Shown: piece after piece, positions 1 to 64,000 of the stretch
Layout: every line of letters starts with the position of its first letter
How positions within the stretch are numbered: the first letter of the stretch is position 1
Source: an uncultured Gammaproteobacteria bacterium
GTDB lineage: Bacteria; Pseudomonadota; Gammaproteobacteria; DRLM01
DNA: 64,000 nt
Reading direction: 5' to 3'
Assembly: GCA_963729605.1 (NCBI GenBank)
Contig: CAVSNY010000005.1
Location: forward strand, 96,001 to 160,000
Notes under the pieces: generated by a model
Databases searched by the model: none
Seen by the model: only the letters and a program-made list of their open reading frames with translations
Told to the model about the DNA's origin: nothing
Translations under genes and position numbers: made by a program

Positions 1-16
1 ATAAAATACCCGGCAC

Positions 17-1071
17 GGTGATTTTTCCGATATGGCGAGTGTTGCATGGCTTCTTCCATCTGCGGGAGAAGGACATGAATGGCGCATCGGAAAATAATGC
101 GGGCTGAATAAACGATCAGCGGAATGGACCCCCGCCGGTTCAACAAAGAGCAAACCACCCCGGCCCTGCGGGCCACCCCTCCTTGTAACAAGGAGGGGAG
201 AACATTACAAACAACGACCACGCACGGGGTTAGTTCGCGGTGCAGATCAAACTCCGATACCCCCCTCCCCTCCGAAGAGAGAAATATTTCGACGTCCCCG
301 CGCGACGCTCGCACGATCAAGCTCGACAACTCCCCTCCTCTCCGAGGAGGGGTGGCCCGCAGGGCCGGGGTGGTGCGCATCAAAATCATCCGCCCTCGAA
401 TCACTCAATACCGCCATTGCCACTGCACATCCACGTGATTTTCCGATATGGCGGGTGAGAGAAATATTTCGACGTCCCCGCGCGACGCCTGCACGATCAA
501 ACTCCGATGACTCCCCTCCTCTCCGAGGAGGGGTGGCCCGCAGGGCCGGGGTGGTGCGCATCAAAAATCATTCGCCCTCGAATCATTCAATACCGCCATT
601 GCTACTGCACATCCAGGTGATTTTTCCGATAGGGCAGGTGTTACATGGCCTCTTCATCTGCGGGAAAAGAGCATGAATGGCGCATCGGAAAATAATGCGG
701 GCTGAATTAACGATCAGCGGAATGGACCCTCGCCGGTTCAACAAAGAGCAAACCACCCCGGCCCTGCGGGCCACCCCTCCTTGTAACAAGGAGGGGAGAA
801 CATTACAAACGGCGATCACGCACGGGAGTTAATTCGCGGCGCGGATCAACTCCGATAACTCCCTGAGAATCGAAACCGGCCGCCGCGTTGTAATAGCGTT
901 AATTCCGCGGTGCAGATCAAACTCCGACAACTCCCCTCCGAAGAGAGGAATATTTCGACGTCACCGTGCGGCACTTGCGCGATCAAACTCCGATAACTCC
1001 CCTCCTCCCCGAGGAGGGGTGGCCCGTAGGGCCGGGGTGGTGCGCATCAAAATCATTCGCCCTCGAATCAT
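17..1071. repeat. Mosaic REP-like (BIME/REPIN-like) repeat cluster downstream of the wzi-like gene
   Basis: Palindromic unit ACCACCCCGGCCCTGCGGGCCACCCCTCC-n-GGAGGGGA forward at ~154-198 and ~752-797, reverse at ~331-374, ~512-555 and ~998-1041. The block at ~17-240 is repeated at ~616-840. Confidence 0.9.
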
Positions 1072-2532
<1,461 letters not shown>

Positions 2533-2690
2533 GATGGAGAACAATCCCTGGTCCTTTTGGTGAATGAGGAAACCGCTGAATTTATGTCCCGTTCCTCGTA
2601 TTGGAAAATGGAGGAAACGGGCGAAAGGCGTCAAACACGCTCTTGCCCCCGCAACCCCGCCCGGCAAGAGGGCAAAACGAAGGGGTTGGT

Positions 2691-2797
2691 TTAATCTTAA
2701 ATTCCCCGTGACAAGCCGCGCGGACAAGGCGATAGGGGATTCTCCCCTTGAGCAGGCGCGGAGATCCGTTCCCCGTGCGCGGTCAGACCTATTTAAT
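2691..2797. repeat. Dispersed ~110-135 bp repeat element, copy 1 (degenerate)
   Basis: Shares TTAATCTTAAATTCCC...GCGCGG...CCCC..GCGCGGTCAGAC.ATTTA blocks with 33798-33927 and 38222-38356. Confidence 0.5.
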
Positions 2798-2850
2798 CCA
2801 ATCCTCCGGCATTTTTCCACGAATCCCGCTTCAAGGAAACCCGCGCGGAC

Positions 2851-2878
2851 AAAAAAACGGGCGCCTGCGGGCGCCCGT
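2851..2878 (-). terminator. Rho-independent terminator of comEA
   Basis: Minus strand reads ACGGGCGCC-CGCA-GGCGCCCGT followed by a T run. Confidence 0.8.
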
Positions 2879-2929
2879 GTAATTTCAAACTATAAACTGC
2901 TTACAACAATTTTAAATATCCATCACGGA

Positions 2930-3214
2930 TCAACGAACAGGCTTGGCCTCGCCCACGGTGATCACCTCGCGGTTCATCTCGACGAGTTTCTTGCCGATGC
3001 CGCTCACCCCCGCCAACTGATCAAGGGATTTAAACGGTCCGTGTTTCTTACGATGCTCGACGATGGCCTCCGCCTTGGCCGGCCCCACACCCTTGAGTAT
3101 CTTCGCCAAGGTTTCGGCGTCGGCGGTATTGATATTCACCGAACTGCTTGCCGCCATGGCCATGGCGGCACCGCTCAACAACAAGGCAAACAGCGTTTTT
3201 TGAATAAACTTCAT
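2930..3214 (-). CDS. comEA: ComEA-family helix-hairpin-helix DNA-binding protein
   Basis: Signal peptide, then VNINTADAETLAKILKGVGPAKAEAIVEHRKKHGPFKSLDQLAGVSGIG (HhH motifs). Confidence 0.92.
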   Translation of the reverse strand: MKFIQKTLFALLLSGAAMAMAASSSVNINTADAETLAKILKGVGPAKAEAIVEHRKKHGPFKSLDQLAGVSGIGKKLVEMNREVITVGEAKPVR

Positions 3215-3470
3215 CCTGAGTCTCCTTCCAATTATGTATTAGGTTTTGGAAGTGTCCTTGGAGACAACCGCGCAACTTTCTATCTCCTCCCTGGCGCTAA
3301 CTCGCACCGCCGTTCAGCCTAGCAGCTCGCATAAAACCCTGCAATTTATCAGTTATAAATTAGCGTGAGGAAATATTCGGATACACAAATTAATAACTCT
3401 TCTCTTTGAGGTGGACTTCGGGTGTATAGCGAATTGAGGCGACGTCCACCCAGCGCGCGCATCTCTGATG

Positions 3471-4370
3471 CACCCCTCCTTATGATAGGGGGGATAAATC
3501 CCAAATACTCCGCCGCACACCCAACTCTGATTTCCAGGACACTCGCTCTGATCCCAGCACTCTCTCTCCGCCCCAGGACACTATCTCTCCCCCGGCTCCT
3601 GAGCAGTACCGAGGCAGATTCCGACGAAATGTTCCTGATACCACGACACACATCATCTCCCCTCCTCTCCGAGGAGGGGTGCCCTCGCAGAGGGCGGGGT
3701 GGTGCGCTCAGGGACCGCTCATCCTCGTACCTTTCCTTCAGCCATTCCGCCGTTCACATGCGATGCCTCTTACAAAAACAAAACCACCCCGGCCCTGCGG
3801 GCCACCCCTCCTTATGAAAGGAGGGGATAAATCCCAAATACTCCGCCGAAAACACTATCGCGCCAAAACATACCGCGCAGTAACACACCGCGCCGAAACG
3901 CTGGGCCGCACGCCCAACTCTGATTTCCAGGACACTCTCTCTGTCACAGGACACCATTCTGATCCCAGCACTCTCTCTGTCCCGGGACACCATCTCTTCC
4001 CCGGCTCCTGAGCAGTACCGAGGCAGATTCCGACGAAATGTTCCTGATACCACGACACACATCATCTCCCCTCCTCTCCGAGGAGGGGTGCCCTCGCAGA
4101 GGGCGGGGTGGTGCGCTCAGGGACCGCTCATCCTCGTACCTTTCCTTCAGCCATTCCGCCGTTCACATGCGATGCCTCTTACAAAAACAAAACCACCCCG
4201 GCCCTGCGGGCCACCCCTCCTTATGAAAGGAGGGGATAAATCCCAAATACTCCGCCGAAAACACTACTGCGCCGGAACATACCACGCCGGAACATACCAC
4301 GCCGAAACACACTGCGCCGAAACACACTGCGCCGAACACTGGGCCGCACGCCCAACTCTGCCCAGGACAT
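3471..4370. repeat. Tandem ~409-bp repeat array carrying paired REP-like palindromes
   Basis: 3591-3857 is essentially identical to 4000-4266 (offset 409). Same REP-like family as 154-1041. Internal 15-bp microrepeats at ~4270-4340. Confidence 0.9.
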
Positions 4371-4457
4371 CCCAAGCAAGGGCCGACAGAAGCGGGGGGT
4401 TATAACCCAAAGAGATGGGACGGTCGCCTCAAGCATCCAATCACAGCCAAGCTCGAA

Positions 4458-5168
4458 TCAAAGCACCGCGATGTCGCCGACGATCGTCTGTAACGCCTGC
4501 CGGGGATCGGCGGCCTGGGTGATGGGCCGGCCGATCACCAGATAATCCGCGCCGGCACGCAAGGCTTCAACAGGCGTCATGCTGCGTTTTTGGTCATTCA
4601 AGTCCGCGCCGCCGGGGCGGATGCCCGGCGTCACCAATTGGAAGCGCGGACCGAAACGCGCCCGCAGGGAACGCGCCTCCCGCGCCGAACACACCACACC
4701 GTCCAAACCACACTGCTGCGTCAACGCGGCCAGGCGGCTGACGTTGTCTTCCACCGCGCCGGCGAGCCCCACTTCGTGCAACTCCGCTTCGTCGAGGCTG
4801 GTGAGCACCGTCACCGCGATGAGCAGCGGACGCCGCGGCATATCGTCCAACGCCGCACGCGCGGCCTGCAACATTTTACGGCCGCCCAAGGCGTGTACGT
4901 TGACCATCCACACCCCCAGCTCCGCCGCGGCCTTGACCGCCTGCGCCACGGTATTGGGGATGTCGTGAAATTTCAGATCGAGAAAGACCTCGAAACCGCC
5001 GGCCACCAATTGCCGCACCAAGGCGGGACCGCCGCGGGTAAACAATTCCTTGCCGACTTTTAAACGGCACTGCCGGGGATCCAGCCGGCCGGCCATGGCC
5101 AAGGCCTCGGCCGGGTCCGCGTAATCCAAGGCCACGACGATGCGCGGTCCCCGCGCTGCGTTCGACAT
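4458..5168 (-). CDS. pyrF: Orotidine 5'-phosphate decarboxylase
   Basis: [42 protein letters not shown] motifs; start trimmed to ATG at 5168. Confidence 0.97.
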
Positions 5169-5170
5169 AA

Positions 5171-6328
5171 CTACTCTCCCTCGATACCGGTGATGGGTTT
5201 GACCGTATTCCAACATTTACAACCCGGGCAATGCCAGTGCAAGGCCTTGCCCGCGAAACCGCAGCGTACACACTGGTACACCGGTTTTTCCTCCAACAAT
5301 TGTTCCAGCGTCGTGCGGGCGATATCGAGTTTTTCAGCGGTGGCGGCCGCGTCGCCCGGCGCCATGTCCATGATCCGGGCCAACCCGCGCAACGACGGGC
5401 GGCGACCGAGTTGCGCGGAGAGAAAGGTCAAGGCCGCCGCTTCGCCTTGTTCCAGTCTCACCAAATCGGCGAGCGACAACAGCGCGGTCACGCCGCCGTG
5501 GCGGGACCACACGCCTTCCAGATAACCGAACAATTCCCGGTTGTCGCCGCGCGCGCGATAACACTTCACCAAGGGCGCGATGACCTCCGGCAAATACGCC
5601 GGGTCTTGCCGCTCCACTTGTTGATAGGCGTGGATGGCCGCCTTGGCGTCGCCGGCCGCCGCGGCCAGTTCACCGCGGATCATGCTGGCGCGCGCGCAGC
5701 GTTCGTCGCTCGCCAAGGCCTTTTTGAGCAGGCGCGAGGCCAACTCGGCATCACCCTGTTCGCGCGCATGTTCGGCCTGTTCGCAATAAAACTGAGCGAT
5801 CATGGGTTCCATCGCCTGCCCCGTCACCGCCTGCAAACGGCGGGCGGCCTCGACGGCCTGCTCCCATTCCTTCTCCTGCTGATAGACATCGCTCAATAAG
5901 GCCAGCGCGCGCGGCAGATGCATATCCATCTCGATCAACTCGCGGCACAAGCCCTCGGCGCGGTCGAGCAGACCGGCGCGCATATAATCCTGGGCCAACT
6001 CCAACAGGGCTTGCGCGCGCTGGTTGCCGTTGAGGGTGGGACGCGCGATGAGATTTTGATGGATACGAATGGCCCGATCGACTTCGCCGCGCTGGCGGAA
6101 TAGATTGCCCAGCGCGAGATGGATCTCCACCGTGTCGCTGTCCACTTCCAACATGCGGACGAAACATTCGATGGCCTTGTCGGGCTGTTCATTCAGAAGA
6201 TAGTTGAGGCCGGTGAAATAATCGCGCGACAAAAACGGCGGCGCCGAGTTGCGTTGAGCGCTGCGTTTGGCCAGTATCCAACCCGAGGCGGCCGCTACCG
6301 GCAGTAACAGCCATAGGACTTCATTCAT
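5171..6328 (-). CDS. lapB: Lipopolysaccharide assembly protein B (TPR repeats, rubredoxin-like C-terminus)
   Basis: N-terminal [33 protein letters not shown]-terminal CVRCGF...WHCPGC; lapA-lapB-pyrF synteny. Confidence 0.96.
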
Positions 6329-6347
6329 GTCCTAAGGCCTGCCGACA

Positions 6348-6641
6348 CTAGCGCGAGTCTTTGTAAGGAATCGCGCGCAGATTCGCCAGCTCTCTCTCCG
6401 CCACATTGACGTTCTTCCGCAAACCGGCGGCCTCGCGCTTCGCCCTCACCACCATGGTCAAGCTGGCCGCGATCCCCAATAAGGCGCCGCAGCCCACCGC
6501 CATGGCGACGATGAACGCCAGGGGTATTTCACGGCTGCCGAAGTAATAGTTGAAAGGCACGGCCTGGGCATTGAGCAAGGCGAACACCAGACCCGCCAAG
6601 CCGACGATGAAATAAACCGCAAATCGGAACAGACGCAGCAT
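6348..6641 (-). CDS. lapA: Lipopolysaccharide assembly protein A
   Basis: Two TM segments with the FALLN...FNYYFG motif; GGAGG RBS before ATG 6641; directly upstream of lapB. Confidence 0.88.
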   Translation of the reverse strand: MLRLFRFAVYFIVGLAGLVFALLNAQAVPFNYYFGSREIPLAFIVAMAVGCGALLGIAASLTMVVRAKREAAGLRKNVNVAERELANLRAIPYKDSR

Positions 6642-6893
6642 AGTGCCTCCATGTGGCCAGCATGCAAGAGGTATATCTTGCCACGGAACACCGTTCAACG
6701 CGAAAGATTAGCGACGCATGCGAAGCCGAGAGGCGACGCGGACTCGCGTCTTGGCGGCGGTATCCGCCACGCGGGTGGCGGAATCAGTAAAGTGAAGGCT
6801 TGCCGGTGGACAGCGGCATGCGTCGGTAAATCGGCGATCGCTGTTTATTTGATCGTATAGCGCCGAGCAGCAACGCGTCTATCGCCAAACCGG

Positions 6894-7178
6894 TTAATCG
6901 TTTTCGTTGACGCGTTCGCGCAGCTCTTTGCCGGGCTTGAAATGGGGAACGTATTTGCCCGCCAACGCCACCGCGTCGCCGGTCTTGGGATTGCGGCCGA
7001 TGCGCGGCGGCCGGAAATGCAGACAAAAACTGCCGAAGCCGCGGATCTCGATACGCCCACCCCCGGAAAGGGTCTGGGCCATTTGTTCAGTGAGGGTCTT
7101 GACTGCAAACTCCACATCCTTGGATGTGAGCTGACTCTGCTTTTGCGAGAGTTTTTCGATCAGTTCCGATTTCGTCAT
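6894..7178 (-). CDS. ihfB: Integration host factor subunit beta
   Basis: MTKSELIE...[10 protein letters not shown]...GRNPKTG...[17 protein letters not shown]; follows rpsA. Confidence 0.97.
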
Positions 7179-7243
7179 GATGCCTCCCCTGGTTCGCATT
7201 CAAGATCAAACCTGTTTTTTTGCATTCCTTCGCTCGGGAAAAC

Positions 7244-7272
7244 GGTCCGGGCCTCGCAAGGAGGCCCGGACC
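7244..7272 (-). terminator. Stem-loop after rpsA (terminator or stability hairpin)
   Basis: GGTCCGGGCCTC-gcaag-GAGGCCCGGACC, a perfect 12-bp stem, followed by GTTTT on the minus strand. Confidence 0.55.
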
Positions 7273-7283
7273 CAGGCGTACCT

Positions 7284-8963
7284 CTAGCCGTTATTATTGT
7301 TTCCCATCTGTTCCTTGAGCAAGTCGCCCAAATTGGTGCCGCTGCCAATGGTGGACCGGCTGTAACCTTCCAGCACCTCGGCCTCTTCATCGCTGTCCTT
7401 GGACTTGATGGAGAGAATGATGCTGCGGTTCTTGCGATCGACGCCCATGAACTTGGCTTCCACCTTATCACCGACGTTCAATATCGAACGGGCATCCTCG
7501 ACGCGGTCGCGGGACAATTCGGAGGCGCGCAGGGTGCCTTCCACGCCGTCGGCGAGTTCAATGATCGCGCCTTTGGCGTCCACTTCCTTCACCACACCGT
7601 TGACGATGCTGCCCTTGGGATGCTCGGCCACGTAGTTGGACCAGGGATCCTGTTCCAGCTGCTTGACGCCCAGCGAGATGCGTTCGCGTTCGGAGTCGAT
7701 GGCCAACACCACGGCTTCCACTTCGTCGCCCTTCTTGTAGTTGCGCACGGCTTCTTCGCCGGGCATGTTCCAAGACAAGTCGGACAAATGCAGCAGACCG
7801 TCGATACCGCCGTCCAGGCCGACGAAGATACCGAAGTCGGTGATGGATTTGATATTGCCGACCACGCGATCACCCTTCTTGTGGGTGACGGCGAATTCAT
7901 CCCAGGGATTGGCCTTGCATTGCTTCATGCCGAGCGAGATGCGGCGGCGCTCCTCGTCGATGTCCAACACCACCACTTCCACCTCGTCGCCCAGGTGCAC
8001 GACCTTGGAGGGGTGAATATTCTTGTTGGTCCAATCCATCTCGGAGACGTGCACCAGACCTTCCACGCCGTCTTCGATCTCGACGAAGCAGCCGTAGTCG
8101 GCGATGTTGGTGACCTTACCGAACAGGCGGGTGGTGACCGGGTAACGGCGGGCGATATCGACCCAGGGATCTTCGCCCAACTGTTTCAGGCCCAGCGAGA
8201 CGCGTTGACGCTCGCGGTCGAACTTCAATACCTTCACGTCGATCTCGTCGCCGACGTTCACCACCTCGGAAGGCTGTTTGACGCGTTTCCACGCCATGTC
8301 GGTGATGTGCAGCAGGCCGTCGACGCCGCCCAGATCCACGAAGGCGCCGTAATCGGTGAGGTTCTTGACGATACCCTTGATGACTTGGCCTTCCTGGAGG
8401 TTTTCCAGCAGATTTTCGCGCTCGGCGCCGCTCTCCTGCTCGACCACCGCGCGGCGGGACACCACCACGTTGTTGCGGCGGCGATCCAGTTTGACGACCT
8501 TGAATTCCAGTTCCTTGTTCTCGAGGTAGCTGGGGTCGCGCACCGGACGCACGTCCACCAAGGAGCCGGGCAAGAAGGCGCGGACATCGTCGATCTCGAC
8601 GGTGAAACCACCTTTGACTTTGCCGGTGAGGATACCCTTGACGGTCTCGCCCGCTTCCAATGCCTTCTCGAGATAAATCCAGGTGCGGGCGCGACGCGCC
8701 TTTTCGCGTGACAGACGGGTTTCGCCAAAACCGTCTTCCATCATTTCCAACGCGACTTCGATCTGATCGCCGACCGCCACTTTTTCCATTCCGTTGTCAT
8801 CGCGGAACTGCTCGATGGGAATGGCGCTCTCGGATTTCAAACCGGAGCTGACGATGATTACATCGGGGCGGATTTCCACGATAGTGGCGGTAACGATAGC
8901 GCCCGGCCGCATTCTCTGTGCCGCCAGACTCTGTTCAAATAGTTGTGCAAAGCTTTCGCTCAT
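7284..8963 (-). CDS. rpsA: 30S ribosomal protein S1
   Basis: [10 protein letters not shown] start, repeated S1 domains ([24 protein letters not shown]); cmk-rpsA-ihfB synteny. Confidence 0.98.
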
Positions 8964-9102
8964 TGATGAATGACCCTTCGGTCCGGCGAACGCCGAAACC
9001 GGTTATGCCGCATCATGCGGCTATGTTAAAACCCGCCTGCCCGGAGACAAAACGGAACCAGAAAAAATCAGCACGGGTGAAACCCATGCCATGCCCTTGA
9101 GT

Positions 9103-9813
9103 TTAGCTTGTTTTGCGCGCCGCTTCCCGCCACAGAGCCAACACCTGCTTCACAACCTCATCGATGGGAATGCCGGTCGTATCGACCACTATCGCATCGT
9201 CGGCGGGCCGCAATGGAGATACGCTCCGTTCGCTGTCGCGCGCATCGCGTATTTCCAGATCGTTCAAAATGCGCTGTAGGTTAGCATCTATCCCTTTTTC
9301 GTTCAACTGGTTATAACGGCGCCGGGCGCGTTCCTCGCGGCTCGCGGTGAGAAACAGCTTGAGATCGGCCTCCGGAAACACCACCGTGCCCATATCCCGC
9401 CCGTCCGCCACCAGCCCCGGCGCCACCCGAAAGGCCCGCTGGCGTTCCAATAACGCCTGGCGCAGCGTCGGCAAAGCCGCCACCACCGAGGCATCCCGCC
9501 CGCATTGTTCGGTACGGATGGCGTTACCCACGTCTTCGCCCTCCAAGACGATGCGGCTCTCGACGCCGCCGTCCACCGCCTCGAACTCCACGTCCAAATG
9601 AGCGGCCAAGGTCGCCAGTGACACCTCGTCTTCCAGGGGCACGGCATGATGCCGCGCCGCCAGCGCCACCAGACGGTAAAGCGCCCCGCTGTCGAGGAAA
9701 TGCCAACCCAATCTGCCCGCCACCAACCGGCTCAACGTCCCCTTGCCGGAACCGCTGGGCCCGTCGATGGTGATCACCGGGATGGCCTGCTGTTCACGTC
9801 CTTGCTCCGTCAC
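9103..9813 (-). CDS. cmk: Cytidylate kinase
   Basis: [14 protein letters not shown]-loop, [19 protein letters not shown]. Confidence 0.97.
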
Positions 9814-9888
9814 GTTCGTTAATCCACCCTGTTATAAATGATCTACATCCATTTGAAATATATAGCTCGATCCGTCGGAGATATTACT

Positions 9889-11208
9889 TCAACTTATCTG
9901 TGCAACCTGCAAACCGGCCGCACCCGCCAAGCCCAGAAAATTGGGGAAGGAGGTGCGTACATTGGCGCAATCATCGATCACCACCGGCCCGCCGGCGCGC
10001 AAGGCCGCCATGGCGAAGGCCATGGCGATACGGTGATCGCCGTGGCTGTTAATACGCCCGCCTTTCAGGACGCCGCCCTGTATCACCATGCCGTCGGGGG
10101 TGGGTTTGGCCTCGACGCCTAAGGCCAGCAATCCATCGGCCATCACTTGAATACGGTCGCTCTCCTTGACGCGCAACTCCTCGGCGCCGGTCAGCACGGT
10201 CTCGCCCTCGGCGCAAGCGGCGGCGATGAACAGGGCCGGGAATTCGTCGATGGCCAAGGGCACCTGGTCCTCGGGGATGCGGATACCCCGCAGCCGGGAC
10301 GCCCGCACCCGAATGTCGGCCACCGGCTCGCCGCCCACCAGCCGTTCATTGCTCAGCGTGATATCCGCACCCATGGCCTTGAGGATATTCACCACCCCGA
10401 TGCGGGTGGGATTCACGCCCACGTGCTCGAGGGTCAAATCGGAACCCGCCGCGATGGCCGCGCCCACCATGAAAAACGCCGCCGAGGAAATATCGGCCGG
10501 CACGTCGATGCTCGCCGCTCGCAAGTGTCCGCCGCCCTCCACGCCTACGGTATGTCCCTCCCGTTCCACTTCATAACCGAAGCCCGTCAGCATGCGTTCG
10601 GTGTGATCGCGGGTCGGCGCCGGCTCGGTGACCCAGGTCTGCCCCTCGGCATACAAGCCCGCCAACAACAACGAAGACTTCACCTGGGCACTGGCCACCG
10701 GCATGGAATAGACTATGCCTTGCAAATTCTGTTTGCCAGTGATCCGCAAGGGCGGCGTGCCGCTGGGACTGGTCTCGATCAGCGCCCCCATTTTGCGCAG
10801 AGGCTCCGCCACCCGCTTCATGGGCCGGCGGGTCAGCGAGGCATCGCCGGTCATCACCACATCGAAGGCCTGTCCCGCCAGCAAGCCCGCCAGCAAGCGC
10901 ATCGAGGTGCCCGAATTGCCCATGTACAGCGGTCCGTTCGGTGCGCGCAATCCGTGCAGGCCCACGCCATGCACCGTCACCCGGCCGTGGTCGGGACCGT
11001 CGATACGCACACCCATGGCGCGAAAGGCGCCGATGGTGGCGAGGCAATCCTCGCCTTCGAGAAAACCGCTGACCTCGGTCACGCCGTCGGCCAAGGCACC
11101 GAGCATGATGGAACGGTGGGAGATGGATTTATCACCGGGCACCCGCACCCGGCCGCGCAAGGCGCCGCCGGCTTCGGCGCGAAACACGATGTTGTCGTTA
11201 CTGCTCAT
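9889..11208 (-). CDS. aroA: EPSP synthase (class II)
   Basis: VPGDKSISHR, GNSGTSMRL, ASAQVKS, EELRVKESDRI, DHRIAM. Confidence 0.97.
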   Translation of the reverse strand: MSSNDNIVFRAEAGGALRGRVRVPGDKSISHRSIMLGALADGVTEVSGFLEGEDCLATIGAFRAMGVRIDGPDHGRVTVHGVGLHGLRAPNGPLYMGNSGTSMRLLAGLLAGQAFDVVMTGDASLTRRPMKRVAEPLRKMGALIETSPSGTPPLRITGKQNLQGIVYSMPVASAQVKSSLLLAGLYAEGQTWVTEPAPTRDHTERMLTGFGYEVEREGHTVGVEGGGHLRAASIDVPADISSAAFFMVGAAIAAGSDLTLEHVGVNPTRIGVVNILKAMGADITLSNERLVGGEPVADIRVRASRLRGIRIPEDQVPLAIDEFPALFIAAACAEGETVLTGAEELRVKESDRIQVMADGLLALGVEAKPTPDGMVIQGGVLKGGRINSHGDHRIAMAFAMAALRAGGPVVIDDCANVRTSFPNFLGLAGAAGLQVAQIS

Positions 11209-11246
11209 AGCACTCGCTCATTCCTCAATAAACTATTCGTCATCGA

Positions 11247-11388
11247 CTGATTTAATCAAAGGTTCCCGCGGCACATGGATGTGCCGTCATTGCAATGGTG
11301 TGAGCCATTGAAAATGAAGGGCGGCGAAAATCACATGTCGCTGCCGTGCCCTAAAAATTCCGGGATGGAACATTCAGAGCTTCCTTAA
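11247..11388. mobile_element. MITE-like element, left-truncated copy
   Basis: Colinear with 26775-26931 (CCCGCGGCACATGGATGTGCCG...CCATTGAAAATGAAGGG...TTCAGAGCTTCCTTAA). Confidence 0.75.
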
Positions 11389-11479
11389 CTCGTCTCATGC
11401 CCTGCCCTCTACCTCCGACCGATTTCAGCCGGAATCGGAGGTCACACACCTTGTTATTCACTGGCCGGATTATGAATGG

Positions 11480-12352
11480 TCACTCGACCCGTTCCTGCCG
11501 ACAAAAACGGTCGCGCGCGGTTTTGGCGCGGGTAAATACCTCGGCGATGGCCTCGCCGTCTTCGGCGTCGATGGCGTCGCGCAAGCCGGCGAGGTCGTCG
11601 CTGAAACGATCGAGCATCGCCACCACCGCCTCGCGATTGGCGAGACAGATGTCGCGCCACATTTTGGGATCACTCGATGCGATACGGGTGAAGTCGCGAA
11701 AACCGCCGGCGGCATAGCGGAAAATTTCGGCCTTTTCGTGCATACGCGCCAAGGTATCGACCAGCGCGAAGGCCAGCAGATGGGGCAGATGGCTGGTGGC
11801 GGCCAACACCTCGTCGTGATGTTCGACCATCATGTCCACCACCTCGGCGCCCGCTTGCTCCCACATCCGCCGCACGATTCGATGCGCCTCGGCATCGGTG
11901 TCGGACAAGGGCGTCAAGATCACCCGGCGGCCTTGAAACAGCTCGGCGAAAGACGCTTCCACCCCGCTCTTTTCCGTGCCGGCGATGGGATGACCGGGCA
12001 CGAAGCGCGCCGGCACTTTGCCGAACACCGCTTGCGCCGCCGCCACCACGCTGCCTTTGGCGCTGCCGACATCGGTGATCACCGCGCCCGCGCTCAAGGC
12101 CGGCGCGATGCGGCGCAACACCGGCTCCATCATGCCCAGCGGGACCGCGAGCACCACCACATCGGCGCCGCTCACCGCCAAGGTGGGATCGCTCTGATAA
12201 CGATCGATCACGCCCAATTCCACCGCCCGCCGCAACGCGCCTTCATCGCGGCCGCAGCCCACCACCTCGGCGCAGGCGCCGGCGCGTTTCAAGGCCCGCG
12301 CCAAGGAGCCGCCGATCAAGCCCACGCCGATGATGCAGAGACGGTTGATCAC
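11480..12352 (-). CDS. tyrA: Prephenate/arogenate dehydrogenase
   Basis: IIGVGLIGGS Rossmann motif, TDVGSAK, GHPIAGTEKSG, SHLPH, GGFRDFTRIA. Confidence 0.95.
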   Translation of the reverse strand: MINRLCIIGVGLIGGSLARALKRAGACAEVVGCGRDEGALRRAVELGVIDRYQSDPTLAVSGADVVVLAVPLGMMEPVLRRIAPALSAGAVITDVGSAKGSVVAAAQAVFGKVPARFVPGHPIAGTEKSGVEASFAELFQGRRVILTPLSDTDAEAHRIVRRMWEQAGAEVVDMMVEHHDEVLAATSHLPHLLAFALVDTLARMHEKAEIFRYAAGGFRDFTRIASSDPKMWRDICLANREAVVAMLDRFSDDLAGLRDAIDAEDGEAIAEVFTRAKTARDRFCRQERVE

Positions 12353-12534
12353 GATAACTCCACCGAAAAATCGGCTTTGCTCGCGACATGCCGAATAAAT
12401 TCGCCGCGCCCCCGTTCACCCTTCACACTCACCCGCCGCGCGCGCCGGGTCGGGCCGCTTGGGGCGGGAATGAAGGCGCGCGGTACGCGGCGGCGGGTCA
12501 TGGCGTGGGACTTGAGTGAATGAGGTCCGGCTGA

Positions 12535-13551
12535 TTACAACGTCCGGCCCAGCGAAACGGCGATGGCCCGCAACTCGCCCATCAGCTTGGTCAGCTCCGG
12601 CGGGCTCAAGGCCTGATCGGCGTCGCACCAGGCCTCGGACGGGCAGGGATGCATCTCGATCAGCAGGCCGTCGGCGCCGGCCGCCACCGCGGCGCGCGCC
12701 AGCGCCGGCACCATCCAGGCCTTGCCGCCGGCGTGGCTGGGATCGACGATCACCGGGAAATGGGTCTCGCGCTTCAACACCGGAATGGCGGTGACGTCGA
12801 GCATGTTGCGGTAATAGGTCTCGAAACTGCGCACGCCGCGTTCGCAGAAGATGATGTTGTGATTGCCGCCGGCGACGATGTACTCCGCCGCCATCAGCCA
12901 TTCGGAAATGGTCGCCGACATGCCGCGTTTCAGAATCACCGGCTTCTGCACCTTGCCCACTTCCTTGAGCAGATCGAAGTTCTGCATATTGCGGGTGCCG
13001 ATTTGAATCACGTCCACGTCGTGTTCGAGAAAGGTATCGAGCATGCGCACGTCCATCAATTCGGTGACGATAGGCAAGTTGTGCTTATCCGCCGCCTTGC
13101 GGAACATGTCCAAGCCTTCCACACCCACGCCTTGAAAGGTGTAGGGACTGGTGCGCGGTTTGAACGCGCCGCCGCGCATCAGCCGGCAACCCGCCGCCGC
13201 CACCGAGGCCGCCGCCGAATCCATCTGCGGCTGGGTCTCCACCGAACACGGCCCGCCGATCACCTGGATCTGATTGCCGCCCAGCTTGATGCCGCGGATG
13301 TCGATCACCGAATCTTCCGGATGGGATATCCGCGAGACGATCTTGTACGGCTTCATCACCCGCACCACGTTCTCGACGCCGGGCAACACCTCCAGCGCCT
13401 CGATATCGATCTGGCGCTCGTCGCCGATGGCGCCGACTATGGTGCGCTCGATGCCCTTCGAGACATGGGAGCCCATGCCCATGGCCTTCAACTTGTCCGA
13501 CACCGCGTCGATCTGCGCATCGGTGCTGCCCGCATTCATAATGATGATCAT
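12535..13551 (-). CDS. aroF: 3-deoxy-7-phosphoheptulonate (DAHP) synthase, type I-beta, with N-terminal regulatory domain
   Basis: GPCSVE, RGGAFKPRTSPYTFQG, QIGTRNMQNFDLL, LKRG, CERG, VDPSH. Confidence 0.93.
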   Translation of the reverse strand: MIIIMNAGSTDAQIDAVSDKLKAMGMGSHVSKGIERTIVGAIGDERQIDIEALEVLPGVENVVRVMKPYKIVSRISHPEDSVIDIRGIKLGGNQIQVIGGPCSVETQPQMDSAAASVAAAGCRLMRGGAFKPRTSPYTFQGVGVEGLDMFRKAADKHNLPIVTELMDVRMLDTFLEHDVDVIQIGTRNMQNFDLLKEVGKVQKPVILKRGMSATISEWLMAAEYIVAGGNHNIIFCERGVRSFETYYRNMLDVTAIPVLKRETHFPVIVDPSHAGGKAWMVPALARAAVAAGADGLLIEMHPCPSEAWCDADQALSPPELTKLMGELRAIAVSLGRTL

Positions 13552-13670
13552 GGTCGCTTACCTATAAAATTAACCGCTCAGGGCGCAAAGAAAAAAACAA
13601 CTACACCACTCTACAACCCACGACAAGGCATTTCCTGCCTAATATGTCTCACTTTACTCTTCGTTCGCCT

Positions 13671-14753
13671 TTATAAAATCGCCCGCGGATAGGAGCCCAG
13701 CACCTTCAACATCGCCGCCTTGCCGGCCAGCGCCTCCAAGGCCTTGGCGACCTTGGGGTCTGTACCATGGCCTTCGATGTCGGCGAAAAACACATACTCC
13801 CACATCCCGCGCCGGGAAGGGCGCGATTCAATACGGGTCATCGAAATGCCGTGGGCGGCGAGCGGGGCCAACAAATCGTACAAGGCGCCCGGCCGGTTGG
13901 GCGCCGAGATCAGCAATGAAGTTTTATCGCGGCCGGAAGGCGCCACCGTTTCGCGGCCGATCACCAGAAAGCGCGTGGTATTGTCGGGTTCGTCTTCGAT
14001 GTTACCGGCCAACACCCGCAGCTGATAAATATCCGCGGCCTCGCGGCTGGCGATGGCCGCCGCGTCCGTCTCGCCCGCGACGTGCCGCGCCGCTTCGGCG
14101 TTGCTGCTCATCGCGATCCGCTCGACGCCGGCCAGATGTTCGTCCAGCCACTCGCGGCACTGCGCCAAGGCCTGTTGATGGGCATAGACCCGCCGCACCG
14201 CTCCCAGCGCGTCGCCCTTGCTCAAGAGATTGTGATGGATGCGCAGCTGCACTTCGCCGACGATCTTGAGCGGCGAGTTGAGAAACATGTCGAGGGTGTG
14301 GGTGATGACGCCTTCCGTGGAATTTTCCACGGGCACCACGCCGTAGTGGCAGGCACCCGCCTCCACGTCGCGGAACACTTCGTCGATGGCGGCATGGGCC
14401 ACCGTCACCACCGAGTGACCGAAATGCTTTAACGCGGCCGCTTGAGTGAAGGTACCTTCCGGCCCCAGATAGGCGATGCGCATCGGTTGTTCGAGGGCGA
14501 GACAGGCCGACATGATCTCGCGGAACAACCGCGCCATTTCCTCGCCGCTGAGGGGACCCGGATTGCGCGCGATCACCTTGCGCAACACCTCGGCCTCGCG
14601 CTCGGGGCGGTAAAAATTCGCGGCGGGAACGCCGTTCTTGAGTTCCGCCACCTCTTGGGCGCACTGGGCGCGCGCATTGATTAAGGCCTGGATTTGCTCA
14701 TCAAGGCCGTCGATGCGATCGCGTATCGCTTTGAGTTTGTCTTCGCCCATCAT
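13671..14753 (-). CDS. pheA: Chorismate mutase / prephenate dehydratase (P-protein)
   Basis: IRDRIDGLD...YRPEREAEV, AYLGPEGTFT, VPVENSTEG, NTTRFLVIG, ACT motif TRIESRP; start trimmed to 14753. Confidence 0.96.
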   Translation of the reverse strand: MMGEDKLKAIRDRIDGLDEQIQALINARAQCAQEVAELKNGVPAANFYRPEREAEVLRKVIARNPGPLSGEEMARLFREIMSACLALEQPMRIAYLGPEGTFTQAAALKHFGHSVVTVAHAAIDEVFRDVEAGACHYGVVPVENSTEGVITHTLDMFLNSPLKIVGEVQLRIHHNLLSKGDALGAVRRVYAHQQALAQCREWLDEHLAGVERIAMSSNAEAARHVAGETDAAAIASREAADIYQLRVLAGNIEDEPDNTTRFLVIGRETVAPSGRDKTSLLISAPNRPGALYDLLAPLAAHGISMTRIESRPSRRGMWEYVFFADIEGHGTDPKVAKALEALAGKAAMLKVLGSYPRAIL

Positions 14754-14933
14754 CCGTCCGTCATGCGACGCGCATTCGCCGTCCGCTATTTTTACCTGTG
14801 CCAACCGTGAGCCGAACCAATCAAAGGGTATTCTTTAAAGATACCTCTATTACTCTTTACTCTTCCTCGGTCTTAGCTCTCCCGCCAAGCGAGTTAAGGT
14901 AATGCCCAGCCTAATTTCAATACTGCATCACGC

Positions 14934-16097
14934 TTACATAACCCGCACCGAGAGCACCCCCGCGATACCCTTGATGCGCTGCAATACAGCCTCGGTCACC
15001 GGACGGTCGACGTCGGTCAAGGTGTAGGCGACCTCGCCCTTGGATTTATTGAGCATGTCGATGATGTTCAGCCCGGCCTCGGCCATGGCGGTGGAGATCT
15101 GCCCCACCATATTCGGCACATTGGCGTTGGCGATGGCGATGCGATGGCCCTCGCTGCGCGGCATCACCACCTCGGGAAAGTTCACCGAGTTGGTGATATT
15201 GCCGTTCTCGAGAAATTCGCGCACCTGATCCGCCACCATCATCGCGCAATTGTCCTCGGCCTCGTTGGTGGAGGCGCCCAGGTGCGGCAGGGCGATCACC
15301 CGCGGGTGATTCTTCAAGCGTTGCGTCGGAAAGTCGCAGACGTACGCATGGACCTTGCCGCTGTCGAGACCCTCGGCAACCGCCTGTTCGTCGACGATGC
15401 CTTCGCGCGCGAAATTGAGCAGAGTCACGCCCTTCTTCATGAAGGCGAGACGCTCGCGGTTGATCATGTGGCGGGTCGCGTCCACCAGCGGCACGTGGAA
15501 GGTCACCATGTCCGCTTGCGCGAGCAGATCATCGAAGCTGCGCGCCTGCTGCACGTCCGCCGACAAACGCCAGGCGCTTTGTACGGTGATCTGCGGATCG
15601 TAGCCCAGCACCTTCATGCCGAGTCTCTGCGCGGTATTGGCCACCATCACGCCGATGGCGCCGAGACCCACCACGCCCAAGGTGCGGCCGGGCAGCTCGA
15701 AACCCGCGTAATCCTTCTTGCCCGCTTCGACTTGTTTGCCGAGCGCGGCGTCGTCGCCCTCCAATTTGCGGGCGTAGTCCCAGGCCTGGCAGATGTTGCG
15801 CGCGGCGAGCAGCATGCCCGCCACCACCAGTTCCTTCACCGCGTTGGCGTTGGCGCCGGGTGCGTTGAATACCGGGATACCCTTCGTGCTCATCTCGTCC
15901 ACGGGAATATTGTTGACGCCCGCGCCGGCGCGCCCCACCGCCTTCACGCTGGGGGGAAGTTCCATGCCGTGCATCTTGAACGAGCGCAGCAGGATCGCGT
16001 CCGGGTTCTTGATCTCCGAGGCGATTTCGTAACGGTCGCGCGGCAGGCGTTCCAGCCCGGCCACCGAGATGTTGTTCAGCGTGAGTATCTTGAACAT
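14934..16097 (-). CDS. serA: D-3-phosphoglycerate dehydrogenase with C-terminal ACT domain
   Basis: RAGAGVNNIP, NANAVKELV, GLGAIG, NFARE, PHLGAST; directly downstream of serC. Confidence 0.9.
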   Translation of the reverse strand: MFKILTLNNISVAGLERLPRDRYEIASEIKNPDAILLRSFKMHGMELPPSVKAVGRAGAGVNNIPVDEMSTKGIPVFNAPGANANAVKELVVAGMLLAARNICQAWDYARKLEGDDAALGKQVEAGKKDYAGFELPGRTLGVVGLGAIGVMVANTAQRLGMKVLGYDPQITVQSAWRLSADVQQARSFDDLLAQADMVTFHVPLVDATRHMINRERLAFMKKGVTLLNFAREGIVDEQAVAEGLDSGKVHAYVCDFPTQRLKNHPRVIALPHLGASTNEAEDNCAMMVADQVREFLENGNITNSVNFPEVVMPRSEGHRIAIANANVPNMVGQISTAMAEAGLNIIDMLNKSKGEVAYTLTDVDRPVTEAVLQRIKGIAGVLSVRVM

Positions 16098-16121
16098 GCA
16101 ACTCCTTTCAAAAACCTTTCA

Positions 16122-16199
16122 ACGCAAAGACGCGAAGGCGCAAAGCAAAATCCCAAGAATTTTAAAACAACAAACTTTTGCGTCTTCGCGCCTTCGCGT
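16122..16199. repeat. Short-period inverted repeat element
   Basis: ACGCAAAGACGCGAAGGCGCAAAG ... TTTTGCGTCTTCGCGCCTTCGCGT arms around an AT-rich spacer. Confidence 0.7.
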
Positions 16200-16211
16200 C
16201 GGGTGTTTTCC

Positions 16212-17294
16212 TCAACCGTTGCGCCGCGCGAAATCCTTCATGAAATCGACCAGCGTATCGACGCCCGCCTCCGGCATGGCGTTGTAGAGGCTCGCGCGCA
16301 TACCGCCCACCGAGCGATGGCCTTCCAAGGTCTTGAGTCCAGCCTGGCCGGCCTCGGCGAGGAAGGTCTTTTCCAGTTTCTCATCGGCGATGGTGAACGG
16401 GACATTCATCCAGGAACGGGCGCTCTTCTCCACCGGATTTTTATAAAAGCCCGAGGTGTCGATGGCGTTGTACAGTTTCTCCGCCTTACGTTGATTGATG
16501 GCGGCCATGGCCTGGAGGCCGCCTTTATTCTTCAAACGCTGGAATACCAGGCCGGCCAGATACCAGCCGTAGGTAGGCGGCGTGTTGTACATGGAACCAT
16601 TGTCGGCGTGAATTTTATAATCGAACATCGCGGGAGTGCCGGCCTGGGCGCCACCCAGCAAATCGTCGCGCACGATCACCACCGTCAGCCCGGCGGGACC
16701 GATGTTCTTCTGCGCGCCGGCGTAGATGACGGCGAATTTGCTCACGTCGATGGGTCGCGACAGGATGGTCGACGACATGTCGGCCACCAGCGGCACAGCG
16801 CCGGTGTCGGGTACCCAATGGAATTCCACGCCGCCGATGGTCTCGTTGGGCGTGTAATGCACGTAGGCGGCGTCGCCGTCGAGTTTCCACTCGCCGCGCG
16901 CCGGTATCGAAGTGAATTTACTCGCCTCGCTGCTGGCCGCGACGTTCACCGCGCAAAAACGCTTGGCCTCGTCGATGGCCTTCTTCGACCACATGCCGGT
17001 GTTGATGTAATCCGCGGACTTTTTACCGCGCAGCAGATTGAGCGGCACCATGGAAAACTGGCTGCTGGCGCCACCCTGCAAAAACAGCACTTTGTAATTG
17101 GCGGGAATGGCCAACAACTCGCGCAGATCGGCCTCGGCGCGTTCGGCGATGCTCATGAATTCCTTGCCGCGATGGCTCATCTCCATCACCGACATGCCGG
17201 AACCGTTCCAGTCCAGCATCTCGTCCCGCGCCTGCTGCAATACGTCTTCCGGCAACACCGCCGGACCCGCACTGAAGTTATATATCCGCGACAT
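16212..17294 (-). CDS. serC: Phosphoserine aminotransferase
   Basis: [49 protein letters not shown]. Confidence 0.98.
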
Positions 17295-17325
17295 GAATCG
17301 ACCTCTTGTTAATTACAAAACCCTC

Positions 17326-17472
17326 AACTCAAAGACGCGGAGAAAATGCACGAAAGTCTGAATGTCCCTTAGCCACCGATTAGCCAACGCGTCATCAATG
17401 ATCGGCCTGTCTACCCGCGTTTCGATAATCCCTCTTTACTTCGCGTTCCTTCGCGTGTTCGCGCCTTTGTGT
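17326..17472. repeat. Degenerate short-period inverted repeat element, same style as 16122-16199
   Basis: AACTCAAAGACGCGGA...CACGAAAG left arm; CTTCGCGTTCCTTCGCGTGTTCGCGCCTTTGTG right arm. Confidence 0.5.
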
Positions 17473-20055
17473 TTATTCATTCTCTTCCGGTGCGGCCGGC
17501 GGCTCGTCGCCGCCCTCTTCGCCGTTCAATTCCGGCTCGATGATGCGCTCTATCCCCACCAGTTTTTCCTCCTCGCCGGTGGCGATGAGTTTAACACCCT
17601 GGGTGTTGCGGCCCAACACGGAGATGCCGCTGGTCGCGGTGCGGATCAAGGTGCCGGCGTTGGTGATCAGCATCACTTCATCCTCCGCCGTCACCGGGAT
17701 GGCGCCCACCACCGCGCCGTTGCGCTCGCTGGTCTGGATCGAGATCACGCCCTGGCCGCCGCGACCGTGCAGCGGATATTCATTCAATTCGGTGCGTTTG
17801 CCGTAGCCGTTTTCGGTGGCGGTCAATATGGTGTGACCTTCCTCCGCGATGATCAGGGCGATGACCTTATGGCCTTTGCCCAGGGTAATGCCGCGCACGC
17901 CGCGGGCGGTACGGCCCATCGGCCGCACATGCGACTCGTTGAAGCGCACGCATTTCCCGGAACTGCTGAACAGCAGCACGTCGCGGCTGCCGTCGGTGAT
18001 CGCGACGCCGACCAGATGATCGTCCTCGCGCAGTTCGACGGCGATGATGCCGCTGGTGCGCGGCCGCGAAAAATCGGTGAGCGGGGTCTTCTTCACCGTG
18101 CCGCTGGCGGTGGCCATGAAAATGAATTTGTCCGCCGCGTATTCGCGGATCGGCAAGATCGCGGTGATGCGTTCGCCCTCTTCCAGCGGCAGCAAGTTGA
18201 CGATGGGTTTGCCGCGCGAATTGCGGCTGGCCTGCGGCAATTCATAGACCTTTTTCCAATACACCTTGCCGCGATTGGAGAAACACAGAATCGTGTCGTG
18301 GGTGCTGGCGATCAGCAGCTTGTCGATGAAGTCCTCTTCTTTCACCGCCGCCGCCGATTTGCCGCGACCGCCGCGTTTTTGGGTGCGGTACTCGGTCAAA
18401 GGCTGGGCCTTGGCGTAGCCGGCGTGCGACAGCGTCACCACCACGTCCTCTTCCGTAATGAGGTCTTCGAGGCTGAGATCCTGGTGGGTGATCATGATCT
18501 CGGTGCGGCGCGCGTCGCCGTATTGCGCCTTGATCGCCAGCAACTCCTCGCGGATCACTTGCAGCAGGCGGTCGGGATTGCCGAGGATTTCCAGCAGCTC
18601 GCCGATATTGACCAGGATTTCCTTGTACTCGTTGACGATCTTTTCCTGCTCGAGACCGGTGAGGGTGTGCAGGCGCAAATCGAGAATGGCCTTGGCCTGC
18701 GCATCGGATAAACGATAACCGTCATCGACGAGGCCCAACTCCGGCGCGAGATTATCGGGCCGCGAAGCCGACGCGCCGGCGCGCGACAGCATTTCAACGA
18801 CCAGACCCGCGGCCCAGGCCCGCGCCATCAAACCTTCCTTGGCCACCGCCGGATTGGGCGCGGCCTTGATCAGGGCGATGATGGGATCGATGTTGGCCAG
18901 CGCCACCGCCAGGCCTTCCAAGATGTGGGCGCGTTCGCGCGCCTTGCGCAACTCGAATACCGTGCGCCGCGTCACCACCTCGCGGCGATGGCGGATGAAG
19001 GCTTCCAGAATTTGCTTGAGATTGAGCAAGCGCGGCTGGCCGTCCATCACCACGACCATATTGATGCCGAACACGCTTTGCATCGAGGTGTGCTGGTAGA
19101 GATTGTTCAGCACCACTTCGGGCATTTCGCCGCGGCGCAGCTCGATGAACATGCGCATGCCGTCCTTGTCGGACTCGTCGCGCAGCTCGGTGATGCCTTC
19201 GATGCGTTTCTCTTTGACCAGATCGGCGATTTTTTCCAGCAGGGTGGCCTTGTTCACCTGATACGGCAACTCGGTGACGATGATGGATTGCCGGCCTTTG
19301 CCGTCTTCCTCGATGTGGGTGCGGGCCCGCACGTAGATGCGGCCACGGCCGGTGTGATAGGCCTCATGGATGCCGCGCGCGCCGTTGATGATGGCGGCGG
19401 TCGGGAAATCCGGACCGGGTATCAGCTTCATCAATCCCAAAATATCGATGGCCGGATCGTCGATCACCGCGAGGCAGCCGTCGATCACCTCGTTCAAATT
19501 GTGGGGCGGCACGTTGGTGGCGAGCCCGACCGCGATGCCGGCCGCGCCGTTGATCAGCAGATTGGGGATCTTGGCGGGAAAGACGGTGGGTTCGCGCTCC
19601 GACTCGTCGTAGTTCGGCGCGAAGTCGACGGTCTCCTTGTCGAGGTCGGCCAGCAGCTCGTGGGCGATGCGCGCCATGCGCACCTCGGTGTAACGCATCG
19701 CCGCCGGGGCGTCGCCGTCCACCGAACCGAAATTGCCCTGGCCGTCGACCAGCATGTAGCGCAGCGAAAAGGGCTGGGCCATGCGGACGATGGTGTCGTA
19801 GACCGCGGTGTCGCCGTGGGGGTGGTATTTACCGATGACGTCGCCGACCACGCGCGCCGACTTTTTGTAAGGCTTGTTCCAGTCGTTGCTCAATTCGCTC
19901 ATGGCGAATAGCACGCGCCGGTGCACCGGCTTGAGCCCGTCGCGGACGTCGGGCAGGGCCCGGCCCACGATCACGCTCATGGCGTACTCCATATAGGAGG
20001 TCCGCATCTCGTCTTCGATATTGACGGACAGGACTTCTTTGGCGAATTCGGTCAT
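17473..20055 (-). CDS. gyrA: DNA gyrase subunit A
   Basis: [33 protein letters not shown] active site, GyrA box QKRGGRG. Confidence 0.99.
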
Positions 20056-20205
20056 GACTGCGCAATTCCTTTCCAGAGACTAGGCCACCGCCGGCGCCCC
20101 AGCCGCAAGTAGCTTCTTGTCCAAACGGGAAATTCTAACACAGGCGGCGGCTGCATCGCAGCTCGGGCGCACGAGGCGGGCGGACGGAATCCGAGGACCG
20201 GCGAC

Positions 20206-21321
20206 TCAAGGACGGCCGCGCATCATCGCCGCCATCTTCTCCGCATTCGGCGCGGTCACCACACCCTTTTCGGTGACGATGACGTCCACCAACCCGGCCG
20301 GCGTGACGTCGAAGGACGGGTTCCAGGCCAGCGCCCCTTCCGCCGCCACCCGCTGGCCGCCCAGGCTCAACACCTCGTCCGGCGAGCGGTTCTCGATGTG
20401 GATCTCCGCGCCGCTCTTGATCTTCATGTCCACCGTCGAGGTGGGCGCCACCACCATGAATTTCACGCCGTGATACCGCGCCGCGACCGCCAGGTTGTAA
20501 GTGCCGATCTTATTGGCGACGTCGCCGTTGGCGGCGATGCGGTCCGAACCGACGATGGCCCAGGTCACGCCGCCCTGCTTCATCAAATGCGCGGCCGCGC
20601 CGTCGGCGATCAGGGTGACCGGGATCTCGTCCTGCACCAGCTCCCAAGCGGTGAGCCGCGCGCCCTGCAGCCAGGGGCGGGTTTCGTCGGCGTAAACGCG
20701 TTCGATCTTGCCCGCGGCGTAAGCCGAACGAATCACCCCGAGGGCCGTGCCGTAACCGCCGGTGGCCAGCGAACCGGTATTGCAATGGGTCAACACCAGG
20801 CCACGGCTTTGAATACAGGCCGCGCCCAATTCGCCCATGCGGCGGTTGGCGGCGATGTCTTCCTCGTGAATCCGGCGGGCCTCGGCCAGCAGGGCCGGCA
20901 CGGGGTCGCCGCTTGCGGCGGGGCTGTTTCCGCTGGAAAGACCCTCTCCCGCTTGCGGGAGAGGGTGAATAGCGTGGATTGAATTGATCTTGGCGCGCAT
21001 CCGTTCCAGCGCCCAGAACAGATTGACCGCCGTGGGCCGGGAGTCGGCGAGACGTTGCAGATCCTGTTCGATATCCTGCCGCCAGGTCGCCGCCGAACGG
21101 GCATACCGCGCGCGCGCCGCCAGCACCACCCCGTAGGCCGCCGTCACCCCGATGGCAGGCGCGCCGCGCACCACCATATCGCGTATGGCCGCCGCCACCC
21201 CGGCGGCGTCTTCCAGCAATACTTGCTCGTGACGCAACGGCAAGACCCGCTGGTCGAGCAATTTCAAACCCTGTTCCGTCCATTCCACCGCCCGGATGGA
21301 ATCGTGGCGCGTCTCTGTCAT
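20206..21321 (-). CDS. mtnA: S-methyl-5-thioribose-1-phosphate isomerase, with an internal ~20-aa insertion
   Basis: [71 protein letters not shown]; start at ATG 21321. Confidence 0.96.
20941..20966. repeat. REP-like perfect palindrome inside mtnA
   Basis: ACCCTCTCCCGC-TT-GCGGGAGAGGGT, a 12-bp perfect stem; reads HPLPQAGEG in the mtnA frame. Confidence 0.85.
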
Positions 21322-21562
21322 GGCCAACCTCTCGCTGATGAAGGGCGCATGATAACGGTCCGGCGCCGGGGCGGCAAAGGGCGGTTCAAGCCCCGCGCCG
21401 CGGGCCGATACATTCAACACCCGCCGGTAACTCGACCGCTACCGGCAAGGTTTTGAATAAAACACGGCGTGATCGTTCCACCCTGTCTGGCACCGACCGG
21501 CACGACAACGGGACGTCAGCGCCATGTCATGGATAATCAGTGAAACCGAGGACAGCCTGGAA

Positions 21563-22168
21563 ATGCGCACCATCGCCGCCTTATTGCTCAGCCTGCTTAC
21601 CGTCCTCTGGCAAGCCGCGGCCGCCGGGCCCATCAGCCTGGCCGATCATGCCGCGAATATCCTGGCCGCCAATGCCGCCAATGCCGCCGATGCCGCCGCG
21701 GCGCCCGCCGCCGGCGACGACCGAACGGGATCGGCCGGTCATGACGCCGTCCCCGCCGCGGCGCCGGAAGCCGTTATGACTCCGCCGCCCACACCGGAAA
21801 TGCAGTTCGTCTCCCTCGGCCGCATCACCTTCATATTCGATAAATGGACGCTCACCGACCAGAGCAAACGCACCCTCGACACGGCCGCGCGTTATCTCGC
21901 CGACCACCCGGGCGCCAGCCGCCTGTTGATCCGCGGCCACACCGACCGAGTCGGGCGCCAATCTTATAACGACGGTTTGTCCGACCGGCGCGCCGCCGCC
22001 GTGCTCGATTATCTAGTCAAGCAGGGCGTGCCCCTCGAACAGGTGCGTTGGGAAGGTCACGGCGAACATGCGCCGATCGACGAAAATTGGACGCGGCTCG
22101 GCCGGGCACGTAACCGGCAGGTAGAAATGTTCGCCATTTTCCCGACCGCCGCCGTGTCCGCGCGCTAA
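21563..22168 (+). CDS. OmpA-family peptidoglycan-binding protein
   Basis: Signal peptide, Ala/Pro linker, OmpA-C motifs IRGHTD...YNDGLSDRRA...GRARNRQVE. Confidence 0.9.
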   Translation: MRTIAALLLSLLTVLWQAAAAGPISLADHAANILAANAANAADAAAAPAAGDDRTGSAGHDAVPAAAPEAVMTPPPTPEMQFVSLGRITFIFDKWTLTDQSKRTLDTAARYLADHPGASRLLIRGHTDRVGRQSYNDGLSDRRAAAVLDYLVKQGVPLEQVRWEGHGEHAPIDENWTRLGRARNRQVEMFAIFPTAAVSAR

Positions 22169-22338
22169 ATCATCCTCGCCGTCACCAGACCCGCTTGCGT
22201 AAAAGGATGCCCTCACCAAGACGCCGTTGACTCTGCGTCCACTTCGCACCCGCATCCCCCACTTTGAATCACCGCGCCGGACTGGCGCGCGTTATGGCTT
22301 GCGGTATACTCGCGCGAAGCCCTCACCGCATCGGACTT

Positions 22339-23659
22339 ATGGACCAGGTCGACACGCTGATACACGCCCGCTGGATCATTCCGGTGGAACCCGACGACAC
22401 CGTTCACGAACACCATAGCCTCGCCATCAAAAACGGCCGCATCCATGCGATCGTCCCCGGCGCCGAGGCGCGGCGGCGTTATCACGCCGACGTCGAACTT
22501 GATCTGGCCGAACACGCGTTGATCCCCGGCCTCATCAACACCCACACCCACGCGGCGATGAGTCTGTTCCGCGGCCTTGCCGACGATCTGCCGTTGATGG
22601 AGTGGCTGACTAATCACATCTGGCCGGCCGAAGGCGCCTGGGTCAGCCCCGAATTCGTTTACGACGGCACGCGGCTGGCGATGGCCGAGATGTTGCGCGG
22701 CGGCACCACCTGCTTCAACGACATGTATTTCTTCCCCGACGAGACCGCGCGCGCCGCCGATACCGCTCAGATGCGCGCGGCGGTCGGCATGATCCTCATC
22801 GACTTCCCCACCGCCTGGGCGGCGAACGCGCAGGAATACATCGACAAGGGCCTCGCGCTGCACGATCGACTACAAGAATCATCCGCTGATTCGCACGCTG
22901 TTCGCGCCACACGCGCCTTACACCGTGTCCGACGGACCGCTGGAGCACATGCGGACCCTGGCGGATCAGTTGAACGTACCCATCCACATGCACGTGCACG
23001 AGACCGCCTTCGAGGTGCAGGAAGCGGTGAACAAACTCGGCGAACGGCCGCTCGCGCGTCTGGAAAAACTCGGCCTGCTCACCCCGCAATTGCTGGCGGT
23101 GCACATGACCCAGCTCAGCGACGACGAGATCGCGGCCTGCGCCCGCGCCGGTGTCAGCGTCATCCACTGCCCCGAATCCAATCTCAAACTCGCGAGCGGT
23201 TTTTGCCCGGTGCATAAACTCGTGAGCGCCGGCGTCAACGTCGCGCTCGGCACCGACGGCGCCGCCAGCAACAACGACCTCGACATGTTCAGCGAGATGC
23301 GCACCGCCGCCCTGCTCGCCAAGGCGGTGGCCGGCGACGCCAGCGCCCTGCCCGCCGCCGCCGCGCTGCGCATGGCGACGCTCAACGGGGCCAAGGCGCT
23401 GTGCATCGACGACGAGGCCGGTTCGCTCTGGCCCGGCAAGTCGGCGGACATCACCGCGGTGCGCCTCGGCGACATCGAGACCCAGCCGCTGTATCATCCG
23501 GTCTCGCAACTGGTCTACGCCACCGGCCGCGACAAGGTCAGCGACGTGTGGGTGGCCGGGCGCCATCTGCTCAAGGACCGCGCGCTCACCACCCTCGACG
23601 AAACCGAGTTGAAGGCCAAGGCGGCGGCGTGGCAGCAAAAGATTCGCAAATACGATTAA
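22339..23659 (+). pseudogene. mtaD: TRZ/ATZ-family amidohydrolase (MTA/SAH deaminase-like) split by a 1-bp insertion
   Basis: N-half has PGLINTHTH and GGTTCFNDMYF; C-half, in another frame, has [39 protein letters not shown]. Removing one base at 22866/22867 joins them. May be a sequencing error. Confidence 0.85.
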
Positions 23660-23669
23660 CGGGTAATCC

Positions 23670-24399
23670 ATGAACCGAGCAACTCAACATCGATCCCGCC
23701 GAGGTGGCGAAATTCAATCAGTCCGCCATGCGCTGGTGGGACCCCAACAGCGAATACAAACCGCTGCACGACATCAATCCGCTGCGCCTCGACTACATCG
23801 ACCAGCGGGTCGGCCTCGCCGGCAAACAGGTGGTGGACGTCGGCTGCGGCGGCGGCATCCTCGCCGAAAGCATGGCGGCGCGCGGCGCCGAGGTCACCGG
23901 CATCGACATGGCGGACAGCGCGCTGTCGGTGGCCAGGCTGCACGCGCTGGAGTCGCGGGTGAAGGTCGATTACCGGCGGATCACCGCCGAAGAATTCGCC
24001 GCGCAAAATCCCGCCGCCTTCGACGTGGTGACCTGCATGGAACTGCTGGAGCACGTGCCTGATCCGGCCTCGCTGATCGCCGCCTGCGCGGCCTTGGCCA
24101 AACCCGGCGGACAGGTGTTTTTCTCCACCCTCAATCGCAACCCAAAGGCCTACGTGTTCGCGGTATTGGGCGCGGAATATTTATTGAAATTCCTGCCGAG
24201 GGGCACCCACGACTACGCCAAATTCATCCGCCCCGCCGAGCTGGCGCGCTGGACCCGCCGCGCCGGCCTGCACCTCGACCACCTCGCCGGTCTGAGTTAC
24301 AACCCGCTCACCAAACACTATCAGCTCAACGACGACGTCTCGGTCAATTACCTGGCCCACACCGTCAAAGAAAACGGCGGCGGACCGTTGCGGCCATGA
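23670..24399 (+). CDS. ubiG: Ubiquinone biosynthesis O-methyltransferase, with an apparent +1 insertion right after the start codon
   Basis: [52 protein letters not shown] 23670 is out of frame by one extra A; the in-frame GTG is at 23704. Confidence 0.93.
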
Positions 24400-24487
24400 C
24401 GAAGCCGCGTGGCGCCGACTGAGCTGGCGATAGGCTTCGTGCGCGTGTCCCGGCCCCCGGCTCATCGAGGCAGGGGCGTGACTAAAT

Positions 24488-24644
24488 TTAAGGAACCTCT
24501 GATTTATTAGAGGTTCCGTGCGGTGCAGGGATGCGCCGCCCTTTCTCGAACACGCAAGTGTTCGAGAATGAAGAAAAATAAAAATCACATTTTTGGTTTT
24601 CGTCCCTGAAAAATCCAGGGATGGATTTTTCAGGGCTTCCTTAA
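24488..24644. mobile_element. 157-bp MITE-like element with TTAA flanks
   Basis: TTAA-GGAACCTCTGA ... TTCAGGGCTTCC-TTAA terminal inverted repeats; same length as 26775-26931. Confidence 0.8.
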
Positions 24645-24661
24645 ATAAAACGGTTCTCCTC

Positions 24662-25354
24662 ATGACCTCGCCCTCTCACCTCCCGGGTTTACGCACCGTG
24701 CTGTTCGATCTCGACGGCACCCTGGCCGACACCGCGCCCGACCTCGCCTACGCCCTCAACGCCCTGTTGACCGAACAGGGCCGCGCGCCGCTGCCGTATG
24801 CCGCGATCCGGCCGGTGGTGTCTCACGGCGCCACCGCGCTGGTGCGGCTGGGCTTCGCGGTGGCGCCGGAGAGCGCCGAATTCAGCGCCCTCCGCCAGCG
24901 GCTATTGGATTTATATCAATACAACGTCGCCCGCGAGACCCGGCTGTTCGACGGCATGCCGGCCGTGCTCCGGCACATTGAAGGCGCGGGCCTCAACTGG
25001 GGGGTGGTCACCAACAAACCCGCCTTCCTCACCGAACCGCTGATGCGGGCACTGGATCTCGCCACCCGCGCGATCTGCATCGTCAGCGGCGACACCACCG
25101 CCCGCCGCAAACCCCACCCCGACCCGCTGCTGCACGCCTGCCGGCTGGCCGGCAGCGCCGCGGCGCAATGCCTGTACATCGGCGACGCCGAGCGGGACAT
25201 CCAGGCCGGCCGCGACGCCGGCATGCCCACCCTGGTGGCCGCCTTCGGCTACCTCGGCGCCGACGACCGGCCCGAAACCTGGGGCGCCGACGGCCTGGTC
25301 CACCAGCCGGCCGACATCATCCGCTGGCTGGACACCCGCGCCGCCGCGCCCTGA
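24662..25354 (+). CDS. gph: HAD-family phosphatase (phosphoglycolate phosphatase / MupP-like)
   Basis: VLFDLDGTLADTAPD, VVTNK, KPHPDP, YIGDAERDIQAG; ubiG-gph synteny. Confidence 0.88.
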   Translation: MTSPSHLPGLRTVLFDLDGTLADTAPDLAYALNALLTEQGRAPLPYAAIRPVVSHGATALVRLGFAVAPESAEFSALRQRLLDLYQYNVARETRLFDGMPAVLRHIEGAGLNWGVVTNKPAFLTEPLMRALDLATRAICIVSGDTTARRKPHPDPLLHACRLAGSAAAQCLYIGDAERDIQAGRDAGMPTLVAAFGYLGADDRPETWGADGLVHQPADIIRWLDTRAAAP

Positions 25355-25458
25355 CTCAATCTCCCCGCCCCGGCGGCCGACACAGTGCAGGCCCCCCGCG
25401 GCGCGGAAGCGGATACACTACTGCCCCAGCCAGACTTACCGGAGAAGTACCTTTCATC

Positions 25459-26778
25459 ATGACTGAAGCCGCCTCCTACATCACCCTGGCCCTGCTCACC
25501 GCGCTGGCGGCGCTGTGCGGCGCCTTCTTCGCCCACATCCGCGCCCAACGCCAGATCACCGGCCTGCGGGAGGAGAACGCCAGCCTCAAGGCCACCGTCA
25601 ACATCGAACGCCGCACCACCGAAGAAAAAGTCGCGATGATCGAGAGCGCCCGCAATCAGCTCACCGATACCTTCGCCGCCTTATCCAGCCAGGCGCTGCG
25701 CAACAGCACGGAAGAATTCCTCAAGCTCGCCCAGCAAGGCATGCAGCAATTTCACGTGCGCGCCCAGGGCGATCTCGAGCAAAAGGAAAAATCCATCGGC
25801 GTGTTGATGCAGCCCGTCAAAGAGGCGCTCACCCGCACCGAACAACAACTGCGCGAGCTGGAAAAAGAACGCAAAGAGGCCTACGGCTCGCTGAGCAAAC
25901 ACCTGGAAAGCATGGCGCAGACCCAGCAACTCCTGCAGGGCGAGACCCGCAATCTGGTACAAGCGCTGCGCCGTCCCGAGGTGCGCGGCCAATGGGGCGA
26001 GATGACGCTGAAGCGCCTCGCCGAACTGGCGGGCATGGTGCAATACTGCGATTTCATCGAGCAGGAAACCGTGCAGGGCGAAAACGGCAATCTGCGCCCC
26101 GACATGGTGGTGCGCATGCCCGACGGACGGGAAATCGTGGTGGACGTCAAAACCCCGCTCGACGCGTATTTGAGCGCGGTGGAAGCGCCGGACGACACGG
26201 TGCGCACCTGGCATCTCGAACGCCACGCCCGCAAGGTGCGCGACCGGGTGCGCGAACTGGCCGGCCGCAATTACTGGGCGCAGTTCAAACGCAGTCCCGA
26301 CTTCGTGGTGATGTTCATCCCCGGCGATCAATTCTTGAGCGCCGCGCTGGACGTCGACCGCGACCTGCTCGAATACGCCCTCGGCCAAAAAGTGGTGCTC
26401 GCCACGCCCACCAGCTTCGTCGCGCTGCTGCGCGCGGTGGGCTACGGCTGGCGCCAACTCAGCCTGGCGGAGAACGCGGAAAAAATCCGCGACCTCGGCG
26501 AAGAGCTTTATCAACGCCTCAGCACCTTCACCGATCATTTATCCAAGCTCGGCAAAAATCTCAGCAGCAGTCTCGACCACTACAACAAGGCGGTGGGTTC
26601 CTTCGAACGGCAAGTCATGCCCGGCGCGCGCAAGTTCACCGAAATGGGCATCACCCCGCGCAAACCGATGCCTGATCTCGACCAGATCGAAAAAGGCGTG
26701 CGGCAAATGGAGAACGCCGCCGCGACCGCACCGCCCGAAGAAACCGCCGGCGAACCCGATCCGCCCGCCAAACATTAA
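25459..26778 (+). CDS. rmuC: DNA recombination protein RmuC
   Basis: N-terminal TM, coiled coil, RGQWGEMTL, RPDMVVRMP, VDVKTPL, PDFVVMFIP, ATPTS. Confidence 0.95.
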   Translation: MTEAASYITLALLTALAALCGAFFAHIRAQRQITGLREENASLKATVNIERRTTEEKVAMIESARNQLTDTFAALSSQALRNSTEEFLKLAQQGMQQFHVRAQGDLEQKEKSIGVLMQPVKEALTRTEQQLRELEKERKEAYGSLSKHLESMAQTQQLLQGETRNLVQALRRPEVRGQWGEMTLKRLAELAGMVQYCDFIEQETVQGENGNLRPDMVVRMPDGREIVVDVKTPLDAYLSAVEAPDDTVRTWHLERHARKVRDRVRELAGRNYWAQFKRSPDFVVMFIPGDQFLSAALDVDRDLLEYALGQKVVLATPTSFVALLRAVGYGWRQLSLAENAEKIRDLGEELYQRLSTFTDHLSKLGKNLSSSLDHYNKAVGSFERQVMPGARKFTEMGITPRKPMPDLDQIEKGVRQMENAAATAPPEETAGEPDPPAKH

Positions 26779-26931
26779 GGAACCTCTGATTTGTTCAGAG
26801 TTTCCCGCGGCACATGGATGTGCCGCCATTTTCAATGGTGTTAACCATTGAAAATGAAGGGGAGCGAAAATCATATTTTCGCTCCCCGTGCCCTGAAAAT
26901 TCCAGGATGGAATCATTCAGCGCTTCCTTAA
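26775..26931. mobile_element. 157-bp MITE-like element with TTAA flanks, overlapping the rmuC stop codon
   Basis: TTAA-GGAACCTCTGA ... TTCAGCGCTTCC-TTAA; several internal hairpins. Confidence 0.82.
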
Positions 26932-27096
26932 ATCCTCGTCGACGGGAAACGCGGGCCGCGCCTCTCCCGCGAACGGGAGCGCGGCGGTGAGGACGCCGGA
27001 AAATAGACCCGGCCTCCATCATCCCCGCCGCATGGATGCATCCCCGAGAAAAGACCGGCTATACTGCGCGGCCAACAGCACGACACGTCGCATCAC

Positions 27097-27948
27097 ATGC
27101 CCGACACCCTCGAATCGGCCTATCAACACTGCATGCGCATGACGCGCAGCCACTACGAAAATTTTCCGGTGGCCTCGCGTCTATTGCCGCGCGCGCTGCG
27201 TACACCGGTGAGCGTGATCTACGCCTTTGCCCGCAGCGCCGACGATTTCGCCGACGAAGGCGAACTCGTCCCCGCCGAACGCCTGGCCCGTCTCGACGGG
27301 TATTGGCGCCAGCTCGACGCCATCGCCGCCGGGCGGACGCCGGGCGATCCGATCTTCATCGCCCTGGCCGATGTGGTGCAACGTCACGCCTTGCCCTTGC
27401 AATTGCTTTACGATCTGCTCACCGCCTTCCGCCAGGACGTCGTCAAATCGCGCTACGCCAATTTTGATGAAGTGCTGGCCTATTGCCGCTACTCCGCCAA
27501 TCCGGTCGGCCGCATCGTGTTGCATTTGGCGGGCGACGCCGGCGCGGACAATCTGCGCGACTCCGATAAAATTTGCACCGCGCTCCAGCTCATCAACTTT
27601 TGGCAGGACCTCGAACAGGATTATCTGGAAAGCAATCGTGTCTATTTGCCGCAGGACGAACTGGCGGCCTACGGCGTCGCCGAGGAGCAATTGGGCCGGC
27701 GCGGCAACAGCCCGGCGCTGCGCGCCTTGATGGATAAGCAGATCGAGCGCAGCCGGGGCTTGATGCTGGACGGCGCGCCTCTGGGCGCGCGCCTGCGCGG
27801 CCGGCTCGGCATCGAGATCCGCGCGACGATACACGGCGGCCTGTGCGTGCTCGACGCCCTCGCCCGCCGGCGCGACGACGTCTTCGCGCGGCCGCGCCTG
27901 CGCCGCCGCGACTGGCTGCGCGTCCTCCGGCGCGCGCTGCTTCCGTAA
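27097..27948 (+). CDS. hpnC: Squalene synthase HpnC (hydroxysqualene synthase)
   Basis: HYENFPVAS, YAFARSADDFADEG, YCRYSANPVGR, LQLINFWQD. Confidence 0.95.
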   Translation: MPDTLESAYQHCMRMTRSHYENFPVASRLLPRALRTPVSVIYAFARSADDFADEGELVPAERLARLDGYWRQLDAIAAGRTPGDPIFIALADVVQRHALPLQLLYDLLTAFRQDVVKSRYANFDEVLAYCRYSANPVGRIVLHLAGDAGADNLRDSDKICTALQLINFWQDLEQDYLESNRVYLPQDELAAYGVAEEQLGRRGNSPALRALMDKQIERSRGLMLDGAPLGARLRGRLGIEIRATIHGGLCVLDALARRRDDVFARPRLRRRDWLRVLRRALLP

Positions 27949-27998
27949 GCGGCTCGCCGCTCTGCTATGATAAACGCTCGTACCCTTAAGTCGTTGCC

Positions 27999-28859
27999 AT
28001 GACCCCCGACGAATACTGCGAACAGAAAACCACCGGCGCCGGCTCGAGCTTTTATTACAGCTTTTTATTTCTCGAGCCCGACGCCCGCCGCGCCATGACC
28101 ATCCTCTACGCCTTCTGCCGCGAGGTGGACGACGCGGTGGACGAATGCAGCGATCCGGCCATCGCCCGCGTCAAACTCGCCTGGTGGCGCGAAGAGATCG
28201 CCCGCAGTTTCGCCGGCCAGCCGCAGCACCCGGTGACCAAGGCCTTGCAATGGGCCACCGGCCGCTACAAGTTGCCGCAAGAATATTTCCTCGAAATCAT
28301 CAGCGGCATGGAGATGGATCTGGACTGCAATGCCTACCGCAGTTTCACCGAACTCTCGCTGTACTGTTATCGCGCCGCATCCGTGGTGGGCCTGCTCGCG
28401 GCGGAAATCTTCGGCTACCAGGACCCGCGCACCTTGAAATACGCCCACGATCTGGGCATGGCCTTCCAACTCACCAACATCCTGCGCGACGTGGCCGAAG
28501 ACGGCGAGCGCGGCCGGGTCTATATTCCGGAGGACGAGATGGCCCGCTACGGCGTCACCCGCGACGACATCCTGCATGGCCGCATGAGCGACGCCATGCG
28601 CGGGCTGCTGCGCCATCAGGCCGACCGCGCGCGCCGCTATTACACGCAAGCCTTCAGCCATTTGCCGGACACCGACCGTTACCACCAACGCAGCGGCATC
28701 ATCATGGCCTCGGTCTATCAGGCCTTGTTGCAGGCCATCGAAGACAGCGATTTTCAAATCTTCGAAGAGCGCGTCCGCCTCAGTCCGGCGCGCAAGATGT
28801 GGATCGCCTGGCAGACCGCACGGCGGGAAAAACGCCAGCACCTCGCCCGCGCGGTTTGA
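27999..28859 (+). CDS. hpnD: Presqualene diphosphate synthase HpnD
   Basis: MTPDEYC...GSSFYYSF, LYAFCREVDDAVD, AFQLTNILRDV.ED..RGRVYIP. Confidence 0.95.
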   Translation: MTPDEYCEQKTTGAGSSFYYSFLFLEPDARRAMTILYAFCREVDDAVDECSDPAIARVKLAWWREEIARSFAGQPQHPVTKALQWATGRYKLPQEYFLEIISGMEMDLDCNAYRSFTELSLYCYRAASVVGLLAAEIFGYQDPRTLKYAHDLGMAFQLTNILRDVAEDGERGRVYIPEDEMARYGVTRDDILHGRMSDAMRGLLRHQADRARRYYTQAFSHLPDTDRYHQRSGIIMASVYQALLQAIEDSDFQIFEERVRLSPARKMWIAWQTARREKRQHLARAV

Positions 28860-29129
28860 ATCTCCGTCCATTCAGACCTGACGCACCGTGAGCCATCATC
28901 ACCCGCCGTCATACGCGCATTCCGGAAGGCGCCGCGGAATACAGCCCGCGGCGAACGATCTTTTCTCCCGCTCGATGAAATGTATCGAGGGGAAAACGAA
29001 AACGGCGGATGTCCGGCCCTGTCACCCCCATTCCAATCCGCCTCCCGCAAGGGGGAAGGAGCCGTTCGATTCATCTTTCTTAGTTGCCGCGTCATTAACG
29101 ACGCGCCCTGTTCAAGGGGCCGGCTGAGC

Positions 29130-30464
29130 ATGCGGGTCGTGGTGGTGGGCGGCGGTTGGGCGGGACTGGCGGCGGCCGTCGAGTTGTGCCGTCATGATAT
29201 TCACGTCACCCTCATCGAGGCCGCGCCGCGATTGGGCGGCCGCGCCCGCGCGGTGACGCGCGGCGGCGTGGTCTTCGACAACGGCCAGCATCTGTTCATC
29301 GGCGCTTATCGGGAAGTGCTGCGTTTGATGACCATCGTCGGCGTCGCGGAAGAGCGGATATTTTTACGCCGTCCCCTGCACTGGTTGATGCGTCATCCCA
29401 ATGCACCCAGCGTGGAAATCAGCGCGCCGCATTTGCCCGCGCCGCTGCACATGGCCTGGGCCCTGCTGCGGGCGCGGGGTTATCACTTTGCCGAACGCCG
29501 CGCCGCCTTGCGCGCCTGCGTCCGCGTGTTGCGGCCGTCCGCCACGGCGGGCGACGTCACGGTGGCGGCCTGGCTGCGACAGGGCGGGCAACCGCCGCGG
29601 GTCATCGACACCTTGTGGTCGCCGCTGTGCCTCGCCGCCCTCAACACCCCCATCGAACAGGCCTCGGCGGAGGTGTTCGTGCGTGTGTTGCGCGATGCCT
29701 TTCTGGAACGCCGCGCCGATTCGGATCTGCTGATCCCGCGTTGCGATTTGGGCGGCGTATTCCCCGCGCCCGCCGCCGCGTTCATCCAGGGCCGCGGCGG
29801 ACACATTCAATTGGGTGAACGGGTGAACGCCCTGCTCAGCGACGGCGCGCGCATCGGCGGCGTGCGTACCCGCCGCGCCGATTATCCGGCCGAACAAGTG
29901 ATCCTCGCCGTACCGCCGGAATCTTGCGCGGCCTTGCTGGCGGGCCACCCGGCCTTGGCGCCTTTGCTGGCGCCGCTCGCGGCGCTGGGCACGCAGCCGA
30001 TCTGCACCGCGTATCTGCGCTACGCCCCCGGCTTGCCGCTGGCCGTTCCCATGACCGGCATGGCCGGCGGCCTCGGCCAGTGGCTGTTCGATTTGACGGT
30101 GATGGACAAACCGGGCTGGGTGGCGGTGGTGCTCAGCGGCCCGGGCCGGCATATGGCGATGGACAATGAAAGCCTGTTGAACGCGCTGGCCGCGGAAATC
30201 GCCGCGTTGTGGCCGGGGCCGGCGCGTTATCAAGAAGGTTTCGTGATCCGGGAAAAACGCGCGACGTTTTCCTGCGAGGCGGGAATCAACGCGTTGCGCC
30301 TCCCGCCGCATACGGCCTTGGCCGGTTGCCGGCTGGCGGGCGATCACACCGCGACCGGCTATCCAGCCACCTTGGAAGGCGCGGTGCGCAGCGGCGTGTC
30401 CTGCGCGCAAGACATCATCGCCCTGCGTAACGGCACGGAGGCACCGTACCCAAGCTCATTCTAA
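29130..30464 (+). CDS. hpnE: Hydroxysqualene dehydroxylase HpnE
   Basis: VVGGGWAGLAAA, GGRAR, DNGQH, EKRATF, AGD...YPATLEGAVRSG; follows hpnCD. Confidence 0.93.
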   Translation: MRVVVVGGGWAGLAAAVELCRHDIHVTLIEAAPRLGGRARAVTRGGVVFDNGQHLFIGAYREVLRLMTIVGVAEERIFLRRPLHWLMRHPNAPSVEISAPHLPAPLHMAWALLRARGYHFAERRAALRACVRVLRPSATAGDVTVAAWLRQGGQPPRVIDTLWSPLCLAALNTPIEQASAEVFVRVLRDAFLERRADSDLLIPRCDLGGVFPAPAAAFIQGRGGHIQLGERVNALLSDGARIGGVRTRRADYPAEQVILAVPPESCAALLAGHPALAPLLAPLAALGTQPICTAYLRYAPGLPLAVPMTGMAGGLGQWLFDLTVMDKPGWVAVVLSGPGRHMAMDNESLLNALAAEIAALWPGPARYQEGFVIREKRATFSCEAGINALRLPPHTALAGCRLAGDHTATGYPATLEGAVRSGVSCAQDIIALRNGTEAPYPSSF

Positions 30465-30480
30465 AAACCGCGAATACTGG

Positions 30481-30610
30481 CCACGGAGAACACGGAGAAC
30501 ACGGAGAACACGGAGAAACAGGATGCTGTGGCATAGGGCGAGTTAAGCCCTTGGATGACGTCGGACGCGAAATCGGATTTTCCTCCGTAAACTCCGTGTC
30601 CTCCATAGTC
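30481..30610. repeat. 9-bp tandem repeat (CACGGAGAA)x4 with an imperfect inverted arm
   Basis: CCACGGAGAACACGGAGAACACGGAGAACACGGAGAA ... CTCCGTAAACTCCGTGTCCTCCATAG between convergent genes. Confidence 0.75.
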
Positions 30611-30625
30611 AATATTTTTTCAGCG

Positions 30626-32380
30626 TCATCCTTCCAATTGCACGGCGAAGACTTCTTCGATGGATGTCTTGCCGGTGCGGGCGAGGGTCAACGCGTTGTC
30701 ACCCAGTTTGCTCATGCCTGACGCCACGGCGGCTTGTTGAATTTGCTGAGTGGAGCCGCCGTCGTTGATGAGCTGGGCGATCTCCGGTGTGACCACCAGT
30801 AGCTCGCACACCGTCATGCGGCCGCGATAGCCGGTTTGATTGCAGGCCTCGCAGCCTTTGCCGCGGTAAAACACCTCCTCCGGCTGCAAGTTGAGACTAT
30901 GACGGATATAGGGTTCCACCTCTTCCGGGGCGAGGCACTTCGGACAATTGACCCGCACCAGGCGTTGCGCCATCACGCCCAACAGGGTGGAGCTCAATAA
31001 ATAGGATTCGAGGCCCATGTCCACCAGACGTGTGACGGTGCTGGCCGCGTCGTTGGTGTGCAGAGTGCTGAACACCAAGTGGCCGGTGAGCGCGGCCTTG
31101 TTGGCGATGTGGGCGGTCTCCTCGTCGCGGATCTCGCCGACCATGATCACGTCGGGGTCGTGACGCAAAAACTGCCGCAAGGCTTGGGCGAAGGTATAAC
31201 CCTTCACCACCGAGATCTGCACCTGCTCCACGCCGTCCATGTCGTATTCCACCGGGTCTTCCACGGTGAGCAAATGCACGTTGCGTTTCTTCACCTCGTT
31301 GAGAATGGCGTACAAGGTAGTGGATTTGCCGGAACCGGTGGGACCGGTGACCAGGAATAAACCATGGGGGCGGACCATCAGCCGCTTGATCAAGGTGTAT
31401 TCCCGTTCCTGCAATCCCAGGGACTCCAGCGGTCGCACGCCGGCGTCCTTGTCGAGGATACGGATCACCACGCTTTCACCTTTGACGGTCGGCACCACCG
31501 AGATACGCAGGTCGATGTTCTTGGTGCCCCAAGCCAGGCGGGCGTGGCCGTCCTGTGGCAGGCGGCGTTCCGAGATGTCCATCTGGCCGGTGATCTTGAT
31601 GCGGCTGACCAGGGCCGGCAGCAGCGACCGGCTCATGGTGCGGGAATAATGCAGGCGGCCGTCGATGCGGTAATACACGTTCACCCGGTCTTTCTCGGGG
31701 CGGATATTGATGTCCGAGGCGCCCTTGGTCACGCCTTGCAGCAAGATGGCGTTGACCAGCCGCACGATGGGTTTGCGCTGGGCCTCCTGCTCCATGACGT
31801 ACAGTGAATCGGAATTGTCCGGGGAACTGCCCACCGGATCGAGCTGGAGGTCCTCGATGGCCTCGCTCTCCTCCAATTTGCTGTAAAACTTCTGCAGCAA
31901 GGCGCGGATGTCCGCGCCGGCGGCCATCACCGCCTCGATGTTGGCATTGGTATTGAAGCGCAGGGCGTTGACCACGGTCTGGTCGAGGGGATTCTCCATG
32001 GCGACGATCAGCTTGCCGTTCATCTCGCCCAAGGGCACCACGTTATATTGAATGGCCAAATCGGCGGGCAGACGCGAGAGCATTTGCGAAGGAAGATCGA
32101 AACCCTGCAAATTGAGGAAAGGAATACCCAACTTCTTGGCGAGGGCCACGTTCACCTCTTCCTGGGAGACCAATTGCATGTCCAGCAGGATTTGCCCCAG
32201 ATGTTTTCCCTTGCTGTGCTTTTGTCGGATCAGGGCTTCGTGGAGCTGCTCGCGGCTGACCAGCTTTTCCGCCACGAAGATCTCGCCGAGCCGCAGATCC
32301 GGCGAGCGGTGGGTCTCGTCCAGCACCTCTTTTAATTCGTGGACCGAATTGACGATGTGGTTTTTGCCTGATCCCGACAT
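30626..32380 (-). CDS. GspE/PilB/MshE-family secretion ATPase with N-terminal MshEN domain
   Basis: RLGEIFV...LHEALIRQ..HLGQILL N-terminus, MDISERRLPQDG, GPTGSGKST, EDPVE, LRHDPDVIMVGEIRD, TGHLVFSTLH, CPKC/CEAC zinc motif. Confidence 0.93.
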   Translation of the reverse strand: MSGSGKNHIVNSVHELKEVLDETHRSPDLRLGEIFVAEKLVSREQLHEALIRQKHSKGKHLGQILLDMQLVSQEEVNVALAKKLGIPFLNLQGFDLPSQMLSRLPADLAIQYNVVPLGEMNGKLIVAMENPLDQTVVNALRFNTNANIEAVMAAGADIRALLQKFYSKLEESEAIEDLQLDPVGSSPDNSDSLYVMEQEAQRKPIVRLVNAILLQGVTKGASDINIRPEKDRVNVYYRIDGRLHYSRTMSRSLLPALVSRIKITGQMDISERRLPQDGHARLAWGTKNIDLRISVVPTVKGESVVIRILDKDAGVRPLESLGLQEREYTLIKRLMVRPHGLFLVTGPTGSGKSTTLYAILNEVKKRNVHLLTVEDPVEYDMDGVEQVQISVVKGYTFAQALRQFLRHDPDVIMVGEIRDEETAHIANKAALTGHLVFSTLHTNDAASTVTRLVDMGLESYLLSSTLLGVMAQRLVRVNCPKCLAPEEVEPYIRHSLNLQPEEVFYRGKGCEACNQTGYRGRMTVCELLVVTPEIAQLINDGGSTQQIQQAAVASGMSKLGDNALTLARTGKTSIEEVFAVQLEG

Positions 32381-32726
32381 TTTTCATTTTCCTAAATTAA
32401 CGGAGAGGGACAACCCGCCGGCCGGCGGCGCTTCGATCCTGCGGGTCCTCATCCGAGGACCGGCTCTTGAACAACATCAATACCGTCTGGGTTATCGTCA
32501 CGTAAGGCGGGTGGGATGATTCGCCGCCGGCGGCAAGAGTCTGCCGCCTTCAACTCATACGTAGTTAAATTGCCATCCGATCTGCCAATTATTTGACCAG
32601 TCCGCCATTTGTCAATGACGTAACCCCGTTAAATTATCAGGCCTTGGCGGTTTTACGGCCAGGGCGGTCGCCGTGAACCCCCCATTTTTAGCGGCAAATC
32701 GACGGCCAAGACAAGCGCGACCAGAT

Positions 32727-32742
32727 TGGCACACATCTGGCA
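32727..32742 (+). promoter_or_regulatory. Putative sigma54 (-24/-12) promoter for the GGDEF gene
   Basis: TGGCAC-ACATC-TGGCA, exact GG-N10-GC spacing, 40 bp upstream of ATG 32782. Confidence 0.6.
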
Positions 32743-32781
32743 TAATCTTCAGCGCAAGGCGTTTTACTCGGAGATAAAAAA

Positions 32782-33738
32782 ATGACGGCGCCACATATCA
32801 TGGACGCAGATTTTCATCTTGGACAGACCACCCCTGAATCGGTACGGTCGGCTTTCGGACTGATGTCCGATTTATCCGCCGCGGACAGCCAGAGCCTGGA
32901 GGCCGTGGTCCGCATCAACACCCATTTGCAAACGACCCTGGACATCCAGGCGCTGATAAATATCTTCGCCGATGAAATGCAGCGCTTTGTCCCCTTCGAC
33001 GCCCTCCGTTACAGTTCTTCCGCCCACGATTTAGTGGTGGAGCTGGGAAAAGGCGCGCGCAACATCTGTTCATATCGTTTGATCGCCGGTACCGATCTGC
33101 TCGGGGAACTGCGATTCAGCCGCCGCCGTAAATTCACCGTCCTCGAGACCCAAACCATCGAACACCTGATGTGCGCCCTGGTTTACCCGCTGCGCAACGC
33201 CCTCACCTATCTTTCCGCGTTGCGGGCCGCCCACAAGGATCCCCTGACCGGGGTGAACAATCGCAGCGCCTTGGACACGAGCCTGGCCCGTGAAGTGGAC
33301 ATGGCGCGCCGCCACCGCACCTCGCTGTCGTTGATCATGATGGATATCGACCGTTTCAAATCCATCAACGACAATTATGGCCACACCGCCGGCGACGAGG
33401 TCATCAAGGCCTTTACCGCCGTGGTGGGCACCGCGATCCGCAAGAGCGACATGTTATTCCGCTTCGGCGGCGAGGAATTCGTGGTCTTGTTGAGCAACAC
33501 CGCCCGCGCCGGGGCCGTCTTGCTCGCGGAACGCATCCGCCAGGCGGTGGAGCAAAGTCTGGTGAGCATCGGGCATCAGGTCGTACCCATCACCGTCAGC
33601 CTCGGCGTTTCCACTCTCGGTCCGACGGACACGCAGCAGTCCCTGTTCGAAAAAGCGGACAAAGCGCTTTACAACGCCAAGAGCGAAGGCCGCAACTGTG
33701 TGCGTTATCTCACGCATAACGCCGCCGAAATCGCCTGA
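32782..33738 (+). CDS. Diguanylate cyclase
   Basis: DPLTGVNNR, DIDRFKSINDNYGH..GD, RKSD I-site, RFGGEEF, ADKALY.AK..GRN. Confidence 0.95.
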   Translation: MTAPHIMDADFHLGQTTPESVRSAFGLMSDLSAADSQSLEAVVRINTHLQTTLDIQALINIFADEMQRFVPFDALRYSSSAHDLVVELGKGARNICSYRLIAGTDLLGELRFSRRRKFTVLETQTIEHLMCALVYPLRNALTYLSALRAAHKDPLTGVNNRSALDTSLAREVDMARRHRTSLSLIMMDIDRFKSINDNYGHTAGDEVIKAFTAVVGTAIRKSDMLFRFGGEEFVVLLSNTARAGAVLLAERIRQAVEQSLVSIGHQVVPITVSLGVSTLGPTDTQQSLFEKADKALYNAKSEGRNCVRYLTHNAAEIA

Positions 33739-33797
33739 CCCGCGCCCATTCTTTTCATTTGCATCAGCGCGTTTCTCGGCTGATAATGCCGTTGTTT

Positions 33798-33927
33798 TTA
33801 ATCTCAAAATTCCCTGCGGCTTGTGCGGGACCGGGTGATGGGAATTCTCAAAGGGGGGCATCGCGATGCCTCCTTTAAGCAAGCGCGGCGAGGGGGGCAT
33901 CCCCGCCCGCGGCTAGACCAATCTAAT
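33798..33927. repeat. Dispersed ~130-bp repeat element, copy 2
   Basis: TTAATCTCAAAATTCCCTGCGGCTTG...GGTGATGG...GCGCGGCGAGGGGGGCATCCCC...CGCGGCTAGACC; matches 38222-38356. Confidence 0.65.
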
Positions 33928-33954
33928 TTTTATCAGTTTGGCGGTAATACACTC

Positions 33955-34998
33955 ATGAGCAGTACGATATGTGGTTTCCTCCCCCCCGAATGGGCGCCGC
34001 AGAGCGGCGTCATCCTCACCTGGCCCCACCCGCACAGCGATTGGCAGGATATCCTGCCCGCGGTCGAGCCGGTGTACGTGCAACTGGCCGGCCACATCGC
34101 GGCGCGTGAAAAGGTCCTGATCAATTGCTGGGACGCCGGCCACGCCGATCATGTCGCGCGATTATTGAAAAAAGCCGGCACCTATTTTCCCAATGTGATG
34201 CTGCACATCCTGCCGACCAACGACACCTGGGTCCGCGATTACGGTCCCATCACCATCTTCCGGGAAGGCAAACCGGTGTTGCTGGATTTCATCTTCAACG
34301 GCTGGGGCAATAAATTTCCCGCGCCCCTGGATAACGAAGCGACTCAACGCATCCATCGCAACGAGATATTCGGCGCCGCCCAGCTGCGCCCGGTCAACTT
34401 GGTCTTGGAAGGCGGCAGCATCGAAGTGGACGGCCACGGCACCCTGCTCACCACCAGCCAATGCCTGCTCACCCCCACCCGCAACCCCCAACTCGATCGC
34501 GGCCAGGTCGAGGCGACCCTGCGCGGTCTGCTGGGCACCACCCGCGTGTTGTGGCTGGAGCACGGCCATTTGGCGGGCGACGACACCGACAGCCACATCG
34601 ACACCCTGGCCCGTTTCTGCGATCCGCACACCATCGCCTACGTGGCCTGCGACGACCCGGCCGACGAACACTACGACGACCTCAAACAGATGGAGGCGGA
34701 ACTGCAAGCCTTCCGCGACTATCAAGGCCAGCCCTACCGCCTGGTGCCCCTGCCCTGGCCGGCCGCCAAACGGGACGAGGACGGCCGGCGTCTCGCCGCC
34801 AGCTACGCCAACTTCCTCATCATCAACGGTGCCGTGCTGGTCCCGACCTACGACGATGCCGCCGACGCCGAGGCCTTGCGCCGGCTGCAAGCCTGCTTTC
34901 CGGACCGCGAGGTGATCGGCGTCGACTGTTTGCCGCTCATCAAACAAAACGGCAGTCTGCATTGCGTGACCATGCAATTGCCGGCCGGCGTCATGTAG
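33955..34998 (+). CDS. aguA: Agmatine deiminase family protein
   Basis: PPEWAPQ, TNDTWVRDYGP, FNGWGNKF, LEGGSIE, DDTDSHID, SYANF, GSLHCVTMQ. Confidence 0.92.
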   Translation: MSSTICGFLPPEWAPQSGVILTWPHPHSDWQDILPAVEPVYVQLAGHIAAREKVLINCWDAGHADHVARLLKKAGTYFPNVMLHILPTNDTWVRDYGPITIFREGKPVLLDFIFNGWGNKFPAPLDNEATQRIHRNEIFGAAQLRPVNLVLEGGSIEVDGHGTLLTTSQCLLTPTRNPQLDRGQVEATLRGLLGTTRVLWLEHGHLAGDDTDSHIDTLARFCDPHTIAYVACDDPADEHYDDLKQMEAELQAFRDYQGQPYRLVPLPWPAAKRDEDGRRLAASYANFLIINGAVLVPTYDDAADAEALRRLQACFPDREVIGVDCLPLIKQNGSLHCVTMQLPAGVM

Positions 34999-35035
34999 CC
35001 GCATAATCCACGGCACTGCCACCAGGGGGATTCCC

Positions 35036-35929
35036 ATGAAACACCGCATGCTTACCGTCGGCCTGATCCAACACGCCTGCGGCGAAGACCGCGACGCCAA
35101 CCTCGCCGCCACCGTCGCCGGCGTGCGCGAGGCGGCGCGGCAAGGCGCTCGACTGGTGCTGCTGCAAGAGCTGCACACCGGCCCCTATTTCTGCCAGCAC
35201 GAGGAGACCGACTATTTCGATCGGGCGGAAACCCTGCCCGGCCCCAGCACCGACCTGCTGGGCGCGGTGGCGCGCGAACTTCAGGTAGTGATCGTCGCCT
35301 CGCTGTTCGAGCGCCGCGCGCCGGGCCTGTATCACAACACCGCCGTGGTGCTGGATCGGGACGGCGCCATCGCCGGCAAATACCGCAAGATGCACATCCC
35401 GGACGACCCCGGCTATTACGAAAAATTCTATTTCACCCCTGGCGACCTCGGTTTCGAACCCATCGACACCAGCGTCGGGCGCCTCGGCGTGCTGGTGTGC
35501 TGGGATCAGTGGTTCCCGGAAGCGGCGCGGCTGATGGCCCTGGCCGGCGCCGACCTGCTGCTCTACCCCACCGCCATCGGCTGGAATCCGCCCGACGACG
35601 CCGCGGAAAAGGCCCGCCAGCGCGAGGCGTGGATCACCATTCAACGGGCCCATGCCGTGGCCAATGGTTTACCGGTGCTGGTCTGCAACCGAGTGGGTTA
35701 CGAGCCAGATCCCTCGGCTCAAACCGAAGGCATCCAATTCTGGGGCAATAGCTTCGTCACGGGGCCGCAGGGCGAATTACTCGCCGCTGCCGGCGAGCAG
35801 GCGGCCGTGCTGGTCACCCAAGTGGATATGGCCCGCAGCGAAGCGGTGCGGCGCATCTGGCCCTATCTGCGCGATCGGCGTATCGACGCCTATCAGGCCC
35901 TCACCCTGCGTTATCGCGATCCGCGCTGA
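35036..35929 (+). CDS. aguB: N-carbamoylputrescine amidase (carbon-nitrogen hydrolase)
   Basis: LQELH, YRKMHIPDDPGYYEKFYFTPGD, VCWDQWFPE, YPTAIGW, RDRR; paired with aguA. Confidence 0.92.
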   Translation: MKHRMLTVGLIQHACGEDRDANLAATVAGVREAARQGARLVLLQELHTGPYFCQHEETDYFDRAETLPGPSTDLLGAVARELQVVIVASLFERRAPGLYHNTAVVLDRDGAIAGKYRKMHIPDDPGYYEKFYFTPGDLGFEPIDTSVGRLGVLVCWDQWFPEAARLMALAGADLLLYPTAIGWNPPDDAAEKARQREAWITIQRAHAVANGLPVLVCNRVGYEPDPSAQTEGIQFWGNSFVTGPQGELLAAAGEQAAVLVTQVDMARSEAVRRIWPYLRDRRIDAYQALTLRYRDPR

Positions 35930-36080
35930 AGACGCGCGTTTGAAAATCCGGCACGCGGCAAAACCGCGATCAACTCGGGTTCCGCTGCGAGGATCTCGCC
36001 GACTTTCTCCTGCGCCCCTTTTAATCCATGCGGCGTTATACTTAACACATCTTCCACTGGCCGCCCGATAGGAACACGTC

Positions 36081-37202
36081 ATGATCGTCATCTTGGAATC
36101 CAATATCGATAAAAACGGCGAGCGTTACACCAGCTTGATGAACCGTCTCTCCCAGCTGCCCAATGTCCAGGTCCGGGTGCATGAAGAAGTGGGCACCCAA
36201 CACGTGTTGACCGAGCTGTATCTGATCGGCAATACCTCTGCCTTGCCGATGGATGAAATCCAGTCTTTACCCGGCGTGGAACAAGTCGTGCGGATCTCGG
36301 GCGCTTACCGGGTATTGGGCCGCCACAAGAACGACAGCCGCTCCAGCCACTTCGAATACAACGGCGTCAAATTCAGTCAGGACACTCTCAATATCTTCGC
36401 CGGGTTGTGCGCGGTCGATACGCCCGAACACGTGGAAATCATGATGCGCGCCCTGCGGGAACACGGACTGGTCTGCACGCGCATGGGGGCCTACAAGCCC
36501 CGCACCAATCCCTATTCGTTCCAAGGCCACGGCAAAAACTGCATGCCCTATGTCTTCGAGCTGGCGGGTAAATACGGCATCAAGGTGATCGCCATGGAAG
36601 TCACCTCCGAACAACATATCCACGAGATCAACGAAGCGTTGGAACAGACCGGCCGGCCCACCGGGATCATGCTGCAAATCGGTACCCGCAACACCCAGAA
36701 CTTCGAGTTGTTGAAGGCCGTAGGGCGCCAGCAGGAATTTCCGGTGTTGATCAAACGGGGTTTCGGCATCACCCTGGAAGAGTCCCTCAACGCCGCCGAA
36801 TATCTCGCCAGCGAAGGCAACCGCAAAGTGGTGTTCTGCCTGCGCGGCATGAAGACCAATATGGGCGACCCCCATCGCAACCTGGTGGATTTCGCCCACG
36901 TCCCGGTGGTCAAACGGCTCACCCGCATGCCGGTATGCATCGACCCCTCCCACTCGGTGGGGACCCGCGATCGCTCGTGCGACGACATCCTCGATCTCGT
37001 CCATGTCACCGCCCAGGGCGTCATCGCCGGCGCCAACATGGTCCTGGTCGATTTCCACCCCGCGCCGGAGAAGGCGTTGGTCGACGGCCCGCAAGCCCTG
37101 CGCCTGCCGGAACTGCCCTATTTCCTGGAAGACATCCAACTGGCGCGCCAGGCCTATGAGGCACGCACCGCCCTGGTCAAGCGCTACGAAACCACGGCCT
37201 GA
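36081..37202 (+). CDS. Second, divergent type I-beta DAHP synthase
   Basis: AGLCAVD, RMGAYKPRTNPYSFQGHG, QIGTRNTQNFELL, IKRG, IDPSHSVG, DGPQAL. Confidence 0.85.
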   Translation: MIVILESNIDKNGERYTSLMNRLSQLPNVQVRVHEEVGTQHVLTELYLIGNTSALPMDEIQSLPGVEQVVRISGAYRVLGRHKNDSRSSHFEYNGVKFSQDTLNIFAGLCAVDTPEHVEIMMRALREHGLVCTRMGAYKPRTNPYSFQGHGKNCMPYVFELAGKYGIKVIAMEVTSEQHIHEINEALEQTGRPTGIMLQIGTRNTQNFELLKAVGRQQEFPVLIKRGFGITLEESLNAAEYLASEGNRKVVFCLRGMKTNMGDPHRNLVDFAHVPVVKRLTRMPVCIDPSHSVGTRDRSCDDILDLVHVTAQGVIAGANMVLVDFHPAPEKALVDGPQALRLPELPYFLEDIQLARQAYEARTALVKRYETTA

Positions 37203-37481
37203 GCAACCACCACGGACAGGCATTCAGACCCTCAGATGAACTATATTTACCGTCACTACTTGGATAGACAGAGACTTAGAAAGAAACTGGCCCGGCCTCA
37301 ATCTCCACAACCGGGTCAAACTGGGGGTTAACCGCCACATCCACGATTACAACTAACCCTACGGCGTATTGCGATGACCCAGCGGCCGTGCTCGCAGCGG
37401 CCCCACGCCACCCTTCAATCCGACGACTCGATTTCAAACATGCGGCTACGCAGCACAAGAGGCGGACGACCCGGAATCACC

Positions 37482-38165
37482 ATGAACGAGCAAGACCCAT
37501 CCCTGGCGTGGCTCACGCAATTCCCGCCGCTCGAGGCGGTGCGCGACGAGACCTGTCTCAAACTGCTGGCCACCGCTCAAGCCATCCGCATCAAAAAAGG
37601 CGGCCGGGTCTTTGAAGACGGCGCCCCCTGCGACCGCTATTTATTAATTCTGAAAGGGTCGATCCGGGTGCAGAAAATCACGCCGGGCGGCCATGAAATC
37701 GTGCTCCATCATGTGGGCCCCGGCCAGTCTTGCGAATTGGCCACCGCGTGCATCATCGGTCAACACGCGTATCCCGCCCAGGCCGTCGCCGAAACCGCGG
37801 TGCAAGCCATCTCTATTTCCCGCCCCCATTTCGATGAGCTGATCGCGCACTGTCCGCCCTTTCGCGACATGGTCTATCAACATGTCGAACGCGGCATCAG
37901 CGAATTGATCTCATTAGTCGAGGAAGTGGCCTTCGGCCACATGGACGCGCGCCTGGCCCACTGCTTGTTGCGGCAAGCCAATGGCGGACAGAACGTCACC
38001 ATGACCCATCACGGTTTAGCCGCCGAACTGGGCTCGGCGCGCGAGGTGGTGAGCAGGCTGCTTAAAAAATTCGAGCGTCACGGCTGGGTCCGTCTGCATC
38101 GGGGCTACATCGACCTGCTCGACAAGGAGGCGCTGCGGCGGCTGGCCGATAAAACCTTCGAGTGA
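37482..38165 (+). CDS. Crp/Fnr family transcriptional regulator
   Basis: cNMP-binding fold (GSIRVQK..PGGHEIVL..VGPGQSC) and HTH TH..LAAELGSAREVVSRLLKKF. Confidence 0.92.
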   Translation: MNEQDPSLAWLTQFPPLEAVRDETCLKLLATAQAIRIKKGGRVFEDGAPCDRYLLILKGSIRVQKITPGGHEIVLHHVGPGQSCELATACIIGQHAYPAQAVAETAVQAISISRPHFDELIAHCPPFRDMVYQHVERGISELISLVEEVAFGHMDARLAHCLLRQANGGQNVTMTHHGLAAELGSAREVVSRLLKKFERHGWVRLHRGYIDLLDKEALRRLADKTFE

Positions 38166-38221
38166 AATTTTACCGCCAGCCGCCGGCCTTCCGCCGACAT
38201 GACTCACCCCGTGAGCCGCGT

Positions 38222-38356
38222 TTCATCTTAAAATTTCCCGCGGCTTGCCGCGAGGGCCAGGTGATGGCGGCGACGCGGCGCGATTCTCTCCATTCAGCAC
38301 GCGAGGGGGAGCGCGGCGAGGGGTGCATCCCCCGGGCGCGGTCAGAACGATTTATT
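38222..38356. repeat. Dispersed ~135-bp repeat element, copy 3
   Basis: TTCATCTTAAAATTTCCCGCGGCTTG...GGTGATGG...GCGCGGCGAGGGGTGCATCCCC...GCGCGGTCAGA, between convergent genes. Confidence 0.65.
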
Positions 38357-41300
38357 CAGCCCCCTCGCCGTTCGCCAAGTAGAACCGTTCCCAATCGATG
38401 CCACCGTGATTGTCTTGCCTCAGCAATTCGGTGACGGCGTCGACCGGCAGGGGTTTGCTGAATACAAAACCCTGTATCGCGACGCAGGAACCGCGCACGA
38501 ACTCCAATTGCTCCCTGGTTTCCACGCCTTCCGCGATGACATCCAGTTTGAGGGTCTTGGCCATGGCGATAATTGCTTGCACGATCGCCGTGTCATCGGG
38601 GTTGATGATGACATCGCGTATAAACGAACCGTCGATTTTCAGGGTGTCGATCGGCAAACGCTTCAAATAGCTCAGCGAAGAATAACCCGTACCGAAATCG
38701 TCGATTGAAATCTGGATTCCCGCCATGCTGAGGCCGCGCAAGGTTTCCTGGGAATTGTTTTCATTGTTCATCAATAGGCTTTCGGTGATCTCGAGCCCTA
38801 CCCAATTACTACTTAAATCGATTTCCTCGAGCAAATCCATCACGATTTTTTTGAGACAGGTCGCATCAAATTGGCGGCTGGAAAGATTGATAGAGACCCG
38901 AATCGGGGAAAAGCCCATTTTTTGCCATTTTTTAGCCTGGCATAAAGCGGCCTGCAGCACCCATTCGCCCACAGAGATGATCAAGCCGGTTTCTTCCAAC
39001 AAGGAAATGAATTGACCCGGTAAAAGCAGGCCCAATTCGGGATGCCGCCAACGCAGCAAGGCCTCGACGCCGACGATTTTACCGGTCGTCGATGAGACTT
39101 GCGGCTGATAATAAATCAAGAATTCATCCCGCTTCAGGGCATGGCGTAAATTGGTTTCGAGATTAAGCCGCTCAAAGGCCCTCACGCTCATATCCGACGA
39201 ATAAAACTGATAGTTGTTCCTTCCCAATTCCTTGGCCCGGTACATGGCGATATCCGCATTGCGAATCAAGGTCGCCGCGTCGACCCCGTCGGCGGGATTA
39301 AGGCTGATCCCGATACTGCCTGTAACGAACAATTCCTTGCCGTCCGTTTGAAAAGGCAAGGTGAGGCTGTCGAGTATTTTTCGGCAGATCGGCGCGACGT
39401 CTTCGCTGGCGGTAATATCCTCGAGCAGGATCACGAATTCATCGCCGGCCAATCGCGCCACCGTATCGCCTTCACGCAAACATTTGACGATGCGCTCGGA
39501 AAACATCTTCAGCAAACGATCGCCGATATCATGGCCCAGGGTGTCGTTGATGATCTTGAAGCGGTCCAAATCTATGAACAATACGGCCAGGAATTTATTG
39601 GGATCGCGCTGCCTGGCCAGGGCATGATTCAAACGATCGACGAACAGGCCGCGGTTAGGCAACTGGGTGAGCAGGTCATGATAGGCGAGATGATAAATCC
39701 GCTCCTGGGTCTGCATGCGCTCGGTGATGTCTTTACCCGTGGAAATGAAATGGGTGATATGGCCCTTGGCGTCCTTGAGCGGGGTGATGGTTTTTTCCTC
39801 GTAATATAACTCGCCGCTTTTCTTGCGATTGATGATGATGTCCTGAAATACCTCGCCCTTGAGGATGGTGTCCCACAGATATTTATAAAACTTGTCGTCG
39901 TGCTTATAGGATTTGATGATGTTGCTGGACTTTCCCTTCACCTCGAGAAAACCATAGCCGGTGATGACCTCGAAGGCCGGGTTGACGTATTCGACCAGAC
40001 CATTCTTGTCGGTGATCAACACCACATCCGCCGTTTGTTCAAGCGCGCTGGAGAGCTTCTTCATCTGCTCCTTGGCGTGGGCCTGCTCGTCGAGATGTTG
40101 CTGGCGCTCGATCTCGACGGCGATGCGCTGGCCGAAAATACGCAGTAATCCGAGATCTTCCTCGGAGAAGATATGCGGATTGCTGTCCAGCAGGCAGGTG
40201 ATCGCCACCACCTTGCCATCGCTGTCCAGCGCGGGAAACCCGCAATAGGAATAGGCCTCGTAATCCTTGAGAAATTCCGCCTCGGGGAATTTATCGATGA
40301 CGTTGTCGTAAATCCGCACATCTTTCGACGCCACCACCGACGCGCAAGGCGTGGTCGCGAGCGGATGGGAACCGGGGTTGCTGATCATTTCACCATCGAT
40401 ATAGAGACTCACGAAGTGCATCTCTTCGCCGCGGATAATCGACAGGCAGACGATCCGCACGTCCAGCAACTCACCGATCATGCGCGCGACGTTCTGAAAA
40501 ACATCGGTCGGATCGCCGGACAGGGTCAGGCTCAATTCAGTCAATCGCTTCAAGCGTAAATTGCGCGCCGCGGCCTGGAGTTCGGCCTTGCGCCGGTCGG
40601 TGATATCCTCATAGGTGCTGAGCATCCCGATAATATTATTCTTGAGATCGGTAAGCGGCACCCGATTGGCGCTGAACCAGACGTTTTTTCCGCCGGGCAA
40701 GGTATGCCGGGCCTCATGATTGAGTTTGGATACACCGGATTCCATGACCTCCCTGTCGTCGGCCCGATACAGCTCCGCCTGCTCGCGGTCGCTGAGGTCG
40801 TAATCATTCTTACCAAATATCGCCTCTTGGGAATCGAGACCGGCGTCTCGCGCGAAAAGGCGGTTACAACCCAGATAAGTCTGATTGCGGTCTTTCCAGG
40901 CCACGCGCACCGGAATCGAATCCAATACCAACTGCAACATCTTTTGCGATTCCAGCAAGGCCTCTTCGGCCAATTTGCGCGAGGTGATATCGTGCCCGCT
41001 GGCGACGATCCCCGAAGGTTCGCCGTTTATATCGAGCGTGCGTATGACATACCAGGAGATCACCCGCCTGACCCCGGCGCGGGTAATGATTTCATTTTCA
41101 AACCCGCGGGTCGGCGTGCCCGCCAATACCTTTTTCATATCGGCGGCGACCGCTTCGTGAATTTCCTCGGGCAGAAAAAGTTTGAAATAGTTTTTGCCGA
41201 GCACCTCCTGGCGACTCATCCCGTAGAGATCTTCGGCGGCGGGATTGAATTCCAGCAGCAAACCCCGAGGATCCAGATAGACGACGATGCTTTCCGTGGA

Positions 41301-41750
41301 TTCAACGAAGGCTCGATAACGTTTGTCGCTTTCCACCAACAGCGATTCGGCTTTTTTACGTTCGCTGATATCGGAGAGGATGCCATCCAGATAATGCGCC
41401 TGGGCCCCTTTTTTGATATTGGCCTGGCCGTTCTCCGCCACCCATCTCACCGCGCCATGCGCGTCGACCAGCCGGTATTCCAGGCTATACTCGGACCTTT
41501 GCTCGATGGCCTGCCGTCTGGCGATTTTTACCATCGCCGCATCGTCGACATGCGCCATCTGGATATAAGAGCGTTTATCGCGGTAAACGAAATCGGCGGC
41601 GGTGATACCGGTGATGGTCTCGATCTGGTCACTGACATAATCCAGCCGCCAATTATCTTCACCGAGATATTCGTCGCGAAAAATAGCACCGGGAATGTTG
41701 TTCATCAAAGAGCGTAAATAGTCTTCCATATCACGCGTATCATCAAACAT
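38352..41750 (-). CDS. PAS-PAS-PAS-GAF-PAS-GGDEF-EAL c-di-GMP signalling protein
   Basis: PAC-type ends DISERK/DITSRK/DITDRRK/DITER, HDLLTQLPNR, RLAGDEF, EALLRW, DDFGTGYSSL, AEGVET. Confidence 0.95.
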   Translation of the reverse strand: MFDDTRDMEDYLRSLMNNIPGAIFRDEYLGEDNWRLDYVSDQIETITGITAADFVYRDKRSYIQMAHVDDAAMVKIARRQAIEQRSEYSLEYRLVDAHGAVRWVAENGQANIKKGAQAHYLDGILSDISERKKAESLLVESDKRYRAFVESTESIVVYLDPRGLLLEFNPAAEDLYGMSRQEVLGKNYFKLFLPEEIHEAVAADMKKVLAGTPTRGFENEIITRAGVRRVISWYVIRTLDINGEPSGIVASGHDITSRKLAEEALLESQKMLQLVLDSIPVRVAWKDRNQTYLGCNRLFARDAGLDSQEAIFGKNDYDLSDREQAELYRADDREVMESGVSKLNHEARHTLPGGKNVWFSANRVPLTDLKNNIIGMLSTYEDITDRRKAELQAAARNLRLKRLTELSLTLSGDPTDVFQNVARMIGELLDVRIVCLSIIRGEEMHFVSLYIDGEMISNPGSHPLATTPCASVVASKDVRIYDNVIDKFPEAEFLKDYEAYSYCGFPALDSDGKVVAITCLLDSNPHIFSEEDLGLLRIFGQRIAVEIERQQHLDEQAHAKEQMKKLSSALEQTADVVLITDKNGLVEYVNPAFEVITGYGFLEVKGKSSNIIKSYKHDDKFYKYLWDTILKGEVFQDIIINRKKSGELYYEEKTITPLKDAKGHITHFISTGKDITERMQTQERIYHLAYHDLLTQLPNRGLFVDRLNHALARQRDPNKFLAVLFIDLDRFKIINDTLGHDIGDRLLKMFSERIVKCLREGDTVARLAGDEFVILLEDITASEDVAPICRKILDSLTLPFQTDGKELFVTGSIGISLNPADGVDAATLIRNADIAMYRAKELGRNNYQFYSSDMSVRAFERLNLETNLRHALKRDEFLIYYQPQVSSTTGKIVGVEALLRWRHPELGLLLPGQFISLLEETGLIISVGEWVLQAALCQAKKWQKMGFSPIRVSINLSSRQFDATCLKKIVMDLLEEIDLSSNWVGLEITESLLMNNENNSQETLRGLSMAGIQISIDDFGTGYSSLSYLKRLPIDTLKIDGSFIRDVIINPDDTAIVQAIIAMAKTLKLDVIAEGVETREQLEFVRGSCVAIQGFVFSKPLPVDAVTELLRQDNHGGIDWERFYLANGEGAE

Positions 41751-41795
41751 ATCGTTCTCGTTTCTATTGCTTGATGAGTTCTACCCTTTCGCGCG

Positions 41796-41851
41796 GATAC
41801 CGTATCCGCCAACGATACCTTTCCGCGGAGATACCGTTTCCGCCAACGATA
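41796..41851. repeat. Short direct repeat upstream of the PAS/GGDEF/EAL gene
   Basis: GATACCGTWTCCGCCAACGATA at 41796-41817 and 41830-41851. Confidence 0.6.
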
Positions 41852-42568
41852 TTTTTTCGTGAGGTGCCGGCCGGCGGTCGGCCGTGAAAAACGCAATAGA
41901 TAATTTTTTTATAAACATCTCATCCCCCCATAGAGTCGGCCATTAGCCCCAGATATCTCGTTTTAAGAAATGCCACCACCCCGCCGCCGGTCTTGAAGCC
42001 GGTTAATACTACTCCGTGCGGCGAAATCACCACCTCGTCCTCCACGAGATCGAAGACATCCGGCCATCGGCCGCCGCATAGATTTAAAAAAATTTTCCAT
42101 GATCGCCATTGTACGAGACATGGTTGGTTCGAGTGGAGACGGAAGGATTTTCAACTGCGGAGGTGTTGCGCATGCCGGGCACTTGCCGCTATACCTTATC
42201 CGTAATAAGGGCATCAGCAGCGCCTTGAGCCGTCGCTGAATTTTTCTGTGCATTCAATCCGACTGACGCACTCTCGCGATGCGAAGTTCCACTGCAAGAA
42301 TTGGGGTTGATAAAGTTTTGCCAGAGGAACGGCTATCGGCCGCTGTTTAAGTAAAAGCCAATTATTCAACGTCTTGGCGATTTGCGGCAACCGGGCGTCG
42401 CTGCTCGCGTTAGAGGGCTTCTGTGAGCCCGTTATCTTAACCGTGCATACGCTCATGGATGGATCCACATGGATCACCATAGCATATGCGTATATGCTGT
42501 ATTACGCAATGCGTCAAAGCATCGTTCACGCATCACTCAATGCGAATAAGCCCCAACCTAGAATTATT

Positions 42569-42603
42569 TTAAGAAAGCTCTGAATAAATCAGAGTCTCCT
42601 TAA
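42569..42603. mobile_element. Minimal MITE remnant (two terminal repeats only)
   Basis: TTAA-GAAAGCTCTGAATAAATCAGAGTCTCC-TTAA resembles the fused ends of the 157-bp element. Confidence 0.5.
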
Positions 42604-42657
42604 TTAAACCTTGAAAGTCCAACGCCCGTTACGCGCACGGACATCTGTTTCATTTCA

Positions 42658-43680
42658 TCATGCGGGCCGCGACATCACCAACTCGCGCAAGACCGCGGTT
42701 GCATAACAACCAGCGGGCAAATCGAAACCGAGTTGCAGCATATTATCGTTCTGCCGCCACTCGACGGCGCGCGGCACCAGACGCAAGGCCCGCCGCTCCA
42801 TCTCTAAACCGCCATGCGCCAAGGCCTCGCGATCTTCACTCAACGAGGCCAGACTTTCTTCTTCGATACGGCGCGCCTCCGCGCGGCTCGGCAAGTCACC
42901 CCGGCCCCACAATGGGCCACTGGGATGGATGTCGTGCTCGGCAAGCCGGCGCAATACCACCTCATCAATCGTCTCGGCCACGAAAAAACTTCGGGTACCC
43001 TCGAGCATCATCACATCACCGGCTATGGCGCGGCACCATGTCCCGTCTATCACCCGCTGGGCCAGCACCGTATTGAACAAATGCGAACGCAAGGCCGAGA
43101 GATAGATGCCGCGCTCGAAGCGGTCGCGTATTTGAATGGTACCCGCCAGCATCTGCCGCGCGCGGTTGACGTTGTCATGGCCGAAACGTTGTTCGCCGAA
43201 ATAATTGGGGACGCCGCCCTCGATGACGGATTGAATCCGCGCCGGCAACCCGGCCGCGTCGCCGCGCGGCTCACGCACCACGATATTGAAACGGTTGCCG
43301 GTCAACGCGCCGCGCCGCAGCTTGCGGTTATGCCGCCGCGCCGCCGACACCGTGAGCCGTTCGCTGTTCAACAACGTCCAATCGGGATCGGGCTTGCCCG
43401 GTAAGGGCACGGAAAACCATTGGCTGGTGACGGCGTGGCGATCCTTGAGTCCGGCATAGCCGATATCGCGCAAAGGGACGGCGGCATGACGCGCGATGAG
43501 ACGCGCGGCGTCGGGGGTGTTGATGCCGCGCTTGCGCACTTGCAGCAAGACGTGATCGCCGGCGCCGGAGGGCTCGAAACCCAGCAGCTCGTCGACCACG
43601 AAATCTTCCGGCCGCGCGCGCAGCACGCCGCCGAGCGACGGCGCGCCGTAGGCATAAGGCAATTCGGGCACGGCGTTCAT
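42658..43680 (-). CDS. truD: tRNA pseudouridine(13) synthase
   Basis: PEDFVVDE, GYAGLKDRHAVTSQW, GNRF, GVPNYFGEQRFG, LPAGCYAT. Confidence 0.97.
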   Translation of the reverse strand: MNAVPELPYAYGAPSLGGVLRARPEDFVVDELLGFEPSGAGDHVLLQVRKRGINTPDAARLIARHAAVPLRDIGYAGLKDRHAVTSQWFSVPLPGKPDPDWTLLNSERLTVSAARRHNRKLRRGALTGNRFNIVVREPRGDAAGLPARIQSVIEGGVPNYFGEQRFGHDNVNRARQMLAGTIQIRDRFERGIYLSALRSHLFNTVLAQRVIDGTWCRAIAGDVMMLEGTRSFFVAETIDEVVLRRLAEHDIHPSGPLWGRGDLPSRAEARRIEEESLASLSEDREALAHGGLEMERRALRLVPRAVEWRQNDNMLQLGFDLPAGCYATAVLRELVMSRPA

Positions 43681-43703
43681 GGTGGAGACCAATCCAAAAT
43701 TTA

Positions 43704-44180
43704 TTATGCGGCGGGCAGGAGCAAGGCCACCGCATGCGCGGCAATGCCTTCGCCGCGGCCGGTGAAACCCATGCCTTCGGTGGTGGTGGCCTTGATGTTG
43801 ATTTGATCTTCATGCACCGTCAGATCGGCGGCCAGACACTGGCGCATCGCCGCCACGTACGGCATCAATTTCGGGTGTTGCGCGACGACGGTGATATCGA
43901 TATTGCCGATCCGCAATGACTGCCCGCGCAACAAGACGGCGACCTTGCGCAACAGGATGCGGCTGTCGATGTTTTCATAATCTTTGCTGCTATCGGGGAA
44001 GTGGCGGCCGATGTCGCCGAGGGCCGCGGCGCCCAGCAAGGCGTCGCACAAGGCGTGGATCAACACGTCGCCGTCGGAGTGGGCGAGCAGACCGCGCTCA
44101 TAGGGAATGGTGACGCCGCCCAACACCAGGGGGCGGCCGGGACCGAAACGGTGGGCATCGTAACCGTGACCGATACGCAT
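43704..44180 (-). CDS. ispF: 2-C-methyl-D-erythritol 2,4-cyclodiphosphate synthase
   Basis: [41 protein letters not shown]. Confidence 0.98.
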
Positions 44181-44902
44181 CACGCGGACTCCTGTTGTTG
44201 CAAATACAATTCGGCCAAGGCCAGATCCTGCGGGCGGGTGATTTTAATATTGTCGGCGTGACCTTCCACCATGCGCGGGGTATAACCCGCCGCCTCGATC
44301 GCCTGCGCCTCGTCGGTGACCAGCAGGTTTTTACTCAAGGCCTGTTCCAACGCACCGCGCAGCAGCCCGAGACGGAACATCTGCGGAGTGAGCGCGCGCC
44401 ACAGGCCGTCGCGCTGCACGGTCTCCAGCACATTACCGTCGCGGTCGGTACGCTTCATGGTATCCGCCACCGGCAAACCCAGCAGCCCGCCGACCGGGTG
44501 AGCGCGCAACTCGTCGATGAGCCGGGTGATATCCGCCCCGCGCACGCAGGGCCGCGCCGCGTCGTGCACCAACACCCAATCGTCGGCGGCGGCCTGCTCC
44601 GCCAGAACGGCCAAGCCGTTGAACACCGAATGACAGCGTTCGGCGCCGCCGGCCATGCTCAACGCGATTTTCGGTTCCGGCAGCGTCAGGCGCCGAACGT
44701 ATTGATCGCCGGGCGCGACCACTACTATCACCCCCTGTATGAGCGGATGGCGGGCGATACGCTGCACCGTGTGCTCCAACACGGTTTTGCCGGACAAGGG
44801 GAGATATTGTTTGGGCAAGGCGGCGCCCATCCGGCTGCCGCTCCCCGCGGCGGGGATCACCGCCCAGAAACGCATTACAGTGGAATGTCGGTGCGGAGAC
44901 AC
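44180..44902 (-). CDS. ispD: 2-C-methyl-D-erythritol 4-phosphate cytidylyltransferase
   Basis: [38 protein letters not shown]; start could be 44875. Confidence 0.97.
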
Positions 44903-44951
44903 GGCTCAGTCCAGCGTGATATTCAGCGGGCGGGCCGGAGTAAAGTCCGGC

Positions 44952-45224
44952 TCACCGGTCGATGACCCGAAAAAAACTTTCATTGTGTTTGATCATGCCC
45001 AGCTCGAGGCGGGCACGCTCTTCCACCGCGTCCATGCCGTGCTTGAGATCGGCGACTTCCGCGTCCAGCGCGAGATTACGTTCCTTGAGCGCGGCGTTTT
45101 CCTTTTCCTGGGCCGCGATGGCGCGATGCAATTGATACACCTCGGCGAAGCTGCCGCCGCCCACCCACAATTTGACTTGCAGCAGCACCAGCAGCACGCT
45201 GAGCGTTACGACGATCCACTTCAT
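44952..45224 (-). CDS. ftsB: Cell division protein FtsB
   Basis: TM, LW.G.GS, coiled coil, AVEERARLELGMIK..ESF; eno-ftsB-ispD synteny. Confidence 0.95.
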   Translation of the reverse strand: MKWIVVTLSVLLVLLQVKLWVGGGSFAEVYQLHRAIAAQEKENAALKERNLALDAEVADLKHGMDAVEERARLELGMIKHNESFFRVIDR

Positions 45225-45292
45225 TGCGGTTGGCGGCCTCCCCGGGTTCGCGTCACTTTAACGCGGCGGGGAGTTCGCGGCAAGCTTGGACT

Positions 45293-46579
<1,287 letters not shown>

Positions 46580-46655
46580 TTACTCCATCTCTCAAAATTA
46601 AATTTAAGGTGCATTTCAGACACCAAACAAGGGCGCGCATGGCGCGCCACTGTCG

Positions 46656-47492
46656 TTAATCCAGGTGCATCTCCGCGAAACCGCGCGCCTTGACGATTTG
46701 ATCGAGTTCTTTCAACACCGACAACAATTCTTCCATGCGTCTCAGCGGCCAGGCATTGGGGCCGTCGCTGAGCGCTTTCGCGGGATCGGGATGGGTCTCC
46801 ATGAACACGCCGGCCACCCCCGCCGCCACCGCCGCGCGCGCCAGCACCGGCACGAATTCGCGCTGGCCGCCCGACTTGCCGCCGGCGCCGCCGGGCAGTT
46901 GCACCGAATGGGTGGCGTCGAACACCACCGGGCAACCGGTGTCGCGCATCACCGCCAAGGAACGCATGTCGGAGACCAGATTATTGTAGCCGAAGGACAC
47001 GCCGCGCTCGCAGACCATGATCTGCCGATTACCGACCGCCTTGGCCTTTTCCGCGACGTGCTTCATATCCCACGGCGCGAGGAACTGGCCTTTTTTGATG
47101 TTGACCGGTTTGCCCTGGCGCGCGACGTTTTGAATGAAATTAGTCTGGCGGCACAGAAACGCCGGCGTCTGCAGCACGTCCACTACGGACGCGACTTCGG
47201 CCAGCGGCGTGTCTTCATGCACATCGGTGAGCACCGGCACCTGCAATTGCTGCTTCACCTTCTCCAGTATCTTCAAGCCGCCTTCGAGACCGGGGCCGCG
47301 GAAGCTCGCCACCGAGGTGCGGTTGGCCTTGTCGAAGGACGATTTGTAGATGAACGGGATACCCAATTTGCCGGTAAGCTCTTTGAGCATGCCCGCGGTT
47401 TCGAGCGCGAGGCCTTCGCTCTCGATGACGCAGGGACCGGCGATCAGGAACAGCGGGCGGTCCAGCCCGGCTTCGAAATCACAGAGTTTCAT
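46656..47492 (-). CDS. kdsA: KDO8P synthase
   Basis: [46 protein letters not shown]; pyrG-kdsA-eno synteny. Confidence 0.97.
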
Positions 47493-47497
47493 GGCGA

Positions 47498-49195
<1,698 letters not shown>

Positions 49196-49346
49196 TTACT
49201 CAATGGAGACGCTCTAACTTAAACGGCATGCAAGGCCGGGTCGGAACGCGATCATGCCGGGCCTCCGCCGTGCGCCGGCGGCGATGGATCGGCACGCCGC
49301 GCTTAAAACATTTCTTCATAAGCAGGGGAAAAGCAAACCCTCTCGC

Positions 49347-49378
49347 AATAAAAGGCCGGGTTCCCCCGGCCTTTTATT
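49347..49378. terminator. Bidirectional rho-independent terminator downstream of yccA
   Basis: AATAAAAGGCCGGG-TTCC-CCCGGCCTTTTATT. Confidence 0.8.
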
Positions 49379-49405
49379 ATCGAACTAGAACGCTGCGTTT
49401 ACAGC

Positions 49406-50101
49406 TTATTCATCACTGTTCGCCGCGCCCAGCAGGTGCAACAGGCTGGTGAATAAATTGTAGATGGCCACGTAGAGCGAAACGGTGGCGAGGATGTAGT
49501 TGGTCTCGCCGCCGTTGATGATGCGACTGGTCTCGAACAGGATCAGGCCGCACATCAGCAGGACGAACATCGCGGAGATCGCCAAGGCCACGCCGGGCAG
49601 CGCCACGCCGAACAGCGAGGCCACCAACACCGCGATGGCACCGAGAAAGGCGACCATGATGCCGGCGAACAGGAAACCGCCCAAAAAGTTGAAGTCCTTA
49701 CGGGTGGTCAACACGTAGGCGGACAAACCGAGGAAGATGGCGCCGGTGCCGCCCATGGCCATCATCACGATCTGCGGGCCGTTGGCCATGCCGAGGTAGT
49801 GATTCAGGATGGGCCCCAAACCGAAACCCAACAGGCCGGTGACGGCGAACACTACGCCCAGGCCCGCGGCGGAATCGGCGGTGCGGGGTACGACGAACCA
49901 CAACAACGCTAAGGCTCCCACCGAGCACAGCAGGCTGACGATGGGGGATACGTTCAAGGCCATGGAGACACCCGCCGTGACCGCGCTGAACAACAGCGTC
50001 ATGGCAAGCAGCGCGTAGGTATTACGCAATACCTTATTGGTATCAGCGGCCAGTTGAGCCCCGCCGCGCGTGGTGGCTACGGATTGCTGATAAGGATTCA
50101 T
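49406..50101 (-). CDS. yccA: Bax inhibitor-1/YccA family membrane protein
   Basis: NKVLRNTYALL, about 7 TM segments, IINGGETNYI.AT.SLY..IYNLF; AGGAGG RBS. Confidence 0.93.
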   Translation of the reverse strand: MNPYQQSVATTRGGAQLAADTNKVLRNTYALLAMTLLFSAVTAGVSMALNVSPIVSLLCSVGALALLWFVVPRTADSAAGLGVVFAVTGLLGFGLGPILNHYLGMANGPQIVMMAMGGTGAIFLGLSAYVLTTRKDFNFLGGFLFAGIMVAFLGAIAVLVASLFGVALPGVALAISAMFVLLMCGLILFETSRIINGGETNYILATVSLYVAIYNLFTSLLHLLGAANSDE

Positions 50102-50334
50102 GGTGAAATAACCTCCTAGTGGACTCGATGTGATATTCAATTAGGGCCTAGCTTACCGGCGCTCGCTACAAAAAACCAGCTTGGGACAGACTCGCAACCC
50201 GCCAGGCATCGCGAATTTCCCAGCCCGCCAAAAACCCGCCCATCTTCAAGGTAACTTCGTGTGAATACTGATATCCCCAGGAATATGAACGAGCTCGTGA
50301 TCGAACCGATCTGACCACCGGACGTCCCACAAGT

Positions 50335-51231
50335 TCAGCTTGCGGCCCCTGCTTTGCTGGCCATCCCCTGCCGGCCGGCGATCCACGCCCCGGCCAAGAT
50401 GAAGGCGCCGCCCATCCATTCGCGGGCACCCAGCATCTCCCCCGCCAACCATTGCGCCGACACGGCACCGACCAACACTTCGAGCAATAAAATCACCGAG
50501 GAGCGGTGCACCGGCAAACGCGTCACCCCATACACCAAACAAAGGCTGGCCAAGGCCACGCCGAACATCCCGAGCAGCAGGGCCACCGGCAAGGCCGCGC
50601 CGCGCCACTCCGCCGCACCGCCGACGCCCGCCGCCGCCAAGCCCCCCGCCAGCAAACTCACGCCGACCCACGGCACCACGGTCTTCAAGGCGATGGACAC
50701 GCCGTCGGCCTTGCGGATGAGCACGTTGGCCAAACCAAACCCGACACCGGACGACAAGGCCAGCACATCGGCGCGGCCCTGCGGCCAAGGCATGCCCAAC
50801 TGCGGGTCCCATAAAACCACCAGCGCCCCGCCCAGCGCCAGTACCAGGGTGACCCACGCCCCCGCCGGCAAACGCTCGCGCAATAACAGCCGGGCCAGCA
50901 ACACCGCCCATACCGGCGAGAGATAAAACAACAACAGTACCCGCACCACTTGGCCGTCGACGATGGCGAGAATGAAGGCGGTGTTGCACCAGCCGCTGGC
51001 CAGGGCCAGGGCCAGCAACAAACCCGCCCGCCGCGCGATATGCTCGCGCTGCCGCCACAACCAGGGCAAACCAAGTACGCAGGCCGCGCCGAACAAAACG
51101 AAGGTCGCCCACAAACCCGGCATGCCCTGCTGCTCCAGCCAGCGCAGCGGCCACCACACCACTCCCCAAAAAGTAGCGCTGACCAGCAAGGCGAGCACGG
51201 GCAATAAGTCGGATCTCGGGTTGGTCGGCAT
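50335..51231 (-). CDS. DMT/EamA family transporter
   Basis: About 10 hydrophobic helices, SATFWG..WWPLR, LLFYLSPVW, SSVILLLE. Confidence 0.88.
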   Translation of the reverse strand: MPTNPRSDLLPVLALLVSATFWGVVWWPLRWLEQQGMPGLWATFVLFGAACVLGLPWLWRQREHIARRAGLLLALALASGWCNTAFILAIVDGQVVRVLLLFYLSPVWAVLLARLLLRERLPAGAWVTLVLALGGALVVLWDPQLGMPWPQGRADVLALSSGVGFGLANVLIRKADGVSIALKTVVPWVGVSLLAGGLAAAGVGGAAEWRGAALPVALLLGMFGVALASLCLVYGVTRLPVHRSSVILLLEVLVGAVSAQWLAGEMLGAREWMGGAFILAGAWIAGRQGMASKAGAAS

Positions 51232-51407
51232 CAAGGGATGTCCTATACTGGGCGGGCTCGCGTCATCATGACGTCGTATGCCGAGGTGAATGCAAATTTG
51301 GGGCGGGCCGTCCCGCGCACCGGCGAGCCGGGCGAGGGTTCCTCATCCCGGAACATGATAACGGACTGCCGCCGGCCCTGTTGAGCTAAAACTTTTGATA
51401 AACCACC

Positions 51408-52604
51408 ATGAATCCCGATCTGCACAAATTACAAGCCTACCCTTTCGAAAAACTCGCCGCGCTCAAGGCCGGCCTCACGCCGCCCGCCGATAAAACCGGC
51501 ATCGCCCTGTCCATCGGCGAACCCCAGCACAGCGCGCCCGCCTTCGTGGTCGATGCGCTCATCAATCATGTGCAGGGCCTCGCCCATTACCCGCTCACCA
51601 AAGGTACGCTCGCCTTGCGCGAGGCCATCGCCGCCTGGCTGACGCGGCGCTTCGCGCTGCCGGCCGGCGCCCTCGATCCCGAACGCCATGTCATCCCGGT
51701 CAACGGCACCCGCGAGGCCCTGTTCTCCTTCGCGCAGGCGGTGATCGACCGCGCCACGCGACCGCTGGTGGTGATGCCCAATCCGTTTTATCAAATCTAC
51801 GAAGGCGCCGCCTTGCTGGCCGGCGCCGAGCCGTGGTTTCACAACACCACCGCCGACACCGGTTTCGTTCCCGAGTTCGCCGCCGTACCCGCCGAGGTGT
51901 GGCGGCGCGCGCAACTGGTCTATCTCTGTTCGCCCGGCAACCCCACCGGCGCGGTGGCCGACGAGACCGCCCTGCGGCGGCTCATCGCCCTCGCCGACCA
52001 GCACGACTTCATCATCGCCGCCGACGAGTGTTATTCGGAAATCTATCCCGACGAACAACGCCCGCCGCTGGGCCTGCTCGAAGTCTGCCAACGGATGGGC
52101 CGCGACGACTTCCGCCGCTGCGTGGTCTTTCACAGCCTGTCCAAACGCTCCAACCTGCCGGGCCTGCGTTCCGGCTTCGTGGCCGGCGATGCAGAGATAC
52201 TCAAACACTATCTGCGCTACCGCACCTATCACGGCTGCGCCCTGCCTCCGCCGGTGCAGGCGGCCAGCATCGCGGCCTGGGGCGACGAACGGCATGTGCG
52301 CGCCAACCGCGATCTCTACCGGCAAAAATTCAGCGCGGTGTTGGATATCCTCCAACCGGTGCTGGAGGTCTCCGCCCCCGACGCCAGCTTCTATCTCTGG
52401 CCGCGCACGCCCATCGATGAACAAGACTTCGCCCGACGGCTGTTCGCCGCCCAGCACGTCACCGTGCTGCCGGGTAGCTATTTATCCCGCGAGGCCCACG
52501 GGCTCAATCCCGGCCGCAACCGGATCCGCATAGCCCTGGTGCCGCCCCTGGCGGACTGCATCGAGGCCGCCCGCCGCATCCGCGAATTCGTCGCCACACT
52601 TTAA
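51408..52604 (+). CDS. dapC: Succinyldiaminopimelate aminotransferase
   Basis: LQAYPFEKL, NGTREALF, PNPFYQIYEGA, SPGNPTG, DECYSE, SLSKRSN.PGLRSG; upstream of dapD. Confidence 0.95.
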   Translation: MNPDLHKLQAYPFEKLAALKAGLTPPADKTGIALSIGEPQHSAPAFVVDALINHVQGLAHYPLTKGTLALREAIAAWLTRRFALPAGALDPERHVIPVNGTREALFSFAQAVIDRATRPLVVMPNPFYQIYEGAALLAGAEPWFHNTTADTGFVPEFAAVPAEVWRRAQLVYLCSPGNPTGAVADETALRRLIALADQHDFIIAADECYSEIYPDEQRPPLGLLEVCQRMGRDDFRRCVVFHSLSKRSNLPGLRSGFVAGDAEILKHYLRYRTYHGCALPPPVQAASIAAWGDERHVRANRDLYRQKFSAVLDILQPVLEVSAPDASFYLWPRTPIDEQDFARRLFAAQHVTVLPGSYLSREAHGLNPGRNRIRIALVPPLADCIEAARRIREFVATL

Positions 52605-52681
52605 AACGCAGCGAGTGACCAATCCGTTATAATGTCGCCCTTTCGGCGGCCAGCGGGCCGCCGTAACGTTAAGTGGAGTGG

Positions 52682-53506
<825 letters not shown>

Positions 53507-53507
53507 G

Positions 53508-53858
53508 ATGATGGTCCTCTACGGCATCAAGAATTGCGACACGGTGAAAAAGGCGCGCCGCTGGCTGGATGGGCACGGCGTCGCCTACCGCTTTCACGAT
53601 TTTCGCGCCGACGGTCTCGACGAAAAACAGCTCGCGCGCTGGGTGAAACAACTCGGCTGGGAAACGGTGCTCAATCGCCGCGGCACGAGTTGGCGCGGAT
53701 TGAGCGAGGCGCAGCGCGCACAGGTAGTCGATGCGCGCGGCGCCATCGCCGCAATACTGACGCAACCGGCGCTGATCAAGCGGCCGGTGCTTGAAAACGG
53801 CGGCGTATTGCATATCGGCTTTGCCGAAACCGATTACGCCGCGCTGTTCAAAAAATAA
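53508..53858 (+). CDS. yffB: ArsC/Spx-family (YffB-like) protein
   Basis: LYGIKNCDTVKKARRWL, FHDFR, NRRGTSWR, LIKRPV; lies between dapD and dapE. Confidence 0.9.
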   Translation: MMVLYGIKNCDTVKKARRWLDGHGVAYRFHDFRADGLDEKQLARWVKQLGWETVLNRRGTSWRGLSEAQRAQVVDARGAIAAILTQPALIKRPVLENGGVLHIGFAETDYAALFKK

Positions 53859-55028
<1,170 letters not shown>

Positions 55029-55144
55029 CGCAGGCGGTCAGACCGGCTACTCTTATGAGGGCTAATGGTTTTCGAGTCGCGTCCGAAAACTCTGTAAGAC
55101 CCCTGCTGGTGGCCTGTAATCCTACATATCGCAAAAGGGTGGCT

Positions 55145-55549
55145 ATGGAACAGGACGATATCTCAAAAGAACGGCGGCTGTTCTCCCGTATTCCTTTTAA
55201 TGGCAGCGTCACCCTCATCAGCGACGAAGGCCGTTGGGTCTGCAACCTGGTGGACATTTCGCTCAAAGGCGTCTTGATCGACCAACCCGAGGGGTGGGCC
55301 GGCAAAATAGGGCAGTCCTTCCAATTGGAGATCAGCCTGAGCGAGGGCAAGGTCAACATCACCATGGATGTGGCGACTTCCCACATCCGCGATCAACGCA
55401 TCGGTTTCTGCTGCACCCACATCGATCTTGAAAGCATCACCCATCTGCGCCGCCTGCTGGAACTCAACATCGGCGACGAAGAACAAATGAACCGCGAACT
55501 CTCCGCGTTGATTTTCAATATCTGCAACGTCTCTTCCAACGGGCGCTGA
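55145..55549 (+). CDS. PilZ-domain protein
   Basis: ERRLFSR (RxxxR) and DISLKG (DxSxxG) motifs, IDLESITHLRRL.ELN tail. Confidence 0.9.
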   Translation: MEQDDISKERRLFSRIPFNGSVTLISDEGRWVCNLVDISLKGVLIDQPEGWAGKIGQSFQLEISLSEGKVNITMDVATSHIRDQRIGFCCTHIDLESITHLRRLLELNIGDEEQMNRELSALIFNICNVSSNGR

Positions 55550-55665
55550 GCGGCGCCTGTGGCGTCACGCGTACACCAAATCACCTTGCGTTCGTCTCCA
55601 CCGGTTTGATAAAACACCCCGCTGAACAAGCGCCGGTTCGGCGCATCGTCTCATTAGAATAAATT

Positions 55666-57834
55666 TTAGCCGGCGGCCGCGCATTGCCGGGTTGGATGCA
55701 GCCGCGGCTGGCCGTGATGAGTATGAGCGGTATCCCAGTCTGCTTGCCCGACCGCGTCGAGCACGATGACGCGATCGGCGCTGGCGATGGTCTCGGGCCG
55801 ATGCGCGACGATGACGCGGGTCAATTTGAGTTGGGCGATGGCCTGGTTGACCTGCTGTTCGCGGGCGAGGTCGAGATGGCTGGTGGCTTCGTCCAGAAAA
55901 AGGATTTTGGGATTTTTATAAAGGGCGCGTGCCAGCAGCAGGCGCTGACGCTGACCGCCCGACAGCGCCGTTCCCATATCGCCGATCAGGGTGTGATAGG
56001 CCATGGGCATGGCCATGATGTCCTGTGCCACCGCGGCCAGTTGCGCACAATAATGAATACGTTCCAGTTCCGGTTGCGGGTCGAAGAAAGCGATGTTATC
56101 GGCGATGGAGCCGGCGAACAGTTGATCTTCCTGCATGACGGTACCGATGATTCCGCGGTACTGTTCCACGCCCAGCCGCGAAACCGGAACGCCGCCCACC
56201 AGCACCTCGCCACCGCTGGCCGGCAACAGGCCCAGCATGATCTTCAACAAGGTCGTCTTACCGCAACCGGAAGCACCGACGATCGCCACCGACTCGCCCT
56301 CCGCAATCCGCAGATTGACGTCATTAAGCACGCAAGACTCCGCCGCCGCGTAGCGAAAACTCAGATTCCTGACCTCGATATCGTAACGCCGCGGCATGGG
56401 CGCAGACCGGATATCGGCATCCGCGTCCTCGGGCTCGGTCAGGGCGACGTCGGCGACCCGCTCGGTGTGCAGCCCCAGCATCTTCAACTCTATGCCCTTT
56501 TCGATCAGTCCGATGATGCGCGCGATGAACTGCTGTTTATAAGCGATGAAGGCGAACAACATCCCCACCGAAAATCCGCCTTGTAGCACCAGGCCGGCGC
56601 CCAGGCCGATCACCGCGACGTTCTCGGCGCCGAACAAGACACCATTGACCGCCTTGAACACAATGTGCAGCCGTTGTACACGAATACCGGCGTTGAGGTG
56701 ATCGGCGGCGAGATTCTGATAAGCGGCGCGCCGGTCGGGTCCCCGATTGAAAAGTTTGAGGCTTTGCACGCCGCGCACGCTCTCCAAAAAATGCGACTGC
56801 TGCTTGGCGGCGCGCAGGATCTGTTCTTCTTCGGCCTCGCGCAAGGGGCGATACCACACCCAGCGCACCGCGCCGTATAACAAGGCCGCCGCGCATACCA
56901 CCAGCGCCAGCGGCGGACTATATATCCACATCACTATCAACGTCGCGATCACCATCAATCCATCCACTACCGCCTCGACGAAGCTGCTGGTCAAGGTGCG
57001 TTGGATGGCGTTGAGCGATTCGAAGCGCGACACCACATCGCCGAGGTGGCGTTTTTCAAAATAGTCCATCGGCAGGCGCAGCAGGTGGCGGAATAGATTG
57101 GCGATCAACTGGAGATTGATCTGTGAACTGATCACCATCAGCACCCAGGAACGCAATGCCGTCACCGCCGTCTGCATCAGCGCCAACAGCAAGAAACCCA
57201 ACGCCAGCACGGTGATCAGGTCGTGGTCTTGCGCCACCAGGGCATGATCCACCACCAGTTGCATGAACCAGGGGGCGGCGATGGCGAAGACCTCCAATAC
57301 CAGGGCGATGGATAAGACTTGCAGCAGGGCGCGTTTCAGACCGACCGGTTTGCCCAGCAAGGCGGCGAGTGAAATGCGCCGGCGCTGGGTACGCGGCACG
57401 AAATCGTGGCTGGGCGCCAATTCGAGCGCCACCCCGGTGAAATGGCGCGAGAGTTCCGCCAGGTTCAGTTGACGGCGACCGCGCGCCGGGTCGTGGATCA
57501 CCACCGCGTTCTTGCGCACCGCGACCAGGACCACGAAGTGATTCATGTCCCAATGCAGAATCGCCGGACAAGGCAGTCGCGCCAAGGCCGCCAATTCCAG
57601 CCGCACCGGGCGCGCCGATAACTGCAAGCGCCCGGCGATCTGGATGAGCTGGGCCAGGGCCGAGCCCTTGGCGGAAATCGCGTGCTGACCGCGCAAGCTG
57701 GCGAGATCGACATCATGGCCGTGATGACCCGCCACCATGGCCAGACAGGCGAGACCGCACTCCGCCGCCTCGGTCTGCATCAACAGCGGTGTCGTGGATT
57801 TACCGCCGAAATTAAGCATGCTGATCGTTTCCAT
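55666..57834 (-). CDS. Peptidase-containing ABC transporter (C39; CvaB/MchF-like)
   Basis: QTEAAECGLACL (catalytic Cys), HWDMNHFVV (His), IHDPA (Asp), TM domain, GASGCGKT, LSGGQRQR, LDEATS. Confidence 0.96.
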   Translation of the reverse strand: METISMLNFGGKSTTPLLMQTEAAECGLACLAMVAGHHGHDVDLASLRGQHAISAKGSALAQLIQIAGRLQLSARPVRLELAALARLPCPAILHWDMNHFVVLVAVRKNAVVIHDPARGRRQLNLAELSRHFTGVALELAPSHDFVPRTQRRRISLAALLGKPVGLKRALLQVLSIALVLEVFAIAAPWFMQLVVDHALVAQDHDLITVLALGFLLLALMQTAVTALRSWVLMVISSQINLQLIANLFRHLLRLPMDYFEKRHLGDVVSRFESLNAIQRTLTSSFVEAVVDGLMVIATLIVMWIYSPPLALVVCAAALLYGAVRWVWYRPLREAEEEQILRAAKQQSHFLESVRGVQSLKLFNRGPDRRAAYQNLAADHLNAGIRVQRLHIVFKAVNGVLFGAENVAVIGLGAGLVLQGGFSVGMLFAFIAYKQQFIARIIGLIEKGIELKMLGLHTERVADVALTEPEDADADIRSAPMPRRYDIEVRNLSFRYAAAESCVLNDVNLRIAEGESVAIVGASGCGKTTLLKIMLGLLPASGGEVLVGGVPVSRLGVEQYRGIIGTVMQEDQLFAGSIADNIAFFDPQPELERIHYCAQLAAVAQDIMAMPMAYHTLIGDMGTALSGGQRQRLLLARALYKNPKILFLDEATSHLDLAREQQVNQAIAQLKLTRVIVAHRPETIASADRVIVLDAVGQADWDTAHTHHGQPRLHPTRQCAAAG

Positions 57835-57836
57835 GC

Positions 57837-59084
57837 TTATAATTTTCCAGTCAAGCTGAATAAAGGATCGAATACCCATTCGATGATCCGCCGCTTGTCC
57901 AACCACACATCGGCATCCAGCAACATGCCCGATTGCAAGGCGAGTTCTTGGCGATAGGCTTTAATATTTTGTTCCTGCAAAGCCACGGTCACACGATAAA
58001 CCGGCTCGCGCAACGGCACCGGCAAAACGGCCTCGCCGGGCACGATGAGGGTCTTGGCGATCTCCTTGATACGGCCTTGCGCACTCCCGAAACGTTGATA
58101 GGGAAAGGCCTGATACCGCAGCGCGACTTGCTGCCCGGTCTCGATGAAACCGATGGCGCGGCTCGGCACCAACAACTGCGCTTCCAACACCGCCCGCGCG
58201 GGGAGAATGGTCAACAAAGGCGCACCCGGCCCGGCGGTCTGGCCGCGATCCACCAGGATGGCGGTCACCGTGCCGGCGGCGGGCGCGCTGATCACGATGC
58301 TGCGCCGCGCTTCATATTCGGTGAGTTGTTGGTTCAAGGCTTCGACATCACGTTCAATCGCCGCGCGGCGGCTGTCGGCCTGCGGGTCGTAACCCGCCAG
58401 CTCACGACGCGCATCGCCGAGATTCCGCGCCAGCGCACTGCGCTCGCGGCGTAAGGATTCGAGCCTAGATTTTTGTTCCAAGACTTGCTCGCGTTTTTCC
58501 TGAACATGGACCTCCGCCACAAAACGCTTGGCCGCGAGTTCACCATAACGGGCCGCGGTCTGCTCCACGCTGGCCAGATGTTGAGTCTGAGTATTCAAGA
58601 CGCTATCCAGTTGCGCCAATTCATTTTCGAGACCGCGCAGACGTTCTTGCAGACGGTGCTTTTGATTGACGCTGATGCGGTCTTGATTCAACAAATCGCT
58701 ATTGAGGCTGTCGCGCCGCTGTTTGAGACTGCTGATGACGGCCTGTTGCGAAGCCGGGGTATCGGTACTGCCGTGATCGGTGGATAAGACGAACAAGATA
58801 TCGCCCTGCCGCACCGTTTGTCCTTCGCTGACCCGCTTCTCCACCAAGGTGCCGGTGGCGGGGACATAGACTTTGATCAGCCCTTGGTCGGGCGCGAGGT
58901 ATCCGGTCACATGGGCCTTGCGCGTATAGTGGCCGAAACAGGCAAAAACGATGAGGGCGCCCATGATCAATAGCGCGATCGCGGTGAGTATATAAGTGCC
59001 GGGAGACGTCGATACGATTACCGTACCAAGACTACGCTCGCCTTGCGCCTCTAGCGCTTCGTGACGAAATAAGGGCATTGCCAT
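57837..59084 (-). CDS. HlyD-family membrane fusion protein (CvaA/MchE-like)
   Basis: LFR.EAL start, single TM, YTRKAHVTG.L.P, coiled coil, VPSRAIGFI..GQ.V.LRYQAFPYQRFG, IIEWVFDPL. Confidence 0.95.
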   Translation of the reverse strand: MAMPLFRHEALEAQGERSLGTVIVSTSPGTYILTAIALLIMGALIVFACFGHYTRKAHVTGYLAPDQGLIKVYVPATGTLVEKRVSEGQTVRQGDILFVLSTDHGSTDTPASQQAVISSLKQRRDSLNSDLLNQDRISVNQKHRLQERLRGLENELAQLDSVLNTQTQHLASVEQTAARYGELAAKRFVAEVHVQEKREQVLEQKSRLESLRRERSALARNLGDARRELAGYDPQADSRRAAIERDVEALNQQLTEYEARRSIVISAPAAGTVTAILVDRGQTAGPGAPLLTILPARAVLEAQLLVPSRAIGFIETGQQVALRYQAFPYQRFGSAQGRIKEIAKTLIVPGEAVLPVPLREPVYRVTVALQEQNIKAYRQELALQSGMLLDADVWLDKRRIIEWVFDPLFSLTGKL

Positions 59085-59127
59085 CGGGCGTTCTCCTTGA
59101 ATGCCGCGCATCCGCGATTCCGAAGAC

Positions 59128-60186
59128 TCAGGCCGAAATCGCGCGGGATACCATTGAGTTCCACCCCGGCGGCAACTGCGCCTGCTGCCTGCCGATCCGC
59201 GCGACCAGGTCGTACCAGCTTAGAAAAAAGGGCTTGCTTGCCTGGGTGACGCTGGCATAGGCGTCGCCGCACAGTTGATAAAAGGCGGCCTGTCGCTGGC
59301 TACGCCATGCCGCCATCAGATTTTCCAGGCGCGCCTGTTTGAGGTTGCCCAGCGCATAAGCCCGCGGAAAACCATACTGCATCGGTACTACCGTTCCATC
59401 CGCTTCGATGATCAAAGGAGAAACGAGGTCCGCGAAGCGTGTTTCCGCCGCGGCGGTGGTGGGTGCGGCATACACCATGGTCGGGTTGGCCCGCAAAACT
59501 TCGCTGGAAATCAGGTCGATTTGTATCGACAACTTGCCCTCCAACATCTGCTGCATCCGCCGTCCCAGCAGCCAAGCATACGCAGTCTCAATATCATCGG
59601 GGCTCGCGCCCTTCATCTGTTTCTGGGCGTAACCCACTTCGTCGAGCGGGTGGACCTGCACCAGCTTTGCGCCTTGTTCGAGAGCGAATTGCACGACCCA
59701 TTGCAACTCGTGGAGATTGTGCTGGGTCAGCGTAAAAATAAAGCCGAAATTCAGTTTATATTCACGCAGAGACTCCAGGCGTGATGCCATGAGTTCAAAG
59801 GCCCGCGACGAGCCGCGGATGGTATTATGCGACTCGGGCACGCCATCGACGCTGATCGCGATAAGATCGGTGACCCCGGCCAAGGCATCGAGACGGCGGG
59901 CGTCGAGCAGCATGCCGTTACTGGCGATAGCCGTCTGCATGCCGCAGACCTTGGCATGCGTCAGCAGCGCGGCCAATTGCGGATACATCACGGGTTCGCC
60001 GCCGGAGATACTGGCCCAGTTGTAACCCGCTGCAACGGCATCGTTTAGCGCATTGAACAGCAGCGCGCTGTCCAACATGTCGCGTTCATCTGGAGATGAG
60101 GAGGAATAGCAATGGAGACAACGCAGATTGCAACGTCTGGTCGGGTGAATCTGTACCACTCGAGTTGATCCGGTCGGCCCCATCAT
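59128..60186 (-). CDS. Radical SAM enzyme, putative RiPP maturase with a Cys-less SPASM/twitch-like C-terminus
   Basis: CNLRCLHC motif, SGGEP, SNG, ISVDG..ESH..IRG; C-terminal LIIEADGTVVPM...LGNL. Confidence 0.93.
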   Translation of the reverse strand: MMGPTGSTRVVQIHPTRRCNLRCLHCYSSSSPDERDMLDSALLFNALNDAVAAGYNWASISGGEPVMYPQLAALLTHAKVCGMQTAIASNGMLLDARRLDALAGVTDLIAISVDGVPESHNTIRGSSRAFELMASRLESLREYKLNFGFIFTLTQHNLHELQWVVQFALEQGAKLVQVHPLDEVGYAQKQMKGASPDDIETAYAWLLGRRMQQMLEGKLSIQIDLISSEVLRANPTMVYAAPTTAAAETRFADLVSPLIIEADGTVVPMQYGFPRAYALGNLKQARLENLMAAWRSQRQAAFYQLCGDAYASVTQASKPFFLSWYDLVARIGRQQAQLPPGWNSMVSRAISA

Positions 60187-60216
60187 ACTATCCTCCTCGT
60201 TGTCGCAAGAACGGGT

Positions 60217-60444
60217 TTAACCCAATTTGGCCAGTTGCTTCATTCCACCCAGCTGGGCGGGGTTGGTAGCAGGGAATTGGTTTTGCACCAACAGTTCCGG
60301 CCAGGGGATGCCCTTCGGAAACACGGTGTACCAACCGCTAACGCTGGCGCCGCCGGCCACTTGCTCGATTTCTTCCCGAGTCAAGGTTTCGTAATCGCCG
60401 CACTGCATCCGCAATTGTTCCGAACCACGTAATTTTGTTGACAT
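60217..60444 (-). CDS. RiPP precursor peptide with double-glycine leader (75 aa)
   Basis: AAGGAGAG RBS before ATG 60444; leader ends LTREEIEQVAGG; core ASVSGWYTVFPKGIPWPELLVQNQFPATNPAQLGGMKQLAKLG; first gene of the operon with the rSAM, HlyD and PCAT genes. Confidence 0.88.
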   Translation of the reverse strand: MSTKLRGSEQLRMQCGDYETLTREEIEQVAGGASVSGWYTVFPKGIPWPELLVQNQFPATNPAQLGGMKQLAKLG

Positions 60445-61160
60445 GACGCTCTCCTTAAATTGATGAATTAACAAAATTGCCCGGTACACGGCGGCAATTC
60501 GTGCTTGATCCGGCCGCACACCATCGCCGCCTACGTTAGGCGATCCACCCAACGAGGCGCTGTGATGAATTGCCACACGAGCTTGTGATTAATTCACACC
60601 CGTGGGAATAGCAAAAATGCGGTAGAAGGTTTACGGAGCCACCCTGCGTAGGGATACGACGAAGAACAGGGCATTTTTTATGAAACACCAAAACAGTGTT
60701 TATCTGAAGAAAGAATAACGGATTAATCGGCGTGATAGCGCACGGACAATGCATTCCTGCGCTAGCTTAAGAAGAGAATCGCACCTCTCGACACGCTCTC
60801 CATGCTTGGACACACCCATCGCATGTATCCCCGCGCAAGCCGCGGGGAGTTTTAAGATTAAAAGTGGAGACCGGTCTCGATGAATCACTCGATGAAGGAA
60901 GTGTTCATGTGACGTTAAGCCAGGCGATGTGTCAGCTCCATCAGAAAATTATTCGCACATCCGTATTAACAATCGACCTCGGTCTTGCGACCTTGCTTCC
61001 TTTTTGTCCCAGGACATCCTGCATGCACCCGGGGCGCGACTACGTAACGTATCGGGAAGCATCACGATGACTGCCCCTCTTCGTGCCTAGTCCGACTTTT
61101 GTCGTTCTCGCTTCGCCTCCTCGGCTCGTCGGTAGTTATCACACCGGCATCGGCAGCCAT

Positions 61161-61177
61161 CGCACCATTTTTGTCCG
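61161..61177. promoter_or_regulatory. Possible NtrC-type upstream activator site
   Basis: CGCACCATTTTTGTCCG versus consensus TGCACCANNNTGGTGCA (4 mismatches), about 110-125 bp upstream of the sigma54 promoter. Confidence 0.35.
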
Positions 61178-61285
61178 ACTTCTCCATAAAAAATTTCATA
61201 AAGCAAGTAGATTTTTTGGCGCGTTCGAAAAAAATCTATCATGCGATTAAATAGATATCTTCAAATAAAGGATATAACTCGATCA

Positions 61286-61301
61286 TGGCATCAAGATTGC
61301 T
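61286..61301 (+). promoter_or_regulatory. Sigma54 (-24/-12) promoter
   Basis: TGGCAT-CAAGA-TTGCT, near consensus TGGCAC-N5-TTGCW, 35 bp upstream of ATG 61336. Confidence 0.8.
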
Positions 61302-61335
61302 GAAAACAACTTTATGCTTCTGAGAGGACATAACG

Positions 61336-61575
61336 ATGCATCAACAAATTGTGATTGTTGACGACGCTAATGAACGCACTATTCTCATCGCACAAGCTCT
61401 CCGAGAGAGCGGTTACGGCGTGACTACTTTATATAGCAGAGATAACAAGGCGCTATATAAAAAACTATGCCGATTGAAGGCGGACTTTTTATTGATCGGC
61501 GACGATGTCGTCATTGATCTCAAGTCGGATTACGGCAGACATGTATTAAACGAAATGGCCATCTCCGGTCAGTAG
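61336..61575 (+). CDS. Small receiver-like protein resembling the N-terminus of NasT/ANTAR regulators
   Basis: IVIVDD..ER..LI..AL.ESGY.V start, GAGAGGA RBS and sigma54 promoter; only 79 aa with no output domain. Confidence 0.6.
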   Translation: MHQQIVIVDDANERTILIAQALRESGYGVTTLYSRDNKALYKKLCRLKADFLLIGDDVVIDLKSDYGRHVLNEMAISGQ

Positions 61576-61631
61576 TTTTTTCCATTGTAAATTTTTACTG
61601 TTTCTCTTCAAATTCATGCCAAGACTACAAG

Positions 61632-62693
61632 TTAAACATCTTGTATTTTTGGAATGTTAATTCGCAATTCAAATTTTTCACTATCAAGGTTTAACAAGGT
61701 CACGCCCCCCAGATTAGCCAGGTCGTTTCTAGCCATATAAACGGCGACCGTATTTCGATCAATCGCGAATTCGGCAAGAACGGTGTTAAACATCATATCC
61801 AAATCTTTATCCGAAAATTCATTACGAGCGCCGTTCATTGATACTACATAATGATCATTCTCCATAAGGGCACTTCCGTATAGGGTTCCACCTTTTTTTG
61901 TAGCCTCAACAGTCGCCATTACAATATGAAATAATGAACGGCGGATGGCAGACTTTTCGCATTTGACAGGCATTGAATCCTGAGATGGCCGCCAGACAAA
62001 TTTAATACCTTTAAGTCGTGCCGTTGTTTTAACAAGGCCATACACATCTTCAAGTATTTCTCTTATATCGTAAGCTTCCTGGACGCCAGGCGTAGGGTCC
62101 AATATTTCGAGTAACATTTGCAACGATTTGTCAAGATTATAAACTTGCTTGATCGGCATCCTTAAAAGACTTTGCGACCCCTCTTCAATTACACTTGGAG
62201 CTCTTTTGTATGCTAAGTCTACGGCGCTCTTAGTTAGCTCCAAATCCACCACGATGCTATTTAAACGCCCCCTGATGTCGTGTACAAACCCTGGAAATAC
62301 ATTTGAAAATATCCTATAACAGGCGGCCTGATATAAGTCGGTAATATCAATGCATGAATCAATTACATTTTTCTCCACCATGAACTGATAACGGTCGCTT
62401 GATTCATCTATTCGAAATAGATGACATCTAAATGTATTCCGCAGACCCGCATCGTTTTCAAACATCGTGAAATTAGAATAATTAGACCCCTTATCAGCCA
62501 TGTGACCGATTGCTTCCACGATACGAAAAATCACCGCCTTAGAGATAATGCCTTGAAAATGTTCCGTCCCATCATTGTCAAGACAGCCCTTTTTTAATAA
62601 AGTCAATATAATTTGGCCGACGGCTATCGTTCCACCTCCATCGGCCCTTACGAGACCGGCATTAGAGATAATCGGAACCACTTTTAATGCCAT
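61632..62693 (-). CDS. Atypical histidine-kinase-like protein (HisKA H-box, degenerate HATPase)
   Basis: FVHDIRGRLNSI H-box and kinase-like spacing, but no recognisable N/G1/G2 boxes; GAAGGA RBS before ATG 62693; divergent from a response regulator. Confidence 0.6.
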   Translation of the reverse strand: MALKVVPIISNAGLVRADGGGTIAVGQIILTLLKKGCLDNDGTEHFQGIISKAVIFRIVEAIGHMADKGSNYSNFTMFENDAGLRNTFRCHLFRIDESSDRYQFMVEKNVIDSCIDITDLYQAACYRIFSNVFPGFVHDIRGRLNSIVVDLELTKSAVDLAYKRAPSVIEEGSQSLLRMPIKQVYNLDKSLQMLLEILDPTPGVQEAYDIREILEDVYGLVKTTARLKGIKFVWRPSQDSMPVKCEKSAIRRSLFHIVMATVEATKKGGTLYGSALMENDHYVVSMNGARNEFSDKDLDMMFNTVLAEFAIDRNTVAVYMARNDLANLGGVTLLNLDSEKFELRINIPKIQDV

Positions 62694-63027
62694 TGGATAT
62701 ATTCCTTCGGTATCATCCATGCGTGCTCACAAATATACCCATATAAATCATAATTAATTACTTGCGTACTCTTTTAGATCGATATTCTATATAATCAGCC
62801 AGCATCTCAATTTAAAGCAATTTTTATCCCAACTTAATTTAATATGTTTTTCACTGAAACTCAGATAAGCCAAACCTGGCTAACTTACCGGATTGCTTAA
62901 CCCGGCTAATTTTGAGATACCAGGATCTCCCTTCCTGGTAAAATCGCCTTCACAAAATTTCTCTGCAATGATGTTGATTGGCAGCGCATAAAAGTACTTT
63001 AACTGCAAAGTTTCATGGATGACCCAT

Positions 63028-64000
63028 ATGCCATACGCCTTGATAGTCGATGACGATGTAGACTTTACGCCTTCTTTAGCACGACTCATTCAGCAAGAAG
63101 GATACAGTGTTCGTATTGCAAAAACTTTGGAAGAAGCGCGTCAGGAGTTGCGGGAAGGTATACCGGACGTCGCCCTTATAGATCTATTGCTTCCCGACGG
63201 GGATGGCATTCAACTGGTGCGAGAATTAACGCTTACTGGTTCAACCAAGGTTTTAGTCATCACTGGTTATGCGGGGGTTGATAACGCAGTAGCCGCGCTT
63301 CGCGCCGGCGTCACTGATTATCTGCAAAAACCATTCGATATTGATCAACTAAAAAAACAACTGCGTATTACAAAAAATGAACTGGCGAACCATACTAACA
63401 CCAGCGCTCTTTCTGAGGGCATGGAGATCAATAGTCTACTGGGACAATCCCCACAAATACAGACGGTTCACAATCTTATCGAAAAAGTATCTTCTACCGA
63501 AACCACTGTTTTCATATACGGTGAAAGTGGAACTGGAAAAGAACTTGTAGCCCATGCAATACACAGCATGAGTGCGCGCAGTAACCAGCCTTTTATTGCC
63601 ATTAATTGTGCTGCAATTTCCCCTCAATTAATCGCTACCGAATTTTTTGGTCATGAAAAAGGGGCTTTTACCGATGCGCATTCATTGCATAAAGGATGCT
63701 TTGAACGCGCAGAGGGTGGTACTTTATTTCTTGATGAAGTAACCGAAATGCCCATCGACCTACAGGTGCAGCTTCTCCGCGCTTTGGAATCAAGGCGTAT
63801 TATGCGGGTTGGAGGAACTAAAGAAATCGATATCGATATTAGAATTATTGCGGCAACTAACCGCCCTCCCCATTATGCGGTTGAGGAAGGGAAACTTCGC
63901 GAAGATCTGCTGTTTCGTCTAATGGTATTTCCAATTTATTTACCGCCGCTACGAGAGCGTCAAGGCGACATTATTCATCTCGCCAAGAATTTCTTATCCG
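63028..64000 (+). CDS. NtrC-family sigma54-dependent response regulator (partial; runs off the window)
   Basis: Read directly because it is absent from the ORF track: MPYALIVDDD receiver, IDLLLPDGDG, GESGTGKE, INCAA, FGHEKGAFTDA, GTLFLDE, RIIAATN, REDLLFRL. Alternative start at 63019. Confidence 0.93.
   Translation, partial: MPYALIVDDDVDFTPSLARLIQQEGYSVRIAKTLEEARQELREGIPDVALIDLLLPDGDGIQLVRELTLTGSTKVLVITGYAGVDNAVAALRAGVTDYLQKPFDIDQLKKQLRITKNELANHTNTSALSEGMEINSLLGQSPQIQTVHNLIEKVSSTETTVFIYGESGTGKELVAHAIHSMSARSNQPFIAINCAAISPQLIATEFFGHEKGAFTDAHSLHKGCFERAEGGTLFLDEVTEMPIDLQVQLLRALESRRIMRVGGTKEIDIDIRIIAATNRPPHYAVEEGKLREDLLFRLMVFPIYLPPLRERQGDIIHLAKNFLS

Follow-up and report, generated by a model that had tools for sequence, protein, structure and literature searches.

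A candidate new class of radical SAM-modified, exported peptide and its link to a widespread family of motif-bearing partner proteins

What does a compact operon produce when a short peptide gene, a radical SAM (rSAM) gene and the genes of a peptidase-containing exporter lie side by side, and to which class does its product belong? The question was raised by a locus in 64,000 nucleotides of DNA from an uncultured Gammaproteobacteria bacterium (lineage DRLM01; assembly GCA_963729605.1, contig CAVSNY010000005.1, positions 96,001 to 160,000), the whole of which is called the window here. From its sequence we consider that the operon probably makes an exported, rSAM-modified peptide, and that the system is a candidate for a new rSAM-RiPP class. 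The features on which this rests are listed by their positions in the window.

55666..57834, minus strand: peptidase-containing ABC transporter (PCAT), 722 aa; Pfam Peptidase_C39, ABC_membrane and ABC_tran
About 57409-57789, minus strand: C39 domain of the PCAT
57837..59084, minus strand: HlyD-family periplasmic adaptor, 415 aa; Pfam HlyD_3, HlyD_D23 and Biotin_lipoyl
59128..60186, minus strand: radical SAM enzyme, 352 aa; Pfam PF04055; GGAGGA before the ATG
60109-60132, minus strand: CX3CX2C motif of the rSAM enzyme (CNLRCLHC), residues 19-26
60217..60444, minus strand: precursor peptide gene, 75 aa, from the ORF and the sequence
60220-60348, minus strand: precursor core, residues 33-75, followed by the stop codon at 60217-60219
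60295..60321, minus strand: codons for FPKGIPWPE (precursor residues 42-50), the hairpin-loop motif found family-wide
60349-60444, minus strand: precursor leader, residues 1-32
60409..60435, minus strand: codons for KLRGSEQLR (precursor residues 4-12), the N-terminal RGSxKL-type motif common to long partners
60451..60456, minus strand: Shine-Dalgarno sequence AAGGAG, read from the sequence, 6 nt before the precursor ATG
55760..60597, minus strand: conserved cassette common to genome G001 (blastn), running from the promoter region almost to the end of the PCAT gene

An earlier note on this DNA had described four co-oriented minus-strand genes with gaps of about 30, 43 and 2 bp, beginning with a 75-aa peptide with its own ribosome-binding site, and all were present where it had placed them: the gaps between the precursor, rSAM, HlyD and PCAT genes were 30, 43 and 2 nt, and AAGGAG preceded the precursor ATG. 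Its assignment of an rSAM enzyme, a HlyD-type adaptor and a C39 exporter agreed with the Pfam domains. The enzyme scored 64 bits against PF04055 (cut-off 29.5) and thus belongs to the radical SAM superfamily; the scores were 54 bits for HlyD_3, 127 for Peptidase_C39 (PF03412), 157 for ABC_membrane and 111 for ABC_tran. The likely start of the HlyD gene was the ATG at 59084 (MAMPLF..., with AAGGAGA ahead), with an alternative ORF start at 59111 and the stop at 57837. The PCAT gene likely started at the ATG at 57834 (METISML...) and stopped at 55666, the mechanical ORF start (GTG 57906) overlapping the HlyD gene.

The four-gene block recurred in the same-genus genome G001 with 76.8% identity over 4890 columns (blastn) and unrelated flanks, and was therefore not a chance set of ORFs. 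L016 and L093 also had orthologs of the PCAT and HlyD genes alongside the rSAM and peptide genes, the orientation in L093 being divergent, and the exporter orthologs in L091, L093 and L016 comprised a PCAT of more than 900 bits together with HlyD. As judged from these sequence comparisons, the four genes travel together, and the operon in the window is a rare derived branch with the same arrangement in G001, L016 and L093. In two metatranscriptome runs, both from one study, contigs 98-99.6% identical to the locus spanned the precursor gene together with the 5' portion of the rSAM gene; this is weak evidence, as carry-over of DNA may explain it.

In PCAT systems, cleavage by the C39 domain after a double-glycine leader and export together with HlyD and TolC are established. 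The Gln (MQTE), Cys (ECG), His (NHF) and Asp (DPA) of the C39 domain, which we take to be the family's catalytic residues, were kept in alignments, in line with the earlier reading of an intact Cys, His and Asp. The domain aligned to the double-glycine protease LahT150 (6mpz, E 7e-21), ComA and PCAT1 (structures 6mpz, 8hf7 and 4ry2). Among NCBIfam models, the best for the PCAT was TIGR03796 (NHLP bacteriocin export ABC transporter; 503 bits, cut-off 853), and the HlyD protein scored 151 bits against TIGR01843, under the cut-off of 208.65. The genome had 18 matches above cut-off to the TolC/OEP family (PF02321) in about 9 ORFs, all of them elsewhere, so that, as had been noted, the cluster itself held no TolC-type channel gene. 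The parts of a double-glycine/PCAT export route were hence all present: a C39-ABC fusion, a double-glycine leader, a HlyD adaptor and a TolC-type channel in the genome. No conserved immunity gene was found at the cluster, also when it was compared with the G001 cassette, which again agreed with the earlier note and leaves an antimicrobial role unsupported. The leader, the C39 residues, HlyD and the TolC supplied in trans are shared with class II microcins, NHLP-type export and LahT; unlike those systems, the operon has an rSAM gene between peptide and exporter and no immunity gene.

By inspection, the precursor leader (...LTREEIEQVAGG) matched the double-glycine consensus, ending in ...EIEQVAGG with hydrophobic residues at -4, -7 and -12. 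It carried an extra conserved N-terminal block, KLRGSEQL.MQC, common to partner proteins that are not exported. Neither a Pfam family above cut-off nor any NCBIfam family (0 matches) was found for the precursor, nor an NHLP or Nif11 leader. Its homologues in a collection of 5.8 billion proteins formed 9 protein clusters with an invariant VF..GIPWPEL, and in an alignment of 10 precursor sequences K4, R6, G7, S8, L11 and the FPKGIPWPE motif were invariant. Aromatic residues were abundant around this core motif. We propose that KLRGSEQLR (residues 4-12) is an enzyme-recognition element and that the FPKGIPWPE loop would be the site of modification.

Both motifs reach far beyond the window. Of 54 full-length rSAM loci in many phyla, 43 had a same-strand, motif-bearing ORF directly upstream as detected with a partner HMM, compared with 0 of 26 NirJ-like outgroup loci. 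Five further loci (L091, L016, L092, L093 and L015) encoded short double-glycine-leader peptides with the motif. The co-occurrence of rSAM homologues with FPxGIPxP peptides, proposed earlier as a check, was thus found. The 11 loci in which the HMM detected no partner comprised two with double-glycine-type peptides, one with no upstream DNA, one with a degenerate candidate and seven with nothing recognisable. A typical partner was about 100-135 aa long, had no annotation and carried RGSxKL and FPxGIPxP[D/E] as in the peptide of the window, many of the long ones having RGS[ED]KL at the N-terminus. The precursor itself matched the partner-family HMM weakly (E 3.9e-4 among a few thousand local ORFs), so its homology to the partners rests mainly on the shared motifs.

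The partners were predicted to adopt a compact (alpha-beta-beta)x2 fold, not a winged helix. They had no match in Pfam or NCBIfam (0 NCBIfam families for 10 long partners) and no PqqD/RRE domain. Across 39 partners, nothing was invariant except two Gly, one in each predicted beta-hairpin loop, and Gly45 of the precursor is the counterpart of the invariant Gly. The Gly of hairpin 2 was present in 42/42 long partners and was followed by I, T, L or V in 41/42, with Pro next in 33/42 and an acidic residue at +5 in 35/42; no aromatic position was invariant (F at -3 in 28/42, Y at -1 in 15/42). Most family members formed a two-gene cassette with no other conserved gene and no protease or exporter nearby. 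The hosts of the family include Nitrosomonas, Nitrospira, Nostoc, Kitasatospora and Saccharothrix. Since most relatives pair the enzyme with a folded partner of about 100-135 aa and lack an exporter, the family at large may be a protein-modification system, and its ancestral role may not have been natural-product synthesis. In the PCAT-type clade, the sole partner-like gene encoded a peptide of 62-75 aa with a cleavable export leader.

The rSAM family comprised 307 representatives at E<=1e-30. Across 231 family sequences, C19, C23 and C26 were the only Cys columns conserved in at least 95%; there was no further invariant Cys that could hold an auxiliary cluster, the next-best column being 306 at 74%. 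The window's enzyme has this Cys306, which was found in 172/231 members and absent in 59/231. In all, 55/231 lacked Cys at all three semi-conserved positions, and 5/231 had exactly three Cys in total, the number needed by the cluster motif. No SPASM match was found for the enzyme in Pfam, and in the AF2 model (pLDDT 95.3) its C-terminal domain was SPASM-like in fold without the auxiliary-cluster cysteines. The best Foldseek match in the PDB was SkfB (6efn, E 1.8e-14, TMq 0.65), then SuiB (TMq 0.64), PqqE and anSME; the closest solved relatives by sequence were PqqE (E 3e-12) and SkfB. Foldseek also matched structures of EpeE, an enzyme with a SPASM-type cluster, at E about 2e-11 (8ai4 being one of them); their PDB titles read '[4Fe-4S] clusters'. 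An RRE domain, fused or adjacent, was absent from the enzyme, the precursor and the partners by Pfam and the AF2 model.

We then compared the operon with the known classes. SPASM/twitch maturases (SkfB, SuiB, PqqE and CteB, with anSME as founding member) share the TIM-barrel core and the C-terminal fold, and are likewise encoded beside a presumed peptide substrate, whereas their auxiliary clusters are bound by C-terminal Cys of which the window's enzyme has none. PqqE and MftC were rejected at 66 bits against 381 and 50.9 against 265 in NCBIfam, and no PqqD/RRE partner was found. A sactipeptide or ranthipeptide was rejected because the 43-aa core has no Cys, and the StsB, SkfB, AlbA and PapB models were far under their cut-offs (SkfB 55 against 300). 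DarE and DynA are SPASM enzymes, and a darobactin operon consists of the precursor, the rSAM gene and an ABC-type exporter with a HlyD-like adaptor. The operon in the window follows the same Gram-negative logic of a small precursor, a single rSAM enzyme as its only maturase and an exporter that spans the envelope; a darobactin or dynobactin maturase was rejected on the DynA score (NF041298, 53.8 bits against 450) and on a core without a W-x-W-x-K-x-F type motif. Sequence inspection bore out the earlier statement that the core has no Cys, Tyr-Gly or WxWxKxF. For prokaryotic viperin, PADLOC pVip covered profile positions 1-176 of 257 at 79 bits, which reflects the general rSAM core only, and the NCBIfam viperin model gave 70 bits against a cut-off of 180. 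As to triceptides, the SPASM Cys were absent and no aromatic was invariant in the partners, a comparison that covered sequence features only. Among the NCBIfam models listed, the enzyme reached no curated cut-off, and neither the peptide nor the partners had a match in Pfam or NCBIfam. The earlier view that the product fits no known class thereby stood, and no description of this rSAM/partner system was found in the literature.

Under the reading we prefer, the enzyme would bind the 75-aa precursor through the N-terminal RGSxKL helix region, and its single [4Fe-4S]/SAM site would yield a 5'-deoxyadenosyl radical. Conservation suggests that this radical would abstract a hydrogen atom within the loop F42-P-K-G45-I46-P-W-P-E50, the counterpart of a predicted beta-hairpin tip in the folded partner proteins. 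The C39 domain would cleave after Gly32, and the 43-aa core would leave through the PCAT, HlyD and the TolC-type channel encoded elsewhere. The earlier note inferred a peptide of about 43 aa that is modified by the rSAM enzyme and secreted. The genes, the leader and the family linkage support this, and the modification of the precursor itself is what we infer from them. The operon probably arose from the widespread two-gene system, in which an rSAM enzyme is paired with a protein of about 100-135 aa and two hairpins, as a derived exported branch in which the substrate would have been cut to one helix and one hairpin, the helix now being the double-glycine leader.

Our first choice for the chemical outcome is a redox-neutral one. 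Epimerisation of Ile46, the residue after the invariant Gly, to give a D-Xaa-Pro turn locking the hairpin, is put forward tentatively. Redox-neutral epimerase chemistry would fit an enzyme without auxiliary clusters, and PoyD/OspD and EpeE/YydG epimerases act mostly on hydrophobic, beta-branched residues, the class that follows the invariant Gly of the partners. Cys306 is a candidate hydrogen donor here. According to the review PMC8326336, rSAM epimerases return the hydrogen atom from a protein Cys, and PoyD homologs share a single, strictly conserved Cys, whereas Cys306 is semi-conserved (172/231). Since it is not universal and five enzymes have just three Cys, the analogy to PoyD/EpeE-type epimerases is weakened; membership among PoyD-type proteusin epimerases was rejected, there being no NHLP/Nif11 leader and no strictly conserved non-cluster Cys in the family.

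A cross-link formed inside the peptide with loss of 2 Da, whether it stays within the hairpin or bridges it, for example from a ring of W38, Y39, F42 or W48 or the carboxylate of Glu50 to C-alpha or C-beta near Gly45/Ile46, seems rather unlikely, although it has parallels in streptide, darobactin, triceptide and rotapeptide maturation. A fold that most resembles PqqE and the cross-linking RiPP maturases SkfB and SuiB, the aromatic-rich core near the motif and the frequent acidic residue at +5 speak for such a bond. The DynA and WgkB models, however, scored 53-54 bits against cut-offs of 450 and 650, no aromatic is invariant across the partners, and the auxiliary clusters, whose Cys are all absent here, are essential in known C-C cyclases according to PMC8326336.

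Another possibility is that the enzyme attacks the invariant Gly directly and takes its C-alpha hydrogen, in the manner of a glycyl-radical activase acting on a hairpin-tip Gly, leading to substitution, hydroxylation, backbone cleavage or amidation, or to a glycyl-radical-like species in the folded partners. That Gly is the sole invariant residue, once per hairpin, that the enzyme works with one cluster and without a conserved hydrogen-donor Cys, and that two-gene cassettes with a folded partner prevail would all suit this explanation, which we nevertheless consider improbable. The invariance may be structural only, as of a turn residue; no glycyl-radical-activase model was among the best NCBIfam matches listed for the window's enzyme; a stored glycyl radical would not survive in aerobic hosts, and the five genera named above are aerobes; and an exported peptide cannot carry the radical.

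That the upstream partners are helper subunits, PqqD-like chaperones with the true substrate elsewhere, is very doubtful: a compact domain without protease or exporter nearby would be in keeping with it, but the short peptide with a cleavable export leader in the PCAT-type clade suits a product and not a chaperone, and neither the Pfam results nor the predicted fold point to PqqD. Class II microcins show that double-glycine leader peptides with PCAT and HlyD need no maturase, and the peptide belongs to no Pfam or NCBIfam family, yet an unmodified microcin-like or signalling peptide, with the rSAM enzyme acting elsewhere or being a mere neighbour, is highly improbable given an rSAM gene set closely between peptide and exporter, its staying with the peptide in 5/5 PCAT-type or double-glycine-type loci with upstream DNA, and the link of the wider family to the same motif.

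Together, a large unnamed rSAM family with same-motif neighbours in many phyla points to an undescribed modification of peptides or proteins. The joint reading, which we hold with about equal belief and doubt, is that an rSAM enzyme descended from SPASM enzymes, with all auxiliary clusters lost, modifies the hairpin tip at or next to the invariant Gly, that its substrates are unannotated (alpha-beta-beta)x2 proteins in at least ten phyla, and that a few lineages, the one in the window among them, exapted a single helix-hairpin unit as a double-glycine precursor with a PCAT. If true, folded proteins would here undergo a post-translational modification of a new kind, and the PCAT-coupled lineages would found a new RiPP class.

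Four co-oriented, tightly spaced genes occupied the minus strand at 55666-60444, separated by gaps of 30, 43 and 2 nt, which agreed with the layout described in the earlier note. The genes were as follows.

60217-60444, minus strand: precursor peptide, 75 aa; ORF with AAGGAG 6 nt 5' of its ATG
59128-60186, minus strand: radical SAM enzyme (rSAM), 352 aa; 30-nt gap after the precursor gene; Pfam Radical_SAM
59084 (best start ATG) to 57837 (stop), minus strand: HlyD-type adaptor; 43-nt gap after rSAM; Pfam HlyD_3/HlyD_D23
57834 (best start ATG) to 55666 (stop), minus strand: C39-peptidase ABC exporter (PCAT); 2-nt gap after HlyD; Pfam Peptidase_C39, ABC_membrane and ABC_tran

The C39 PCATs cleave after double glycine and export their cargo with HlyD and TolC. 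Alignment of the C39 domain of the window's PCAT with LahT150, a double-glycine protease of known structure (6mpz, E 7e-21), and with ComA and PCAT1 showed conserved Gln, Cys, His and Asp, so that the residues described as intact were indeed so. The AAGGAG element likewise supplied the ribosome-binding site that the precursor had been said to possess. The precursor had no match in a Pfam scan. Its residues 1-32 terminated in LTREEIEQVAGG and, judged by inspection, form a putative double-glycine leader. The 43-residue core (ASVSGWYTVFPKGIPWPELLVQNQFPATNPAQLGGMKQLAKLG) lacked Cys, Tyr-Gly and any darobactin-like motif, as had been claimed from the first reading. Promoter and terminator scans of the cluster gave nothing above shuffled expectation, and neither an Rfam family nor a tRNA was found in the window. 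Outside the conserved cassette, the gene of a PilZ-domain protein (Pfam; 54950-55549, plus strand) converged on the 3' end of the PCAT gene.

We then compared the rSAM with curated families and solved structures. In NCBIfam, all 25 families shown scored far under their cut-offs, with the alignment limited to the N-terminal core; the top score, to NirJ, was 95.5 bits against a cut-off of 515. Eight rSAM relatives likewise fell under no curated NCBIfam model. Membership failed in each of the named maturase families tested (sacti/ranthi, PoyD-type, DynA and PqqE/MftC), and SPASM/twitch membership judged by cysteines failed as well. The closest solved proteins by sequence were PqqE and SkfB, and the AlphaFold2 model of the rSAM (pLDDT 95.3) was closest to SkfB, SuiB, PqqE, anSME, DesII and BlsE (TMq 0.56-0.65), which places its predicted fold in the SPASM/twitch neighbourhood. 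The only invariant cysteines in an alignment of 52 rSAM sequences were C19, C23 and C26 (CX3CX2C). Among 231 sequences, no Cys column outside this motif exceeded 74%; the 74% column corresponded to Cys306, present in the window's enzyme and missing from 59 members, and five members had exactly three Cys in total. The stretch PLIIEADGTVVPMQYGF...ALGNL presumably resembles a SPASM hairpin and GN motif whose cysteines have been substituted. Pfam and the AlphaFold2 model showed neither an N-terminal extension nor an RRE match in the rSAM.

The rSAM family was large. An exhaustive HMMER search returned 307 representatives at 50% identity (E<=1e-30), and a second search, in which 8000 candidates were scored, returned 1562 clusters at 90% identity (E<=1e-20). 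Nearly all members were about 330-360 aa, and the sources named them solely 'radical SAM protein' or by generic COG names; ESM Atlas queried with the rSAM returned generic 'radical SAM protein' clusters only.

Scanning a single genome for each species gave at least 578 confirmed rSAM relatives, and the best 80 of these were analysed. Among them, 54 loci (L011-L064) matched nearly the whole enzyme, while the remaining 26 matched the N-terminal core only, were NirJ-like and served as the outgroup. The 54 loci came from Acidobacteriota, Planctomycetota, Cyanobacteriota, Actinomycetota, Bacteroidota, Pseudomonadota, Nitrospirota, Myxococcota, Verrucomicrobiota and Gemmatimonadota; in these loci we observed an ORF of about 100-135 aa immediately 5' of the rSAM gene on the same strand, referred to here as the partner. 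The earlier note had asked whether rSAM homologs co-occur with FPxGIPxP-containing peptides. A partner HMM, built locally from 29 upstream ORFs, matched in 43 of the 54 loci (E 3e-8 to 4e-32) and in none of the 26 NirJ-like outgroup loci, confirming the co-occurrence. The same HMM matched the window's peptide (E 3.9e-4) and that of G001, a genome of the same genus. Four actinomycete enzymes that form a tight clade (L042, L043, L046 and L047; Saccharothrix/Actinosynnema) had no recognisable upstream partner ORF, and their substrate may lie elsewhere or beyond detection through divergence.

The partners had in common an N-terminal RGS[E/D]KL block, the window counterpart of which was KLRGSEQL, and a loop motif in two copies, the second typically VFPYGIPxP[D/E] (VFPKGIPWPE in the window). 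Hairpin 1 carried the Gly in 39 of 42 long partners, and the two hairpin Gly were the only invariant columns when 39 partners were aligned with MAFFT.

Residues in hairpin 2 of 42 long partners, by position relative to Gly
Position -3: Phe in 28
Position -2: Pro in 27
Position 0: Gly in 42 of 42
Position +1: Ile in 27, Thr in 8, Leu in 3, Val in 3, Lys in 1
Position +2: Pro in 33
Position +4: Pro in 23
Position +5: Asp or Glu in 35

The AlphaFold2 model of a partner (pLDDT 79.7 overall, above 90 in the C-terminal half) ran helix, helix, beta-hairpin, helix, beta-hairpin, with each invariant Gly in a hairpin loop, a predicted (alpha-beta-beta)x2 arrangement. Foldseek against the PDB gave no match to this model at E<=1e-3. 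With VIA-wide the best Z was 7.0, to the periplasmic domains of XcpY, PulL and EpsL, rated a common arrangement; these middling structural matches appear to offer no functional lead. ESM Atlas gave no usable match to the partner, and no partner model was present among the 24 tested in Pfam or the 10 tested in NCBIfam. A partner profile search yielded at least 338 protein clusters (E<=1e-5) among 1306 candidates; none of the 338 had a Pfam domain, and all were named 'hypothetical protein' in their sources. The partner motif was absent from five longer enzyme homologs (P0015, P0069, P0079, P0084 and P0108) in which a partner-enzyme fusion was sought, and PADLOC gave only generic pVip core matches and has no model for the rSAM-partner pair.

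The genomic surroundings of the pairs were scanned with Pfam using 116 neighbouring proteins from 35 loci, 70 further neighbours being left out. No third conserved gene was found among the 116. At seven loci (L011, L012, L013, L027, L030, L031 and L033), two-gene cassettes stood among defence-type or mobile genes, including TIR_2, nSTAND1-WD40, DNA methylase, PIN, HigB, patatin, a type I R-M specificity subunit and transposases. At L033, from a gammaproteobacterial MAG, a second, different radical SAM gene (8139-9176, minus strand) lay just 3' of the pair.

HlyD and a C39 PCAT occurred together among the 116 scanned neighbours at L016 (a Nitrosomonas MAG) only. Local phmmer with the window's PCAT and HlyD found clear orthologs (>900 and >400 bits) in three loci only, namely L091 (the G001 locus), L016 and the metagenome locus L093, where the orthologs were divergently oriented. 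A metagenome scan with a single protein gave 3 loci only. Short GG-type peptides were present in five loci, that of G001 and the following four.

L016: 62 aa, ...LTPEEISQIAGAG then ...FFPNGIPAF...
L092 (a further locus): ...TVAGG then AGLYAYFPKGIPSPGLL...
L093: ...AVAGG then ASISGSAYAYFPKGIPWPDIF...
L015 (Nostoc contig): ...LTPEELQELEQVKGG, then two GIPA loops

In a quick maximum-likelihood tree of 58 enzymes (internal stops in three rows read as X), the five proteobacterial and metagenomic enzymes of GG type formed one group (SH-aLRT 90) nested among long-partner forms, and the Nostoc enzyme was placed elsewhere. The window's precursor is thus the counterpart of one alpha-beta-beta unit, in which the N-terminal block is kept, the helix (LTxEE...A) is turned into a double-glycine leader and the hairpin is the core. 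All PCAT-type precursors also had one or two leader Cys (MQC, VQC, ACC) just after the RGSxKL block, at Cys15 (60400-60402) in the window's precursor and likewise in the L016, L092 and L093 peptides, with none there in the long partners. Because the leader is removed, no role is apparent for these Cys.

The window's four-gene cluster is a discrete, mobile unit. The rSAM was single-copy in its own genome and was found in one of the three other genomes of the genus (G001, 79% protein identity), where the four genes aligned to window 55760-60597 at 77% DNA identity and the flanks were unrelated. Between the window and G001 no gene past the four was conserved, and therefore there is no shared immunity gene; TolC-family genes were present elsewhere in the genome. 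Across 400 evenly sampled genomes of the class, the sole match at E<=1e-50 was the window's own genome, which shows rarity in that sample, not absence. GC content was about 0.56-0.61 within the cluster; the housekeeping genes flanking it on one side had 0.63-0.67, and the opposite flank had 0.39-0.47. Immediately upstream of the precursor gene, at 60600-64000, GC dropped from about 0.60 to 0.39-0.47, and this stretch contained three ORFs.

61336-61575, plus strand: 79-aa ORF; no Pfam match
61632-62720, minus strand: 362-aa ORF; no Pfam match
63019-63999, plus strand, open at the window end: sigma-54-dependent response regulator (Pfam)

Since none of its content adjoins the G001 copy of the cluster, this stretch is probably a separate insertion. 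The other end of the window (1-4400) was rich in repeats, with 300-nt copies at 3562-3861 and 3971-4270 (98% identical). It also held repeats of 172 and 110 nt at 57-1100 and tracts of sub-repeats with a 15-nt period. Parts of the stretch were 78-89% identical to L091 5620-5806, and scans of the stretch found no tRNA and no Rfam family.

Environmental DNA runs contained contigs 95-99% identical to the whole cluster, the pieces from run X1, for instance, covering 55400-60608. The precursor gene was also covered by contigs in two metatranscriptome runs of one study: a single 607-nt contig in X19 (98% identical) spanned the precursor and the first third of the rSAM gene, and a 231-nt contig in X20 spanned 60216-60446 with one mismatch. 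These RNA contigs are compatible with transcription of the precursor and do not prove it. Both ended at 60446, and related DNA contigs continued with a 2-nt insertion behind 60448, so the shared end might reflect variation between strains and not the end of a transcript.

The linkage of enzyme and substrate is conserved, the enzyme is of the single-cluster kind, and Gly is the only invariant residue of the substrate. We propose that the rSAM would recognise the RGSxKL region of the precursor and would abstract a hydrogen in the loop around Gly45. A complex prediction from rSAM and precursor alignments with SAM and 4Fe-4S scored 0.03 against a mark of 0.32 and returned no contacts, an outcome that counts neither for nor against this proposal. 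A D-Xaa-Pro pair is a classic former of tight turns, as in gramicidin S, and such a turn would suit the tip of the hairpin and the Pro often present at +2. According to PMC8326336, known cross-linking RiPP rSAMs require auxiliary clusters and epimerases hand back an H atom from a Cys; on these grounds we rank epimerisation above cross-linking, and cross-linking above chemistry at the C-alpha of the Gly. Our tentative first choice is accordingly a redox-neutral epimerisation of Ile46, the residue that follows Gly. The epimerase analogy is weakened by the candidate H-donor Cys306, which is absent from a quarter of the family. A cross-link is somewhat less probable still, and chemistry at the Gly itself is improbable; some other outcome takes up the remainder. 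Since there is no immunity gene, a bacteriocin role is unsupported, and a signal or other extracellular role of the product is equally possible.

New peptide chemistry comes chiefly from radical SAM enzymes. The window operon works like known rSAM-RiPP export cassettes and is classified as an rSAM-modified exported RiPP system, with a realistic chance of being an example of a new modification common to a widespread small-protein family. We found no description of the rSAM and partner family in the openly accessible main-text literature on the motif, SPASM-less enzymes, the mining of rSAM RiPPs and its RaS-RiPP atlas, peptide epimerases, and PCATs of Nitrosomonas. According to PMC10288494, published large-scale rSAM mining (two compendia, that paper and the transporter-based 'RiPP-RaS' atlas) selects by RRE domain or neighbouring ABC transporter; such filters would miss most of the family, because it has no RRE, no SPASM cysteines and mostly no transporter. 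The family has many members and is closely tied to a family of substrates, and the FPxGIPxP[D/E] motif with one invariant Gly, together with the compact two-gene unit, makes the chemistry directly testable. The window operon offers a natural substrate that is exported and short (43 aa), and so suited to mass spectrometry and NMR. Should the modification prove new, the gain would be a RiPP class as well as a protein modification; should it be epimerisation, the family would represent a third, independent lineage of peptide epimerases.
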